64,000 nt of DNA from Microthyrium microscopicum (lineage: Eukaryota), in NCBI GenBank assembly GCA_010405405.1, contig MU004248.1:62001-126000 (forward strand), in the 5' to 3' direction. The notes under the pieces are model-generated. The model made no database searches. It worked only from the letters and a program-made list of their open reading frames with translations, and had not been told where the DNA came from. The translations under genes and the position numbers were made by a program. Shown here piece by piece: positions 1 through 64,000 of this stretch (within the stretch, counting starts at the first letter, position 1; each line of letters starts with the position of its first letter).

Positions 1-1200
1 ACGCAATGAATGAACAAAGGTCGTTCAATGCGAAAAGAGTGTTTAAGTAATCGTAATTCTACATAGACCCAGAGATACAATGTCATAGATCAGTTTTACC
101 GACACTGTAAATACTATACTAATTGTTTGATATGGGTCTTGTGTTCCATGCACAAGCCATATTGATCCAAATCTGTACTTGGAAGTCAAACTCCTCTCTA
201 ATCTGTTTTATAACCCAACAAGTCCTCACTGCCTGAGAAATTGTTGGATGGACTAGCAAACATATCTTGCCATGACGCTTCAGTATTAGCCCCACTCTCA
301 AACATATCTGCGCTTGTATTGTCCCGAAGAGGGCTTTCGTCGTCGATTGAATGGTACGTACTGGTCTTGCTTTGCCAACGAAAGAAGTGCATGAGCAGTT
401 ATGGAGTCTACTCTCCTGACTTGAATACGACTTGGTGTAGACTCTGTGTTGCTTATTTCCATCTCGGCGTTGTCCATATCGATGTCTTCAAACTGGCGGA
501 AAGGCATGTCGGAGAATTTTTGGAAGTCGCAGCAATTAAACGACAGGCTTGGCGGTTCGAACGAATTGCCGAGGTAAGATCGACGAAGGTTGCGATCCGT
601 GAGTTGACGAGTTGGAAACAGAGATCAAATGCGGAAGCCCGGTAGCGTTTAACTATGTTTATGATGAAATGTCGTGGCAAAAGTCACTGAACCAGTCCCT
701 CGCACGGCCATTCGCCGAACTTACTAGCGTTAGATGTGACAATTCATTGAGGAAGATGCTTAGATCGTGGTGTATATATTCTGGGAAAGTGTCCATCACT
801 GATCGGACACTAGGTAAATGGGTCTGTAACTTGCTGGCGATGACGCCCAAACAAGCCAGGACATGGCCTATATATTCCCATGGCTTGATGTTCAATTGTA
901 CTTTCAAGTGACCGTTGCAAACAATAGTTCGTGCTTGTTACTTGTTTTGTCAAAGGTGCATTAGAGCTGAGATGAGGTGAAGTTAGGAGCTATAAGGCTG
1001 ATAATAAGGCTGAGGACGAGGCTCAGGCTTGGCACTTTGCGCCAATGACAGTGGTTCTGGTCACGTCACGCCGACTTCGCACTGGCATGCTTTTTTTTTT
1101 GGCATCAGATGAATCATAAAGAGTTAGTTCTTCTGAAATAACATTATCTCTCCAACTCCTCTATTCATCACGCCTGAATCCATAAATCCTCAACGCCGTT

Positions 1201-2599
1201 ATGCCTTCGCGCGATCAAATTCACTACTTCGGTGCTGGCCCCGCTCCTCTGCCCACTCCTGTGCTTGAGAAGGCCGCCGGTGCACTCCTCAACTACCAAG
1301 ACACCGGCATTGGTATATGCGAAATCTCTCACAGAAGTGCTCAGGCCAATCAGGTCCTTGCCGATGCAAAGTCTGCACTGACACAATTGCTGGATGTTCC
1401 CGATACATATGATATTCTCTTCCTACAAGGTGGCGGGACGGGCGAGTTCAGCGCAGTTGTATACAACTTGGTGTCCATATGGGTAGAGAAGAGACGAAGA
1501 CGGGCCTTGGAAGATCTGACAATCGCACTGGCAGATGGAAAAGAACCGGGCTCAAAGGAAGACTTGAATGCCAAAGTTCTGCAACGCCTCAAAGCTGAAG
1601 TGGACAAAGAACTCAAACTTGATTACCTTGTTACTGGATCCTGGTCTCAAAAGGCAAGCCAAGAAGCAGCTAGACTTGTTGGTGCCGATAAAGTCAATGT
1701 TGCAGTGGATGCCAAAGCCAGAAACGGTGGCAAGTTCGGCATTATCCCACCAGAGTCGGAGTGGAGTCTTACTCCACGAAAGAGAGAAGGCGGTCCAGGT
1801 TCAGCTCTCATATACTTTTGCGACAATGAGACCGTCGACGGAGTAGAATTCCCCTCTTTTCCAACATCGATAACTGGCCATGCCGAGGACGATGTTGATG
1901 ATGATGCGCCTCTGATTGTTGCCGATATGTCATCCAATTTCATCAGCCGGAAAGTCGATGTGAAGAAATATGCTGTCATCTTTGGCGGAGCGCAAAAGAA
2001 CGTTGGCAATGCTGGCATTACCATTGTCATTGTACGAAAGTCACTATTGCCTCCAACCGCAGCTCTAGCAAGTCCCGAGGTGCTTCGTGCTGTTGGCCTT
2101 CCCATCGGACCGATCGTGTTCGACTGGGCTACGATTGCAAAGAATGATTCGTTATACAATACGCTGCCAATATTTGACGTCTGGATTGCCGGCCAGGTTA
2201 TGGCAGGGCTACTCGAGAAGTTCGGATCCAAGAAGATTCAAGGACAGGAGGAGATCTCTCGCCAGAAAGCCAACCTCATTTACGGAGCTCTGGACAAATA
2301 TCCAAACGTCTACCATGTGGTACCCGATGAATCTGTTCGCAGTCGCATGAACATTTGCTTCAGGGTTCATGGCGGAGATGCAGACAAGGAAAAGCAATTC
2401 CTCGCTGGAGCAGAGAAACTTGGTCTCTCTGGTCTGAAAGGTCATCGCAGCGTGGGTGGTATTCGAGCTTCAAATTGTAAGTACCCCCTGATGAGTTGAA
2501 GTGGATAAAATAACTAACTAGTATCAAGACAACGCAGTGTCTGTCGAGGGCGCGAAGAAACTTGCCACATATTTAGAGGAGTACGCAAACAATAAATGA
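1201..2599 (+). CDS. SER1: Phosphoserine aminotransferase; one intron at 2477-2528
   Basis: Motifs YFGAGPA, EISHRS, QGGGTGEF, CDNETVDGVEF, ADMSS, GAQKNVG, GHRSVGGIRAS; intron GTAAGT..CTAAC..AAG restores SNYNAV; stop TGA at 2597-2599. Confidence 0.95.
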
Positions 2600-2795
2600 T
2601 CGCGAACATATGCAAAAGCATTCAACACTGGAGAAAATTCGACTACGGCGTCAAGGTATGATCTCAACAGCACGGACAGCCAGGAGTTTGCGGTCTTGGA
2701 AAATCGTTCTTCAAACGGAATATTCGATGCGAAGATAGGTATGATTACCTGAAAATACTACTCTACTACTGACTGAGATAATGTTATATCAAATA

Positions 2796-3903
2796 TTATG
2801 ACCACTTGGTGGCTAGCGGCATTATGTCTCTATCTAAACTTATTCTATGCCAGTCAGGAAATTCCTGATCTTGCTCTAAAGGCTTAATCATGGAAGCTAT
2901 GATATAGTCCTCTTCAAACGATTGTAACTCAAACAATACATCTCGCACCTCCTCTCCCTTGAAAGTGATTGAAACTTCCTCGTCCTTATTCCCAATCGTC
3001 TCACCAAACACACCAGCCAGACTACACCTAGGAACTGCTCCCTTCCTCGGTGCTCGTACGCCAGTGAACTCAATTTCTTGGATCCACCTGGCCGCCAGAC
3101 CCTCGCCCGCAAGCTTGACATACGCCTCCTTGAGTGCAAACGCCGCATAAAAGTTGCGCACTTTTTCTTCAACCAGCAATTCGCTCTCAAACTTTACTTG
3201 CCGCCCATCAAACATGACACTCAGTGCCTGCCCGCACTTCACCGTGCGGTCTAGTCGTCCCAGTATCACATTAGACACTTCCTCCCCATCTAGCAGTCTC
3301 ACGCTGCCCTGAGGCGGCAAACTCCACGCTAACGCAAAGAGCTCTTGCTCGCTAAAGACGTCCGAGAACACGGCAAGAAATGTTGGCACATCTGAGCCCG
3401 CAATACTAGCCATATCATTGCGTTCGTTCGGACTAGTTAGATCGACGCTCACATCTGGCACTGGCGCACCTCTCCCCACAGCACCCACGAGCACTACCAG
3501 GCCCTTTTGATGGCTCACGTTGAAGTCAATATGCGGCCACTCATCGTTGGGCGGAGCACCTGGCGGGGACGCCCAGCATGGTTTTCCCAGACGGGGGTCG
3601 AGGCGCCGTGAGAAGGCGATAGAAGACCAGGGAAGGCCGGTGGCTTTGGCCAGGAAAGCACGCTTCAAGAGGGCGGAGCCAAGGGACATGCATGCATCGG
3701 GAAAGCGGTATTTGCTGAGGATGGGATTTTGTTCGGCGGGTGGTAGTAGGGCGAGATGGTCGCGAGCCTGAAGGAGGTTAGTGATATGGTGCATGTGGGA
3801 TGTGGGAGGGGTTCATTACGGCGTCTTGTATTTTTGTGCCGGACCACAGTGTACGTGTATCGAGAAGCCAACGGGTGATTTCGGTTTTTGGGTGAGAAGC
3901 CAT
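2796..3903 (-). CDS. npgA: Sfp/NpgA-type 4'-phosphopantetheinyl transferase; one 5' intron
   Basis: Exon 1 MASHPKTEITRWLLDTR, intron GTAATG..CTAAC..CAG, then SLGSALLK, GKP, FNVSHQ, FALKEAYVK, GEGL motifs. Confidence 0.88.
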
Positions 3904-4194
3904 GATATTGCTGTTCATGTAAATGTGGTATCAGACGCAGCGGGCTCTAAGTGAGCGTGGTGAGATGGACAAAGCTAGATCAAGCAGGGGTAGAAGAGAC
4001 GTAGAGATTCAGCGTGTGGGCTCATTCGGGAATATGTATGAAGCTTAGTCTCTACAAAGAGGTAGACAAGCTGATATTATTACTATTCAAACATGCTCGC
4101 TCGTTTCTGTATTAATGCTCTATCTTTGTGATATGCTCACAGCATAAACTCGTCTACGCCACATTCCTATGCATATGCACGAACTAAAATGTAT

Positions 4195-5920
<1,726 letters not shown>

Positions 5921-8900
5921 GATGAAAGGAACAAGACGCGATAGAGTTGTAAAGGAGAGAGGAAGAGAAAGAAGGAGGAAGCTCCAAAACCAAATAATTA
6001 TTGCAAGCGCGAGAACAGAAGGGAGTGGTACATATTCGAGGGGCGATTGGCTCATCGCTAGGGGCGAGTTACCACTAGCGGCATCGTGCTAGTGCCAGCA
6101 ACTCATCGGTCCGGACTAAACCATTACCGCAGAGAATTCTTTAGATACAACATTAATTAGCCTCTTTTAGTTTAGTGTAATAATAATTTTTACTAATTAT
6201 AGATTATAGTACTACTCTTTATAATTATATATTAGTTTTATAAAAAGAATAATTATATTCTATAACTAGTATACTAGATTTAGTAACTTATTTAGCTACG
6301 CTAAATTACTAGTAAAAAGATAATATAGAGAAGAAAGCTATAAGAAAGGCTACTAATAAACTAAAGACTTTATAGCTTTAATTAAACTATAAACTTAACT
6401 ATATATATAGAAAATATATATAAATTATTAATAAAAGAACTTAATTAACTAAAGATATTAGAGTAAGGATTAATTCTAAGGCAAAATCTATTAATAGATA
6501 CTAAAAAGGCTAACCTTTAGGTAAGGCAAAGTTGTTTTATTAAATATAAAAAGACTACTAAAGAATTTAGTAGTTAAAATAGTAAATTTAACTACTCTAC
6601 TCTAAAAAAAAGAGCTTTTAAGAGATATAGTATTACTATATAGACTAAAATCTTAGAATAAATAATTTATAAATACTATATTTTTTAGCTATATAAAAGG
6701 TAAATTCTATATTTACGTCTAAAGCTTAGATACTTTAAAGATTTAGTAACTAAGTAATTATAGTAATATATAACATTTAAGAAAGTAAGTAACTATTTTT
6801 TAGTTAATAAATCTATAGTCTATTGCTAGTAGAAAAAGTAAGATAAGGCTAAATATATTACTAATAACCTAAGGAGAATAGAACTTAATATAGAATAAGA
6901 ATACTTTTTAGACTTAGAATTTATAATTTATTACTAGTTTATTATTTAGCTTATAAAGAACTAAGAAATTTTATCTAGCTAGTTCTTTAAAGAGGCTACT
7001 TAATAATAGCCTCTAGTATATACTTCTCTTATAGTATCTAGATAGGCTATTTCTTAAAGACTTTACTTTTTAAGAAGCTAGCTTATAAGATTTTAAAAAT
7101 ATTACTAAATTTCTTATTAAAAGATAACCTATATAGGCTAAAACTTTTCTTAGGATTAGAAATAATTTATTAATTACTTTATTTCTTTTTATTAGTAATA
7201 CTATACTAAGTTAGTTACTCTTATAAGCTATAAAGTAGAGGTATATACCTAAATCTCTACTTATTTTATTATAAATAGTAATAAAATTTCTTATATATAT
7301 AAAACTATACCTAGCTATACTTATTACCTAATAAGATTAAATAATATATCTTATACTATTTTTAGAAGTAAATAAAAGAAATAATTAATAATAATATATT
7401 TAAGAGCCTCTACTAATAAAAAGATAGTTATAAAACTATTAATTATATTCTATAAATTACTTACTAAATATTATAATTAAAATAAAGTTATTAAAGGATT
7501 TCTTTATAATAAATATATTATTATAAAATTTAATAAAACTACCTAAATAAATTTATTCTTAATTATTCTATAGATTAAAGATTAATAGATTCTTTATATA
7601 GATTCTAAGTAGTACTAACTTAAGTAAGAATAATATTACTAATAAGCTTAAAGTAAGGATACTCTTTTTTAAATTTATTTTTATTCTAACTTATTCTTTA
7701 GAATATAGTATAGGCTTTAATTTCTAAGGTAATAAAGTTTATATCTTTACTACTACTAAATTTATAAAGTTTAATAGTAGTTCTATTAGCTAAATTTACT
7801 TACTAATATAGCTTATACTTCTTTAGCTAATATTAAAGATTATTATTAACTCTATAGTATTTTATATAACTAAAGAAGTTAAGGCTTACTATTATATATA
7901 TAGTATTATTCTTATAGTTATTATCCTTAGACTAATAGCTAAGATTTAACTTTTAGACGTTAATATTAACTAAGTTATTAAGAAGTACCTTTAGAAATAT
8001 TAAGATGAAATTGCTTTTAAAGTGTATCTAAATAAGGATTTTTATAATCTTGTTATAAGTAAAAAATATATTATCTTAACTAAAATAGTTACTTATATAT
8101 AGGAAAAGGCTTATACTTAGTAAACTTATTAAAAATATAATATTATAAAGTGTTTTTTTACTTATACTAGAATTAATATTACTCTAAATAGCTTAGAAGA
8201 TTATCTTATATTAGTAAAAGGAATAGCTATTAGTAATATTAATTTATTAGATTAGAGATTAATATTATTACTAAGAAATAATTTTAATAATTTAAATCCT
8301 CTTAAGGAGATAAAGATTAAAAAAGAAAAGAGTATTTCTTTATTTTATACTAATTAGGCTAATAAAGAAGAGGTTAATAATTATTTAAATTAATAAAAAG
8401 AAGAAGCTAATTCTTTTTTAGACTCTAAATCTAACTTTAAGTATATAGAATTAGAGTCTTTATAATATATAGATCCTTTTATAGCTATAGCTCTAGTTTA
8501 GACTCTATTTTAGCTTTTATTTTAGCCTCTATTTTAAACTACTTATTCTTAATCTCTACTTCTATCTTAGTCTTACTCTCTATTTTAGAATTAATATTAA
8601 ACTATTTATACTTAATTTATTTCTACTTTTCTAACTTAGTATAAAGCTTAACTAATAGATTAAACTTAGGAAGAGTAGTACTAACTTATTTCTTAATATT
8701 AGAGTTAAGTAAACTTTAACTATTAGAATAGACTTTCTTTCTTTATAAATTACTATTCTCTTATTTAGGTTCTAAAAAAGAGCTATAGTAAAAAGAAGGA
8801 TAATTAATCTTAGAAACTTAATCTTTCTTAGTAATAAAATTCTTAATTAGTAAGTCTTACTAATTAGGTAAAGTTTAATCTAAATTTTTAGCCTATTATA

Positions 8901-11039
8901 AAAGTTATTTAGAAGAGAGAACTAAGGAAACCTTATAAAAAGAAGAATCCTTAGGCTATAAAAATACTTATAGTAAAAAAGTTAATTATAAAAAAGCCTA
9001 TTCTAAAGAAGTAATTAATAAAAGTAAAGAAATAGATTTTATATATTAATAACTATTATTAAAAGTTAAAGTTTTTTATATATTAAGTCTTTTATTTTAT
9101 CTTTATAAAGTATAAAAATCTTTTTTAGTTATTTATAGAATAACTTATATATTTACCTTTAAAGCTAGTTTAATTAGTTGCTAATTATATTAGTAAACCT
9201 ATTTATAGTATACTATATTTCTATTTATAAAAGGAGTTATAAAAAGTAATATACTATCTTAAAATAGACTTTCTTTATTAGTAGTAGCTCTAAGAACTAA
9301 GTAATATTCTTCTTTAACTAAGAAATTATATAAAGAGGTATAATTATAAGTTATATTTAGTATATATTATTAATAAATTATTTTTTTAGTATAGCTAAGT
9401 ATACCTATAAATAGTACTATAAGATTTTATAGTCTATATTTTATAGTTTAACTATTAGTAAATCTATAAAGAATAATAGAAAATAGAGAAGCTAGGAAAG
9501 AAAAGGGAAAGAAAGAGCTAAGAAATAAGGTAAAGCTAAAGAAAATAGCTAAAGGAGAATAGCTAAAAAAAAATAGTTAAAAGGAAGCTAGAAAGGAATA
9601 ACTAAGGAAAAGGTAAAGATAAGAAATCTATAAAAGAGAAAGATATTTAGAAGCTATTTAAGATAATAATTAATAGTAAATCTAGTTTAAAATATAAAGC
9701 TTTAGAAATTAAAGAAGTATATATAATAATTTAGTATTTAGAAATCTAAGCCTAACCTAGATAGGCTAGTTATTTTAAGAAAGCTAATTAGTAGTCTAGA
9801 AAATTTCTAAGGTTAATAAACTTTACTAGAATCTAACTTTATCTATTATTACTAATAATAGAGATTAGTTATATAGTTATTTTTATTAGCTCTTTAACTT
9901 ACTAAGGATATAAGAATAATTTAAAGTAAATATAGTATAACTATTCTTAAAAGTATAAGTTAGCTTAGGCTATCTTAAGCTTTTACTTTTTTTTATAAAG
10001 ATCTATACTTTAGCCTATTATACTAAATAAATTATTATTTAAGAAAAGCTTATTAAATTAATTTTAGAGTTAGTAAATATCTTAATATACTTATATATAA
10101 GTCTTATTTATTATAATACTCCTAAGTTAATATATACTATAGGTCCTAAATAGATTAAAGTAATAATTTATACTTAATTTATAAAAGAGTTTAAAGTAGT
10201 AAAGTTTAAGAATAAAAAGAAATAAAGGTACTTATAGCTTTTAAAGTAATAATTATATAGTATTTATTACTAAGCTTAATAAGAAGAGCCTTTATATTAC
10301 TAACTTTTATATATAAGACCTTAAGATTAGCTTTATTACTACTAATATAAAGTACTATATAGTAGTAATAAATACTAAATAGATATACTATTAAAAGACT
10401 AAATATCCTCTTTCTCTAAATATAATACTTCTCTTTTAGAAAGTAGCTTATTCTTATATTAAAACTAGCTTTACTCTATAAAAGATAAGTTAATAAGAGG
10501 CTTACTACTCTTTTACTTAATCTATAAAAGCTTTTATATTAAAGATTAATATATCTACTAATAGGCTAAAAGCTATATAGACTAATTATCCTAATAATAA
10601 TAATATATATTTATTATTTATATATTTTTATTAAAAGATACTTAATATAGAAAGTATATATTTAGTAACTAATAAGATAAATAAAAATAGATAATTAAAC
10701 TATATTTCTTAAAAGATAGGCTATCCTAATCTTTATTACTATTTTAGTAAAGATAAGTAAGATATTTTTATAAAAGCTATAAATAATATCTAATAACTAC
10801 TTTAGCTCTAATTTACTATTTTTTATAGTAAATATATATAAATTAGATTAATATATTACTCTATATACTATACTACTTTAATAATGCTTTTTATTTAATT
10901 TTAGCTTAGTATTATATTCTATTAGTTCTTCTTATTTAGAAATATTTACTTATACTTTAATATAAAATAAATATTACCTAACGTAAGTAGAAAGGACTAA
11001 AATATAATTTATTAAAGTTCTACTTTATAAAATATATAA

Positions 11040-11520
11040 AGTATACCTAAAATAAAGTATAAACTATCTAAGTATACTTAAAATAAAGTATAAACTATCT
11101 AAGTAGAACTAAACTACTTTAAACTATTTAAGTAGAACTAAACTACTTTAAACTATCTAAGTAGAACTAAACTACTTTAAACTATCTAAGTAGAACTAAA
11201 CTACTTTAAACTATCTAAGTAGANNNNNNNNNNCTATCTAAGTAGAACTAAACTACTTTAAACTATCTAAGTAGAACTAAACTACTTTAAACTATCTAAG
11301 TAGAACTAAACTACTTTAAACTATCTAAATAGAACTAAACTACTTTAAACTATTTAGTAGTTTTATTACTTATTTAGGTAGACTAACTATTTAAGTAGAA
11401 CTAAACTACTTTAAATTATCTAAGTAAAACTAAACTACTTTAACCTTCTAGTAGTTTTACTACTTACTTAAGTAGACTAACTATCTAAGTAGAACTAAAC
11501 TATTTTAACTTTCTAATAGT
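11040..11520. repeat. 29-bp tandem minisatellite spanning an assembly gap (N at 11224-11233)
   Basis: Unit AAACTATCTAAGTAGAACTAAACTACTTT repeating with period 29, with degenerate units at the edges. Confidence 0.9.
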
Positions 11521-12275
11521 TTTACTACTTACTTAAGTAGTAGAGTAAATTAATATTTATTATATTATCTAATAATATAATAAAGAAAATAGAATAAAGA
11601 TAGATTAATTTAATAAAAAGAAAATAACTTTTTATTATAAAAAGTATTTCTTTAAAAATATATAAATATTTATTTCTAAGCTACCCTAAAAGAGTAAACT
11701 AAGAAATATATTATATTCTTTACTAAAGACTTTAAAAGAGTTTTAGAAATAATTTAGTAGCTAATATTATTAGACTAGCTAGATAGTAGATTCTTATCTA
11801 CTTCTTATATAAAGCTTTATAATTATACTAACTATAAGCTATATATAAAATCTAACTTAATAATAAACTATTCTAAACTTAGGTCTAGTTTATAGTAACT
11901 AGTCTAGCTAATACTAAATTTAGTAGAAATATATCTAATTTCTAAAAATTTAAGACTTAGTAAATATATCTTTAAACTATAGCTAAGAATAGAATTTACT
12001 TAAAAATTAACTAGAATTACTATAAGAATTAGTAGGTATAATTACTAATCTTATAGAATCCTAGCTAAATTCTTATTTTTTTTATAAAGTAGCTAAAAAT
12101 ATAATTCTCTAAAGCTCTTATAGCTTAGGAATTAGCTATAATGAAATACTAAAATATATTCCTACTACTATATATTCTACTATAAAGTAGCTTAGGACTT
12201 AAGAGCCTTAAGTTTATAAAGCTAGACTAATCTAGGACTAGCTTTAAATCTAGTCCTTTATATTTAAAGAGCTAA

Positions 12276-15200
12276 TGTTATAGGTTAGATAACGAAGAGA
12301 CAAGTTATATTGTAAGCCTACTAAATAGGAAGGTAACTTAGAGAGAAAGAAGAGTTAAGAGACTCTTTAATTAAGGTATTTATATACAACAAGGGTAGCC
12401 TAAATAGGCATAGCTTTAGGGAGTTTAACTCTTAATATTACTCCCCCTATCTAAAAAATTCTAGCTAAAATACTAAGTTAATTATAAGATTTTAATCTTA
12501 TCTAGCTATATCTAACGCTTGCTATTCTTATAGTTTATAATAGAGCTTCTATTTATAACGTATAGATCTATACATTTACTTTTAGGTATAAAATATAAAG
12601 CTTAGGTTATTAACTATTAGTTCTATACTAGTGTTTTACCTATTTTAGACTAAATTTTAAGTATAAGGCTCCTTTCTTAGCATATAATATTAATTCTTTT
12701 TAGTTATAATCCTATAAAGGTTGCTTAATTAGTAAGTTGTCTTATTTATACTTAGTTAGAGCTCTATTATAATATTAAGGAATAAGATTAGAAGAACGTA
12801 ACTATAGTTAAATTACTATGCTTCTACTTATACGTTTAGAGAGTATAAAGCAATATTATTTTATAAAGTTAACTATTCTTCCTTTATTATACTTTAAATA
12901 AGCTTCTTCTCTTCTAATTAGTCCTTATTAAGTTTCTTCTTCCTTACCTAATTAATTAATTAATTAATTAATTAATTAATTAATTAATTAATTAGGTAAG
13001 TCATTCATTATAGTAGCTATAGCCTTACTAACTATATAGAGATAGCTACCCTAATTATTAACGCTTTTAATAATACTATTAGCTTTAATAGTTATATCCT
13101 CGTTGCTATTACTCCTCCTTATATATACGTTACTAATTATAATACTTCTTAACCTTATTTACCTACTATATATAAAGTAGCTATACGTAAAGCTTACTAG
13201 AACGACGTAAATAAGGGCCTTTACCTTTTTAACTAAGTTCTACTTTGTTACTAAAATGATATTATTTATAACCCTTATCTCTATCTACTAACTACTCTTT
13301 AATATAAGAAGGTATACGTAGTTATTAATTACTATAATCTATAAAACTATGCTTTATTTAAGACACTTTATATTAACTAAACTATACGTACTTCTCTAGT
13401 CTTTCTTAATTTATGCTAATATATTTATAGAGTAAGGCCCTTTATACTATAGCTAACTATCTTCTTAACTCCTCTAATAAGTGTCTTAACTTATTAAACG
13501 CCTCCTTTAAGGAGTTTACTAATAATTTATAGCTTAACATTTATAGTATTATAATTTATTAGAGCTTCCTTAGTATAATTTAGTTAACTAGTAGCTAGGC
13601 TAGTTATCTTAAAGCCTTAGGTATTTATTATATAGATATTCTATAATTCTTTACTAAAAATAAGTAGAATAAGACTTATAAAGAGTAGCGTTATACTTAT
13701 TACGTTAGCTATTTTAATTTAAAGAATTAGCTATAATATATAGGTTATATTTAGCTTTTAGAATTTTGTAATAATATATATTTAAACTATATCTATAATA
13801 ATAATATTAGCTTAGGTAAGAAGTATCCTTATAATAATAAAGAGAAGGTTACTAAAGAGGATAAGAATCCTTTACTATTAACTATCTACTTTAGTCTTCT
13901 TATACCTTAAGGCACTACTTAAGTTTATTTTCCTTAGTAGTAGGAGTTTATTAAGCGTATCTTATTTCTTTAGTTTTCTTATATTTTTATAATTTTCTAG
14001 TTTTATTTAGTAAGAAAGGAGGTCTTAGTATAGATAAAAGAAAAGTATTTTTATACATAGGTTATAGATAGTACCTCTAATTATGTCTCTATAGAGTTAA
14101 TTACTATAATAGGAGGGCTAGTTTTTAATCTTAGTTATACTTAAAGAATAGACTAGTTTAGCACTAATCTTTTATAATTATCTTATATATGCTTTATCTT
14201 CTTTATCTACTTTATATAGGCTTCTAACTATTTAATAAAGTTAATTAGTTCTTCTATTATATCTAGATAACCTACTTATTTAACGATATAGACTATATAG
14301 AGTTTGCTCTTTATTATCTTTTTATATTTTTTAGTTATAATCTCCTCTACTAGCTACTTCTCTTATTCCTCTCTATCTAAGTCCTTAACTAAGATTAGTA
14401 GTAGATAAGAATTATTAGCGTCTTAACTTAAGAATAAGTTATTTATTACTAGTCTAAGTAAGTTAACGTAGAATTTCTTAATTCTTTATAACGTATTTAG
14501 TATAATTATATATAAGCTTACTACCTTTATAACTTAGAACTTAGAGTAATAGTAATTAAACTTCTTCTTTATTTATTTAGTCTTAGTATTCTTTAGGTCT
14601 AGCTAGACCTAATTGCTAACTTTATACTTAAGCATTTAGATTCTTATTTAGTTAGCTTATTCCTATATCTTTTCTTAGATAAGAGTTATAGTATCTTAAG
14701 CCTATTTTATAGCTTTTAAAATTATATAAGTAGCTTCCTCTTCCTTCTCTTTTAGAGTATTCTTCTATTTAGATAAGGGAGCTTACTTAAGGAAGTCTAA
14801 GAAAATAGAGTTTTTAAAGCTATAGGATAGAAAGAAAGGTAAGAGTTTTATTATAGATAAGTGCTATAAGTTAAGCATAAGTTAAAGTATTAGTATTAGT
14901 AAGAACTAGTTTAATTATATATAATTTATATATATTCATACTTTAGCTTTAATATCTAAGTTTTACTATTCTATAGAGCTATTTATCTAAGGGTAAAAGG
15001 TAGTTAATAGCTATAGCTCTATTTATAGTAGTACGCAGAACTTTATTTAGAAGTCTCCTATGAATATTAGGTTACAATTATAGATAATTACGTTAAGAAT
15101 ACTATAGAGAGAATAGACATATTATAAGAAAATAGCTATAACGTTTTTAGCTTCTTTTTAAGCAAGGAGAATTAGGATTACTCCTTTACTTAGCTAATTA

Positions 15201-18200
15201 GTAATAACTATTAAAATTATATATCTATTTAATAGAGGAAAGTTTATTATAAAATCCATAGATAGTTCTTACTATTATTAGCTTAGGATAGGTAAAGGCT
15301 TTAGGAAGCCTCTTTTCTACTTATAACTAACCTTTAATTAGCTATATATACTATAATTTCTTATAAAACGCCTTATATTAGCTATAATTCTAAGCTAGAA
15401 GAAGTATAACTATAGAGCTTAGTAAATGCCTTTATAGCTAGGATAGCCTTAAGTTAAAGACGTATAAGCTACTTATAGTATTATTATTTATAGAGGTTTT
15501 AGATTTAGGATCTATAGTTATTCTCTCTAGTAAAGGTAATCCTTACTATTAATTAAGTAGTTAAGAATAGAAATTTTAATACTTATAATTAATAAAGAAA
15601 ACTTTTATCTACTAGCTTTAATTATCTAATAGGCTACTTAATAAGTATTATTAGCCTATACTACCTTATTCTACTAGGTTACTAATAGTTTAAAGATATT
15701 TAGTATTAGTAGTAGTAAGCTAGAGATTAGAGCTTTATTAGCTAGTAGAGTTTTTATTAATTTGTCTTTAACTACTATAGAAAGAGTAATAATATAGATG
15801 AGTAAGGCTTATAGTAGTTTAAGTAATTAATCCTCTTAGGTATAAAGTAGTTAGAAAGTTTTAGCCTAGATCCTCTTATTAACTATATCCTAGAGTATAT
15901 CTTATTTATAATAAGAGAAACTATTTACTACGCTATTTTATAAGCCTAGTTAGTACTTAATTATTATATTATATTTTATAAGTTTAATAGACTATTAGAC
16001 GTGCCTTTCTATAAGCTTCTATAGTTTTATAAAATACTCTAAGTTCTTATAATTAAATATTACTTTAAACTTCTCTACTACTTATAGCTCTAAGTCCTAT
16101 TCTTTTAGAGTAAGTATAATTATAAGTATTTCTTTATTATAAATTAGGTAGTTACTTTAAGCAAAGTTATACTTTTTAGAGAAATAGGCTACTAGTTAAA
16201 ATTTGCCTATTTTATTCTTTTATACTAGTATAGCTCCTAAAGAATAACTAGAAAAGTTAGTATAGATAAGAGTCTCTTTATTATAGTTAAATAGGGCTAG
16301 TATTTAGTTAGTAGTAAAGAGCTATTTTAGCTCCTTAAATATAGCTCTCTTTAGGTCTTTAAATAAGAAGGGAACATCCTTCTAGATAAGTTAAATAAGA
16401 AGTTCTATAATTATTTAAAAGTTTAGTATAAACCTATAATAGAAGTTAGTAAAGCTAAGGAAAGCTTAAACTCTACGAACGTTCTTAGGAGCCTTTTATT
16501 CTTAGATTACTTTAACTTTAGCTAAGTCTATTAAGATTCCTTATTTAGCCTTAATAATATAGCCTAAGTATATTATCTAAGTAGTTATAAATTTATACTT
16601 CTAAATATTAAAGTAGAGTCTTACTTTTTATAGCTACTTAAGGACTTTACGAACGTAAGCTTTATATTACTTCTTAGTACCTAAGCTAAAGATTAAGACG
16701 TTATCTAAGTATATAAAAATATAGTTATCTAAGATATCCTAAAGAGTAAAGTTAATAAACCTCTAAAAGATACTTAGAGTATTTAATAACCTAAATAGTA
16801 TTACTATCTATTTAAATAAGCTATATTATATCTAAAAGGCTATCTTTTACTTATTACCCTTATATATTTAAATCTTATAAAATACTTAAGATATATCTAG
16901 CTTAGTAAACTATTATACTTTTTCTAAAGTATTTAGTATTTTATAGATAAGTAGTAAAGAGTAATAGTCTTTTATAGTTAACTTATTTAACGCATAATAG
17001 TTATAATAAAACTAAATTAATTTATCTACTTTATAAATAAAGAGAACTAATACTCTAGTAGGCAAGTTACTTACTTAAATAAATCTACTTTCTAGTAGAT
17101 TATTAAGGATTCTTTTAAGGGCTAGTAGTTTATCCTAATTTATAAGGTATAATACTTACTAAGGTAACTAAGGTTCCTTTCTATTAGCGTCTAAGATTAG
17201 GTTAATCTTATAGTCTATAAAAGGGCCTTAAATAGATAGCTATTTATTAGCTAGCTCTCTTTAAAAGAGGTTAAAATAATCTAAATACTATTTAGGAAGC
17301 TTCTTATAAGGGTTAATATGCTTCTTTAGAGTAAAGGCTTTTTATAAGTCATAAAGACTTATAGCAAAGACTTATATAATTAATATTAAGCCTTCTTAAG
17401 ACTATCTTACCTACTTTCTAGCTTGTTAGGTAAGTATTCTAAATGCTATAGCCTTAATCGCTACGTAGTTATACTTCTTCTAAGGAGTCTTTAGACTTAT
17501 AACTATATAACCTATTTTATTAAAAACTAGCTTCTTAGGTTTTATATAGAGAATAATATCCTATTTCTTTATCTAAGGTAGGCTAAGGATTATATTATAG
17601 CTTAAGGTCTCTTTTACTATAAAAGCTTAAATAGTTTCTTTATAGCCTTTAATATTAATCTTTATAATTACTATTTTATAGATTTCTCTAGCCTTACCAT
17701 TTATTTCTTTAATAGGAATTACCTAAGGTAGTAATATACGTTTAAGTTTATATCTTTAGGTAAAGTAGAGACTTATAAGGGAATAGGTTAAGTAGCTACT
17801 ATTAATAAAGCTTATATATAAAGAAAGTTAATTTATTATTAAAGGTATTAAAAAGGACTCTATAACTATATCCTAAGCAAAGAACTTCTAACGTTATCTT
17901 AAAATAATATTTTTATAATTTTCTAGCTTAGTATTATGTCTTTAATCTAAGCTTGCTAGTTTTTTAATTCTACGTTAGTAATATTATATAGATTATTATA
18001 AGGGTTATTATTTCTTAGCTAAGTAGTAGTAGCTCTTACTAGCTAGCTACTCTAGAGGACGTCTAAAGCGTTAGTAGTACTAGCTTAGAATCTACTAGTA
18101 TTATCCTATAGGCGTTTGCCTCTAGTAGTACCTCCTCTACCTTATTCTTATCTATAGCTAGCTTAGCTATAAAAGGAATTCTAACTTCTAGATAATACTT

Positions 18201-19858
18201 AAGGCGCTTATTTATAATCCTAAATCCTATAATTAGCTAAGCTATAGCAAAAATAAAGGTTATTTTGCTTATAGTAGTTACGCTAGGCTTAGCTAGCTCT
18301 AACCTAAACGCTTTTTATTACGTCTAGGTTCTAATTCCTAGATAGTTAACTCTACTAAGTACTTATTTTAGTGCTTAGGCTTCTTAAGCTATAATAGCTT
18401 ATATAGGCTTAAACTATTTAATCCTAGGTCTCTAAAGCTTCTTAGGTAAAAGCATCTAAATTATTAAGCTAGGAGTAAGTAATTAGAGCTATCTTAAGAC
18501 TAGAATCTATAGCGTTTTTTAAGAACTATATCTAGATAGAGGTAGCCTAAAATTATATTTTAGTATAGACAAGATACTACTAAAACTTAGCCTAAAAGAT
18601 TCTCTATTCTCTACCTCCTTATTAGATCCCTTAGAGGTTTGCTAAAGCTCTTATTTCTTTATATAGGTTACGAAAGAGAAAGTCTATTTATTCTATAAAC
18701 TTACTAAAACTTATAATATTATAGCTAGTAGGATTCTAGATCTAGGGAAGGACTTATTAGGTAGCGTCTTCTATAAGCTAGCTAAATACATAGTAGATTT
18801 AGGCATAGTTATTTATATAAATTTATTTATTAATATATAATTTTGCTTTAATTATTTAGCAAAAACTAGGATAAAAGGTTAGGTCCTTATATAAATATTA
18901 TTCTAGGTTTAGGAGAGCTAATTAGAGATTTTATAGTAGTAGTTAAAGTAGCTTATATTAGGTAGCTAAAGAATTTATTAGAGAAGGTAGAGGAGGGGCT
19001 ACTAATCTAGCTATTATAATTAGAGTTTAAGGAGAATTAGCTTATAGAATTAGAGAAGGGTAGTAGCTATAGTTAAAGGTTTCTCTAGTAAAGAGTATAG
19101 CTAGTATTAAAGAAAGAGTTATGCTAGGCATTATAAATTTCCTTTAGAGTTATTCTTATTCCTACTACTACTACTAGGTTAGTATCTTATAAGTAATATT
19201 ATTTACTTATTATATAAGGATTTTACTATTAGTATAGATATTAGTAAGCTATTTATTCTAGCTATTAACTTAGGCCTAAAGTTTAGTATAAACTACTATA
19301 ATCTATTATATATTCTCGTTTAATTATATATAAATTTTGCTAATTAACCTATTTAGTTATTATAAGGCTTATCTATAACTAGTAGTAGTTATATATAATT
19401 ATAAGATAGATAAATTAAGCATATTATTAAGCAATAAAATGCTATTTATTACTTATTATAAGCTATTATTAGTTACCTCCTAGGATATGTCTAAGTAGTT
19501 CTATAGCTCTATCTATTATTAGTTAATATACGTAAAGTGCGCTTCTACGTTCTTATAAGTAAAGCCCTTAGAGAACGTTTCTTTATCCTATCTAGTAGTT
19601 ATTAGGCAAAAGGAATCTTAGTCTATTATTCTAGCTATTTATTAATAGATAAAGAGGAAGTAGGTAAAAAGAGGGGTTAGTTTTAAAGTTACCTAATATT
19701 ATAGGTTAGATAACGAAGAGACAAGTTATATTATAAGCCTACTAAATAGAAAGGTAACTTAGAGAGAAAGAAGAGTTAAGAGACTCTTTAATTAAGGTAT
19801 TTATATATAATAGGGGTAGCCTAAACGGGCATAGCTTTAGGGGGTTCAACTCCTAACA
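12276..19858 (-). mobile_element. Full-length RIP-degraded Ty3/Gypsy LTR retrotransposon nested in the TIR element
   Basis: 162-bp LTRs at 12276-12437 and 19697-19858; outer ends TG..CA; 5-bp TSD GCTAA (12271-12275, 19859-19863); minus-strand polypurine tract next to 12438; RT remnants near 16690-16860 de-RIP to GDEWKTAF..YGLFEW.VMPFGL.NAP..FQ and YLDDVLIFS. Confidence 0.93.
12943..13000. repeat. (TAAT)n microsatellite forming a perfect palindrome with CTTACC/GGTAAG flanks
   Basis: CTTACC-TAATTAATTAATT...AATTA-GGTAAG read directly. Confidence 0.85.
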
Positions 19859-19863
19859 GCTAA

Positions 19864-20757
19864 ATTATTCTATAGTAGCTACTTAAGCTATTTAAATCTA
19901 TAATATTTAATATATAATATTAAGATCTAGAAATTACTAGATCTTAATATTATAATTACATGCCATTACGTACTCTATTACGTAATAATTACGTACTAGA
20001 TTACGTTATCTAACTCCTTATATATTCTTAAAGAACTAGATTATTTTATAATAGCTAAAAATAACGCATTTTTAGATAGTAGCTATTTTAGCTACTAATA
20101 GCTAATATTAGCTACTAGTAACTAATATTATAGCTACTATTAGCCTAAAATCCCCTTTTTAAAAAGGCTAAAAATATAATTTCCTAAAGCCCTTATAGCT
20201 TAAGAATTAGCTATAACGAAATACTAAAATGTGCCCCTACTACTATACATTCTACTATAAAGTAGCTTAGAACTTAAGAGCCTTAAGTCTATAAAGCTAG
20301 ACTAATCTAGGACTAGCTTTAAATCTAGCCCTTTATATCTAAAGAGCTAGATTATCCTATAGTAGCTACTTAAGCTATTTAAATCTATAGTATTTAATAC
20401 GTAATATTAAGATCTAGGAATTACTAGATCTTAATATTATAATTATATACTATATTACGTAATAGTTATATACTAGATTATATTATCTAACTCTTTATAT
20501 TTTTAAAGAGCTAGATTATTTTATAATAGCTAAAAATAATATATTTTTAGATAGTAGCTATTTTAACTACTAATAGCTAATATTAGCTATTAGTAGCTAA
20601 TATTATAACTAACTTTAGTAGGCGCCCCTAATCCTCTTTATTAAATAGCTAAAAATACTATTTTTTGAAGCCCTTTTGGCTTAGGGATTAGCTACAGCAA
20701 AACACTAAAATGTGCCCCTACTACTACATATTCTACTACGAACTAGCTTAGGATTTA
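19864..20757. repeat. ~480-bp tandem repeat (~2.2 copies); the first copy starts near 12092 and is split by the Gypsy insertion
   Basis: The block ..TAGCTTAGGAATTAGCTATAA..CCTACTACTA.. recurs near 12120, 20197 and 20678; the sequence continues across the GCTAA TSD. Confidence 0.85.
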
Positions 20758-20777
20758 ATACGCCTTATCTCCGTGTG

Positions 20778-21035
20778 TGTTGTCCCCTTTGATTAGTACC
20801 TGTTTGTCCCCTTTGTTAATATTGTCCCCTTCGTTGGTATTGTCCCCTTCGTTGGTGTTGTCCCCTTCGCTCGCAGTACTATAGCTATTTAAGTGCTTAA
20901 TAGGCTTAATATAAACGCTAAGACAAAGGGGACAATTCATAGTAAGCTAGAGCCCCTAAAATTAGCAACCCTATAGTATACTATACCCCCTAAAATTAGT
21001 TAGCGCTATGTAGGGTCCCCTAAAATTAGTAAGTA
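20778..21035. repeat. Subterminal repeats of the TIR element: TTGTCCCCTT units (5 direct, 1 inverted) and CCCTAAAATTAG x3
   Basis: Direct copies at 20780-20870, inverted AAGGGGACAA near 20926; CCCTAAAATTAG near 20953, 20988 and 21018. Confidence 0.85.
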
Positions 21036-21376
21036 GTAAGCACCAATTTTGGCGTCCCAAATAGGCTTAATTAATGTTGCATCTGAAGAATTCTCTGCGG
21101 TATCATCCCATACATATACATCAAGATACCCGTCTATCATTCAGTCTTTAATATTATGCATTGCACTACTCTCACTGCCCGTATCCGAATGTACATGTAG
21201 TGCATTTAAACCGTTCATCGGACCATACCTAGCACACGGATCTATGACTTTCCCGCCTTCCGCGTATCACTGGACAATCGACAGCGCTCCTAGTAGGAAT
21301 ACACATTTTGACCCGTCTCTAATCGTCTGATATTAGCTTCACTGCTCGGCAAGCTCCCTTCCGGTTCTCCAGACCC

Positions 21377-22214
21377 TCAAGAATGGCATTTTGTAGCTTC
21401 CAGTGCAACCGCTGGCGGCACGTATAATCCCACGACTCCGCCAACCACACCCAGCCAGGCTATGAGATAGTCACTCCTGTTCTCTCCCATTCCAAGGCTA
21501 CTCATCGCATCCGCAGTAAGACAAGGATGTATGAAGAAGATTGGCGTTCCAAGTTCGGGATGGTACTGTCCACATATTAGAAAGTGTATGGTAAGTCATT
21601 TGTAGTTTCACAAACCGTTGGAGACAGTCCACCTACGATACCAACGTGCTGCATCATCTCACTCCTCAATCCTTTGAACAATTTCTGGATATGATCCAAG
21701 TCCATGATGACACTACCAGACGCATCTTGGACGCTGAGATGCAGCACAGGGACGTTGTACGTCGGAGAGTAAGTAATGTCGTATGTCGCGCGAATGAGGC
21801 CTTCGCCTCCAGCTGATTGAGATCGATCTATGGCTTCCTGTTTCAATCGTATCAGTACGTAGATTTGATTTTTTCGCTCAATTATACCTCATCTATTTCA
21901 ATCAGTTCTTCTATACCTCCGTCTTCTGCCTCCAGGTCTTCTCTTGCTTGCGGTACCGTTGCTAAATTATGCCATTGGAAGGGAGACGCGGAAGGCAGAA
22001 AATTTCGAATTCGAAGAAAAGGGGACAAGTTCTGGCAACTTTATCAGCTTTGAATTTATGGTGAATATTGAAGATATACCGGAAATTGCACTAGTGATGA
22101 CTCCCAGCCCTGGAGCTCTTCAGCGGTCAATTTCGTACAGAGAGCATGAAGGCGAGTAATGATATCCAAAAACTGTTCTTCTGTAATATGAGGGAAATCG
22201 GGCAAGGCTTCCAT
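21377..22214 (-). CDS. ATG10: ATG10-like E2 conjugating enzyme (Autophagy_act_C), multi-exon
   Basis: YDITYSPTYNVPVL, HPELGTPIFFIHPCLTADAM (catalytic HPC), YLIAWLGVVGGVVGLYVP; probable start MEALPDFPHITEEQF. Confidence 0.82.
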
Positions 22215-22383
22215 CGATCGACGACTGATTTGAGTGATATTGGTAAGCGTGAAAGATGAGGTACAGGTCAGCGTAGAACAACATTTATAAAGACCGTAAA
22301 GTCACGAGGAATTTCATATCAATTGGGGTATCATTGAAATCAAAGAACTACAAAATAATTCGTTCCTATGCATCGATATTCTG

Positions 22384-23490
22384 CTAAGTCGACATTGTAC
22401 GTCTGGAACCTTTTAAACGATCTGCTAAACCAATCCCCTCCGTCTGCTGATACAATGAGCTCTTGAAATTGCCGCCCTTATTATCACGTCTGCGATTTTC
22501 GCGTTCCCTATCTTCCGCATCTCGTCTCTCCAAAGCTTCCAGTCTTCGCAACCGATCATCCTCTAAGCTTGATGCATCCGCCTGCATGGCAGCCAACTTT
22601 GCAGCCCGTTCTTCCTCTCGCGACTTGTCAGTCTCTTTCTCGTTAATCGCAAGATCCCGGCGCGGACTCGCGCGATTATCTCTACGATGGTAGTCGTTGT
22701 TCTTGCGCGGCGAGTACGATCTTCGACGTTCGGAACGTTCCGGTCGTCTTGATTTGTGTGGCTTTTCTTCGTCTCGATCCCGTCCATTCCGGTATGGAGA
22801 ACGCGACCTAGAAGCGCTCCGTTGACGATATCGTTTGTGTTCGTGATCAGAATCATCTTTTCTCCGTCGTTCTTGCCGTTCCTTAGGAGACCTCGAGCGA
22901 TCCCGATCACGGCGGCTTCGATCCTTGCTTCGATGTCGTGAGCGACTACGGTGACTTCGTCGATGCTCGCGATGTCTATGCGACCGCTTTGAATTCCGAT
23001 CATGCTTATCCCGTCGACTAGCTCGCTCCATGATCTTCGCTTCCATAGCAGCCGCCTTCTCCTGCGCCTCTAGGTGTTGCTTCTCAATCAACAGCATTGG
23101 GTCAAGTGCGACCTTGGCTGCAACATCACGTACTGGATCCGCCTGCACTCTCTCAATCTTTGTCTCTTGAAGCTGATCACTCTTCTTCAACAACTGGTCC
23201 ACACGTCGTTTTCCAAGCAGATATGATTCCTGCTCTTCACTGGTGCCTGTGGCTCCGGCGTTGGCACCTGAGTACATCCAGTCAACCCGCTTGATGCGCT
23301 TGGTACCCCCAGCATCTTCGGCCAGTTTTTCTAGTTCTTCGATTTCTCGTTCTTCCGCCCGCTCGCGTCTTATTTGTTCGATGAGTTTGCGCTCGGCCAA
23401 CGCCTTTTGTTCCTCATCATACACCTTTCTCTGGTTGCTGAGTAGGCCGGGATGCCATGACTTTTTGAGATTGAGATCACCGCCTCCCAT
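22384..23490 (-). CDS. CWC25: Pre-mRNA splicing factor CWC25
   Basis: MGGGDLNLKKSWHP, RVDWMY, EEQESYLLGKRR, DPML; RS-rich C-terminus. Confidence 0.93.
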   Translation of the reverse strand: MGGGDLNLKKSWHPGLLSNQRKVYDEEQKALAERKLIEQIRRERAEEREIEELEKLAEDAGGTKRIKRVDWMYSGANAGATGTSEEQESYLLGKRRVDQLLKKSDQLQETKIERVQADPVRDVAAKVALDPMLLIEKQHLEAQEKAAAMEAKIMERASRRDKHDRNSKRSHRHREHRRSHRSRSRHRSKDRSRRDRDRSRSPKERQERRRKDDSDHEHKRYRQRSASRSRSPYRNGRDRDEEKPHKSRRPERSERRRSYSPRKNNDYHRRDNRASPRRDLAINEKETDKSREEERAAKLAAMQADASSLEDDRLRRLEALERRDAEDRERENRRRDNKGGNFKSSLYQQTEGIGLADRLKGSRRTMST

Positions 23491-23871
23491 GCTGTAATAT
23501 AATGCTCAGGTTGTTGTGGTATGGTTCGATGTGGAGGGGGAGAGGTGGGGTGGGGAGGATGGAATTTTGCGACAGCCAGATGAAATGGTCTACGGTCGAA
23601 AATTGAACTGTGTGTAGCAGGCCAAAATGCAGGATGAAGCAAGGCAAGATGCACTGGAGGGTGGATGTTGTACGTAAGTGAAGAGTAGATACAGCGACTT
23701 AAACTGCATGAGCCCACAAGCCTCTTGCTCTTGAAATATCTTGAAGGCTGGCCACGTCACGTGCCAGGCGGCAAACTCATCAAATTTCCGACGTCTAAGC
23801 GCTTAAATATCTTGGGCAACCTTAACTCCATCTATGCGCCCCCACTCCTATACATCTCACTATCGACCAAT

Positions 23872-24984
23872 ATGCCAACAGAAGATCTCCTTGAACTCGC
23901 CAAAAGCGAGACTGATTTCTATGCACTTCTGGGCGAAGAAGAGGCAAATTTACATGCAGGCAGCACAGACAAAGAGATATCCCGTGCCTATCGTCGCGCC
24001 GCGCTAAAACACCATCCCGACAAGAACAAGGACGACCCCAACGCTGTCACCAAATTCCACGCCCTTCAAATCGCTTACGATGTCCTCTCCGATCCTGCGG
24101 CCAGAACACTGCACGACCAAGTGCGCGCGGCACGAGAAGCCAGAAAGCTACAAACCTCGAAGCTCGATGGCCGGCGCAAACAGCTAGTCGAAGACCTATT
24201 ACGTCGAGAAGGCGTGAAGCGAAAGCGCGATGACGAAGGGGATGCCATGGAACGGGAACTCAAGCGATTGGCAGAAGACGGCCGGCGGCGGCGCATGGAA
24301 CTAGATGAGAAGAGGAGACGTGAGGCGGACGAGGAAATCAGAGAAGAACAAGCACGCGCGCAAGATCGTGCGCAGGAAGCGGAGAAAGTGGCAAGTACGC
24401 CAAGAGGTGGTTCCAGTGTACCAGAAATATCACGGACGGTGAAGATACGCTGGAAACGTCATGGGCCTGGTTTAGACATGGACAAGGAGAAACTGCAGCA
24501 CCTGTTCGGTCGATTTGGTACAGTTGATAGCGCAGCCATACTCAAAGATCGAAAGATGCGTCTGGTAGAGGGAGAAAAGAAACAGCTGATAGGCACGGGC
24601 ATAGTCGTATTCAAGTCGATTGTCGGCGCTCATGCAGCAGTAGCAGACTGGAAAAAGCTGGGACCAGATTGGGAAGATATCTTTGAATCAGCCGAATGGG
24701 CGGGCAAGGAGCCAGACTTGTCCACAGCACAAGTCGATTCTCCAAGTACTCCCTCGTCGCAGAAATTCTCAAAATCGTCGCCATTCACTACACCTGCACA
24801 AGTCTCCAAACAGGAACCTGGGCTGCGGAAAGTGCCTTCGTTTGCTTCATTCCAGAGTGGAAGATCGCCTAGTAGCCCGAGTCTGGAAGAAGTCACATTA
24901 ATCCGGTTGAAAAATGCAGAAAAGAAACGATTAGAAGACAAAATCCGTCGGGAGGAAGCTTTGAGGACTAACGATACAGTCTGA
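23872..24984 (+). CDS. CWC23: J-domain splicing factor Cwc23/Cwf23 (DnaJ plus RRM-like region)
   Basis: RAYRRAALKHHPDKN J-domain, coiled coil, LFGRFGTVD RRM-like segment, C-terminal LEEVTLIRLKNAEKKRLE. Confidence 0.85.
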   Translation: MPTEDLLELAKSETDFYALLGEEEANLHAGSTDKEISRAYRRAALKHHPDKNKDDPNAVTKFHALQIAYDVLSDPAARTLHDQVRAAREARKLQTSKLDGRRKQLVEDLLRREGVKRKRDDEGDAMERELKRLAEDGRRRRMELDEKRRREADEEIREEQARAQDRAQEAEKVASTPRGGSSVPEISRTVKIRWKRHGPGLDMDKEKLQHLFGRFGTVDSAAILKDRKMRLVEGEKKQLIGTGIVVFKSIVGAHAAVADWKKLGPDWEDIFESAEWAGKEPDLSTAQVDSPSTPSSQKFSKSSPFTTPAQVSKQEPGLRKVPSFASFQSGRSPSSPSLEEVTLIRLKNAEKKRLEDKIRREEALRTNDTV

Positions 24985-25450
24985 ATAGTAAGCTAGGAAT
25001 TGTACCCTGAAAATTCGCTGCTTGCCATCAGTGTTTCTAATTATCATTTACTACGGTTTGTTACCAATTTTTTTCTTATTGAGAATGTGGAAAATCTGGT
25101 AAACAACAACTTCCGAAAAGAAGTAGAGCACATGACCTTCATGAGTAACGATGACAGATATTGTAGTTTATGGGGGTGTGCCATTCGGTTGGTCTTCCTA
25201 TCGTAATCGAAAGTCGGAAATTGAAGTAGCTAAGCGTAAACGCAAGAGATTTTTTTCCATTTGTTTACCAACGTCATCCAAATCCGATATCGGGGGAACG
25301 TGGCCAGAAAATATCTCCCATTCGCCATCTTTGCGCCATCACGTCCAGCAGTCTAGTTAATGGCACCAGACTGACCTCCATAGCTCAACCTCTTGCTATG
25401 TTGTCCTGAAGTTATCCACCTGCCACCACCTGTGCGAGAGTTCCTGCATA

Positions 25451-26707
25451 ATGAACGTGCTCCAAGCAATTCGGTACACGCCTGGTGACTCCGCCAGTCT
25501 ACAAATCCTCGATCAGCTTCAGCTGCCTCATCGCTCCGAATATGAAGATATCCCATCCGCCACCGAGGGCTGGGCTGCCATCAAAGAGATGAAAACCAGA
25601 GGAGCCCCAGCCATCGCAATCGTCGCCGCACTCTCACTCGCCGTCGAACTTGCCCATAATGATAACATCAAGTCCGCAGATGCGTCAAAGACCAAAGAAC
25701 ACATCCAGGCGCGCCTGAAATACCTCGTCACCAGCAGACCAACCGCTGTCAATTTAGAAGATGCTGCAAGGAAGCTTTCAGCGCTTGTGGAGGCTGAAGC
25801 AACCAAAGAGAATGCCACAGGTCTTTCCGTCCGCCAGACCTACATAAAAGCCTCGGAACAAATGTTGGTGGACGATGTGAAAGACAACGAGGCAATCGGT
25901 CGCAACGGGGCCGAATGGATCCTTAAACATGTTAGCAGAGCAAATAAGCGAGGAGCAAATGTGATTACGCATTGCAATACTGGGTAGGCCTTTACTCTGA
26001 AGCCAGGCTCTAATGACTGACAGTTTCTAGTTCTTTGGCCACGGCAGGTTATGGCACAGCATTAGGAGTGATTCGGGCTCTGCAAGCCTCTAACAAACTC
26101 AGTCATGCCTACTGCACGGAGACAAGACCGTACAATCAAGGATCACGGCTGACTGCTTATGAGCTTGCTCATGACAAGATCCCATCCACGCTCATAACTG
26201 ACTCAATGGCAGCTGCCTTGATGAACCTCAACCTGAACGATGAAGACAAGGCCATTGATGCTATAGTTGTAGGTGCTGACAGAGTGACTGCAAACGGTGA
26301 CACAGCAAACAAGATTGGCACGTATTCTCTAGTACGTATATTATACAGAAGCTATATATACATACGCTAACTTATATCGGGCTGTCCTCGCTAAGCGCCA
26401 TGGAGCCAAGTTCCTGGTAGCAGCGCCCAGAACCTCAATTGATCTTACAAGAGCAAGTGGAAAGGACATCACCATAGAACATCGAGCTCCAGACGAAGTG
26501 ATCCTTGTTAAAGGACCTGTTTTCGATGGTACCAACGTCCAGGACGAAGCTGTTACAGTATCTACAGCGCCTCGTGGTATTAATGTCTGGAACCCAGCAT
26601 TTGACGTGACTCCAGCAGAATTGATTGATGGTATCGTAACAGAGGCGGGTGTAGTGGAGAAAGACGAAAGTGGCAACTTTCCGCTCAGTACATTCTTCGG
26701 AAACTAA
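25451..26707 (+). CDS. MRI1: Methylthioribose-1-phosphate isomerase, 2 introns (second with atypical acceptor)
   Basis: [67 protein letters not shown]. Confidence 0.94.
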
Positions 26708-26712
26708 TACGC

Positions 26713-28865
26713 TTAATCAGAGATTTCCCTCTCCTGGTAACTGACTCTTGCTCCTCTACGAGACTTCCGTGCTGTCATCACCTCACGCGGGCCTACCGAC
26801 GGTGGCGGAGTTGGTACAGCGGCTTGCGCTTTAGAAGACCCTCGCTGCTTGGGCTTGGGCTTGGTTGCGATAGAAGCTACTTCTTCGCCTTTCAAATCCT
26901 CCTCCTTTGGCTCCTTGGCTGTCTCCACTTGAGGTTCTTTTGACTTTAGTTGCTTCGGCTTGCGCTTGGGCTTGGTTGCTATAGCAGCTGTTCCTTGGCC
27001 TTCAACATCCTCCTCCTTCAAGTCCTGCTCCGCTTTTGATTCTTTTGATTTCGGCTCCCTCTTCTTGGGTTTAAGCCATTCTTCCATACCGGGTGGCCAG
27101 TAAACCCGTCTATCGGGCCCGCCCATTCCTACGTCGTCCTCTAAAATTTGGAGAAGCTTATCGTCTTCAACGACTTTACGAGCAGTGGGTTTCGGATTCT
27201 CGTCAGGTCTTGTATAGGGAATGATATTGTTGAACAAGTCATACCCGGGAAGTTTGAATGTTCTCATGAGCTCAAAGACTGCTTGTTCTTTATCCTTTGC
27301 CTCGATCATCAAATCCATGTCATTCACACAAGGTGGCAAAGTAGCAACTCGCGGACTATGTTTTCGTCTCTGCGATGGTGTTACAGCAGCGGTAGTTGGC
27401 TCAGAATAGTGCATTTTCTGAGTAATCCCTTTTCGAGTCCATGTTTCTCGAATTTCTGGGAACAGCTTTATAATATCTTCTGTGCCTTCACGTATTTTGG
27501 ATGAGTCGAATACGATATTGTGATGATGGAAGTCCAGGACCATTGGGATGTTGAGCTCTTGGCAGATTGGCAGCAAGTCGTGTACTGACCAAGAGACATC
27601 GTCGTTCTCTAGCACCAGGCGCCGCTTGACCGAAGGTGTCAACTGGGCATAGGATTTCCGAAAACGGTCCAGTGTTTCCTCCTTGGAGCCGAACATACCA
27701 CCCATGTGGATGATCATCACAGCATCGCGATTCTGCTGCTCCGGTAGTTGGAGGAGAGAAAGCATCTCATCATGGTAGTTGAGATCCCGAATTGCACTAA
27801 CCACTACCTCTTTGCGTGGAGAGCCAAGCTGCGTGTATTGTCCAGGATGGGTAGTCACTCGATGACCAAGTTTGGCAATGACTTGACCGGCTTCTCGGAG
27901 TGTATCTGCAGCAAATGGTGCTAGTTTGTAGCCATATTCCGCATGACTGGCGAATGGAAACATTTCTGAGGACAGCCGCATGAATTTGATCCCATATCGA
28001 TCATTCCAGCGAACCATCTTGATGATATCCCGAGCATTGGCTAGACCAAGATTCTCAACCCATGTTTGTCCGCGTTTGATATCAGCAGGCTGTATTCTAT
28101 CTGGACGGTTTTTTGTTGCGTGTTCGGGCTGACTGGGGTCAGTTAAAGGATGACGATGCTCCAGAATTGACGCGATTCGACATGTTCTAGAGCTGAAAAC
28201 GGGCGGATTGGAGGTTCGTAAGTATGTGTTCAGGCAGGCCTATGACAATTAGTGTTTGGTCTCGCTGCCTCGCAGCACAAGTTCAGATGCAAGCAAATTA
28301 TACAAGGGACACACAAGAAAATGTTACTTACATATCCCAATCTTCCTTTCCAAGGTAAGGGAAGATAATCACTGTGCACAGGAGGAGGGCGTGTAACCGC
28401 TTCCTTGACTTGTTCGATATCTTCTTCCTTGATATCCTCCTCCTCGGCGATGTATTCGGCATCAGCATCTGTGAGAGGTGCTGCGTCTTCTTTAGGGAGT
28501 GCTTTCAAAGTGGACTTCCTTCCACCGCGTTTGGGCTTTACATCAACATTTGGAGGCTCAGCGCCAGCTACTGTTTCCGTTGCTTTGATGATAGTCGCGT
28601 CTACATTGGAGTGTGCTTTCGAGCTGGACTTTCTCCCACCACGCTTGGGCACTGCATGAACATTCAAGGACTCTGCGCCAAGTACTGTGTCATTCGCCTT
28701 GACGATAATCGCGTCTTGGGAGCCGGTCTTCTGTTTTGTTGCACGAAGAGGCGCAGAGTCACTCAACTTGCGCTTTGGTGGCATGTTAGCAAGGATTTGG
28801 CAGCGAATAGCTAGGCTTGGAGCGGAGACGGAAGGTTTCGGAACTTGACGGAGGCAACGAAGCAT
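26713..28865 (-). CDS. UVE1: UV-damage endonuclease UVDE; intron at about 28240-28330
   Basis: PWKGRLGY|ACLNTYL, FMRLSSEMFPFASH, HPGQYTQLGSP, LENDD, LDFHHH, KMHYSE, MIEAKDKEQAV. Confidence 0.94.
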
Positions 28866-29963
28866 TAAAGGAACCTCAAGAATATGAGCTTCAAAGGGAA
28901 TGAGCTACATGGTAGATGAAAAATGTTTAGGAGATGAATATGTTTGGTGGCGACGCGAGCTCTATGACGCGCAAGGCTGAGATTGAAGCGATTTAATTGG
29001 TTGATTTGGGAGTATGCTACTACAGAAACCAGGCTGCGTTGGGCGCAGTCGCGCGACACTCTGATCAGTATCGCTGCTCACCTTAACAAGAGCCACGATT
29101 CTGCCGGAAATCATGTATTTGACCTGAGCAAGAAGAGCCGCCTGCATTGAGTTTGTGACCATCCGCCACAAGTATAGTTTCTTGGCAAGGCTGTACACGA
29201 TGTTCAACTTCCCAGTATGTGGAGAGACCAGACTCAACATCTTCTTCTGTACTTAGAGCCGGCTGTTATACAGCCGGAGTGGCTCATCGCTAGAATACAG
29301 ATAGCCCGCGATGGTGGGAGTGTGCGTAGTCTTCTACTACAAGATCCGTGAGCTTGCGCTTGCTCAATTGGAAGAAGTAGCGGAGCAACCACATGGTAAC
29401 ATCTCGAGAGGAAATCTGGCTTGTGTTGAGCTGGACCTGTTTCAATTCAGCTCCGGATTCTTCAAGGCTCAGATCAAGACTATTGGCGGGGTCTACCATC
29501 AATAGAAACTCTGGAAGCTAGCGCTCTGCTTTGACTGCCTGGCCCACCAACACAAATAAAACGGTAGACTCATCTTTATTTAGACGTCAGCTCAAGCTTT
29601 GAGTTGTAGACAGGATCTGGGGATCAATTTTTGACATATCGGGTCCACAATGCTCTGCTTACTATCATGTGCCGGTCTTTATTCTTCCAAAGGAATGTCT
29701 TATTCGCAAATTGATTGCAACTTGCGAGTACAGGTGGTCGGTGTACCGTTCATGGAAAGGTTTGCTTCGGCTCACTTACCAAATGCGGATTCTGCAAGTC
29801 ACAAATATGGTATGGGCTAGGTACGGTATGATAAGGCAGTGTTTGGAGGGAAGGCAAGATGAATTCAACTACGATTACTACAGAACGGCTCACCAAGTTA
29901 TACCCATCCTGCTCAAAGCAGCCATTTCAACCAAGAAACCCCGTTTCAATGCTGTGAAAGCAC

Positions 29964-30591
29964 TTAAAGCACAGCAAGAACAACAGCACCCAAAGCAACC
30001 AAGCCGCCTACCTTGACGGAGCTGGCGCCTCCAGTGAAGACAGCAGGAGGAGACATGGCGGTGGTAGTCGCTGGCATACTAGCGGAGGAGCTAGCTTCGT
30101 TCTCGGGAGCGGCGGCCATCTCCTCTTCGTCGCATGGCTCTTCAGAGGAGGAATCCTCTGAGGCGGTCTCTGAAGTCTCTGCCTCTGGAGCACTCTCGGC
30201 GGTAGTTGATGCAGGGGCAGCGCCGCCGTATGGGGCGCACATCTCTCCCGCGAAGGCGACTGCCTCTGTAGGAAGTAGTCAGTCTTCATAATCAGCAAGA
30301 TAAAGTGGAAGACGGTAACCTACTCTTTGCGTCGTCCGCGGAACAGGTCTCCTCCACGCATGACTGCGCGGTTGGCAGACAATTTGGCGCAGTGCAAAAG
30401 CACTCGTAGTCGGTTAAGCTGCACCCTCCGGCAGATGCACCCTTTGCTGCGCAGGTGATCTGTTCTGTGTTAGGAGATTGCTTCGGAAGGAGTTTGACTG
30501 GACTTACGGCGCAAACAGGCACACCCGTGAGATCTACAGTTGCTTGTGCGAGGGCAACTAGACCAAAGGTAATGAAGGTAAGAGCAACCAT
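29964..30591 (-). CDS. Secreted CFEM-domain protein, probably GPI-anchored; 2 introns
   Basis: Signal peptide; PVCA..C..GC..TDYECFC..CV..C..C pattern; Ser/Thr/Glu-rich spacer; FTGGA followed by a hydrophobic tail. Confidence 0.88.
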
Positions 30592-33500
30592 TATGGATGA
30601 TCTAGTGTGTGACGAAAAGTGATGAAGATGACGAGAGAAGAGAGAGAAAGAGAGGATGGGGAGTAAAAGGATTTTAAAACTGTCTTATGCTCTTAGCTGT
30701 AGCTGCAATTAATGGGTCGTTGACGGCAAGTGCTGTTCACTGACGGTGCCTTCCCTTCAAGTTTCCAGTAGTTGCAAGAACAGTCAAGTCATTATTGATG
30801 TTAGTTCCACCAGGAGAGTATCAATGGCACCGTCTGGGAACAGTGTCTGCGCTACGGGGAAAATTCTACCTGCGTACATTCCAATGACCGACGACCTGAA
30901 CGAGATGTCAAGAGCTGTAGGTTAAGGTAATCCGATCCTTTAACAATGCCACAGCTGGAACTTCCAAAGAGAGCGATATGGTGAAAAGGTTTCGCTGGTT
31001 ATGGAAGGTTGTGATTTCCTGATCTCATGAATCAACTCAGTTAATACCTCTTGTGTAATGCTTCCAGCTTCTGCTACCTAAGGAAGCATTCAGTGCCTAT
31101 AGAGATATCTGTAGTGCAGATATACACAAGATACGGGCTCTGAATGGTTGGAAACACATCTCGTTGGAGCTAGCGGTCTTTCATACTGTGGTCCAACGCA
31201 TCGCATAAGCTATCATCATACACAAGACAAATAACTTGGCTAACCATGTGATGCGGTGAAGCTGAGAAAGATATCGGTACGCTTAGACAATAACCCAAAA
31301 TGTAATGGATCTTCCTCTGCATGTCTACCGGTATATGTAGTTAGCACAGGTGCTTAGATGGCAATGTAAAGCTTCGACTACTTAGACACCCATAATAGTT
31401 TCAGGCTCTTGACTTATCCTCCAATAAAACCCAGATAGAGCAGACTGTCACTAATGCCAAGGTTGTTGTAAAAAGCACGACCGGACTTCGGACTGATCGC
31501 GCGTAACACCAACCATTTGCGACAACTACGGTGATGCTTAGAACTAATATCAAGCTGAAAACGAGCGGCACGCTTGTTTGAGGAGATTTATGATATGTGG
31601 AGTAGTGTAAGCTGCGTTGCATTAAAGTACTGGGAACATAGTGATTTTCTTAGAGAGTCTTTGGGTCGCTATCTTACCTGTGAGCCATATACCACTCTTA
31701 TCAGCTCGCGACAAGAAATTGGAATGTCTCCCCAAAGCGAAGGGAAGTACCGTAGTCGATCTTCACAACATGATAAATGCATGCTCATCGATTACCGATA
31801 GGAACACGGTCACTGTAGGCCCAAACATCATAGTACCTCATATGGTCGTGTCTATTGTCTCGAGCGAGGGCAACGTCAACCTGAGCTCGTTGGCGAACAA
31901 CATTCTCATGGCCTGGCGAGGAAAGCTTCGAAGAGTCCTACGCCGAGATGGTCTCCAGAAAAGTGCTTTCAAAAGCACATTGAAGAGCTTAAACGCCGAT
32001 TTTTCATAGCTCATACGACATGGGGATCTTTTCATTCACACACGTGAAGAAGTCTAAAAATATTAGCAAAGGCTTTACGTAGGTCTTGAAGATAGAAAAT
32101 TGTATATAACGCATGCAATACGAGTATCCGCATGTGATTAGAAGTCGCGAGATTTGGAGATCTGGACTCAATCTTCACAGAAAACTCCAGACTCGAGACA
32201 TAACGCACACACGCAGACAGTAGCAACCAAGTTGATGATGATGCGATTCATGAATTCATTTGCAAAGAACAAGAGATGGGACTCACGATACAGTAAATAG
32301 AAGGTGAAAGACAAGGCAATTGGACAGCAAGCCAGTCACAGCGTTCGGATAGATAGTTGAGCCGATCAGGGGAAGGAGGTTCTAAACTCCGAATAATGAT
32401 AAGTGACAACAACTTGCTCTTTATTGAATTTCACATTCCTCAAGCGTGTAGAAAGAGGACGAGCAATTCAACTTGCCCCTTTCATTGTTGATGTAGTAAA
32501 AAGATAGTGTATGTGGTTGTTTTGCTTGATAAAAGCACTGCGAAGTTCGGACATGCTCTTTGGGTCTGAGTCTGCACACAAGAATGAGCAATTCAAATCT
32601 CAACTGCCTAAGGAATCAAAGCTCGAACATCCGCTCAGCATACTTGGATTGGGAGGTGATCAGCAGGTAAATTTGCAAAAAAAAAATGAAAGACAGAAAG
32701 TCAAATCCAATTGAAGGCACTCCTGGATCACATTGGACTAGAGTTTGGATTCAAAGTTCAACTCACGACCTAAATGTTAAGATGGTTCAGGCATTACAGT
32801 GGCCACATCCTTGTCCAACATGTAATGGTGCTATCTTTGGCATATCAGAAAGTTACCATACCCTTTCGATAGGGTGCTTTGAGGTGTCCGGATTTTCGGA
32901 TATGTCGTGTTCTCTACCATCGGTGACCGGTCACAGTCATGGCACGACAGATATGACAAGAAGGGATGTTCAACTGGCCTGAACTTTGAACTGAGCTGTA
33001 CAAGAACCTGGTAGTGTGATAACGCCTTGGAGTGGTCAAGGACTCTATCTTTTACTCTGCATGAAATACGAGACAAAGAAGACATTGATTTCTTCACGAG
33101 AAATGGTAACTCAAGATGGGCAAAGCTCGCGATTGCTGACCTGAAACTGCAGCTTCTTTTCACCGCTTCCAGATGTTACCTGGTAATTCAAAGAGCTATG
33201 GGTGGGTTCTGGTGAGGGACATTCGTTTTGGAGCTGGGTACTGTTTCAATGCTGGTGATTGACATTCTTCAGGGTAAGCAAGTATTCAAGCGGTCATCAA
33301 TGGCCTAGCCGGTGCCCAAGTACATTCTGCGATGCAGGTTCAAGCATTGTGCAAGCATACTGAGTCTTCTGGCAGACGTGATTTCTACCAAATTGATTGT
33401 ACGGACAGTTACGGTAAAGTACCTACCTTACTACTGGGTACATGCTCCCGAGTCCCGTTCGGATCCGACAGCCGCAAGCTAGCTCATGGCTAGAGCCTAG

Positions 33501-34195
33501 CTGCCATGAGAGCCTGAGAGGAGATGATTCATCCAATCTCATGGATCCTTTCCGTCTCTGAGTCTCATGGCCTATGCTCATTGGGTTGAAAAGGGATCCC
33601 ACTCAGGCGGCGCAAAGTCGCATGGCGTGCCGTCCGAGCTTCTCGTCTTTCCTCAATCCTGACAGTTTTGGTACAAGATATCTTCAAATTCTCCCCTAAT
33701 AATTTGCTTGGCTTCCCTGCATCGCATTCTGCTCGCCTCAGCAACTTACCTTTCTTTGCTTAATTGCGCCGACGGGTCGGATCTTGACTTCTTCCGTCGT
33801 CTTTTGGGTTGGTGCCTAGAATCTTGTATACCTATTTGGTTGAATTGGTTCTACTCCATACTCCTTTGTCTTTGAACATTCTGACCCTGAATTCTCTTGT
33901 TTTGTTTTTACCTGTCGTAGGTACCTTTTCACCACTCCAGTCTCAAGACCAATCACATAGTACATTCGTGAGTCCAAGTCTTGATTCTTGACTGCTATCT
34001 TGTAGCAATTGAGTAAAAACACCAAGTCTATCTTGATTCTTCACCTCTCTACCGTAATACGGCAGTCGCGACCTCCCAACCGTGTCAATCGCTCCTTCTC
34101 TTTCCAAAGCCTAGCGCGCCCCACACCTACCTCAAGTCCTCTCTACTTGTATAAGGTAGCCGCATCAATCGATCCAACACAATCACAATCACAAA

Positions 34196-36241
34196 ATGGC
34201 CGACTTACATCCTCCTCATACCAAAGAAACTGCTGTCGAATCCTCATATCCATCCTCTGTCAACTCAGTATCAAAGAGTGCTGATCCTTCTGTTATGGCT
34301 CCGGCCACCGCCCACGCCGAACCCAAAACTACCATGGATAACAAAGAAATCGCCCTAGTCGATGAAAAGAGTGAAGCCGTCTTCCCATCCTCTGATCTTG
34401 AAGAAGATACCGCCGAATATCCAAAAGGTTGGAAACTTGGTCTTATCTCAGTCGCCTTATGTCTAGCTGTCTTTTGCATGGCCCTCGATAACACAATCAT
34501 TGCCACTGCTATTCCTCGCATCACCGATCATTTCCACGCTCTCGATGATGTAGGATGGTATGTTTCAGTATATTTGTTGACCACTTGCTCTTTCCAGCTC
34601 ATCTTTGGCAAACTCTACACCTTTTATAGCATCAAGTGGGTCTTTTTGTCTGCACTTTTGGTCTTTGAAGTCGGTTCTGTAGTATGTGCTACTGCGCCGA
34701 CCTCTAATGCACTCATCGTCGGAAGAGCTATTGCCGGAGTTGGATCTGCTGGTATCTTCTCAGGCGCTATCCTCATCGTCACATATACCGTCCCTCTTTC
34801 GCAACGACCACTTTACACCGGATTCATCGGAGGAATGTACGGCATTGCATCTGTCGCTGGACCATTGATGGGAGGTGCCTTTACTGGTAAGAATATTCTG
34901 AATCAAAATACATTTCTTGAGCCAAGTTCAAGAAATACTCAAAATGACTGTCAGCGCATTCGATGGCTCCCATGGAATGCGATGGCTCACATAGCGTATT
35001 TTATGGATTTGATTATACCACGAAAAGACCAAATGATTTTTTGGAGAGTTTTGACTTTGAATAATTTTTTACTAACAAATTCTAGATAATCCCAAATTGA
35101 CATGGCGTTGGTGCTTTTATATCAACCTTCCTTTCGGTCTCGTTACCGCCGTCTTCATATTCATCTTCTTTAAGTCGCCCAAACGCGCAAAGATTCAGTC
35201 GACTATCATTCAACAACTGGATGCCATGGATCTTCCTGGAACAATTGTCTTCCTCCCTGGTGTGGTTTGCCTCTTGCTTGCTCTACAATGGGGCGGTACC
35301 AAGTACACTTGGGGAAGTGGCCGCATCATCGCGCTTCTTGTTGTGTCAGCACTCTTGATTATAACCTTTGTGGTTTTGCAATTCTTCCGTGGAGAAAAGG
35401 CAACTGTTCCTCCGCGGGTCTTCAAGAATCGTAATATCTGGTCTACCGCTGTCTTTGCTGCATTCCTTGGTGGTTCTTTCTTCGTCATGATGTTCTATGT
35501 ATGTACTTTGAAGATCTATTCCTGTGCATATGCTAATAATTCTATAGCTCCCGATTTGGTTCCAGGCCATCAAAGGCGCTTCGGCTGTGAAGTCCGGCAT
35601 CATGTCACTCCCATTCATCCTGGGCATGGTTATATTCTCCATCATCGCTGGTGGCGTCATTACAACTACAGGATACTACACGCCTTTCATGTATCTGTCC
35701 GCTGTTCTGATCCCAATCGGCGCTGGATTACTCTCGACCCTACAGCCAGATTCTGGCCATGCTAAATGGATTGGCTACCAGGCTATCTTTGGCTTTGGTA
35801 CTGGTGCTGGTTTCCAACAGCCCCTTCTTGCAGCTCAAGCTTGTCTTCCATTGGCTGACATTCCTATCGGCACTGCTATCATGATGTTCTCTCAGGTAAG
35901 CCCAATTCTCTCACACGACTGACTGTCCCTAACATTTCTAGATTCTTGGTGGCGCCATCATTGCTTCCGTTGGCCAAAATGTTTTCACTAACCAGCTCGT
36001 CCAAAACTTGATCAAGTCTGTCCCTGGTATCAACCCAAGCATTGTGCTCGCTGCTGGAGCCACTGAACTCAAGCGCGACGTACCATCACAATTCTACAAC
36101 GATGTACTAATCGCCTACAACAAGGCTATCGATCAGACTTTCTACGTATCCGTGGCCATGGGCGCGCTTTGCGCATTCCCGCTCATATTCGTGCAATGGA
36201 AGAGCGTCAAGGGCAAGCAGATTTCTACTGCAGCCGTCTAA
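34196..36241 (+). CDS. MFS drug:H+ antiporter (DHA2; AflT/MFS1-like), 3 introns
   Basis: [64 protein letters not shown]. Confidence 0.93.
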
Positions 36242-36895
36242 TGAATGATTATTTGAGGGAAAATCCTCTCGTTTGGGTATTTGATGCAAAGCCAAAGGCT
36301 GCATTGGATAGGCGTTTTGTGTGGAGCCTTTCAGGGCCTCAAAAGATGACATCGCAGCATCGCATTTTACACTGTCGGTTATGCCAGACAGCACTAGCGT
36401 TTAGACCTTACTGTATAGTCTTGTCTTGGTTGGTTAACAAGGATACCCCTCTCCTCATGTTGGTTACTTGCTTTAGAGAAGATAGACGCTCTCCTCTAAT
36501 ACATATTTTGTAATTTCTTCAAGTTTCAAGGTGCTACTCGCGACTGCTGCTTTGGATCCAATCATTATTCTTGCTAATATGCTTAGTATTTGACACCTGA
36601 TCAAGCGATGCCATTAGAACGAGTGGTGATATACAGGTCAAAATATATTTTATATGTTCTTTGATCGTACTATGTTACACTACCTTCCAGAATAGGGTAT
36701 TGATACTGCCAGGAGAACAAAGCGCTGGTGTTTGTTTGTCGTCAAATCGCCATTCAGCTACAATAGCCTTGCGTGATCGCGACAGATACCTTCCACTTCC
36801 TTCCGACACTCCTTCTCAATGCAGTAATGAGTCAACGTAGCAAGCCAATCCAAACACGTTGCCATACCGCAACGGGTAAGTTTAACCCCGAGACT

Positions 36896-39277
36896 TCAAA
36901 TTGAACATACTTCCATGCAAGCCGTAAGTTTGGTCAGGCGTCGACCGTGATGTCTTAAGTTGAAAAATGGAATCTTATGGCTCGGATGCGGGTCGTGGAT
37001 CTGTATGCTGGCCTGAACGTCCATTCTGGTCGGTGTGAACTGCCAGGCGGAGCCATCGAGTTTCTCAACTCCAAATCCGATCGCTTGAAGGGCATACAAG
37101 AAGTCCTTCCACGATACTTCTCCTAAGTGGTGCCTTGTGGAAGGTTTATGAAACATCGTGCTGAACACTTTCATCGCCCGGGCATCGACTTGAAAGGCTG
37201 GTTCCTGTTGTGGCAGCTCTACTATTGCTGCTGGCTCTGCTGTGGCGGTGTCTGTATGAGGTAGACCGTGGGTCTTGACCTTTTGCTTAGGATTGCTTGC
37301 TGTATGCTTCTCATTTGGATGGCTTGGTTCAGTAGAGATGTGCCAGTTGTCAACCTGCTGGGTCAGGCTTTCCTCTTTCGGCTCTGAATCCTCCGGCAAA
37401 GATGCAGTCCATTCAGGTGTTCTCTCCAGCTGCCGCTTCGAGAAGATCTGTTGAAGCGCTAGCACTCGAGGAGATTCAGTGGCTTTATCTAGTAGCTCTT
37501 GCCGCAATTGATCCCAAAATTGGTCAAGGTTGGCCTCCGCTGCTCGCATTGCACAGACGTTTTCCTTGGTTCTCGCTTTTCCCGCTGGGTAGCGAAACCG
37601 GCCTTTCAAAGGCATTCCAAGGGTGATGAGGTAGTCCGATACATTTGCCTTGGCGGTAACGTACGTCTTGTTCAGTTTGTTCAACTGGTCAAGCGCAGGG
37701 GACAGTTTCTTCTCGTGCTGATTTGGAACATACGCGCGCCAATGCGGTAGTAGCTCTAGTTGATAGATGCAGTGGGCGAGAATAGAGAGGTCCCCTAACA
37801 ACTGCATTACTAACGGTGTTATCAATCTACGGCATACCGTCTCTTTTTCGTAAAGGCGTGTTATTTCGTCCAAAACACTGCCGAGCCCAATGTTGTCAAT
37901 ATGCTGGCTTTGCCCGATGAGAATCAACAGGTGGAGCAGATGACGGACGTTCCTGTCCGTTGATTTCTCCAAAATGCCTGCTCGAAGCTGTATCTTATTC
38001 GGATTCACTGAATCCCGCACAAAGTACGAACGCATGAGTGGTGACCCAGGAATTTGGTCGTTTAGGTCGAAAGTGAGGCTAGTGATGCATGTTCGAATCG
38101 TGCGATGCAGGAGATAAAATTCTCTCTCATATTTCTGCGGTGCTGTAATGTGGTCAACATCTTTCGTCTTGAGCTTCAGATCAAGAAGCTCATCGCGTAG
38201 TAATCCCCAAATCTCCAGCCGCTTCAATGCCAAATCGATGGCAAGTGTGATGCCTCTGTGCCATACAAAGTTCGGGCTTTCAGGCGGACAAAGCAGAGGA
38301 TGCTTTCGTCCGTTGGTGTCTGGGAGAAATATAGCGCCATGTTCCTTGCTAGTTATGATAGCTTCTTCGTAATAGGCAGGATCTTCTCGAAGGCCAGACA
38401 GATGATCCTCCGTTGCTGTGACCTTTGCTGATGCGATGGATACAATACGTTCTAGGATCAGGCCAGATGGAAGTTTATACGGTGCTTCCTCGAGAGAATC
38501 AAGCAATGAAACAGCTGAATCGGAAACAGCTGACTCGGAAACAGCTACCAAGTCTGGCGGAGGTGGACTTGTGACGTTGGGTGTATATAGCATGTTATTG
38601 GTCAGGTCATGCAGTATTTTCAAGCATATTTCAAACAGGAATCTGTAGAGGCGTTCTTGAAATTGCAGAATGAGAAGTCCCTTTCCTGGAAGGGCAGCAT
38701 GGCGTGATCGTAACAGATTGGTAATGTCTGGATCGTCCTCGAAAGAAATTACTCTGCCATACGTATCAGGAGTCTTTTGGCCGGCTAGAAGCATGCCATG
38801 GCAACCTACTACAAAGCAAATCTTGATTGCACCAATCGAGATGCCAAGACTGGCAGCTTTGAGATCCATTCTTGCAAAAACTTCGGGGTGATTGTGTCCT
38901 CGCGAACTAAGCAGGAGAGGCAGAATCCGAGGATTGAGAAGGTCTTCGAGATTTATGTACGGCCATTGCCATGCGTCGGCATGTTCGGCTTGATAGTTGG
39001 AATAAGAAATCATCTTCCACGCATCAAAATCCGGGCGATGAACCTTGGGCATCGTTGGCCAAGCCGCCAGAAGTAATGTCCGTCGCTGAGCTGATGTCTT
39101 TTTCTTCCATCGAGCTTGTATTGTGGGCTCATGTCCGCAAATGATCTGGTTCAACTTGTTCCAGTGATCGTGTATCTGGTAGGACAGTCGTTTAGTCTCT
39201 GAGCGGAGAGCCAACGGAGTCAGAGTTGGCTGGTCAACATCAAGGAGGAAAGTTGGTGCACTCCAATCTGAGGCCAT
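36896..39277 (-). CDS. 793-aa uncharacterised fungal protein with a C-terminal HicA-like domain; probable frameshift near the C-terminus
   Basis: Intronless ORF; ARWKKKT..QR..LLLAAWPTMP..HRPDF; C-terminal W.DF..AL..IGF..EKL.GS.WQF..IQIHDPHP. Confidence 0.8.
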   Translation of the reverse strand: MASDWSAPTFLLDVDQPTLTPLALRSETKRLSYQIHDHWNKLNQIICGHEPTIQARWKKKTSAQRRTLLLAAWPTMPKVHRPDFDAWKMISYSNYQAEHADAWQWPYINLEDLLNPRILPLLLSSRGHNHPEVFARMDLKAASLGISIGAIKICFVVGCHGMLLAGQKTPDTYGRVISFEDDPDITNLLRSRHAALPGKGLLILQFQERLYRFLFEICLKILHDLTNNMLYTPNVTSPPPPDLVAVSESAVSDSAVSLLDSLEEAPYKLPSGLILERIVSIASAKVTATEDHLSGLREDPAYYEEAIITSKEHGAIFLPDTNGRKHPLLCPPESPNFVWHRGITLAIDLALKRLEIWGLLRDELLDLKLKTKDVDHITAPQKYEREFYLLHRTIRTCITSLTFDLNDQIPGSPLMRSYFVRDSVNPNKIQLRAGILEKSTDRNVRHLLHLLILIGQSQHIDNIGLGSVLDEITRLYEKETVCRRLITPLVMQLLGDLSILAHCIYQLELLPHWRAYVPNQHEKKLSPALDQLNKLNKTYVTAKANVSDYLITLGMPLKGRFRYPAGKARTKENVCAMRAAEANLDQFWDQLRQELLDKATESPRVLALQQIFSKRQLERTPEWTASLPEDSEPKEESLTQQVDNWHISTEPSHPNEKHTASNPKQKVKTHGLPHTDTATAEPAAIVELPQQEPAFQVDARAMKVFSTMFHKPSTRHHLGEVSWKDFLYALQAIGFGVEKLDGSAWQFTPTRMDVQASIQIHDPHPSHKIPFFNLRHHGRRLTKLTACMEVCSI

Positions 39278-39658
39278 GTTTAAAGTTCGGGAGGGATATA
39301 TAGATCCGAATTTCCAAGTTCCAGGTTTACTCGAGGAAGATGGTCAAGGCCTCGAAGGCCTTATCAAAGACGGGCTGCTATTTAGAATTTAGGGAGAATC
39401 ACGTATGGTTGCTTTCTGGCTAAGATAAAGTCAACAAGCGAGCACCTTGAATTTAGCTACCCGGGATACCACTGGGGAACCACCTCAGTTTTGGAGGTGA
39501 GTTTCAATGCACGCTAAGATATCAAAACAACATACCTCAGGAGCTGGAGGTGACCACAACCACCGCTAATCGAACAGGAACACTATATATGGTTTGAGAG
39601 CAGTAGAGCAAGTACCTCATGATCATTGCTTGCTCGTTCTCTTGCTAGACGAGCTCTG

Positions 39659-41248
39659 CTATCGCTCCAGCGTATTGTTAGCAGCGTTTTCCAGGACCTC
39701 GAGAGCGCCTCCAACTAGATGGAGACTACCAATGATCAAGACCAATCGCTGACTAGATTCTGCTGTAGCTGCAGTAGCGTTGAGTGATCTCGCTCGGAGG
39801 ATGGCGCTATCAATGCTTCGGCAGACTTCTATAGCAGCAGTTGGGTCAAGATGTCCCCAAGTCCGAGCAAGCTGATCTTGGACAGTGAGATCTTCCACCG
39901 ATTTGTTATCAGTGTTGTTTGAGACAAGATCGGGCGTGTAACCATGAGTTTCGTATGTTTTGTTGGTAGTGAATATTACCTTATCAAATGGTCGTGGTCC
40001 TAGTGTCTTTGATGCCATGTCGTATAGAGCTGTTGCTAATTTGTCTGCATCGCGGGACTGTTGATTGAATATGAGAACTCTTGGGATATCTTTACCTTGC
40101 TTCTTCGTTTCTGTAATGAACCACTGTGTAGATAGTTCTATACTCTCCACTGTGTGAGCTCCATCTAGGAACCACATTGTGTTTGTGGATGTCTCTGCTC
40201 TTACTTCAGATCGGCCAGGCCAGCGAACCTTTTGTAAGCCCGCTATAAACTCTTTTGGCAGAGCAGCTGCTGGGTTACTGACAAGGTCTGGTACTTGGGA
40301 AAATCCCATTTTCTTCAACAATGCCGAAGCAGAAGCTACAGCAATACTGGCATTGGTTTTCTGATAGTCTGCCGCGAGACCTAGAGAAACTTGTCCAGAT
40401 TCGATTTGCGGGTGTCTCGGTATGATTACCAGCTTACATTCGCGTTCTTGGGCACGTTGCTGTAAAACGGCCATGGCTTCAGCAGGTTGAGGAACTGTCA
40501 AGGCGACCGCTCCAGGCTTGAAAATTCCAGCTTTGTGCCAGGCAATCTCTGGCAGAGTATGGCCTAGCAGAGACTCATGGTCGATGCCAAGCGATGTGAT
40601 GGCCGTGACTACTGGCTTCTGGATGATATTGGTGCTGTCATATTCTCCCCCTATTCCACACTCAACCACAGCCGCTTCCACATTTTCCTGAAGAAACGTT
40701 TGAAAGGCCATTAGGGTGAGAAACCGAAAGTACATGGGCCGTTTGTCTTCTTTGAATTTGTGAAGCAGCTGGAAGAATTGAGTTGCAAAATGGGGCTCCG
40801 ATATTGGCATGTTGTCGATCTGAATTCTTTCCCGAACAAAGCGCAGGTGAGGCGAGGTAAAGAGGCCAACACGAATAGGCTGCCTGGTTCTTCCAGGAGA
40901 TAAATATTGCCCAACAATGCTGGAAATGAAAGCGCTAGTTGATCCCTTGCCCTTGGTGCCCGCAACGTGAACAATATTGAGCTTGTCAAGAAGACGTGGT
41001 TGATATCCAGCCTGGGCCAGCCATTCTACCATCTCAGGAAGAGCAAGAGAGTAGTCGGGGTGGCCACTTGCGCGAAGCTGAGCTATGGTCGCAGCATTGG
41101 ATTGCAGAGAGTTTAGAATGGCAACCGCCGCCGGGTAGTCTTGGGAAATATTTTGAGTAGAGTTTTGTAACAGACGTAAGGACTGTGACAGGGTAAACAA
41201 AGGACCAGTTGAAGAGGCTTTGATACGAGGCCGACGCGTCGAGATCAT
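39659..41248 (-). CDS. MET7: Folylpolyglutamate synthase
   Basis: LNSLQSN, HVAGTKGKGST, FTSPHL, ECGIGGEYDSTN, LGIDH, WHKAGIFK, WPGR, LDGAHT, GSLHLVGG. Confidence 0.92.
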   Translation of the reverse strand: MISTRRPRIKASSTGPLFTLSQSLRLLQNSTQNISQDYPAAVAILNSLQSNAATIAQLRASGHPDYSLALPEMVEWLAQAGYQPRLLDKLNIVHVAGTKGKGSTSAFISSIVGQYLSPGRTRQPIRVGLFTSPHLRFVRERIQIDNMPISEPHFATQFFQLLHKFKEDKRPMYFRFLTLMAFQTFLQENVEAAVVECGIGGEYDSTNIIQKPVVTAITSLGIDHESLLGHTLPEIAWHKAGIFKPGAVALTVPQPAEAMAVLQQRAQERECKLVIIPRHPQIESGQVSLGLAADYQKTNASIAVASASALLKKMGFSQVPDLVSNPAAALPKEFIAGLQKVRWPGRSEVRAETSTNTMWFLDGAHTVESIELSTQWFITETKKQGKDIPRVLIFNQQSRDADKLATALYDMASKTLGPRPFDKVIFTTNKTYETHGYTPDLVSNNTDNKSVEDLTVQDQLARTWGHLDPTAAIEVCRSIDSAILRARSLNATAATAESSQRLVLIIGSLHLVGGALEVLENAANNTLER

Positions 41249-42020
41249 GGCTGTTGGTGATACTGGCGAGCGGCGTCAATAGTCATACTCAGGAGCGTAT
41301 AGGTGGTCCCTGAGAAGACTGGAGCGACAAAGCTCAATTAACAGAAGGGAAAGTAGGTTTCACAATATCTCGTTGTGGTTGGGAAGCTGGGAACCAAGCA
41401 CTGGTCAGTGGTACGGTAGTGGAAAGTATTACTTTAAAGTTTAAGCGCGATGACCAAACTAAACGCGCTTGACATTTGCTCTGTTTCACTGTTCACAGCT
41501 TAGTAGTTGATGCTTTCTTGCTGGTTTAGAACTTAGAACCGCCGGTGGAGCCTTTAAGTATCATGTAGTATCTGTATGTTGCCTCGTGAGATTGTGACTC
41601 TGTTTGTTGCTATTTGCACTGTTCATACATGTTTGCGTTCATGACCTTGGACCTCGCAGGCAGGACGAGAAATATACTTCAAATGACAAAGAGTATAACA
41701 AAGATGCCCGGCTTGTTTTAATTTACAGGTATAATCGGATGCCCGCAATTACTCTACTGTTAAGGAGGCAAGCAAAGCTTTAAGCAGGTGCGCACTGCGA
41801 TATCGGAGGAACAGGCACGTTCCTGCATCCGACAAAATAAACATTTGATATCGCTTCACATCTTGATGGATCCTTCCTTGCAACCATTCAGCCATTGTAA
41901 CTCGACCCCCCATTTCACAAAACCACAAAACACCATCTCAAATCCTGAAACCACCAGATTGATTCCTCTGAAATAACCAGATCCCTCTTCTTGCCATCTA
42001 TCGCCCGGTAGCCTGCAGTC

Positions 42021-43074
42021 ATGGCCGATGCCGCCTCAAGTCGCAACAGTGGGGGGCTCACCCTAACCATCCTAGGCTGTGGTATGAGTCTTTTCGTCAT
42101 GTCTTTATACCCTGTCTAATTTCTTAGGCACAATGGGTATCGCAATAATGTCCGGTATCATGGCCCATTTGGAGGAACGGTCAAGAGGCGTCTCTTTCAT
42201 CACGCCCGCCCTACTCGTCGACAACTCTACTCCCGCAACCCCAACCGAAGAACACGCCATCCCCACAAAGTTCATAGCCTGTGTTCGCCGAAAAGATTCA
42301 TCCAAGCGCATAAAAGAAAGCCTTTCCCAATACCGCTTGTCGCTCTCTGTCTATACCAACGATAATCTGAAAGCTGTGCAGGAAGCCGATATCATCCTCT
42401 TAGGCTGCAAACCTCAGATGTACAAGGAGATCCTCGGAGCACCTGGCATCAAAGAGGCTCTTGCTGGCAAACTACTCATATCCATACTGGCAGGTGTTAC
42501 AGTTGAGCATATCGATGACTTCCTCTATGGTGAGAGTCGACCAGCAGATTTCTGTCGAGTTGTCCGTGCTATGCCCAATACTGCCTCCTTCGTCCGCGAA
42601 TCAATGACCGTGATCGCTACTTCATCTCCTCCTCTTCCACCGCAATGGGAATCGCTCGTAACATGGATCTTCTCTCGGATCGGCCGAGTCGTACATTTAC
42701 CGCCAAGTGCAATGGATGCTAGCACAGCACTTTGCGGCTCTGGGCCTGCATTTGCCGCTCTTGTTCTCGAGGCTTTGGCTGATGGAGGCGTTGCGATGGG
42801 CCTTCCCCGCGCCGAAGCGCAGCTCATGGCAGCACAGGTTATGATGGGCACGGCTGGTCTAGTCATTGGCGGTCAGCATCCCGCAATACTGAGAGACAAG
42901 GTCAGTACACCTGGCGGATGCACGATAGGCGGGCTACTGGTTTTAGAAGAAGGCCGTGTTCGTGGATCTGTTGCTCGTGCGGTGAGAGAAGCCACTGTCG
43001 TTGCCAGTCAATTGGGGAAAGGTGTTGTGGGTGTCAACGGTACACGCTTTGCTTCTGGCAGTCTAGATGGTTGA
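42021..43074 (+). CDS. PRO3: Pyrroline-5-carboxylate reductase, one 5' intron
   Basis: LTILGCG|TMG, GCKP, ISILAGV, RAMPNTA, GSGPAF, VSTPGGCTIGGL. Confidence 0.95.
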
Positions 43075-43611
43075 AATCGTTGCATTTTCCGATGCGGCAT
43101 TGCACTCTCTGCACTCTCATAGCCAGAAATTCTACCGTACTCCTGTACTTGGGAGATCAGACCTACTAATCGGGGCTCTACATGTATAGTCTTGGTACAT
43201 GAATATCAATGAGTCCTAAAGCCGAAAGAAGAAAGCAAAGTATGATGTAAAAAGTCCTTCGTTCTTTTTTTGAATCGGCTGCTCAGGCTCGAAGTGTCAG
43301 CAAATACTTGATAACTTATCAGAGAGAGAATGGGATTACTTCTATACTGTGTATTGCAGGAGCTTGTTCTCCTGTGGTCATACTGAACCGTCTTCACTTC
43401 AGCCTTTATTTGCTTTAAGGATTCGGATTTGCTTCCTTTGACACTATCAGGTAGTAGATACAGGAGAATCATTTAAACTATAGTAAGAACGCGAACTATG
43501 TTGATAGCCTCATTACGAAATCTTGGCTTATCTCCGTGCAGCCCTGCATCTCCAATCTGATACTGAACTCATGACGCGACTCAGGAACGTATTACTCTAA
43601 CCATTACAATA

Positions 43612-44935
43612 ATGGCCGCCATTGCAGACTGTCCGCCCTTGACCCGGGAATCTGTGCAAAAAGCACATGAAATCGTGCGAAAACATGTCCATCTCACGCC
43701 AGTAGTCACGAACACAACGCTAAACAATATCGCCTCAACTCCGCAATCGGCAGATGCTCTAGAAATCACGGAGTATAAAGGTCGTACACCCGCGAAGCCG
43801 AAAATACGGTTCTTCTTCAAATGCGAGAATCTTCAGCGCATTGGTGCCTTCAAAGTTCGAGGGGCTTTTCATGCTATCTCGAGATTGCCGGAGGAGGTTC
43901 GTCGAAAGGGCATTGTAACACACAGTTCTGGTACATCAAACCTCGAACAGGACCACTTGATATCCATTCGGCAAGCTGATACAGATAGGAAATCATGCAC
44001 AAGCCACAGCTCTCGCCGCCAAAACATTCGGCATCCAAGCTCATGTCATTATGCCGAAAATTGTAGGAATCTTCCTGTGCAAAATTATCGAACAGACTCG
44101 AGCAAGATGGTACCCTACTGGGATGTTACAATGATGAGATTCTACAGTGTAGCATTTCAACAGAGTAGTGTTTGCTCTAGTGTTGTGTTGGCTAAACACT
44201 GTCCCCTTGAAATGTTGATTCTAACAGAAAAACTAGTCCACACCATCGAAAGTCGAGGCAACAAAAGCCTTGGGGGCAAATGTTCACTTTTCTGGATCTA
44301 CAGCACCAGAACGTGAGGCTGTGACAAACAAGGTGCTTGGAACACTGGAGCCGGGAGCAGTGATATTGCCACCGTACGATCATCCTGATATTATTCTCGG
44401 GCAAGGCACATTGGCCTTGGAGTTTGAGCAGCAAGTGGAAGACCTAGGAAGCAAACTGGATGCAGTAATTGGGCCGTGTGGAGGCGGCGGTATGCTCTCA
44501 GGAACAGCCACGGCACTTCATGGCACAGGTATCAGAGTGTATGGCGCTGAGCCAATGCACGAGGGAGCAAATGATGCCCAGCGAGGCCTTGCTCAAGGAA
44601 GTCGAATAACTGATGTCAGTACTTTAACCATTGCGGATGGTCTTCGAACTCCGTTGGGCGAAATAACATGGTCTGTGATAAGTGATAAGGAGAAGGTGCG
44701 AGGACTTTTCAGTGTGACTGAGGAACAGATCAAAGCCGCTATGAAACTACTCATGGAGAGAGCAAAGCTGTTCGTCGAGCCATCTGCTTGTGTTGGTTTA
44801 GCTGTGGCGCTATTCAACGAGGATTTTCGCAGTTTGGTTGAGAAAGAGGCTGGCGAAGATGGCTGGAATGTTGGTATCATCCTAACTGGAGGCAATACTA
44901 CTATCGACGCAATCATCAAATTATTCAGCACTTAG
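43612..44935 (+). CDS. PLP-dependent serine racemase / threonine dehydratase-like enzyme, 2 introns
   Basis: [64 protein letters not shown]. Confidence 0.92.
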
Positions 44936-45174
44936 GCTAATGATATTTACGTCAGCATGAAAACAGGAAGGCTCGTTCATGGCAAATACCTAGATACATA
45001 TGTAGTATAGCCGCCAACTGAGACCCAGCTTATGATCTCCCGTACTCTTTAATGATCAGCGATCTATTCATAATCCGAATGATTCTTTTGTCAAGGGGGT
45101 ATTAGGTTCATTAGTATGCAGGCGACCTGTACATCTTGCATGATATCCTGTCTATCTTACACGCATTAACCCAA

Positions 45175-46830
45175 TTATGCGATATATTTCTCTGGGTCCT
45201 TTGGCTTCGTCTCGTCGATAGTATAGCTTCCATCTTCATTGAAGACAAAGAAGTCCTTCCACCATGTGATCACGTCCGGCGTGCCACAAATCAGCATATA
45301 CAAAGGAGTCTCCTTGATGAATTTATGCATCGCTTCTCGTGTGCCAATCTCAAGGTCGTAAATCCTTTGGAACCGCTGGTTATAGTACTGCATGAAATTC
45401 GATAGCTGAGGTTGGTACTCTGGGGCAACCATCATTCGTCCGATACTCTCGAGGAAGCCTGTTCCACCTATGTGTTCGACATGCTTCATGACCGGTGCTA
45501 TCTTGGTCAGTTTGTGAATCTATAAATCAAGCGTGAGAGATTCTTACCCAGACCAAACCGTACCAACTCTCGCTCAGTCTCTAGTACTCGGTACTTGGTG
45601 AATATAGAGTTGACAGTCTCGAGTTTGCGTGCTGCAATGTGTGCATAGTAAATGCAAATTTCGAATACCCATTCACCGGGTGTATTCCAGTACACATCGT
45701 AAAAGTTGCTTTCATGCGCCTTTGCGACCCAATCAAACATGTCTTGAACGACTTCCTTTTCGATAATCCATTGTTCACTTTAGGTCGTCTCACATTAGCT
45801 AGTTCTTGTTACATGAACAGAAACGAATCTGCTCACCTTTCTAAGTTGAAATATCGCGCGCCAAATGAATCCTGCGAGCGCCCTAGTATCGCCAATGCGT
45901 CTCTTAAGATACCGTGTTGCAACTCAGTGATGCCAATACGAGACGTGAACATGACGGGTGCCTTGACGAAATTGTCGAAAACCTCGCGCATATGGAAGGG
46001 TTGCACGACCATGGCTTCAGAGTCCAGCCACAAGCAGTAATCATGGTCGAGTTTTTCGGCTGAGGCTAGCTTCTTGAGCCCTTGATATTTGAACTTGCCG
46101 CCAATTTCGAGTAGGTTGCTAGTATCGTCAGGAGTTACTTGCTTTTGCAATTGTGGAGGCAAAAGATCATAGAGGTTTACAAGATTGATCTTGGGCAAGA
46201 AGCTGCGATCGACCTGCTCGCTTTCAGTGAGTCGCGTAGGACCAAACTGAGAGGGACAGCGCTCGTGAAGTGAAACCAGTTCTTTCTCAAACAGTCCGAC
46301 TTCTTTGGAGTCGCTGAGAATGATATTTAGGTCAACATCGTCTTTGTCGAGGACTAGGCATTTGTATGATATAAGGAACTTTTTGAGTTGAGGGAAATGG
46401 CCGACCTATACCACAGAGGTCAGAACTGTACACATGTATCTGATCTTTAACTTACAAATGACGGCAGCATGACAGCATATTTCAGTCGTGGCAGGGTAAT
46501 GTTGCTGAGATCTGTTGGTTGTATGTTACTGAGGCCCAGCAGCACATCTGAGTAGCCATCTTCTTGAGCGTCCAGTTGAGGGGGGTTTGCTTCAATGTTC
46601 AAGGCTGGGAGGGTCGGAAGCGGTCCATAGGGACCCATTCGGTGGTCAAAGGCATTAGTGGTAATGGTTGCAGTGACGGTTGGGTGCGAATTCAAATACG
46701 AAGTACTGCTTGATAATGCCGGCGAATACTGGTGAGTAACGAACGCGAAGAGAAATACTGTCGCAATCACCAACGATATGGTGAACTTGTAAGGAAATCG
46801 ATCATGGCTACGAAGGCCCGGCGCTAGCAT
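45175..46830 (-). CDS. Type II membrane protein, nucleotide-sugar transferase-like; multi-exon
   Basis: N-terminal TM helix, Ser/Thr-rich stem, KYQGLKKL..DYCLWLDSE (DxD-like); consecutive ORFs joined by GT-AG introns. Confidence 0.6.
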
Positions 46831-47276
46831 GTTCTATGGAACGAGTGAGAAGAACAATGCCACAGTACGAAAATGAATGGGATGTGTAACAAAGAGCTTG
46901 CCATGAGGAATGTTGGGCGACATCAAAGCCAAAAAAGCAAGTATACGCCTCCTTGAGTCCCAACTTCCTCCCTATCTGCAGCCCCTTTTCTGATGACCAA
47001 GATCTGTAATCGGCTTAAGGCGAAGACATCAAATTGGAACATAATCTGATCGTTAAAACTTTGATCTGATTTCTTTCGCATGCACCATGAGCCAGCCATC
47101 TTTGAAATGCTGCAAAGCATACCATGTGATCCATCAATTTTCATTACGACATACTAGAAATAATATGTATCGCAAAAAGGGAAGCTTCACGAATTCTATC
47201 ATCGGGTATCACTTTTCAACTGAAACTGAGCTCGAAACATACATCGATTGAGTCCGTGGTTGATTTCGAATAAGTA

Positions 47277-47498
47277 CCGTAGCTAATCCTGCATCTGCAA
47301 CATTAGCTAGCCTGTCTGGGCTTAGCTTAGCTTCCAAATTTAGTGATTTCCCTCACTAATTTTAGGCGACCCTACCTAACACTATCTGAGCTCTGGAGTG
47401 AAGGGTCCCCTAAAATTAGTGAGGGGAATGCTTAAATTTGGAAGCTAAGCTAAGCCCAGAAAGGCTAGCTAATGTTGCAGATGCAGGATTAGCTACGG
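47277..47498. mobile_element. 222-bp foldback MITE with ~95-bp arms and TA TSD
   Basis: CCGTAGCTAATCCTGCATCTGCAACATTAGCTAGCCT.. and its near-perfect reverse complement; TA at 47275-47276 and 47499-47500. Confidence 0.92.
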
Positions 47499-48227
47499 TA
47501 GTCCGGTGTGTAACAGATTGCCGCTCCAATTTACGTACTGGATGCGAAGTAGGCTTCTTTGCCAAGTTTGTAATGAGAGATTGACGCGTATTTGGTTACT
47601 CTCTGATCAGATCATTGATTGCTCACAGCCTAAAGGTGGCTCATACAAAATGTGTATGTATTTGTTGCTCAGGCTAACATTATCAAGAGAGAACATCTCA
47701 AATAATCGGTGCGATTTGTCAGATTACTTGACATTCGGTAGTTCTTACCACATGGAGTGGGTTTCTTTAGCTTCGTTGTATGTAATGCTAGTATCTTAGG
47801 CAGTCAACTCATCCATATCCTTGGTACTCGCAATTATACCTGGCTACCATGACTTCCAGTATCGATAACGATCATATCACATCATATCCTATGGTACCGG
47901 TATTGATCAGCATGTATCGCTCAATTGAGTAAGAATCTTTATGTACCAAGGATCACATAGTCCATGACTGAATCCTTCCATGGCGCGAGTCAAATTTGTT
48001 TGCTTTACTGATTGACTGCAGGCCAATGAACCCCTCTGCTTCGTATTTACTCTGATATCCAAAGCTGAAGGATTCTTTCCCGAGTCATGCTACCGTATGT
48101 TCATATAAAAGAGCAGATTGGTTCCTTTAGCAACTTTTTGCATATACACAAATCCTTTCACCATATCCTATATTACAGGCCTCTTCATCCGCAGCGAACG
48201 CGCGGTACCCAATCAATCACATCCAAA

Positions 48228-48495
48228 ATGAAGGCTGCATTCGTCTTGTCTAGTCTTCTTCTCATATGTTCGATTTCTGCATCCGTAATTGGTGCCACCA
48301 AAGTATGTACAATATGAGTATTTGAATTGTTTGTTGCGGCTGTTTCGCTAATCAAGCAAGCACTAGTCTCTGAATGGTGATCCTAGTCGTGTCAAGCAGT
48401 GCTTTCTTTGCACGTGTGGAGCTCTGACCGGACCTTGCTATTGCGGTTTCATTGGGGGCCCTGGTTGTCCGGCAGATGGCTGTTGCGACGGTTGA
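48228..48495 (+). CDS. Small secreted cysteine-rich peptide, 67 aa; intron 48303-48366
   Basis: TATAAAA near 48104; signal MKAAFVLSSLLLICSISA; intron GTATGT..GCTAAT..TAG; exon 2 SLNGDPSRVKQCFLCTCGALTGPCYCGFIGGPGCPADGCCDG*. Confidence 0.8.
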
Positions 48496-48727
48496 GAAAT
48501 ATGTTCATGATGTCGTGGTTGACTATGAAATGGTGAATGAGCAGGCCCTAGGTAGATGTTTTGTGCTGGAAGAGTTAGCATGGAAGGCTAGCTTTAAAGA
48601 CTACTCCATTCTTCATAAGCGTCTTGTTTTGTGTTCCAGACTTTGACTTGGTCCTACATTCTCCCGCATGAGTACCGCGGTCCTCATCGAAAATCGTCAA
48701 AGCCAAGAACTGTATTTGATGAGTCTC

Positions 48728-49399
48728 TCAGTAAAACGCCGGTCGCGTAGGCCCATGTGATGGTTGTTCCTCCACCTGTTGCGCGTTTCTTCCACCTTTG
48801 GTATTCCTAGCTGGGCTCCACCAAGAAGTAAGCCACGAGGATTGGTCGGAGAGGTCATGAAACAGACTCGGGATCAGACTGCGGCTGGAGTTTGCTTTTT
48901 GATCCGACTTTTGCGCTTCTTTGTCCCTTCGTCTGTTCTGAGCCCTAGAGAGCCATCTCCTATCATCGGCCAGAGTCTCGATAACTTGCGCCCATTTTGC
49001 TTCCTCAACGGGATTTCCGGTGCCCAAAGCCTCTTTGACATCCACGGTCTCGCCTCTTTGTACGCGCTCAATAACATCCTTGAGCTTATCAAGTTGACGA
49101 TCAATGTCATGCTGTTGTGTATCCATGTCGGATTTCAGGTTTAGTATTTGGATGGCTTGGCTGCCAGCAAGCATAGCTAGGATGATAAGATGGGTGGAGG
49201 GATGAGCAAGCCATCGGCGGAAGGCATCTGACTGAGCAGGTTTGGGAGTATCGGCAGGCGAGCGACGAAGAAACTTGGGGACGACATGTATTGAGGACCA
49301 GAATGATGGTTGGGCAATGCGCGGAAGAGTAGACTCGGATACGTAGCGGCGTTGTTGTATTTGGGCCAGTCGGGTTGAAAGACGATAGAAATTGCGCAT
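48728..49399 (-). CDS. Conserved fungal, probably mitochondrial, membrane protein (DUF5321-like)
   Basis: Arg-rich presequence; PRIAQPSFW..PKFLR; TM followed by GSQAIQ; VIERVQRGETVDVKEALGTG. Confidence 0.75.
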   Translation of the reverse strand: MRNFYRLSTRLAQIQQRRYVSESTLPRIAQPSFWSSIHVVPKFLRRSPADTPKPAQSDAFRRWLAHPSTHLIILAMLAGSQAIQILNLKSDMDTQQHDIDRQLDKLKDVIERVQRGETVDVKEALGTGNPVEEAKWAQVIETLADDRRWLSRAQNRRRDKEAQKSDQKANSSRSLIPSLFHDLSDQSSWLTSWWSPARNTKGGRNAQQVEEQPSHGPTRPAFY

Positions 49400-49928
49400 G
49401 GCTGGTGAGAAAGCTGGGTACTCTGAACAGTAAAACGGCAGCTGATGTTAAAAAGGGGAAAAGGGTTGATTAAAGAGAGACGAGCAAAAATGAATTGATC
49501 AGTGTTGAGGCTGTCAAGTCAAGTTGTCTCAAGTGTCTTCACTCTTGTCAAAAATTATACTCGACCCACGCGAGGTTTGACAGGGTATATCCTGGTCGAC
49601 GTGGGCCTGTTTTCGGTACTCTAGCTCTAGCTTGAAATCCGAGGCTCTCGTGGCCCCCCTTCAAAAGGAACTTTCAGTCTTAAAATCTCAATACCAACCA
49701 AATCATTTTATATCTTGCTTGAAGATACATCTACAACTTTCATTCCCAACCAAGTCTCTTTCTACTAATCCCTAGCCATCGATCGTCAAGAAGATTTATC
49801 GCTACTAAGTCTCACACCCAGTTGCCTGAAACTAGTCGACTCTACGAAACAACGTAATCCACTTGCCAGCGTCCACATCAGGAATATTCCACAGCAACCA
49901 GGACATCATATCCACGCCATCGTAGTGA

Positions 49929-52304
49929 ATGAGCAAGCTGTTCTCTTTGCCTCGACTACTTTCTCATTGCTCTCAAGCTCCACCTTCCTTGGACAAAGCG
50001 CTTTTCCCTAGATCTGGCCCATGCTTCCACCACTGCGTGATTCAAAGTCGCCGGCCAGTGCTGGCAAAATACATCATGATCGACTCTTTAGAACTTGCCC
50101 CGATTACTGCTAAGCCACTAGCTGGCCAACTTGTTCAACACGATGGCAAAAAGCTCACCACCATCCAGGAAGGACTGGCCTATATCCTGATTCCGTTTGA
50201 TGCCCCAACAACGCTGGATACCAAGGCTTCTCGTGCAGGCACCCAAGAGAAGCAAAATGTCTTTTACAATCCTATTCAACAGTACAATCGTGACCTAACG
50301 GTTCTTGCCATTCGCGCGTTTGGTGAGGACTTCATTTCACGTCAGAAAGAAAAAAATCAGAGAAATGCCAATAGAACGGCCAAAAAGCAACACCAGCAGA
50401 AGAGAAAGCGACCAGATGACTCGTCTCAGGCCGAATCCCCAACTAAGAAGTTAAAACAAGTTGAATCCTTTCCGAGTGAAGTTTCTCCATCTTCACAACC
50501 AACGCTCTCTTCCATCATCCAAAGTCAAATGCACAAGTCCGATGAAATCGACGACTCTTTTGGTGATGGTGGAATTGCCGATGAAGATTTCTTGCTCGCT
50601 GAACAAAATGCTCGACAAGCTGGCGTTCTAGCAGGCTCTGCATCTCAGCCAGTCGAGGCGCCAGTGCCAAAGACTGTGGACATACCTCCTTTACAAGAGA
50701 CAAAACGGCAGCGATCTCCCCATCTCCAGTTCCGAATTCTTGATGCCTTATCCGCAACTGGCTTGAGAGCTTTGCGATATGTTAAAGAGATTCCATTTGT
50801 AACTTCCGTTACTGCTAATGATCTATTGCCTGCTGCTACTGCTGCAATAAAGCTGAATATAGAGCATAACGCGCTACCGGACACGATGGTGATTAAAACC
50901 ACTACAGGGAACGCCATTACGCATATGTGCTCCACTCATAACGGAGTCCCGTACTCTGTTGTTGACCTCGATCCATATGGCACTGCGGTTCCATTTCTTG
51001 ATTCCGCTGTGCAGGCTGTCGCAGACGGTGGCTTGTTATGTGTTACTTGCACGGACACGGCAGTCTTCAATTCTATGGGCTATCTTGAAAAGACATATTC
51101 TCAGTATGGTGGACTTCCTGTCAAAGGCGATTTTTGTCATGAAGCAGGGCTGCGGCTGATTCTACATTCTATTTCAACCGCAGCTGGCAAATACGGCATC
51201 TCAATGGAGCCACTCCTGTCTCTTTCAATTGACTACTATGCGCGCGTCTTTGTTCGACTTAGAAAATCGCCTGCTGAAGTCAAACTCGCTGGTGGGAAAG
51301 CAATGATCGTGTACAATTGCGACCACGGCTGTGGATCATGGACTACCCAATCATTCATCCGGAATCAAGGGAAGGAGAATAAGGATGGAACACTCGCCTT
51401 CAAACATAGTGCCGCACAAGGACCACCAGCCGCCCCATTTTGTGAGCATTGCGGTTCCAAAACTCATCTCGCTGGCCCCATGTATGGCGGACCATTACAC
51501 AACCCAGTCTTCATAGATCGGATTCTGAGCATGCTCCCAGATTTGGATCCCCAAGTCTATCAAACTATAGGCAGAATTAGAGGCATGCTAACTACTGCGC
51601 TCGAGGAAACCTCTTTATATCCTGTTCTTGATATTCCCGCAGAGCCCAAGCCCAAGACAGTAGACAACAATACCGATAACTCAGGCGATGATGCAGAAGA
51701 CTCAAAGTCGCTGATAAGATTCTCCCGCACGCCCGCGCAACTGCTGGACCCTCACCCATTCTACTTTGAACCTAGCTCTTTGGCCAGAATCATTCGGGTC
51801 ATGTCACCATCCCGTGCTCAAATGCAAGGCGCGCTCCGACATTTAGGCTACAAGTGTGTGCGAACTCATGCCAAAGCGGGTACAATCAAGACCAACGCCC
51901 CGTTCTCGGTTCTATGGGATGTGATGCGCGAGTACGTGAAGCAAAAATACCCAAAGGCTGGTCAAAGTCTGCCAAAAACTTCTGCCGGTTGGAAAATATT
52001 GCACAAGGGAGCAGTAAAGAACGAGCTTCCTCCAAGTGAATGGGAAGAAGTCATGGTCGATCAAGCCGAGCTACAAATTGTCAAACGTGATAATGGTTGG
52101 CGTGTAATGCGACGAAGAGCAGCCGCTGGGGATGAACAGGCTACCGGTGGATCCGAGAAGCCCGAGATAGTATTCGACGAGAAACTTGGGAAGCAGGAGT
52201 TTGATGGAGGTCGTGGCATCGTACGATATCCGCAGAATCCGAGAGAGAATTGGGGTCCTATGGCACGAGCAAAGCCGGATCCTAAAATGCCACGGAAAGA
52301 TTAG
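49929..52304 (+). CDS. TRM1: tRNA (guanine26-N2)-dimethyltransferase
   Basis: VFYNPIQQYNRDL, ILDALSATGLRALRY, DLDPYGTA, CHEAGLR, CEHCG, GPMYGGPLH, YPQNPRENWGP. Confidence 0.95.
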   Translation: MSKLFSLPRLLSHCSQAPPSLDKALFPRSGPCFHHCVIQSRRPVLAKYIMIDSLELAPITAKPLAGQLVQHDGKKLTTIQEGLAYILIPFDAPTTLDTKASRAGTQEKQNVFYNPIQQYNRDLTVLAIRAFGEDFISRQKEKNQRNANRTAKKQHQQKRKRPDDSSQAESPTKKLKQVESFPSEVSPSSQPTLSSIIQSQMHKSDEIDDSFGDGGIADEDFLLAEQNARQAGVLAGSASQPVEAPVPKTVDIPPLQETKRQRSPHLQFRILDALSATGLRALRYVKEIPFVTSVTANDLLPAATAAIKLNIEHNALPDTMVIKTTTGNAITHMCSTHNGVPYSVVDLDPYGTAVPFLDSAVQAVADGGLLCVTCTDTAVFNSMGYLEKTYSQYGGLPVKGDFCHEAGLRLILHSISTAAGKYGISMEPLLSLSIDYYARVFVRLRKSPAEVKLAGGKAMIVYNCDHGCGSWTTQSFIRNQGKENKDGTLAFKHSAAQGPPAAPFCEHCGSKTHLAGPMYGGPLHNPVFIDRILSMLPDLDPQVYQTIGRIRGMLTTALEETSLYPVLDIPAEPKPKTVDNNTDNSGDDAEDSKSLIRFSRTPAQLLDPHPFYFEPSSLARIIRVMSPSRAQMQGALRHLGYKCVRTHAKAGTIKTNAPFSVLWDVMREYVKQKYPKAGQSLPKTSAGWKILHKGAVKNELPPSEWEEVMVDQAELQIVKRDNGWRVMRRRAAAGDEQATGGSEKPEIVFDEKLGKQEFDGGRGIVRYPQNPRENWGPMARAKPDPKMPRKD

Positions 52305-52401
52305 GTGTAGTTGTATAATATTTAACAAGGTGCAAGTATGGGTTCGGAATACTACATCGCTCCATAACGCCATTGTAATGCTTCATTAAGTTTGACCCCA
52401 A

Positions 52402-53025
52402 CTACCGCCGATTTGTCTTCACGTTGAAGGGACTAGCCTCCGCTGCGGCATATGCATCAAAGCTGAACAGTGTCGTGGCGTAGAGTCCTAGGAACCGCAT
52501 TATCCCATCGCTTAAACCACCCATATTGAACGCCGGGAAAGCTGCTCCAGACGTTGTACGACCTGGGTTGCCCTCTGATCCTAATACACGCCCTTTCGAC
52601 TGGAAGGCTGCCCCACTTGGTCCTGAGCCACGTCCAGCATCTGTGGTAGCGGAAGCTACCGCGCTGCGCAGCGCCGAGGGATTTGCACCGCGGATGGTGT
52701 CCTTGATGGTGCCGTTCTTGAAGACGAGGAATGTGGGCATGCTGTATACTCAGTTAGGCTGATGGCTCGCTCCAAAGTTGGCGAGATTGGCAACTTACGC
52801 AGTGACGTTGTGCTGTTGAGCAATGTTGCTATTGCGATCTGTATCGATCTTCACGAAAGCTAGCTTCCCTGGTGCGCTATGCGATGTGGCTAGCTGCTCG
52901 TAGATTGGAGCAATCTGCTTGCATGGTCCGCACCAAGTGGCATAGAAGTCGGCGATGACATAGGTGTTGGCTTTGAGAATGCCATCAAATTGGGAGGACG
53001 AGCCTATTTCGGTAATCTTGGACAT
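52402..53025 (-). CDS. Thioredoxin with a fungal C-terminal extension, one intron
   Basis: DFYATWCGPCK, VTA|MPTFLVFKNG, GANP. Confidence 0.92.
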
Positions 53026-53388
53026 GTTGATCGTGTAATGCTGGTTAACTTTGTAAGATAGGGACAGCTGTCATGGAGCTCTTATATGCCAGAAATGGAG
53101 GCGAGGCTCAATATACCAAGATTATAGCCGCGCGGATCCGGCCCTAAATGGACCAATGGGAGTTGAAATAGTCCGCTGCCGCGTCTAACATTTTCTTCAC
53201 AGCTTGACCATTAACGAACGCATCACTCCATTCTCATCAGCATCGAGGCTCTAGCAACAACTTCGCTCTCATCGACGTCCATTTGAAGTCCTCTCATCAA
53301 CTCTATCTATCAATTTCACCAAACTTGGCTTTGGAGCAATTTCAGCGCTCTCTCTATTCCACCAACCATTGATATAATATTCTACAGA

Positions 53389-53611
53389 ATGGCACCAAAA
53401 GCAGTACGCTCCAAGCAGCAGGCCAAAGGAGTCGTCCGAACCATGACAGACGAGATGATGAAGTCAGAAAATCGGAGCGTTATCACTGCAGTTGGAGTCT
53501 TTGCTGTAAGACAATCTCATTGTTCAAGTATTGAAATTTAAACTAATACTTTATCAGGTCGGAGTCGCCTTTCTTCATAGCAGTTTGGCCGAGCTTCTGA
53601 TACCGCAATAA
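53389..53611 (+). CDS. TOM6: Mitochondrial import receptor subunit Tom6 (56 aa); intron 53506-53557
   Basis: MAPKAVRSKQQAKGVVRTMTDEMMKSENRSVITAVGVFA|VGVAFLHSSLAELLIPQ* resembles filamentous-fungal Tom6 (SEN..VV..F..AVAFL.SS..E.L). Confidence 0.82.
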
Positions 53612-55303
53612 ACACGAATCGAATCACATCTACCACCCCTCCACTCTCCGGTCACCCTCGGAAACCGAGGACTATCATGAGCATGAACGGTCACTCGGCG
53701 TTGGGCATAATCCGGCTTGCAACAACTAGGTTGATCAACCTCAAAATATGTACTATATGATATATGACCCTGTTTTGCCAGGGAATTTAATTGTTTACCT
53801 TCATCTCGACCTGATTCTTCAAGGCAGGTCATGAGACTCGTGTCCTGATAACAAACTCGAAGCGGATGTGATGTGTCTTGCATGACTTCTAAGCCGCAAT
53901 ATCTTTCGAGCTGCTATCAGATTTTGAGCAGGCAAGACGGGATTGCGATGACATTGCAAATAATCGAGTGGAGGCTGACAAGTCGATCGAAAAGGTATCA
54001 AGACGGGGAGTTGCTCAAATCCCATAACGAGACTTAACTAAAGCTGTCCCTTGAGATACCAATGACAACATGTATAGGCTTCGAGCATTTGATAACTGTT
54101 AAATCTCTGCTCAGTATCGCAAGTTGAAGCCCTGGCATAAGATGGTAAGGCGCTTCATATCATGACACAATACATGGCACTTGGCAGTTACCCACCTGGG
54201 AAGTTCACGATGGCTATTCATGTAGCTTGTGCCATGGTCCTCACGACTTCCACGAACGAAAGCATCAATAGACTAGACACTGCGACCAAGGAACGGTAGC
54301 CTGGCAAAGGGCAATTATGTATCCGACACTGTTTGGATGAGCAAAATATTACTCCAGCTAACCACCCTATCGTTCTGATATTCGCTCGCTACCAGTTACC
54401 CTCGCTATTATAGCGTAGAGTCTTCATCATGGGCTCTGAATGCTCAGGCCTCCCAGAGCGGTCTCCAGTCTGTCTCGAAGTCACCTTGGTCTCTGTAATA
54501 GAAGTCTTCTCAATCTCTCAATGAAAGGTAATATCCACACGCTTCAAACCACATTTCTTGACGACATACGATTGAAACCAAAAACATCGTATCTGTCATC
54601 ACATTCGATCGTTTCCATGAGACTCGTTTCCTACTATCCGAGAGCTAGGAAGCCCATCGAATGCATGGGTGTTACAAGTGGGTTACCGCGGAATGATCAA
54701 AAGGTCTTCTCAAGACGTATTGGCTATTCGCGATTTTATACTGACCAATGCCAGGCCTCCACAATCTCTCCCACAGCTTCTCCAGAAGAAGCTTTTTTTA
54801 GTCTCCTCTGAAGAAGTTTCTTCCAGCTCTCATGAGCCAGTCTGCTCGGTCTCTTCCGACGTCTCCCGAGCTTTCTTCAGAATCTCAGCCAGAGGAAGAG
54901 AATTATTTTCCTAGCAGTGACAATACAGCGCCTTTATCGCGATATCTAAATAATGCATTAGAACATCTTCGCCGCCGGAAATGAGCCAAATCTCCCGGAT
55001 CCAGCACGATTCACTGTTATACTCAAGCGTGACGAACCAAATTAGATCATATTATATCCAGGCATATTTAGCCCTCCGCATGGCGGCCATCGACAACAGC
55101 TAGTCACAGCCTTCTTTCGCCTCTACGGTCGAGCGGCTGTTATTGTTCCTAGACCAGACGATGGCCTGCTCAACAAGACCACGGAAAAGATGCATTTCTT
55201 GTGTTAAAGTGAGCGAACCAAACTTTGGCAATCTAGCGTAGGTTTCTCATGCTGGGCTTACGTCTATAGTGCGACTCAAGCTCATGGATACTACGAATGT
55301 CTT

Positions 55304-55810
55304 GTGGAAGAGCTTATGTCTCCTATCACTCGCTTGACTAACAGAGATGGCTTCAAGGTTGAATTCATGGATCCTTATGGAGGCGATCACTTTCGAGGAC
55401 GTGCGCCAGGGTCACATAGTAGTGTCGGCATTACCACAGGTATATCACGAAAGATTACTTTTAAGAATCTTGAGGGTACAATGACTCCACTAAGAGGCTT
55501 CGAACCGTGGGCTGCCATTGAGAGAGGACTGGAAGAGGAGAGTCATATTCGCAATTGCGTGAGGGACACCGCGTTTGGAGCAGCAGATACTTGTGCTCCA
55601 CATCTTTGGGTTTCTAATCGTTTGAGCAACGGTTACCATGATATGGATAAGGTCTATTTTGTTCCAGTGGAACTGGATGCAAGATACGATGTTAGCTCGA
55701 CCCGAACTCGACGGCTGTTGAGCGAGGCTGTAAACAAAGGAGGACTCAATGTGCCATCAGTCGAGAAAGATGAGTTGTCGAGACTTGTTTTGTCATCAGA
55801 GCTCTATTAA
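55304..55810 (+). pseudogene. Possible 3' remnant of a decayed gene
   Basis: 168-codon open frame starting at GTG, preceded by short broken coding-like frames; no motif recognised. Confidence 0.25.
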
Positions 55811-56156
55811 AGCTTCATCCGGCGAAACATGAGAGAAACGATGACAAAAGATGTGTAAGCCGTGGAACGGGTTGGCCTCAATCCAGAGCCAGTCCTAGAT
55901 TTCAAAGTGAACGGAAGGACTCGTGGTTTGCATAAGAAATAGGTGACATGAAAGGGACCTTTTCTCTACTCAGTATAGATACGCCATCCAGTGGTACTGG
56001 TAGGGAGGCTAAATTGCCAAATACAAAGTCGCAAATAGAACATTCAGGCCCGCCAGATATAAACAAACAACTGCAATCAAAGTCATGTCGTTACAGGTCT
56101 GTGTTGTTTCCCATCATAATCATCCAGTATCGCTTTCACTGCGAATTCCTCTGCTC

Positions 56157-56612
56157 TTACAAAAACATTTTTGCCACGCTCAACAAGCTACTCGCCCCAC
56201 CGCCACCTAATAAGCTACCAAGTCCGCCCATTTCGCTGCCCATATCATCGCCGTACCCTTTACTGCCATAGTATCCGCCTCCACTGCTCATTCGGCCCGA
56301 GTCATGACCACCATGTTTTCCGTTTAAAAAGGAGGGTAGGCGGACGCCAAATTGGCGGGCAAAGGCGGCGAGGGCACCACCTGAAATTAACGGCATGACC
56401 ACCAAAAAGAAGACCTTGAATTTGTTGCGACGCGCATAGTACCAGAGCTCGCGAATAAGATGTCTGAACTTATCAATGAGGCCATTGATATAGCCATCGC
56501 GTGGCCGGCGTTTGTAGTAGGAGGATGAGCGACTGTATGAAGAGGAGGAGCTGCGGGCGTAGCCGGGTCGGTGGCGCGAGGAAGAAGTCCGACCGAAGTT
56601 GAACCAGGCCAT
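56157..56612 (-). CDS. Conserved hypothetical fungal protein (Ser-rich N-terminus, one TM, Gly-rich tail)
   Basis: SSYYKRRPRDGYI, hydrophobic KVFFLVVMPLISGGAL, GS-rich C-terminus; good ATG context. Confidence 0.75.
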   Translation of the reverse strand: MAWFNFGRTSSSRHRPGYARSSSSSYSRSSSYYKRRPRDGYINGLIDKFRHLIRELWYYARRNKFKVFFLVVMPLISGGALAAFARQFGVRLPSFLNGKHGGHDSGRMSSGGGYYGSKGYGDDMGSEMGGLGSLLGGGGASSLLSVAKMFL

Positions 56613-57091
56613 TTTATATATGATATTGCACTCTGGTGGTTTGCGACAAGGAATGAGTTGGTTCCGTGGAGACTGGACCCTGATGGGTGAAGGGACAAGG
56701 GGCGTGAGGCTCTCTAGTGGTCAGGGATGCAATGGTATAGTATATTTCGTGAGAGTTGTTGGTGATATTCAAGGTGAGTAAAGTGATGAGGAAGGGATGC
56801 CCTGGGAAGAAAAGTAGCGATAGTTTTGGAGTGGGATATTGTGTTGGAGCGAAGAAGAGGTTGAGAGAGGTTGAAAATGGTGGAGAGGAGGCTGAAGTTG
56901 CAGAGGGAAAAGGCGGTGGTGGGAAACAGGGGGGCGATAGCCAATCGCCATTGCATTCAGACTTACAGAGAGTACATCTTGTCGTACTTGTCATCAAGAT
57001 GATTTGACACTGTTCTGAATACCGACTACTCTAGATTACAGGTAAATGATTTTTCTCTCCACAAACATTGACTTGCATATCACAGGTAGTA

Positions 57092-57295
57092 CCTCTGCCT
57101 TGCACTCTGAGTTACCCGGGCTGCAAGAATATGGCTTTTCATATGCGCTCTTTGATTGGCTAGTGGAATGTGATCAGACCCTGAGAGCCAGCACTGACCA
57201 ATCATATAGCTGAGAACAAGCTCTTGACCAATCAGATACCGATCTGAGAAGTAACGAAATTTGCAGCCTGGGTAACTCAGAGTGCAAGGCAGAGG
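57092..57295. mobile_element. 204-bp MITE with ~35-bp TIRs and TA (or TAGTA) flanking duplication
   Basis: CCTCTGCCTTGCACTCTGAGTTACCCGGGCTGCAA vs TTGCAGCCTGGGTAACTCAGAGTGCAAGGCAGAGG (1 mismatch). Confidence 0.9.
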
Positions 57296-57946
57296 TAGTA
57301 CTTAGAATGCAGCTTGCGGGTTGCATCCGCTGCCTATGCGCTTCCGCCTGCGAACCGTCAACACCAATGCGAACCATTGTCTGTGCAAATTCTGGCGGGG
57401 TATTTCCTTGTACATTGCGTAGTACTACTAGTATGTAGTATCTAGAACAACTGAGACTGACTTTGTAGCACGCACGCCAGTACAGTCACCTTGATCATGA
57501 ACCTATTAGTATGAAGTAAAGTCAACAAGCACTAAACAGCAGAGAAACCACAAGCAGAAGTCTAAAGTTGTGACAGCCATTTGATATTCATTATTTCATT
57601 CTGCCAGAATCAAGCATTCTAATCTGTAGCGTTTGAGCGCTCGAAAAGAAATCGCATTCCAGAAGAGGCTCAGGCTATTACTATCTTTGCTATCGGTTAT
57701 GGTGTGGTTGTAAAAAGTAAGATATTATCCGACGCGGAACTGGGACTGGAAAGCGACTTCATCATACCTCTTATATATTTACGGTACCCTGGTGGTAGAG
57801 GTCCAACCAATCATTGACAATTGCGGCGAACCACAATCTAAACGTTGCGTTTGTGGTACTTTACTCTATCGACTTCTTATCCAGCACCACAAACATCCAA
57901 GTCCCACAATGCTTCCTTCGCATGAATCACAGTCTTTCCTTTTGAA

Positions 57947-59665
57947 ATGGCGCCCTTGAGAAATACACTTCTTGTAGGATTTTCCCTTATTGCCGTCGTC
58001 ATTGCCGCCCTCCTCGGTCTACAACAGACTCCACTCATTGACGACACAACCTATTGTTACGATCATGTTTCCACCCTGGCCGAATCTAAGCCTGTCGCTA
58101 AATGTTTCTCCGTAGGCTCAGATGGCACTTTCACCCGTATCTATGCAAGTCAAGATGACGCTCCCGACGCTCATGTCAAGATTTCTGGCAGTGTTATTCC
58201 GGGATTATGGGACGGACATGGCCATATACAAGGCCTGGGCGAATTGATATCAACTGTAGACTTGTTTGGATCCACGAGTATGGAGGACGCCTTGCAGAGA
58301 GTCAGCAGTTATTTTGAGAAACATGCCACTTCTGGAACACGAGAGGACTGGCTTCGTGGTACTGGTTGGGATCAGGCAGCATTTGGACGAATGCCCACCG
58401 CTAATGATTTTGACAAGATTCCTGGTCTCAAAGACAAGTACATCATGCTCAGTCGCGTAGACGTTCACTGTGTTTGGGTGTCGCATGCCGTGTTGAAACT
58501 ACTGCCAGATATTCCGGAGAAAGTGCCTGGGGGAGAAATCATCACGGACCCAGGCAGAGGAGTATTCTGCGATAACGCTATAGATTTGGTCTCTAAACAC
58601 TGGCCAAAACCATCAGAGGAAAAACTGGCCTCATGGATCAAGTCGGCGATGAAAGAAATGAACAAAGTTGGCTTGGTAGGCGCCCATGAGGCTGGAGTGA
58701 TTCCACCAGTTCTTCAACTTTATAATCGCTTGGCCGATACTGAAGACTGGACTGTGAGGGTATACGCCATGTTGGAATGCGAAAAGCGTAATACATTTTG
58801 CCCTGAAATAGGTGGGAAATTCACCGGGGCACGACAGGATGGGAAATTGGCAGTTCAGAGTGTCAAATTATTTGCAGATGGCGCTCTTGGCTCCTGGGGA
58901 AGTGCTATGATTGAGCCTTATTCCGATCGGCCTTCATCAAGCGGCTCGTTACTCATCAACGGTACGGATCTCAAACTCATTACCCAACGATGGGCACAGG
59001 AGGGATATCAAGTCAATATTCATGCGATCGGCGACTTGGCCAATCGATATGCTGTAGACGCTTTTCTAGCATCATATCCACTCATCTGTCCCGGAATGTC
59101 AGCCAAGGAGTGTCAGGCTACTCGCAGATTCAGAATTGAGCATTCTCAGATCATTCATCCTGATGATCAAGCCCGCATCCACAAATTTGGTATTATTCCT
59201 TCCATCCAGCCAACACATGCAACAAGCGACATGGCATATGCTGAAGCAAGACTGGGACCCGAGCGAACATCAAAGGAAGCATATCGAATGAAGTCCTTTA
59301 TCGCCCTCAATCCAATTCTAGGGTCGGACTTTCCTGTAGAGCCTGCTAATCCTTTTCATGGAATGTATGCGGCCATTACACGGCGGAATCCAAAGACAGG
59401 CAAAGGCAAAGATGGATCAACCGATGGGTGGCATTCAGAGGAGGCTTTGAACCTGACTGAGGCTGTTCTAGGTTTTACAAAGAATCCAGCTTATGGAGCA
59501 TTTTTAGAAGAAAAGGCTGGCGTCATTCAACCAGGAGCATTCGCCGATTGGGTTGTTCTTGAAAGCCCTTTGGAGAAGCTTGCAGCAGACGACTTGTTGA
59601 CTCTGAAAGTCCAACAGACATGGATGGCAGGGAAACTGGTGTATGCTAAATCGAACAAACAGTGA
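57947..59665 (+). CDS. Amidohydrolase family 3 (YtcJ-like) with N-terminal signal or TM
   Basis: PGLWDGHGH, GWDQ, RVDVH, VKLFADGALGS, HAIGD, RIEHSQ, QPTH, GSDFPVE. Confidence 0.93.
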   Translation: MAPLRNTLLVGFSLIAVVIAALLGLQQTPLIDDTTYCYDHVSTLAESKPVAKCFSVGSDGTFTRIYASQDDAPDAHVKISGSVIPGLWDGHGHIQGLGELISTVDLFGSTSMEDALQRVSSYFEKHATSGTREDWLRGTGWDQAAFGRMPTANDFDKIPGLKDKYIMLSRVDVHCVWVSHAVLKLLPDIPEKVPGGEIITDPGRGVFCDNAIDLVSKHWPKPSEEKLASWIKSAMKEMNKVGLVGAHEAGVIPPVLQLYNRLADTEDWTVRVYAMLECEKRNTFCPEIGGKFTGARQDGKLAVQSVKLFADGALGSWGSAMIEPYSDRPSSSGSLLINGTDLKLITQRWAQEGYQVNIHAIGDLANRYAVDAFLASYPLICPGMSAKECQATRRFRIEHSQIIHPDDQARIHKFGIIPSIQPTHATSDMAYAEARLGPERTSKEAYRMKSFIALNPILGSDFPVEPANPFHGMYAAITRRNPKTGKGKDGSTDGWHSEEALNLTEAVLGFTKNPAYGAFLEEKAGVIQPGAFADWVVLESPLEKLAADDLLTLKVQQTWMAGKLVYAKSNKQ

Positions 59666-60194
59666 GCACTGGATACGAAGGAAAGTAAAGATCTCTCAAT
59701 TCAACGATCACCCACCTTGATCATCCGCTCAAAGATATGTCAAAGCCACACTGCTAGAGACGATGAAAGCCTTGAGTGTTCTGTTGCAATGCGGCCCACG
59801 GCTGCTACTGGATTCTCATACCAAGCACAGTGCACATTTGGAGTCTTTCTACTTTTGCCTCGAGTGCGCTTTGAGATCGTCCAAACATATGGCCTCTCAA
59901 CCATAATGACATGGCATTGTAAAATACCAACAGGTCTACTAATGGATATGACCTCGCTATGGGTTGCGCAATATAATACTAAATAGCTGTTCGCACTTAT
60001 CCCTCTTTTGAGCCCTACAGAGAGAGCTGAATTAGTAGAAAGCGCACTAGCTCGGACAGAGTACAATATAAAAATTGATTAGCGGATTAGATTCCAGGGA
60101 TATAATTTACGACAACGTCTTCCAATGTTCGGTGAGTTATCTACGATTCCCAGCAGTATTGCGTTGATTCTGGTATCCATAGCGGCTTCAAAAG

Positions 60195-61006
60195 ATGTAC
60201 TCGCACGCTCTCGTTCCTGTCTTGTTGGCAGCCGCAGTATTCGCACTGCCACAAAACCCAGTCCCCAAGGAATATCCAGTCAATGGTGACAATGGCGATG
60301 TAGGAGGGATATTTGGCCTAGCCAAAGGCACAATTCGACCAAGTTTGTTCATCCCCCTTAGACACCATACCAACAGAACGGACATTTTCTGATAGATATA
60401 TGAAAAGGTCAGGCCAAAGGACTCTCAGGATTCTCACCAGGGTCAAAATCACCCAAAACCACTGTTGTTGACGACCAAAGTCCTGGAAGCGGCCCTTTTC
60501 CAGCCGCATACTTCACTGACCCTTCACTTCCCGACCATACATTGTATGCAGCAAAATCGCCCTCCAAGAATAAGCTACCAGTTGTGGTATTTGGAAATGG
60601 CGGATGCGTAAATGTTGGGACCATGTTCCAGAATATACTTCGCGAAATTGCAAGTCATGGCTTCCTAGTAATTGCGAATGGACCTGCTGTCACCAACGCC
60701 ACGGGCTTAGCGAATCTGGCTAATCAAACAAATATCAGCGCAATGAAAGCTTCAATCGATTGGGTGATGGCTGGCGCGGCGAACGGCAAATATGGAGCTG
60801 TCGATACGTCCAAGATTGCTGCTGTAGGACAGAGCTGTGGTGGCCTTGAAGCGTACTCTGCGAGTTATCACGACGACCGCGTCAAAACTACGGTGTTGCT
60901 GAATAGCGGCATCATCGACGAGCCAAAGGTTTATTTGCTAGCAGAGCTCAAAGCGCCAGTAGCCTTGTTCAACGGTGGCCCGCTGGACGTTGCATATCCA
61001 AATGTC
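60195..61006 (+). pseudogene. Secreted alpha/beta-hydrolase interrupted by an LTR element
   Basis: Signal peptide; GSGPFPA, LPVVVFGNGGC, EIASHGF, GQSCGG nucleophile elbow, GGPLDVAYPN, then an abrupt switch to transposon sequence. Confidence 0.8.
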
Positions 61007-64000
61007 TGTCATGGGAACCAAACCCTAACCCTAAGCACGGACTACATAGCCTATGCCCCTAGAGGATATATTCTCTACTAGAGTAGTAGTAGAATAAACC
61101 TTAAAGTTTATTTCTTAATTATATTATTATACTATTATTATATTAGCTCTATAATTATAATATAAATAAACTTTTATTATAATTACGTAAGTAAGCTAAA
61201 ATTTTATTTTTATAAGAAAATTTTTGCTTTATATATTTAATAGTAGAAAGACTAGACTTATAGCTCTTTAAGTATATAAACTATCTACTTATTTCTTATT
61301 TATTAAAAAGCTAGCATAATTAAGATCTAATAAACTTAAAACTATAAATTCTAATTCTAATACTTTATTATTAGTACTAAGACTTTATAAAGTTTATACT
61401 AATAGAAGCTAACTTTATTAATACTATTTACTTCTTACTCTAAAGTAAATAATTTAATAATTCTTTATTATATACTTTATATTATTTTTATAATAAAGTA
61501 AATTATTATTTTATAATTATTTATAAAATATTTATAATAGTCTATATACTTTACTACTACTAAACTTAATTTAGCTAGTTATAGTATATATTTATAATCT
61601 AGATCTATAGTAATAATATAAGATTATAGTAAAAATTAAAAAGAAGAAAAAAAAGTAAGTATTATAAAAAGCTTTAAAAAAGAAGAATTATTTATTAATA
61701 AGTAGTTTATAAGATAATTTATAAGCTCTAATAAATAACCTATTATAGTTAAAAATAAAGCTACTATAAAAAGTTAAAAATACTTAGGAAACCTTATAGA
61801 ATTTAAAGTAAAAGTAAAAGAGTAGTAAGTATTATAAGCGCTTAATAAATATAGAGAATTTTAATATTAAAGATAAATTAAAATTATTAAAAAGTAAAAA
61901 TAGCTTAAAAAAAAAATAAAAATAAGAATATAAAAAGTATTATTAGTATAATTTAAGTTTTTATTATATTAGCCTTAACTAAGAAGAAGGCATTTTTATT
62001 AGCTATAAAATTAATAGTAATATTTACTTAGTTTATTTAAATTTAAAAGAAGATTTAATATAAAATATTAAGAAGGCGTTAAAATACTAGTAGAAAATTT
62101 ATTATAAAGTAATATACTATAATTTAAAGTAAGATATTATAAAGAATTATCTAGTAATAATAAAAGTAAATAATATATAAAATTTAAAGCTTTATAAGTA
62201 AGAATACGTAAACTTATAAGTCTAAGTAAAGAAATATTAGAATATAAAATATACTTATTATAATTTAGTAAAAAAGTATATTAAAAAAGTAAACTAGTTA
62301 TTTATATAAGTTAATACTCTATATAAATAATTAGCTACTTTTAAGATATAAAGTTCTAGTTAAGTATAAAAGAAATAAAAGAAAAAGACTAATAAAATTA
62401 ATTCTAATATAGAAGTTTTAATTTACTTATTATTATACTTATAAAAGCTTAATTATACTAATTTATATATATTTAGTACTTATATTTTAGTTATACTTAA
62501 TATTATTCTACTAAAAGTAAAAGTATTTCTAAAGTATAAATAGCTTAATAATATCTTAAAATTTAGTAGTAAAGAAGATAATAACTATAAAATATAGAAA
62601 GACTAAGTTCTTTAAAAGTTTTAAGTAAATAGAGCTTAGTTTTCTATTAACTAAAATAAGCTAAATTACTTAGTAAACTATATTAAGGGTAATATATAAA
62701 AAATATTTTTATAAGAATTATAATTATTCTTTCTACGCTACTTTATAACTCTAAATTAGCTATAAGTTACTTTTAATAAGAAGTTTTAATAAAGTAAAAC
62801 TAATTATAATTTTAAAGCTTTATAAACTCTTTATTTAAATAGCTATACTTAAAAAGATAAAGAGATTATTATATAGTATTAGTAATACCTTTATATACTT
62901 ACTTAAGATATACTTAGTATAAATAATATTAGCTTAATTAATTATTTCCTATTAAGTTTATAGTAAAGTATTTATTATATTATTAGAAAGCATTATTATA
63001 CTAAAAGATTAATTTCTTAGAATTATTCTATAAAACTATTATTATTAGATTCGTCTTATTAAGACTATTATAATAGTATAACTTTTAACTAGACATAAGT
63101 AATAGCTAGCGCTATAAAGATAGATAAAGATTTATAATAAATAGCTATTATTACTATAAAGGCTACTTATATTAAAAACAAGGCAATATAGAAATAAAAA
63201 GATAACCTAAAACTACTACTTATAAGAGTATAAAAAAGAATTAAAGTACTATTAGGAGAACTTATATCTAAAGAAAAGGATTTAATATAATTATTCCTTA
63301 ACTAGCTAATAGCTAATTTTATACAATACTATATATTCTTTATTATAATATAAGACTATATTAAATAACTAGTATTCTACCTAGCTCTAACTATAAATAG
63401 GGCCTCTTTACTAACGCGCCTTAAAGCGTATCTTAACTAAAAACTTAATATAATTATAAAGCAAATTACTAAAATTAAAATAACTCTTAACTCCTAGGTA
63501 AAGGTTATAAAAGGACCTAACCTACTAATCCTTAACTAAAAAGCTTTTTTTATAAGCCTAATAGTCTAAATTAATATTATAAAAGTAGTTAAAAATATAT
63601 TAAAAAAAGATAAGCAAAATAAGGTAAAGCTATTTAAAAAGATTAAGAAAACTATCCTATAAGCAATAGTTATTAAGCTATTACTTAGTAAGAATGTTAA
63701 CGTTATAGTTAATATATAATTAGATAAAGACTATATCTAAAATAGGCTACGCTAAATAAGCTTAAATAAGGTTTAGGTCCTATAATAAGACTATTTAGTA
63801 GAGATCCTAAAAGTTTTACTTAAACTAGATATAGCTTATAATAAAAATATAAATAATAGTAAACTAATTAAAGAACTAGTTAATAAAAATAAGATAAAGT
63901 TTAAATACCTAGAGATAAGAGTAGTCTAATAGCTCTATAAAGGCGTAGAATATAAATAAGTAAAAAAAGAACTAGAAAAGTATAAGAAAGCATATACTAA
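61007..64000 (+). mobile_element. RIP-degraded LTR retrotransposon (5' LTR ~61007-61162), running off the window
   Basis: Starts TGTCATGG; likely RIP-altered LTR end TTATAATA; self-complementary PBS; ATT AAT TCT AAT ATA GAA GTT at 62397 de-RIPs to protease motif IDSGAEV. Confidence 0.7.
63045..64000 (+). mobile_element. Possible nested LINE (Tad1-like ORF1) remnant
   Basis: Sequence texture changes near 63045; 63669-63710 can be de-RIPed to ..LPSGDVDV.., resembling Tad1-type ORF1. Confidence 0.3.

What the first reader, a model, noticed from the sequence alone, without database searches (positions are those of the whole stretch)
36882..39277. Large fungal protein ending in a HicA-toxin-like domain: candidate eukaryotic RNase effector
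Seen: the C-terminal ~70 aa (about 37120 down to 36900) read VSWKDFLYALQAIGFGVEKLDGSAWQFTPTRMDVQASIQIHDPHPSHKIPFFNLRHHGRRL, and a low-complexity linker separates them from a ~620-aa N-terminal body. Established: a bacterial HicA mRNA-interferase subfamily (dsRBD-like fold) has the layout W.D...L...G......GS...F......H.PHP followed by a helix. Inference: this is a HicA-like nuclease fused to a large regulatory or sensor body that could replace HicB in cis, as in a fungal cell-death, non-self-recognition or antiviral effector. The gene is intronless and lies between an MFS pump gene and MET7. I found no adjacent HicB-like ORF.
Basis: partly seen in the sequence, partly recalled or inferred. Interest (0 to 1): 0.8.

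Follow-up and report, generated by a model that had tools for sequence, protein, structure and literature searches.

The report
Fungal protein ending in HicA-like domain
This fungal gene belongs to a large, unstudied and fast-changing protein family whose tail is a true relative of a bacterial RNA-cutting toxin (HicA) but lacks that toxin's known catalytic residue, so what it does is open and testable.

Summary
An intronless 793-aa ORF (36896-39277, minus strand) ends in the quoted peptide. Its last ~100 residues are a genuine HicA-family domain. Two independent fold searches put HicA structures at ranks 1-4. A profile-profile chain links it to a bacterial HicA subgroup (N-terminal helix, GSR, FH.PHP) at 95% probability. 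That subgroup links to canonical HicA at 94% and sits in real hicA-hicB cassettes (5 of 6).

The domain differs from a toxin-antitoxin toxin in several ways. The proven catalytic His of GSH is Val/Ala/Ile (His in 0 of 286), and the subgroup's Arg is also gone. The window has no HicB. The domain is joined by a disordered linker to a ~630-aa helical body with no known relatives (fusion kept in 39 of 43 homologues). The H.PHP loop, W745 and a basic patch are nearly invariant.

The family is large (992 clusters at 50% identity), duplicated, and does not follow species relationships. The window's copy has a reproducible 1-nt frame slip that replaces its last ~12 residues.

RNase activity, control by the body in cis, and any cell-death or defence role are inferences, not results. 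Verdict: new variant of a known kind, of moderate interest.

The parts
36896..39277 (-). Whole ORF, 793 aa plus stop; no intron needed
   Evidence: homologues cover 90-98% of it
37382..39277 (-). N-terminal body, aa 1-632: mostly alpha-helical, found only in fungi, no Pfam family and no specific known fold
   Evidence: helices 21-614, model pTM 0.80; no Pfam family; only generic helical-bundle matches, best Z 7.5; no PDB sequence match; present in 119 of 146 domain-bearing representatives
37208..37381 (-). Disordered linker, aa 633-690
   Evidence: pLDDT below 50 over 633-690
37265..37288 (-). Conserved basic motif inside the linker (aa 664-671, K.K.KT[RH]G): possibly a nuclear localisation or processing signal; function untested
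   Evidence: K666 and K668 at least 90% conserved; K.K[TSI][RHQ] in 34 of 38, longer form in 26 of 38
36899..37207 (-). C-terminal HicA-like domain, aa 691-793
37142..37198 (-). N-terminal strand-helix extension of the domain (aa 694-712), shared with the bacterial subgroup
   Evidence: E694-697 and H699-708; the hhalign alignment extends through it; the Atlas structural match spans 697-793
36923..37117 (-). HicA core, alpha-beta-beta-beta-alpha (aa 721-785)
   Evidence: H723-732, E735-741, E744-749, E758-761, H771-785; 1whz Z 5.5 on 717-791
37043..37054 (-). G742-S743-A744-W745. A744 occupies the place of HicA's catalytic His (GSH) and of the bacterial subgroup's Arg (GSR)
   Evidence: alignments; position 744 is V194/A58/I21/S6 with His in 0 of 286; W745 in 286 of 286
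36983..36997 (-). H761-D-P-H764-P loop (family consensus HEPHP), the best-conserved motif of the fungal and bacterial subgroup domains
   Evidence: H761 283/286, P763 285/286, H764 282/285; invariant in 6 of 6 bacterial subgroup members
36929..36931 (-). A-run where this copy's frame slips by one base relative to the family
   Evidence: identical in contigs of 3 runs from 2 studies
36882..36928 (-). Out-of-frame continuation that encodes the family-consensus tail (final beta-strand) and its stop codon
   Evidence: compared with the consensus

Best explanation
The gene encodes a member of a large family found only in fungi. A helical body of about 630 aa with no known relatives is joined through a disordered linker to a C-terminal domain of about 100 aa. 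That domain is a true homologue of bacterial HicA toxins. It is closest to the HicA subgroup that has an extra N-terminal helix, GSR in place of GSH, and an FH.PHP loop, and that in bacteria is encoded directly upstream of a HicB (PF05534) antitoxin gene.

Shown: the homology, the fold, the conserved fusion, loss of the canonical catalytic His, near-invariance of the H.PHP loop, W745 and a basic patch, and rapid duplicative evolution of the family.

Inferred:
- The domain was captured from bacteria.
- It still works on RNA. The fold is dsRBD-like, and K739, K768, R775, R779 and R780 are conserved.
- The two histidines of the H.PHP loop lie beside the canonical active site and are the functional centre, either for cleavage or for tight RNA binding.
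- The helical body targets or restrains the domain, since no separate antitoxin exists.

My odds: true HicA homologue about 0.9; acts on RNA about 0.6; is an active ribonuclease about 0.4.

This window's copy carries a frame slip that replaces the last strand of the domain, so it may be impaired.
For: ORF and peptide.

Family size:
- 48 fungal homologues at 27-39% identity among 8000 scored candidates.
- The 99-aa domain alone finds 992 representatives at E<=1e-3 and 595 at E<=1e-10 among 1.84 billion.

Fixed architecture:
- 119 of 146 listed representatives also match the body. The 27 that do not are all 261 aa or shorter.
- 39 of the 43 whole-protein homologues whose body is complete carry the domain.

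Fold:
- The model of an intact domain has pLDDT 85.5.
- Foldseek ranks 1-4 are HicA-family chains: 6g26_E/F (probability 0.99/0.98, target TM 0.68/0.71), 4c26 and 1whz.
- An exhaustive scan of 48,161 chains puts 1whz (Z 5.6), 6g26 (5.0), 4p78 (5.0) and 5yrz (4.5) at ranks 1-4. The next, unrelated, chain scores 3.8.
- The window's own full-length model matches 1whz at Z 5.5 over 717-791.
- The Atlas's independent model matches a bacterial 96-aa HicA cluster at TM 0.68/0.73 over 87 residues.

Profiles:
- Fungal domain vs bacterial subgroup: 95.2% (E 2.5e-8, 50 columns) and 95.0% (E 4e-8, 60 columns, including the N-terminal helix).
- Subgroup vs canonical HicA: 94.2%, E 1.1e-7.
- Control: the real score of 53.2 compares with a maximum of 19.0 in 60 column shuffles.
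- The fungal HMM ranks the 6 subgroup members first (11.8-20.8 bits). 20 of 28 real HicAs score above all 28 reversed decoys.

Pfam: HicA_toxin is the only recurring family, in 5 of 38 members (best E 5e-5) and 3 of 80. E. coli's own HicA scores only 29.4 bits.

The bacterial subgroup is a real TA toxin group: 5 of 6 downstream ORFs are Pfam HicB at 45-85 bits.

Conservation: H761 283/286, H764 282/285, W745 286/286, K739 278/286, R779 277/283, R780 279/282. The domain is the best-kept part of the protein: 50% mean identity against 31% for the body.

Literature (passages read): the B. pseudomallei HicA paper notes that many HicAs carry a His at residue 40, close in space to catalytic His24. 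That this residue corresponds to window H764 is my inference from the alignment.
Against: Homology:
- No member reaches Pfam's gathering score. The window's isolated domain scores 15 bits against a cut-off of 27, and the full-length protein gives no HicA hit.
- Sequence and profile searches of the PDB find nothing.
- All Foldseek E-values are above 0.001. Z scores of 4.5-5.6 lie in a range that the tool warns can reflect a common arrangement.
- The direct profile match to canonical HicA is weak: 7.5%, E 0.0047. It does beat all 60 shuffles, but only by 21.8 to 18.3.

RNase activity:
- The one residue shown by mutagenesis to be needed in four HicAs, the His of GSH, is hydrophobic here, with His in 0 of 286.
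- The Arg that the bacterial subgroup has at that place is absent too.
- No toxicity, RNA binding or cleavage has been measured for any member, nor, as far as I found, for the bacterial subgroup.

This copy: the frame slip removes the conserved final strand.
Confidence: 0.55

Rival explanations
1. The domain is a catalytically dead HicA fold. Fungi keep it as an RNA-binding or protein-binding module in an ordinary, non-toxic cellular job, and it cuts nothing.
For: The canonical catalytic His is absent in 286 of 286 domains, and the subgroup's Arg is absent too. No antitoxin gene is present, as expected if nothing needs neutralising. The fold is dsRBD-like, and dsRBDs appear among the weaker Foldseek hits (7v6b, 2mdr). 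The basic residues are conserved.
Against: The most conserved feature is a two-histidine loop next to the canonical active site. It is shared with bacterial relatives that are paired with antitoxins and so presumably toxic. A housekeeping role fits poorly with 54% identity between two Alternaria homologues, 41% between two Hypoxylon homologues, tandem duplication and truncated copies.
Confidence: 0.3
2. It is a single-polypeptide toxin-antidote, self/non-self or defence element. The HicA-like tail is the killing part and the helical body holds it in check until a trigger arrives, as in one-gene killer/resistance systems.
For: The domain descends from a toxin-antitoxin toxin. The fusion is conserved without any HicB. 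The family is very diverse (992 clusters at 50% identity). It does not follow species relationships: the Amanita protein is 53% identical to the Macrophomina one, while congeners share only 41-54%. There is a tandem duplicate (P0050), at least 2 loci in Fusarium decemcellulare, short forms on megabase contigs, and a frame-slipped copy here. This is the birth-and-death pattern usual for conflict genes.
Against: No toxicity, trigger or genetic effect is known. The catalytic residue of the ancestral toxin is lost. The body shows no likeness to HicB. Rapid evolution has other possible causes. I could not count copies per genome or test linkage to mobile elements, because no fungal genome was available.
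Confidence: 0.12
3. The likeness to HicA is chance or convergence on a common small alpha/beta fold.
For: The domain is short, absolute scores are modest, and all Pfam hits are below threshold.
Against: Three independent kinds of evidence agree. Fold searches by two methods on two models. Profile-profile comparison at 95% with clean shuffles. HMM ranking over decoys. The shared motifs are in the same order and register, including the extra N-terminal helix.
Confidence: 0.03

Closest known systems
Bacterial HicA subgroup with an N-terminal helix, GSR and FH.PHP, encoded upstream of a PF05534 HicB antitoxin (loci L051, L059, L060, L062, L063, L065 here; Atlas cluster 'HicA protein', 96 aa)
   Same: The N-terminal helix, W.D/E, G..GS and FH.PHP occur in the same order and register. 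hhalign probability is 95%. TM is 0.73 over 87 residues. Both lack the GSH histidine.
   Different: The bacterial proteins are free-standing (84-101 aa), keep an invariant Arg after GS (6 of 6), and have a HicB partner (5 of 6). The fungal domain has Val/Ala/Ile followed by an invariant Trp, an extra C-terminal strand, no HicB, and is fused to a 630-aa body.
Canonical HicA mRNA-interferase toxins (B. pseudomallei 6G26/4C26, Y. pestis HicA3 4P78, S. pneumoniae 5YRZ, E. coli 6HPB, T. thermophilus TTHA1913 1WHZ)
   Same: The dsRBD-like alpha-beta-beta-beta-alpha fold. The G-S turn between strands 1 and 2. A His in the strand 3 to helix 2 loop.
   Different: The catalytic His of GSH, needed for toxicity or RNase activity and masked by HicB in the complexes, is absent. 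The direct profile match is weak. There is no operon partner.
Bacterial HicA-HicB fusion proteins (Atlas cluster of 207-aa proteins; HicB in 96% and HicA_toxin in 60% of members)
   Same: A HicA-type domain and a second domain sit in one polypeptide. The structural match to the window's domain has TM 0.73 by query.
   Different: There the fused partner is the known antitoxin. Here it is an unrelated helical body.
Single-gene killer/resistance proteins of filamentous fungi, such as Spok (recalled; not tested in any call)
   Same: Concept only: one large, intronless, fast-evolving, patchily distributed fungal protein that could combine a harmful part and its control.
   Different: No sequence or fold comparison was made. 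Those proteins are not known to contain a HicA fold. No drive or killing is known for this family.

Membership tests
HicA domain family (homology; dsRBD-like YcfA/HicA fold) | Significant profile-level similarity to bona fide members | tested here: met
   95% to the bacterial subgroup, whose members all pass Pfam's cut-off at 36-48 bits. That subgroup matches canonical HicA at 94%. Shuffles reach at most 19.0 against the real 53.2. 20 of 28 real HicAs score above all decoys.
HicA domain family (homology; dsRBD-like YcfA/HicA fold) | Alpha-beta-beta-beta-alpha fold that superposes on solved HicA structures | tested here: met
   HicA-family chains take ranks 1-4 in Foldseek and in an exhaustive scan of 48,161 chains. 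Target TM 0.68-0.71; Z 4.5-5.6. The window's own model matches at Z 5.5.
Pfam PF07927 HicA_toxin as currently modelled | Score at or above the gathering cut-off (27 bits) | tested here: not met
   The window's domain scores 15 bits. 5 of 38 and 3 of 80 members give hits, all below threshold. This is an operational threshold: E. coli HicA itself scores only 29.4 bits.
Type II HicAB toxin-antitoxin toxin (functional class) | Catalytic His in the G-S-H turn | tested here: not met
   Position 744 is V194/A58/I21/S6, with His in 0 of 286. The role of this His comes from passages of PMC11594946 and PMC3969222.
Type II HicAB toxin-antitoxin toxin (functional class) | Adjacent hicB antitoxin gene | tested here: not met
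   No HicB-like ORF in six frames of the 64-kb window at E<=10, using a small profile of 5 sequences. The body is not HicB-like.
Type II HicAB toxin-antitoxin toxin (functional class) | Small free-standing protein (about 55-100 aa) | tested here: not met
   The domain is the C-terminus of a 793-aa protein. 39 of 43 homologues with a complete body keep the fusion.
Type II HicAB toxin-antitoxin toxin (functional class) | Toxicity and RNA cleavage | not testable with these tools
   This needs expression and RNase assays.
Bacterial HicA subgroup (N-terminal helix / GSR / FH.PHP) | N-terminal helix plus W.D/E, G..GS and FH.PHP in register | tested here: met
   Window residues W723, D725, G742-S743 and H761-P763-H764-P765. 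Helix 699-708.
Bacterial HicA subgroup (N-terminal helix / GSR / FH.PHP) | Invariant Arg after G-S | tested here: not met
   Arg in 6 of 6 bacterial members but in 1 of 286 fungal domains.
Canonical dsRNA-binding domain (dsRBD) | Specific structural or sequence match to dsRBDs | tested here: inconclusive
   Only weak Foldseek rows (7v6b_B, 2mdr; probability 0.09-0.23). No Pfam dsrm hit.

The most novel reading that the evidence does not exclude
Fungi took a bacterial toxin-antitoxin toxin and rebuilt it as a one-gene system. The HicA-derived tail is a latent RNA-targeting killing module that uses a two-histidine loop in place of the classical catalytic His. The fungus-specific helical body is its built-in antidote or sensor. 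The conserved K.K.KT[RH]G motif in the linker would then be where the tail is released or routed to the nucleus. Such a family could underlie allorecognition, spore killing or antiviral suicide across Dikarya.
Probability: 0.12. Interest if true: 0.85.

Novelty: new variant of a known kind. Interest (0 to 1): 0.55.

Why it matters
HicA toxins are treated as prokaryotic. The 2024 HicAB review mentions eukaryotes once in the passages I read, and only for viperin.

Here a HicA-derived domain is fixed at the end of a large fungal protein family of about a thousand 50%-identity clusters. I found no study of this family and no Pfam model that captures it.

Two questions become directly testable:
- Can a HicA fold act on RNA without the GSH histidine? 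This also bears on the bacterial GSR/FH.PHP subgroup, whose mechanism I did not find described.
- What do fungi do with a toxin domain that has no antitoxin: regulation in cis, programmed cell death, conflict, or plain RNA binding?

The result also gives annotators a handle. A profile built from this family would label hundreds of 'hypothetical proteins'.

Tried and rejected
- **Sequence searches of the PDB.** Neither the domain, the domain profile nor the whole-family profile (best E 0.03, a designed helical protein) gave a usable match.
- **hhalign of the fungal profile against E. coli HicA alone.** Nothing (probability 0.4%).
- **Own genome.** None is held, so copy number and paralogues in this organism could not be counted.
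- **Prokaryote genome scan.** The single-protein query P0051 found 36 loci, but all match only residues 1-17 of its low-complexity head, not the domain. That method finds close relatives only.
- **HicA in five Phenylobacterium genomes.** None found.
- **N-terminal body.** Foldseek TM was at most 0.21. The exhaustive scan gave only generic helical bundles over residues 271-516 (Z at most 7.5, inside the tool's stated noise range for helical proteins). No PDB sequence match. hhalign against HicB gave probability 0.7%. The Atlas neighbours auto-named 'Ipa protein' score 0.81-0.87, which is a lead only.
- **Complex prediction, body 1-632 vs domain 690-793.** No answer: score 0.00 against a mark of 0.34; my alignments were not used and the controls were not folded. 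This says nothing either way about docking.
- **Expression.** No RNA holder is listed for the gene. The three runs laid are contigs and cannot show transcription.
- **Literature.** Searches for HicA with fungi, eukaryotes or Ascomycota returned only bacterial TA papers, the assembler HiCanu, or 2-hydroxyisocaproic acid. 'Ipa protein' with fungal terms returned Shigella Ipa papers (one search was too loose to be useful). PMC7501697 was listed for HicA, but its main text has no occurrence. The library holds only open PMC papers and bioRxiv, so a description elsewhere is not excluded.
- **Earlier notes of this scan.** Nothing by sequence, and only unrelated items by words.
Full report
**1. The observation**

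The minus strand carries one uninterrupted ORF, 36896..39277, of 793 codons. After GRRLT the reading frame drifts away from the family consensus and ends in a short unrelated tail. The neighbouring frame reads a tail that fits the consensus of the homologues and stops at 36882-36884. So this copy has a one-base frame slip at an A-run (36929-36931). Contigs of three public runs from two studies cover 36700-39400 with 0 differences and 0 gaps. The slip is therefore in the DNA and is not an error of one assembly, although the two studies may have sequenced the same strain.

**2. The family**

A word-indexed search found 48 homologues besides the protein itself. They share 27-39% identity and most cover 90-98% of the query. 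All are 'hypothetical', and every one that carries an organism name is fungal: mostly Ascomycota, plus one Amanita. The isolated 99-aa tail, searched exhaustively against 1.84 billion representatives, finds 992 clusters at E<=1e-3 and 595 at E<=1e-10. In the 150 listed it always lies at the C-terminus. Of the 146 listed representatives other than the window's protein, 119 also match the N-terminal body, and the 27 that do not are all 261 aa or shorter. Among the 48 homologues found through the whole protein, 43 have a body that reaches its end, and 39 of those 43 carry the domain. The fusion is therefore the rule. Four possible body-only forms remain unexplained.

**3. Is the tail a HicA domain?**

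Single sequences against Pfam give only sub-threshold hits. The window's isolated tail scores 15 bits (cut-off 27), and the full-length protein gives none. HicA_toxin is hit by 5 of 38 members (best E 5e-5) and by 3 of 80 representatives. It is nonetheless the only family that recurs, and the real E. coli HicA reaches only 29.4 bits in a six-frame search. Sequence and profile searches of the PDB found nothing.

Structure is clearer. An AlphaFold model of an intact short member (P0051; pLDDT 85.5) has a core of helix, three to four strands and helix, with an extra N-terminal strand-helix and a C-terminal strand.
- Foldseek's four best PDB hits are all HicA-family chains: 6g26_E and 6g26_F (probability 0.99 and 0.98, target TM 0.68 and 0.71), 4c26 and 1whz. 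No E-value is below 0.001.
- An exhaustive alignment to 48,161 chains, independent of Foldseek, ranks 1whz (Z 5.6), 6g26 (5.0), 4p78 (5.0) and 5yrz (4.5) first. The best unrelated chain scores 3.8, and E. coli HicA (6hpb) is at rank 9 with Z 3.0.
- The window's own full-length model (pLDDT 78.4, pTM 0.80) matches 1whz at Z 5.5 over residues 717-791.
- The Atlas's separate model of the same protein matches a bacterial 96-aa 'HicA protein' cluster at TM 0.68/0.73 over 87 residues. It also matches a bacterial HicA-HicB fusion cluster.

**4. The link by sequence profiles**

To obtain real HicAs from a tool, I searched 61 unnamed bacterial genomes with the Pfam model. This gave 28 hits in 15 genomes, all over the cut-off. 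Translation showed two kinds.
- Eighteen sequences (17 of these hits plus E. coli HicA) have the classical G-S/D-H turn (alignment A4).
- Six have GSR and an FH.PHP loop after W.D/E...L...G (alignment A3).
- The remaining five hits, four of which carry an in-frame TAG, were left out of both alignments.

Five of the six downstream ORFs in the second group are Pfam HicB at 45-85 bits, so this subgroup sits in real hicAB cassettes.

The hhalign results were:
- Fungal domain vs subgroup: 95.2% (E 2.5e-8, 50 columns).
- With the full bacterial ORFs: 95.0% (E 4e-8, 60 columns). The alignment now runs through an N-terminal helix that both share.
- Subgroup vs classical HicA: 94.2% (E 1.1e-7).
- Fungal vs classical HicA directly: only 7.5% (E 0.0047), but in the same register.

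Controls: 60 column shuffles of each bacterial alignment reach at most 19.0 (real score 53.2) and 18.3 (real score 21.8). An HMM of 37 fungal domains ranks the six subgroup members first (11.8-20.8 bits), and 20 of 28 real HicAs lie above all 28 reversed decoys. I take homology as established, at about 0.9.

**5. What the domain has and lacks**

The review PMC11594946 and the B. pseudomallei paper PMC3969222 (passages read) report that the His of the G-S-H turn is needed for toxicity or RNase activity. This is His24 in B. pseudomallei, His28 in Y. pestis HicA3, His36 in S. pneumoniae and His23 in E. coli. HicB buries this residue in the complexes.

In the alignments that position is Arg in the bacterial subgroup (6 of 6) and Ala744 in the window. 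Across 288 fungal domains it is V194, A58, I21, S6 and a few others. It is His in 0 of the 286 that have a residue there, and Arg in 1.

The conserved residues are W745 (286/286), H761 (283/286), P763 (285/286), H764 (282/285), K739 (278/286), K768 (271/286), R775 (270/286), R779 (277/283) and R780 (279/282). The window's own copy reads HDPHP where the consensus is HEPHP.

The B. pseudomallei paper remarks that many HicAs have a His at residue 40, close in space to His24. From I infer that this is the position of H764. A two-histidine loop beside the old active site, invariant both in the fungal family and in bacterial relatives that have antitoxins, is the best candidate for the functional centre. 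Whether it cleaves or only binds RNA is not known.

**6. The rest of the protein and the surroundings**

Residues 21-614 are almost entirely helical, and 633-690 are disordered. The body has:
- no Pfam family;
- no PDB sequence match;
- no specific fold match, only generic helical bundles with Z at most 7.5;
- no likeness to HicB (probability 0.7%).

A docking job for body against domain returned no answer (reported only as something tried). Inside the linker a short basic motif, K.K.KT[RH]G, is conserved. The short form is in 34 of 38 members and the longer form in 26 of 38. Its meaning is untested.

The neighbouring genes are an MFS transporter gene and an FPGS/Mur-ligase-type gene. The window holds no HicB-like ORF and no second copy of the domain.

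**7. Evolutionary behaviour**

The domain is the best-conserved part. The window's protein against 37 homologues averages 50% identity in the domain and 31% in the body. Relationships do not follow species:
- two Alternaria homologues share 54% identity;
- two Hypoxylon homologues share 41%;
- four Aspergillus homologues share 43-52%;
- the Amanita (basidiomycete) protein is 53% identical to that of Macrophomina.

The nearest relative of the window's protein, P0050 (1751 aa), is two complete tandem copies of body plus domain. Fusarium decemcellulare has at least two loci. Several short forms lie on megabase contigs. Together with the frame-slipped copy here, this looks like birth-and-death evolution. 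That pattern fits a conflict or defence role but does not prove one.

I could not count copies in this genome, because none is held. I also had no fungal genome collection to search.

**8. Verdict**

- The HicA likeness is real and traces to a specific bacterial subgroup.
- The protein is not a HicAB toxin in the defining sense: it has no catalytic His, no HicB, and is not free-standing.

My best reading is an RNA-directed effector or binding module, captured from a bacterial toxin-antitoxin system and placed under the control of a fungus-specific body. I put the odds that it is an active RNase at about 0.4.

I found no description of such fungal proteins in the searchable open literature. Automatic Pfam labels do already mark some members: 26% of one Atlas cluster. 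I class it as a new variant of a known kind, with moderate interest.

Noticed in passing
window 36882-36935 (minus strand): This copy has a 1-nt frame slip at an A-run (36929-36931). It swaps the conserved last strand of the domain for 11 unrelated residues, while the consensus tail survives in the neighbouring frame. The sequence is identical in contigs of 3 runs from 2 studies.
   Followed up: yes
window 37265-37288 (aa 664-671): A conserved basic motif, K.K.KT[RH]G, lies inside the otherwise disordered linker (short form in 34 of 38 members). It could be a nuclear localisation signal or a processing site.
   Followed up: partly
P0050 (1751 aa, closest relative found): This protein consists of two complete tandem copies of body plus HicA-like domain, so a tandem duplication exists in another genome or gene model.
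   Followed up: yes
loci L051, L059, L060, L062, L063, L065: This bacterial HicA subgroup lacks the classical GSH histidine (it has GSR plus FH.PHP plus an extra N-terminal helix), yet it is paired with PF05534 HicB antitoxins. I did not find its catalytic mechanism described, though I made no search aimed at it.
   Followed up: partly
loci L041, L050, L061, L064: Four of the 28 bacterial HicA hits each carry one in-frame stop, and in every case it is TAG. They may be pseudogenes or something else; I did not examine them.
   Followed up: no
L065:410-775 (minus strand): The ORF downstream of this subgroup HicA begins like a HicB but gives no Pfam hit and overlaps the toxin ORF. A frame disruption is possible.
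   Followed up: no
Atlas clusters nearest window aa 1-640: The neighbouring fungal clusters are auto-named 'Ipa protein' (scores 0.87 and 0.81, leads only). I found no paper on a fungal 'Ipa protein'.
   Followed up: partly
P0369, P0331, P0379, P0404, P0325: Family members of 155-305 aa lie on contigs of 0.9-8.8 Mb, so contig ends did not cut them. They may be truncated gene models, decayed copies or real short forms.
   Followed up: no
P0036, P0037, P0039, P0040: Four homologues have a complete body but no C-terminal domain. They may be body-only forms or truncated models.
   Followed up: no
window 34196-35922 (plus strand): The MFS transporter gene next door is split over several ORFs in different frames, as expected for a gene with introns. 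Only the first piece was checked against Pfam.
   Followed up: partly
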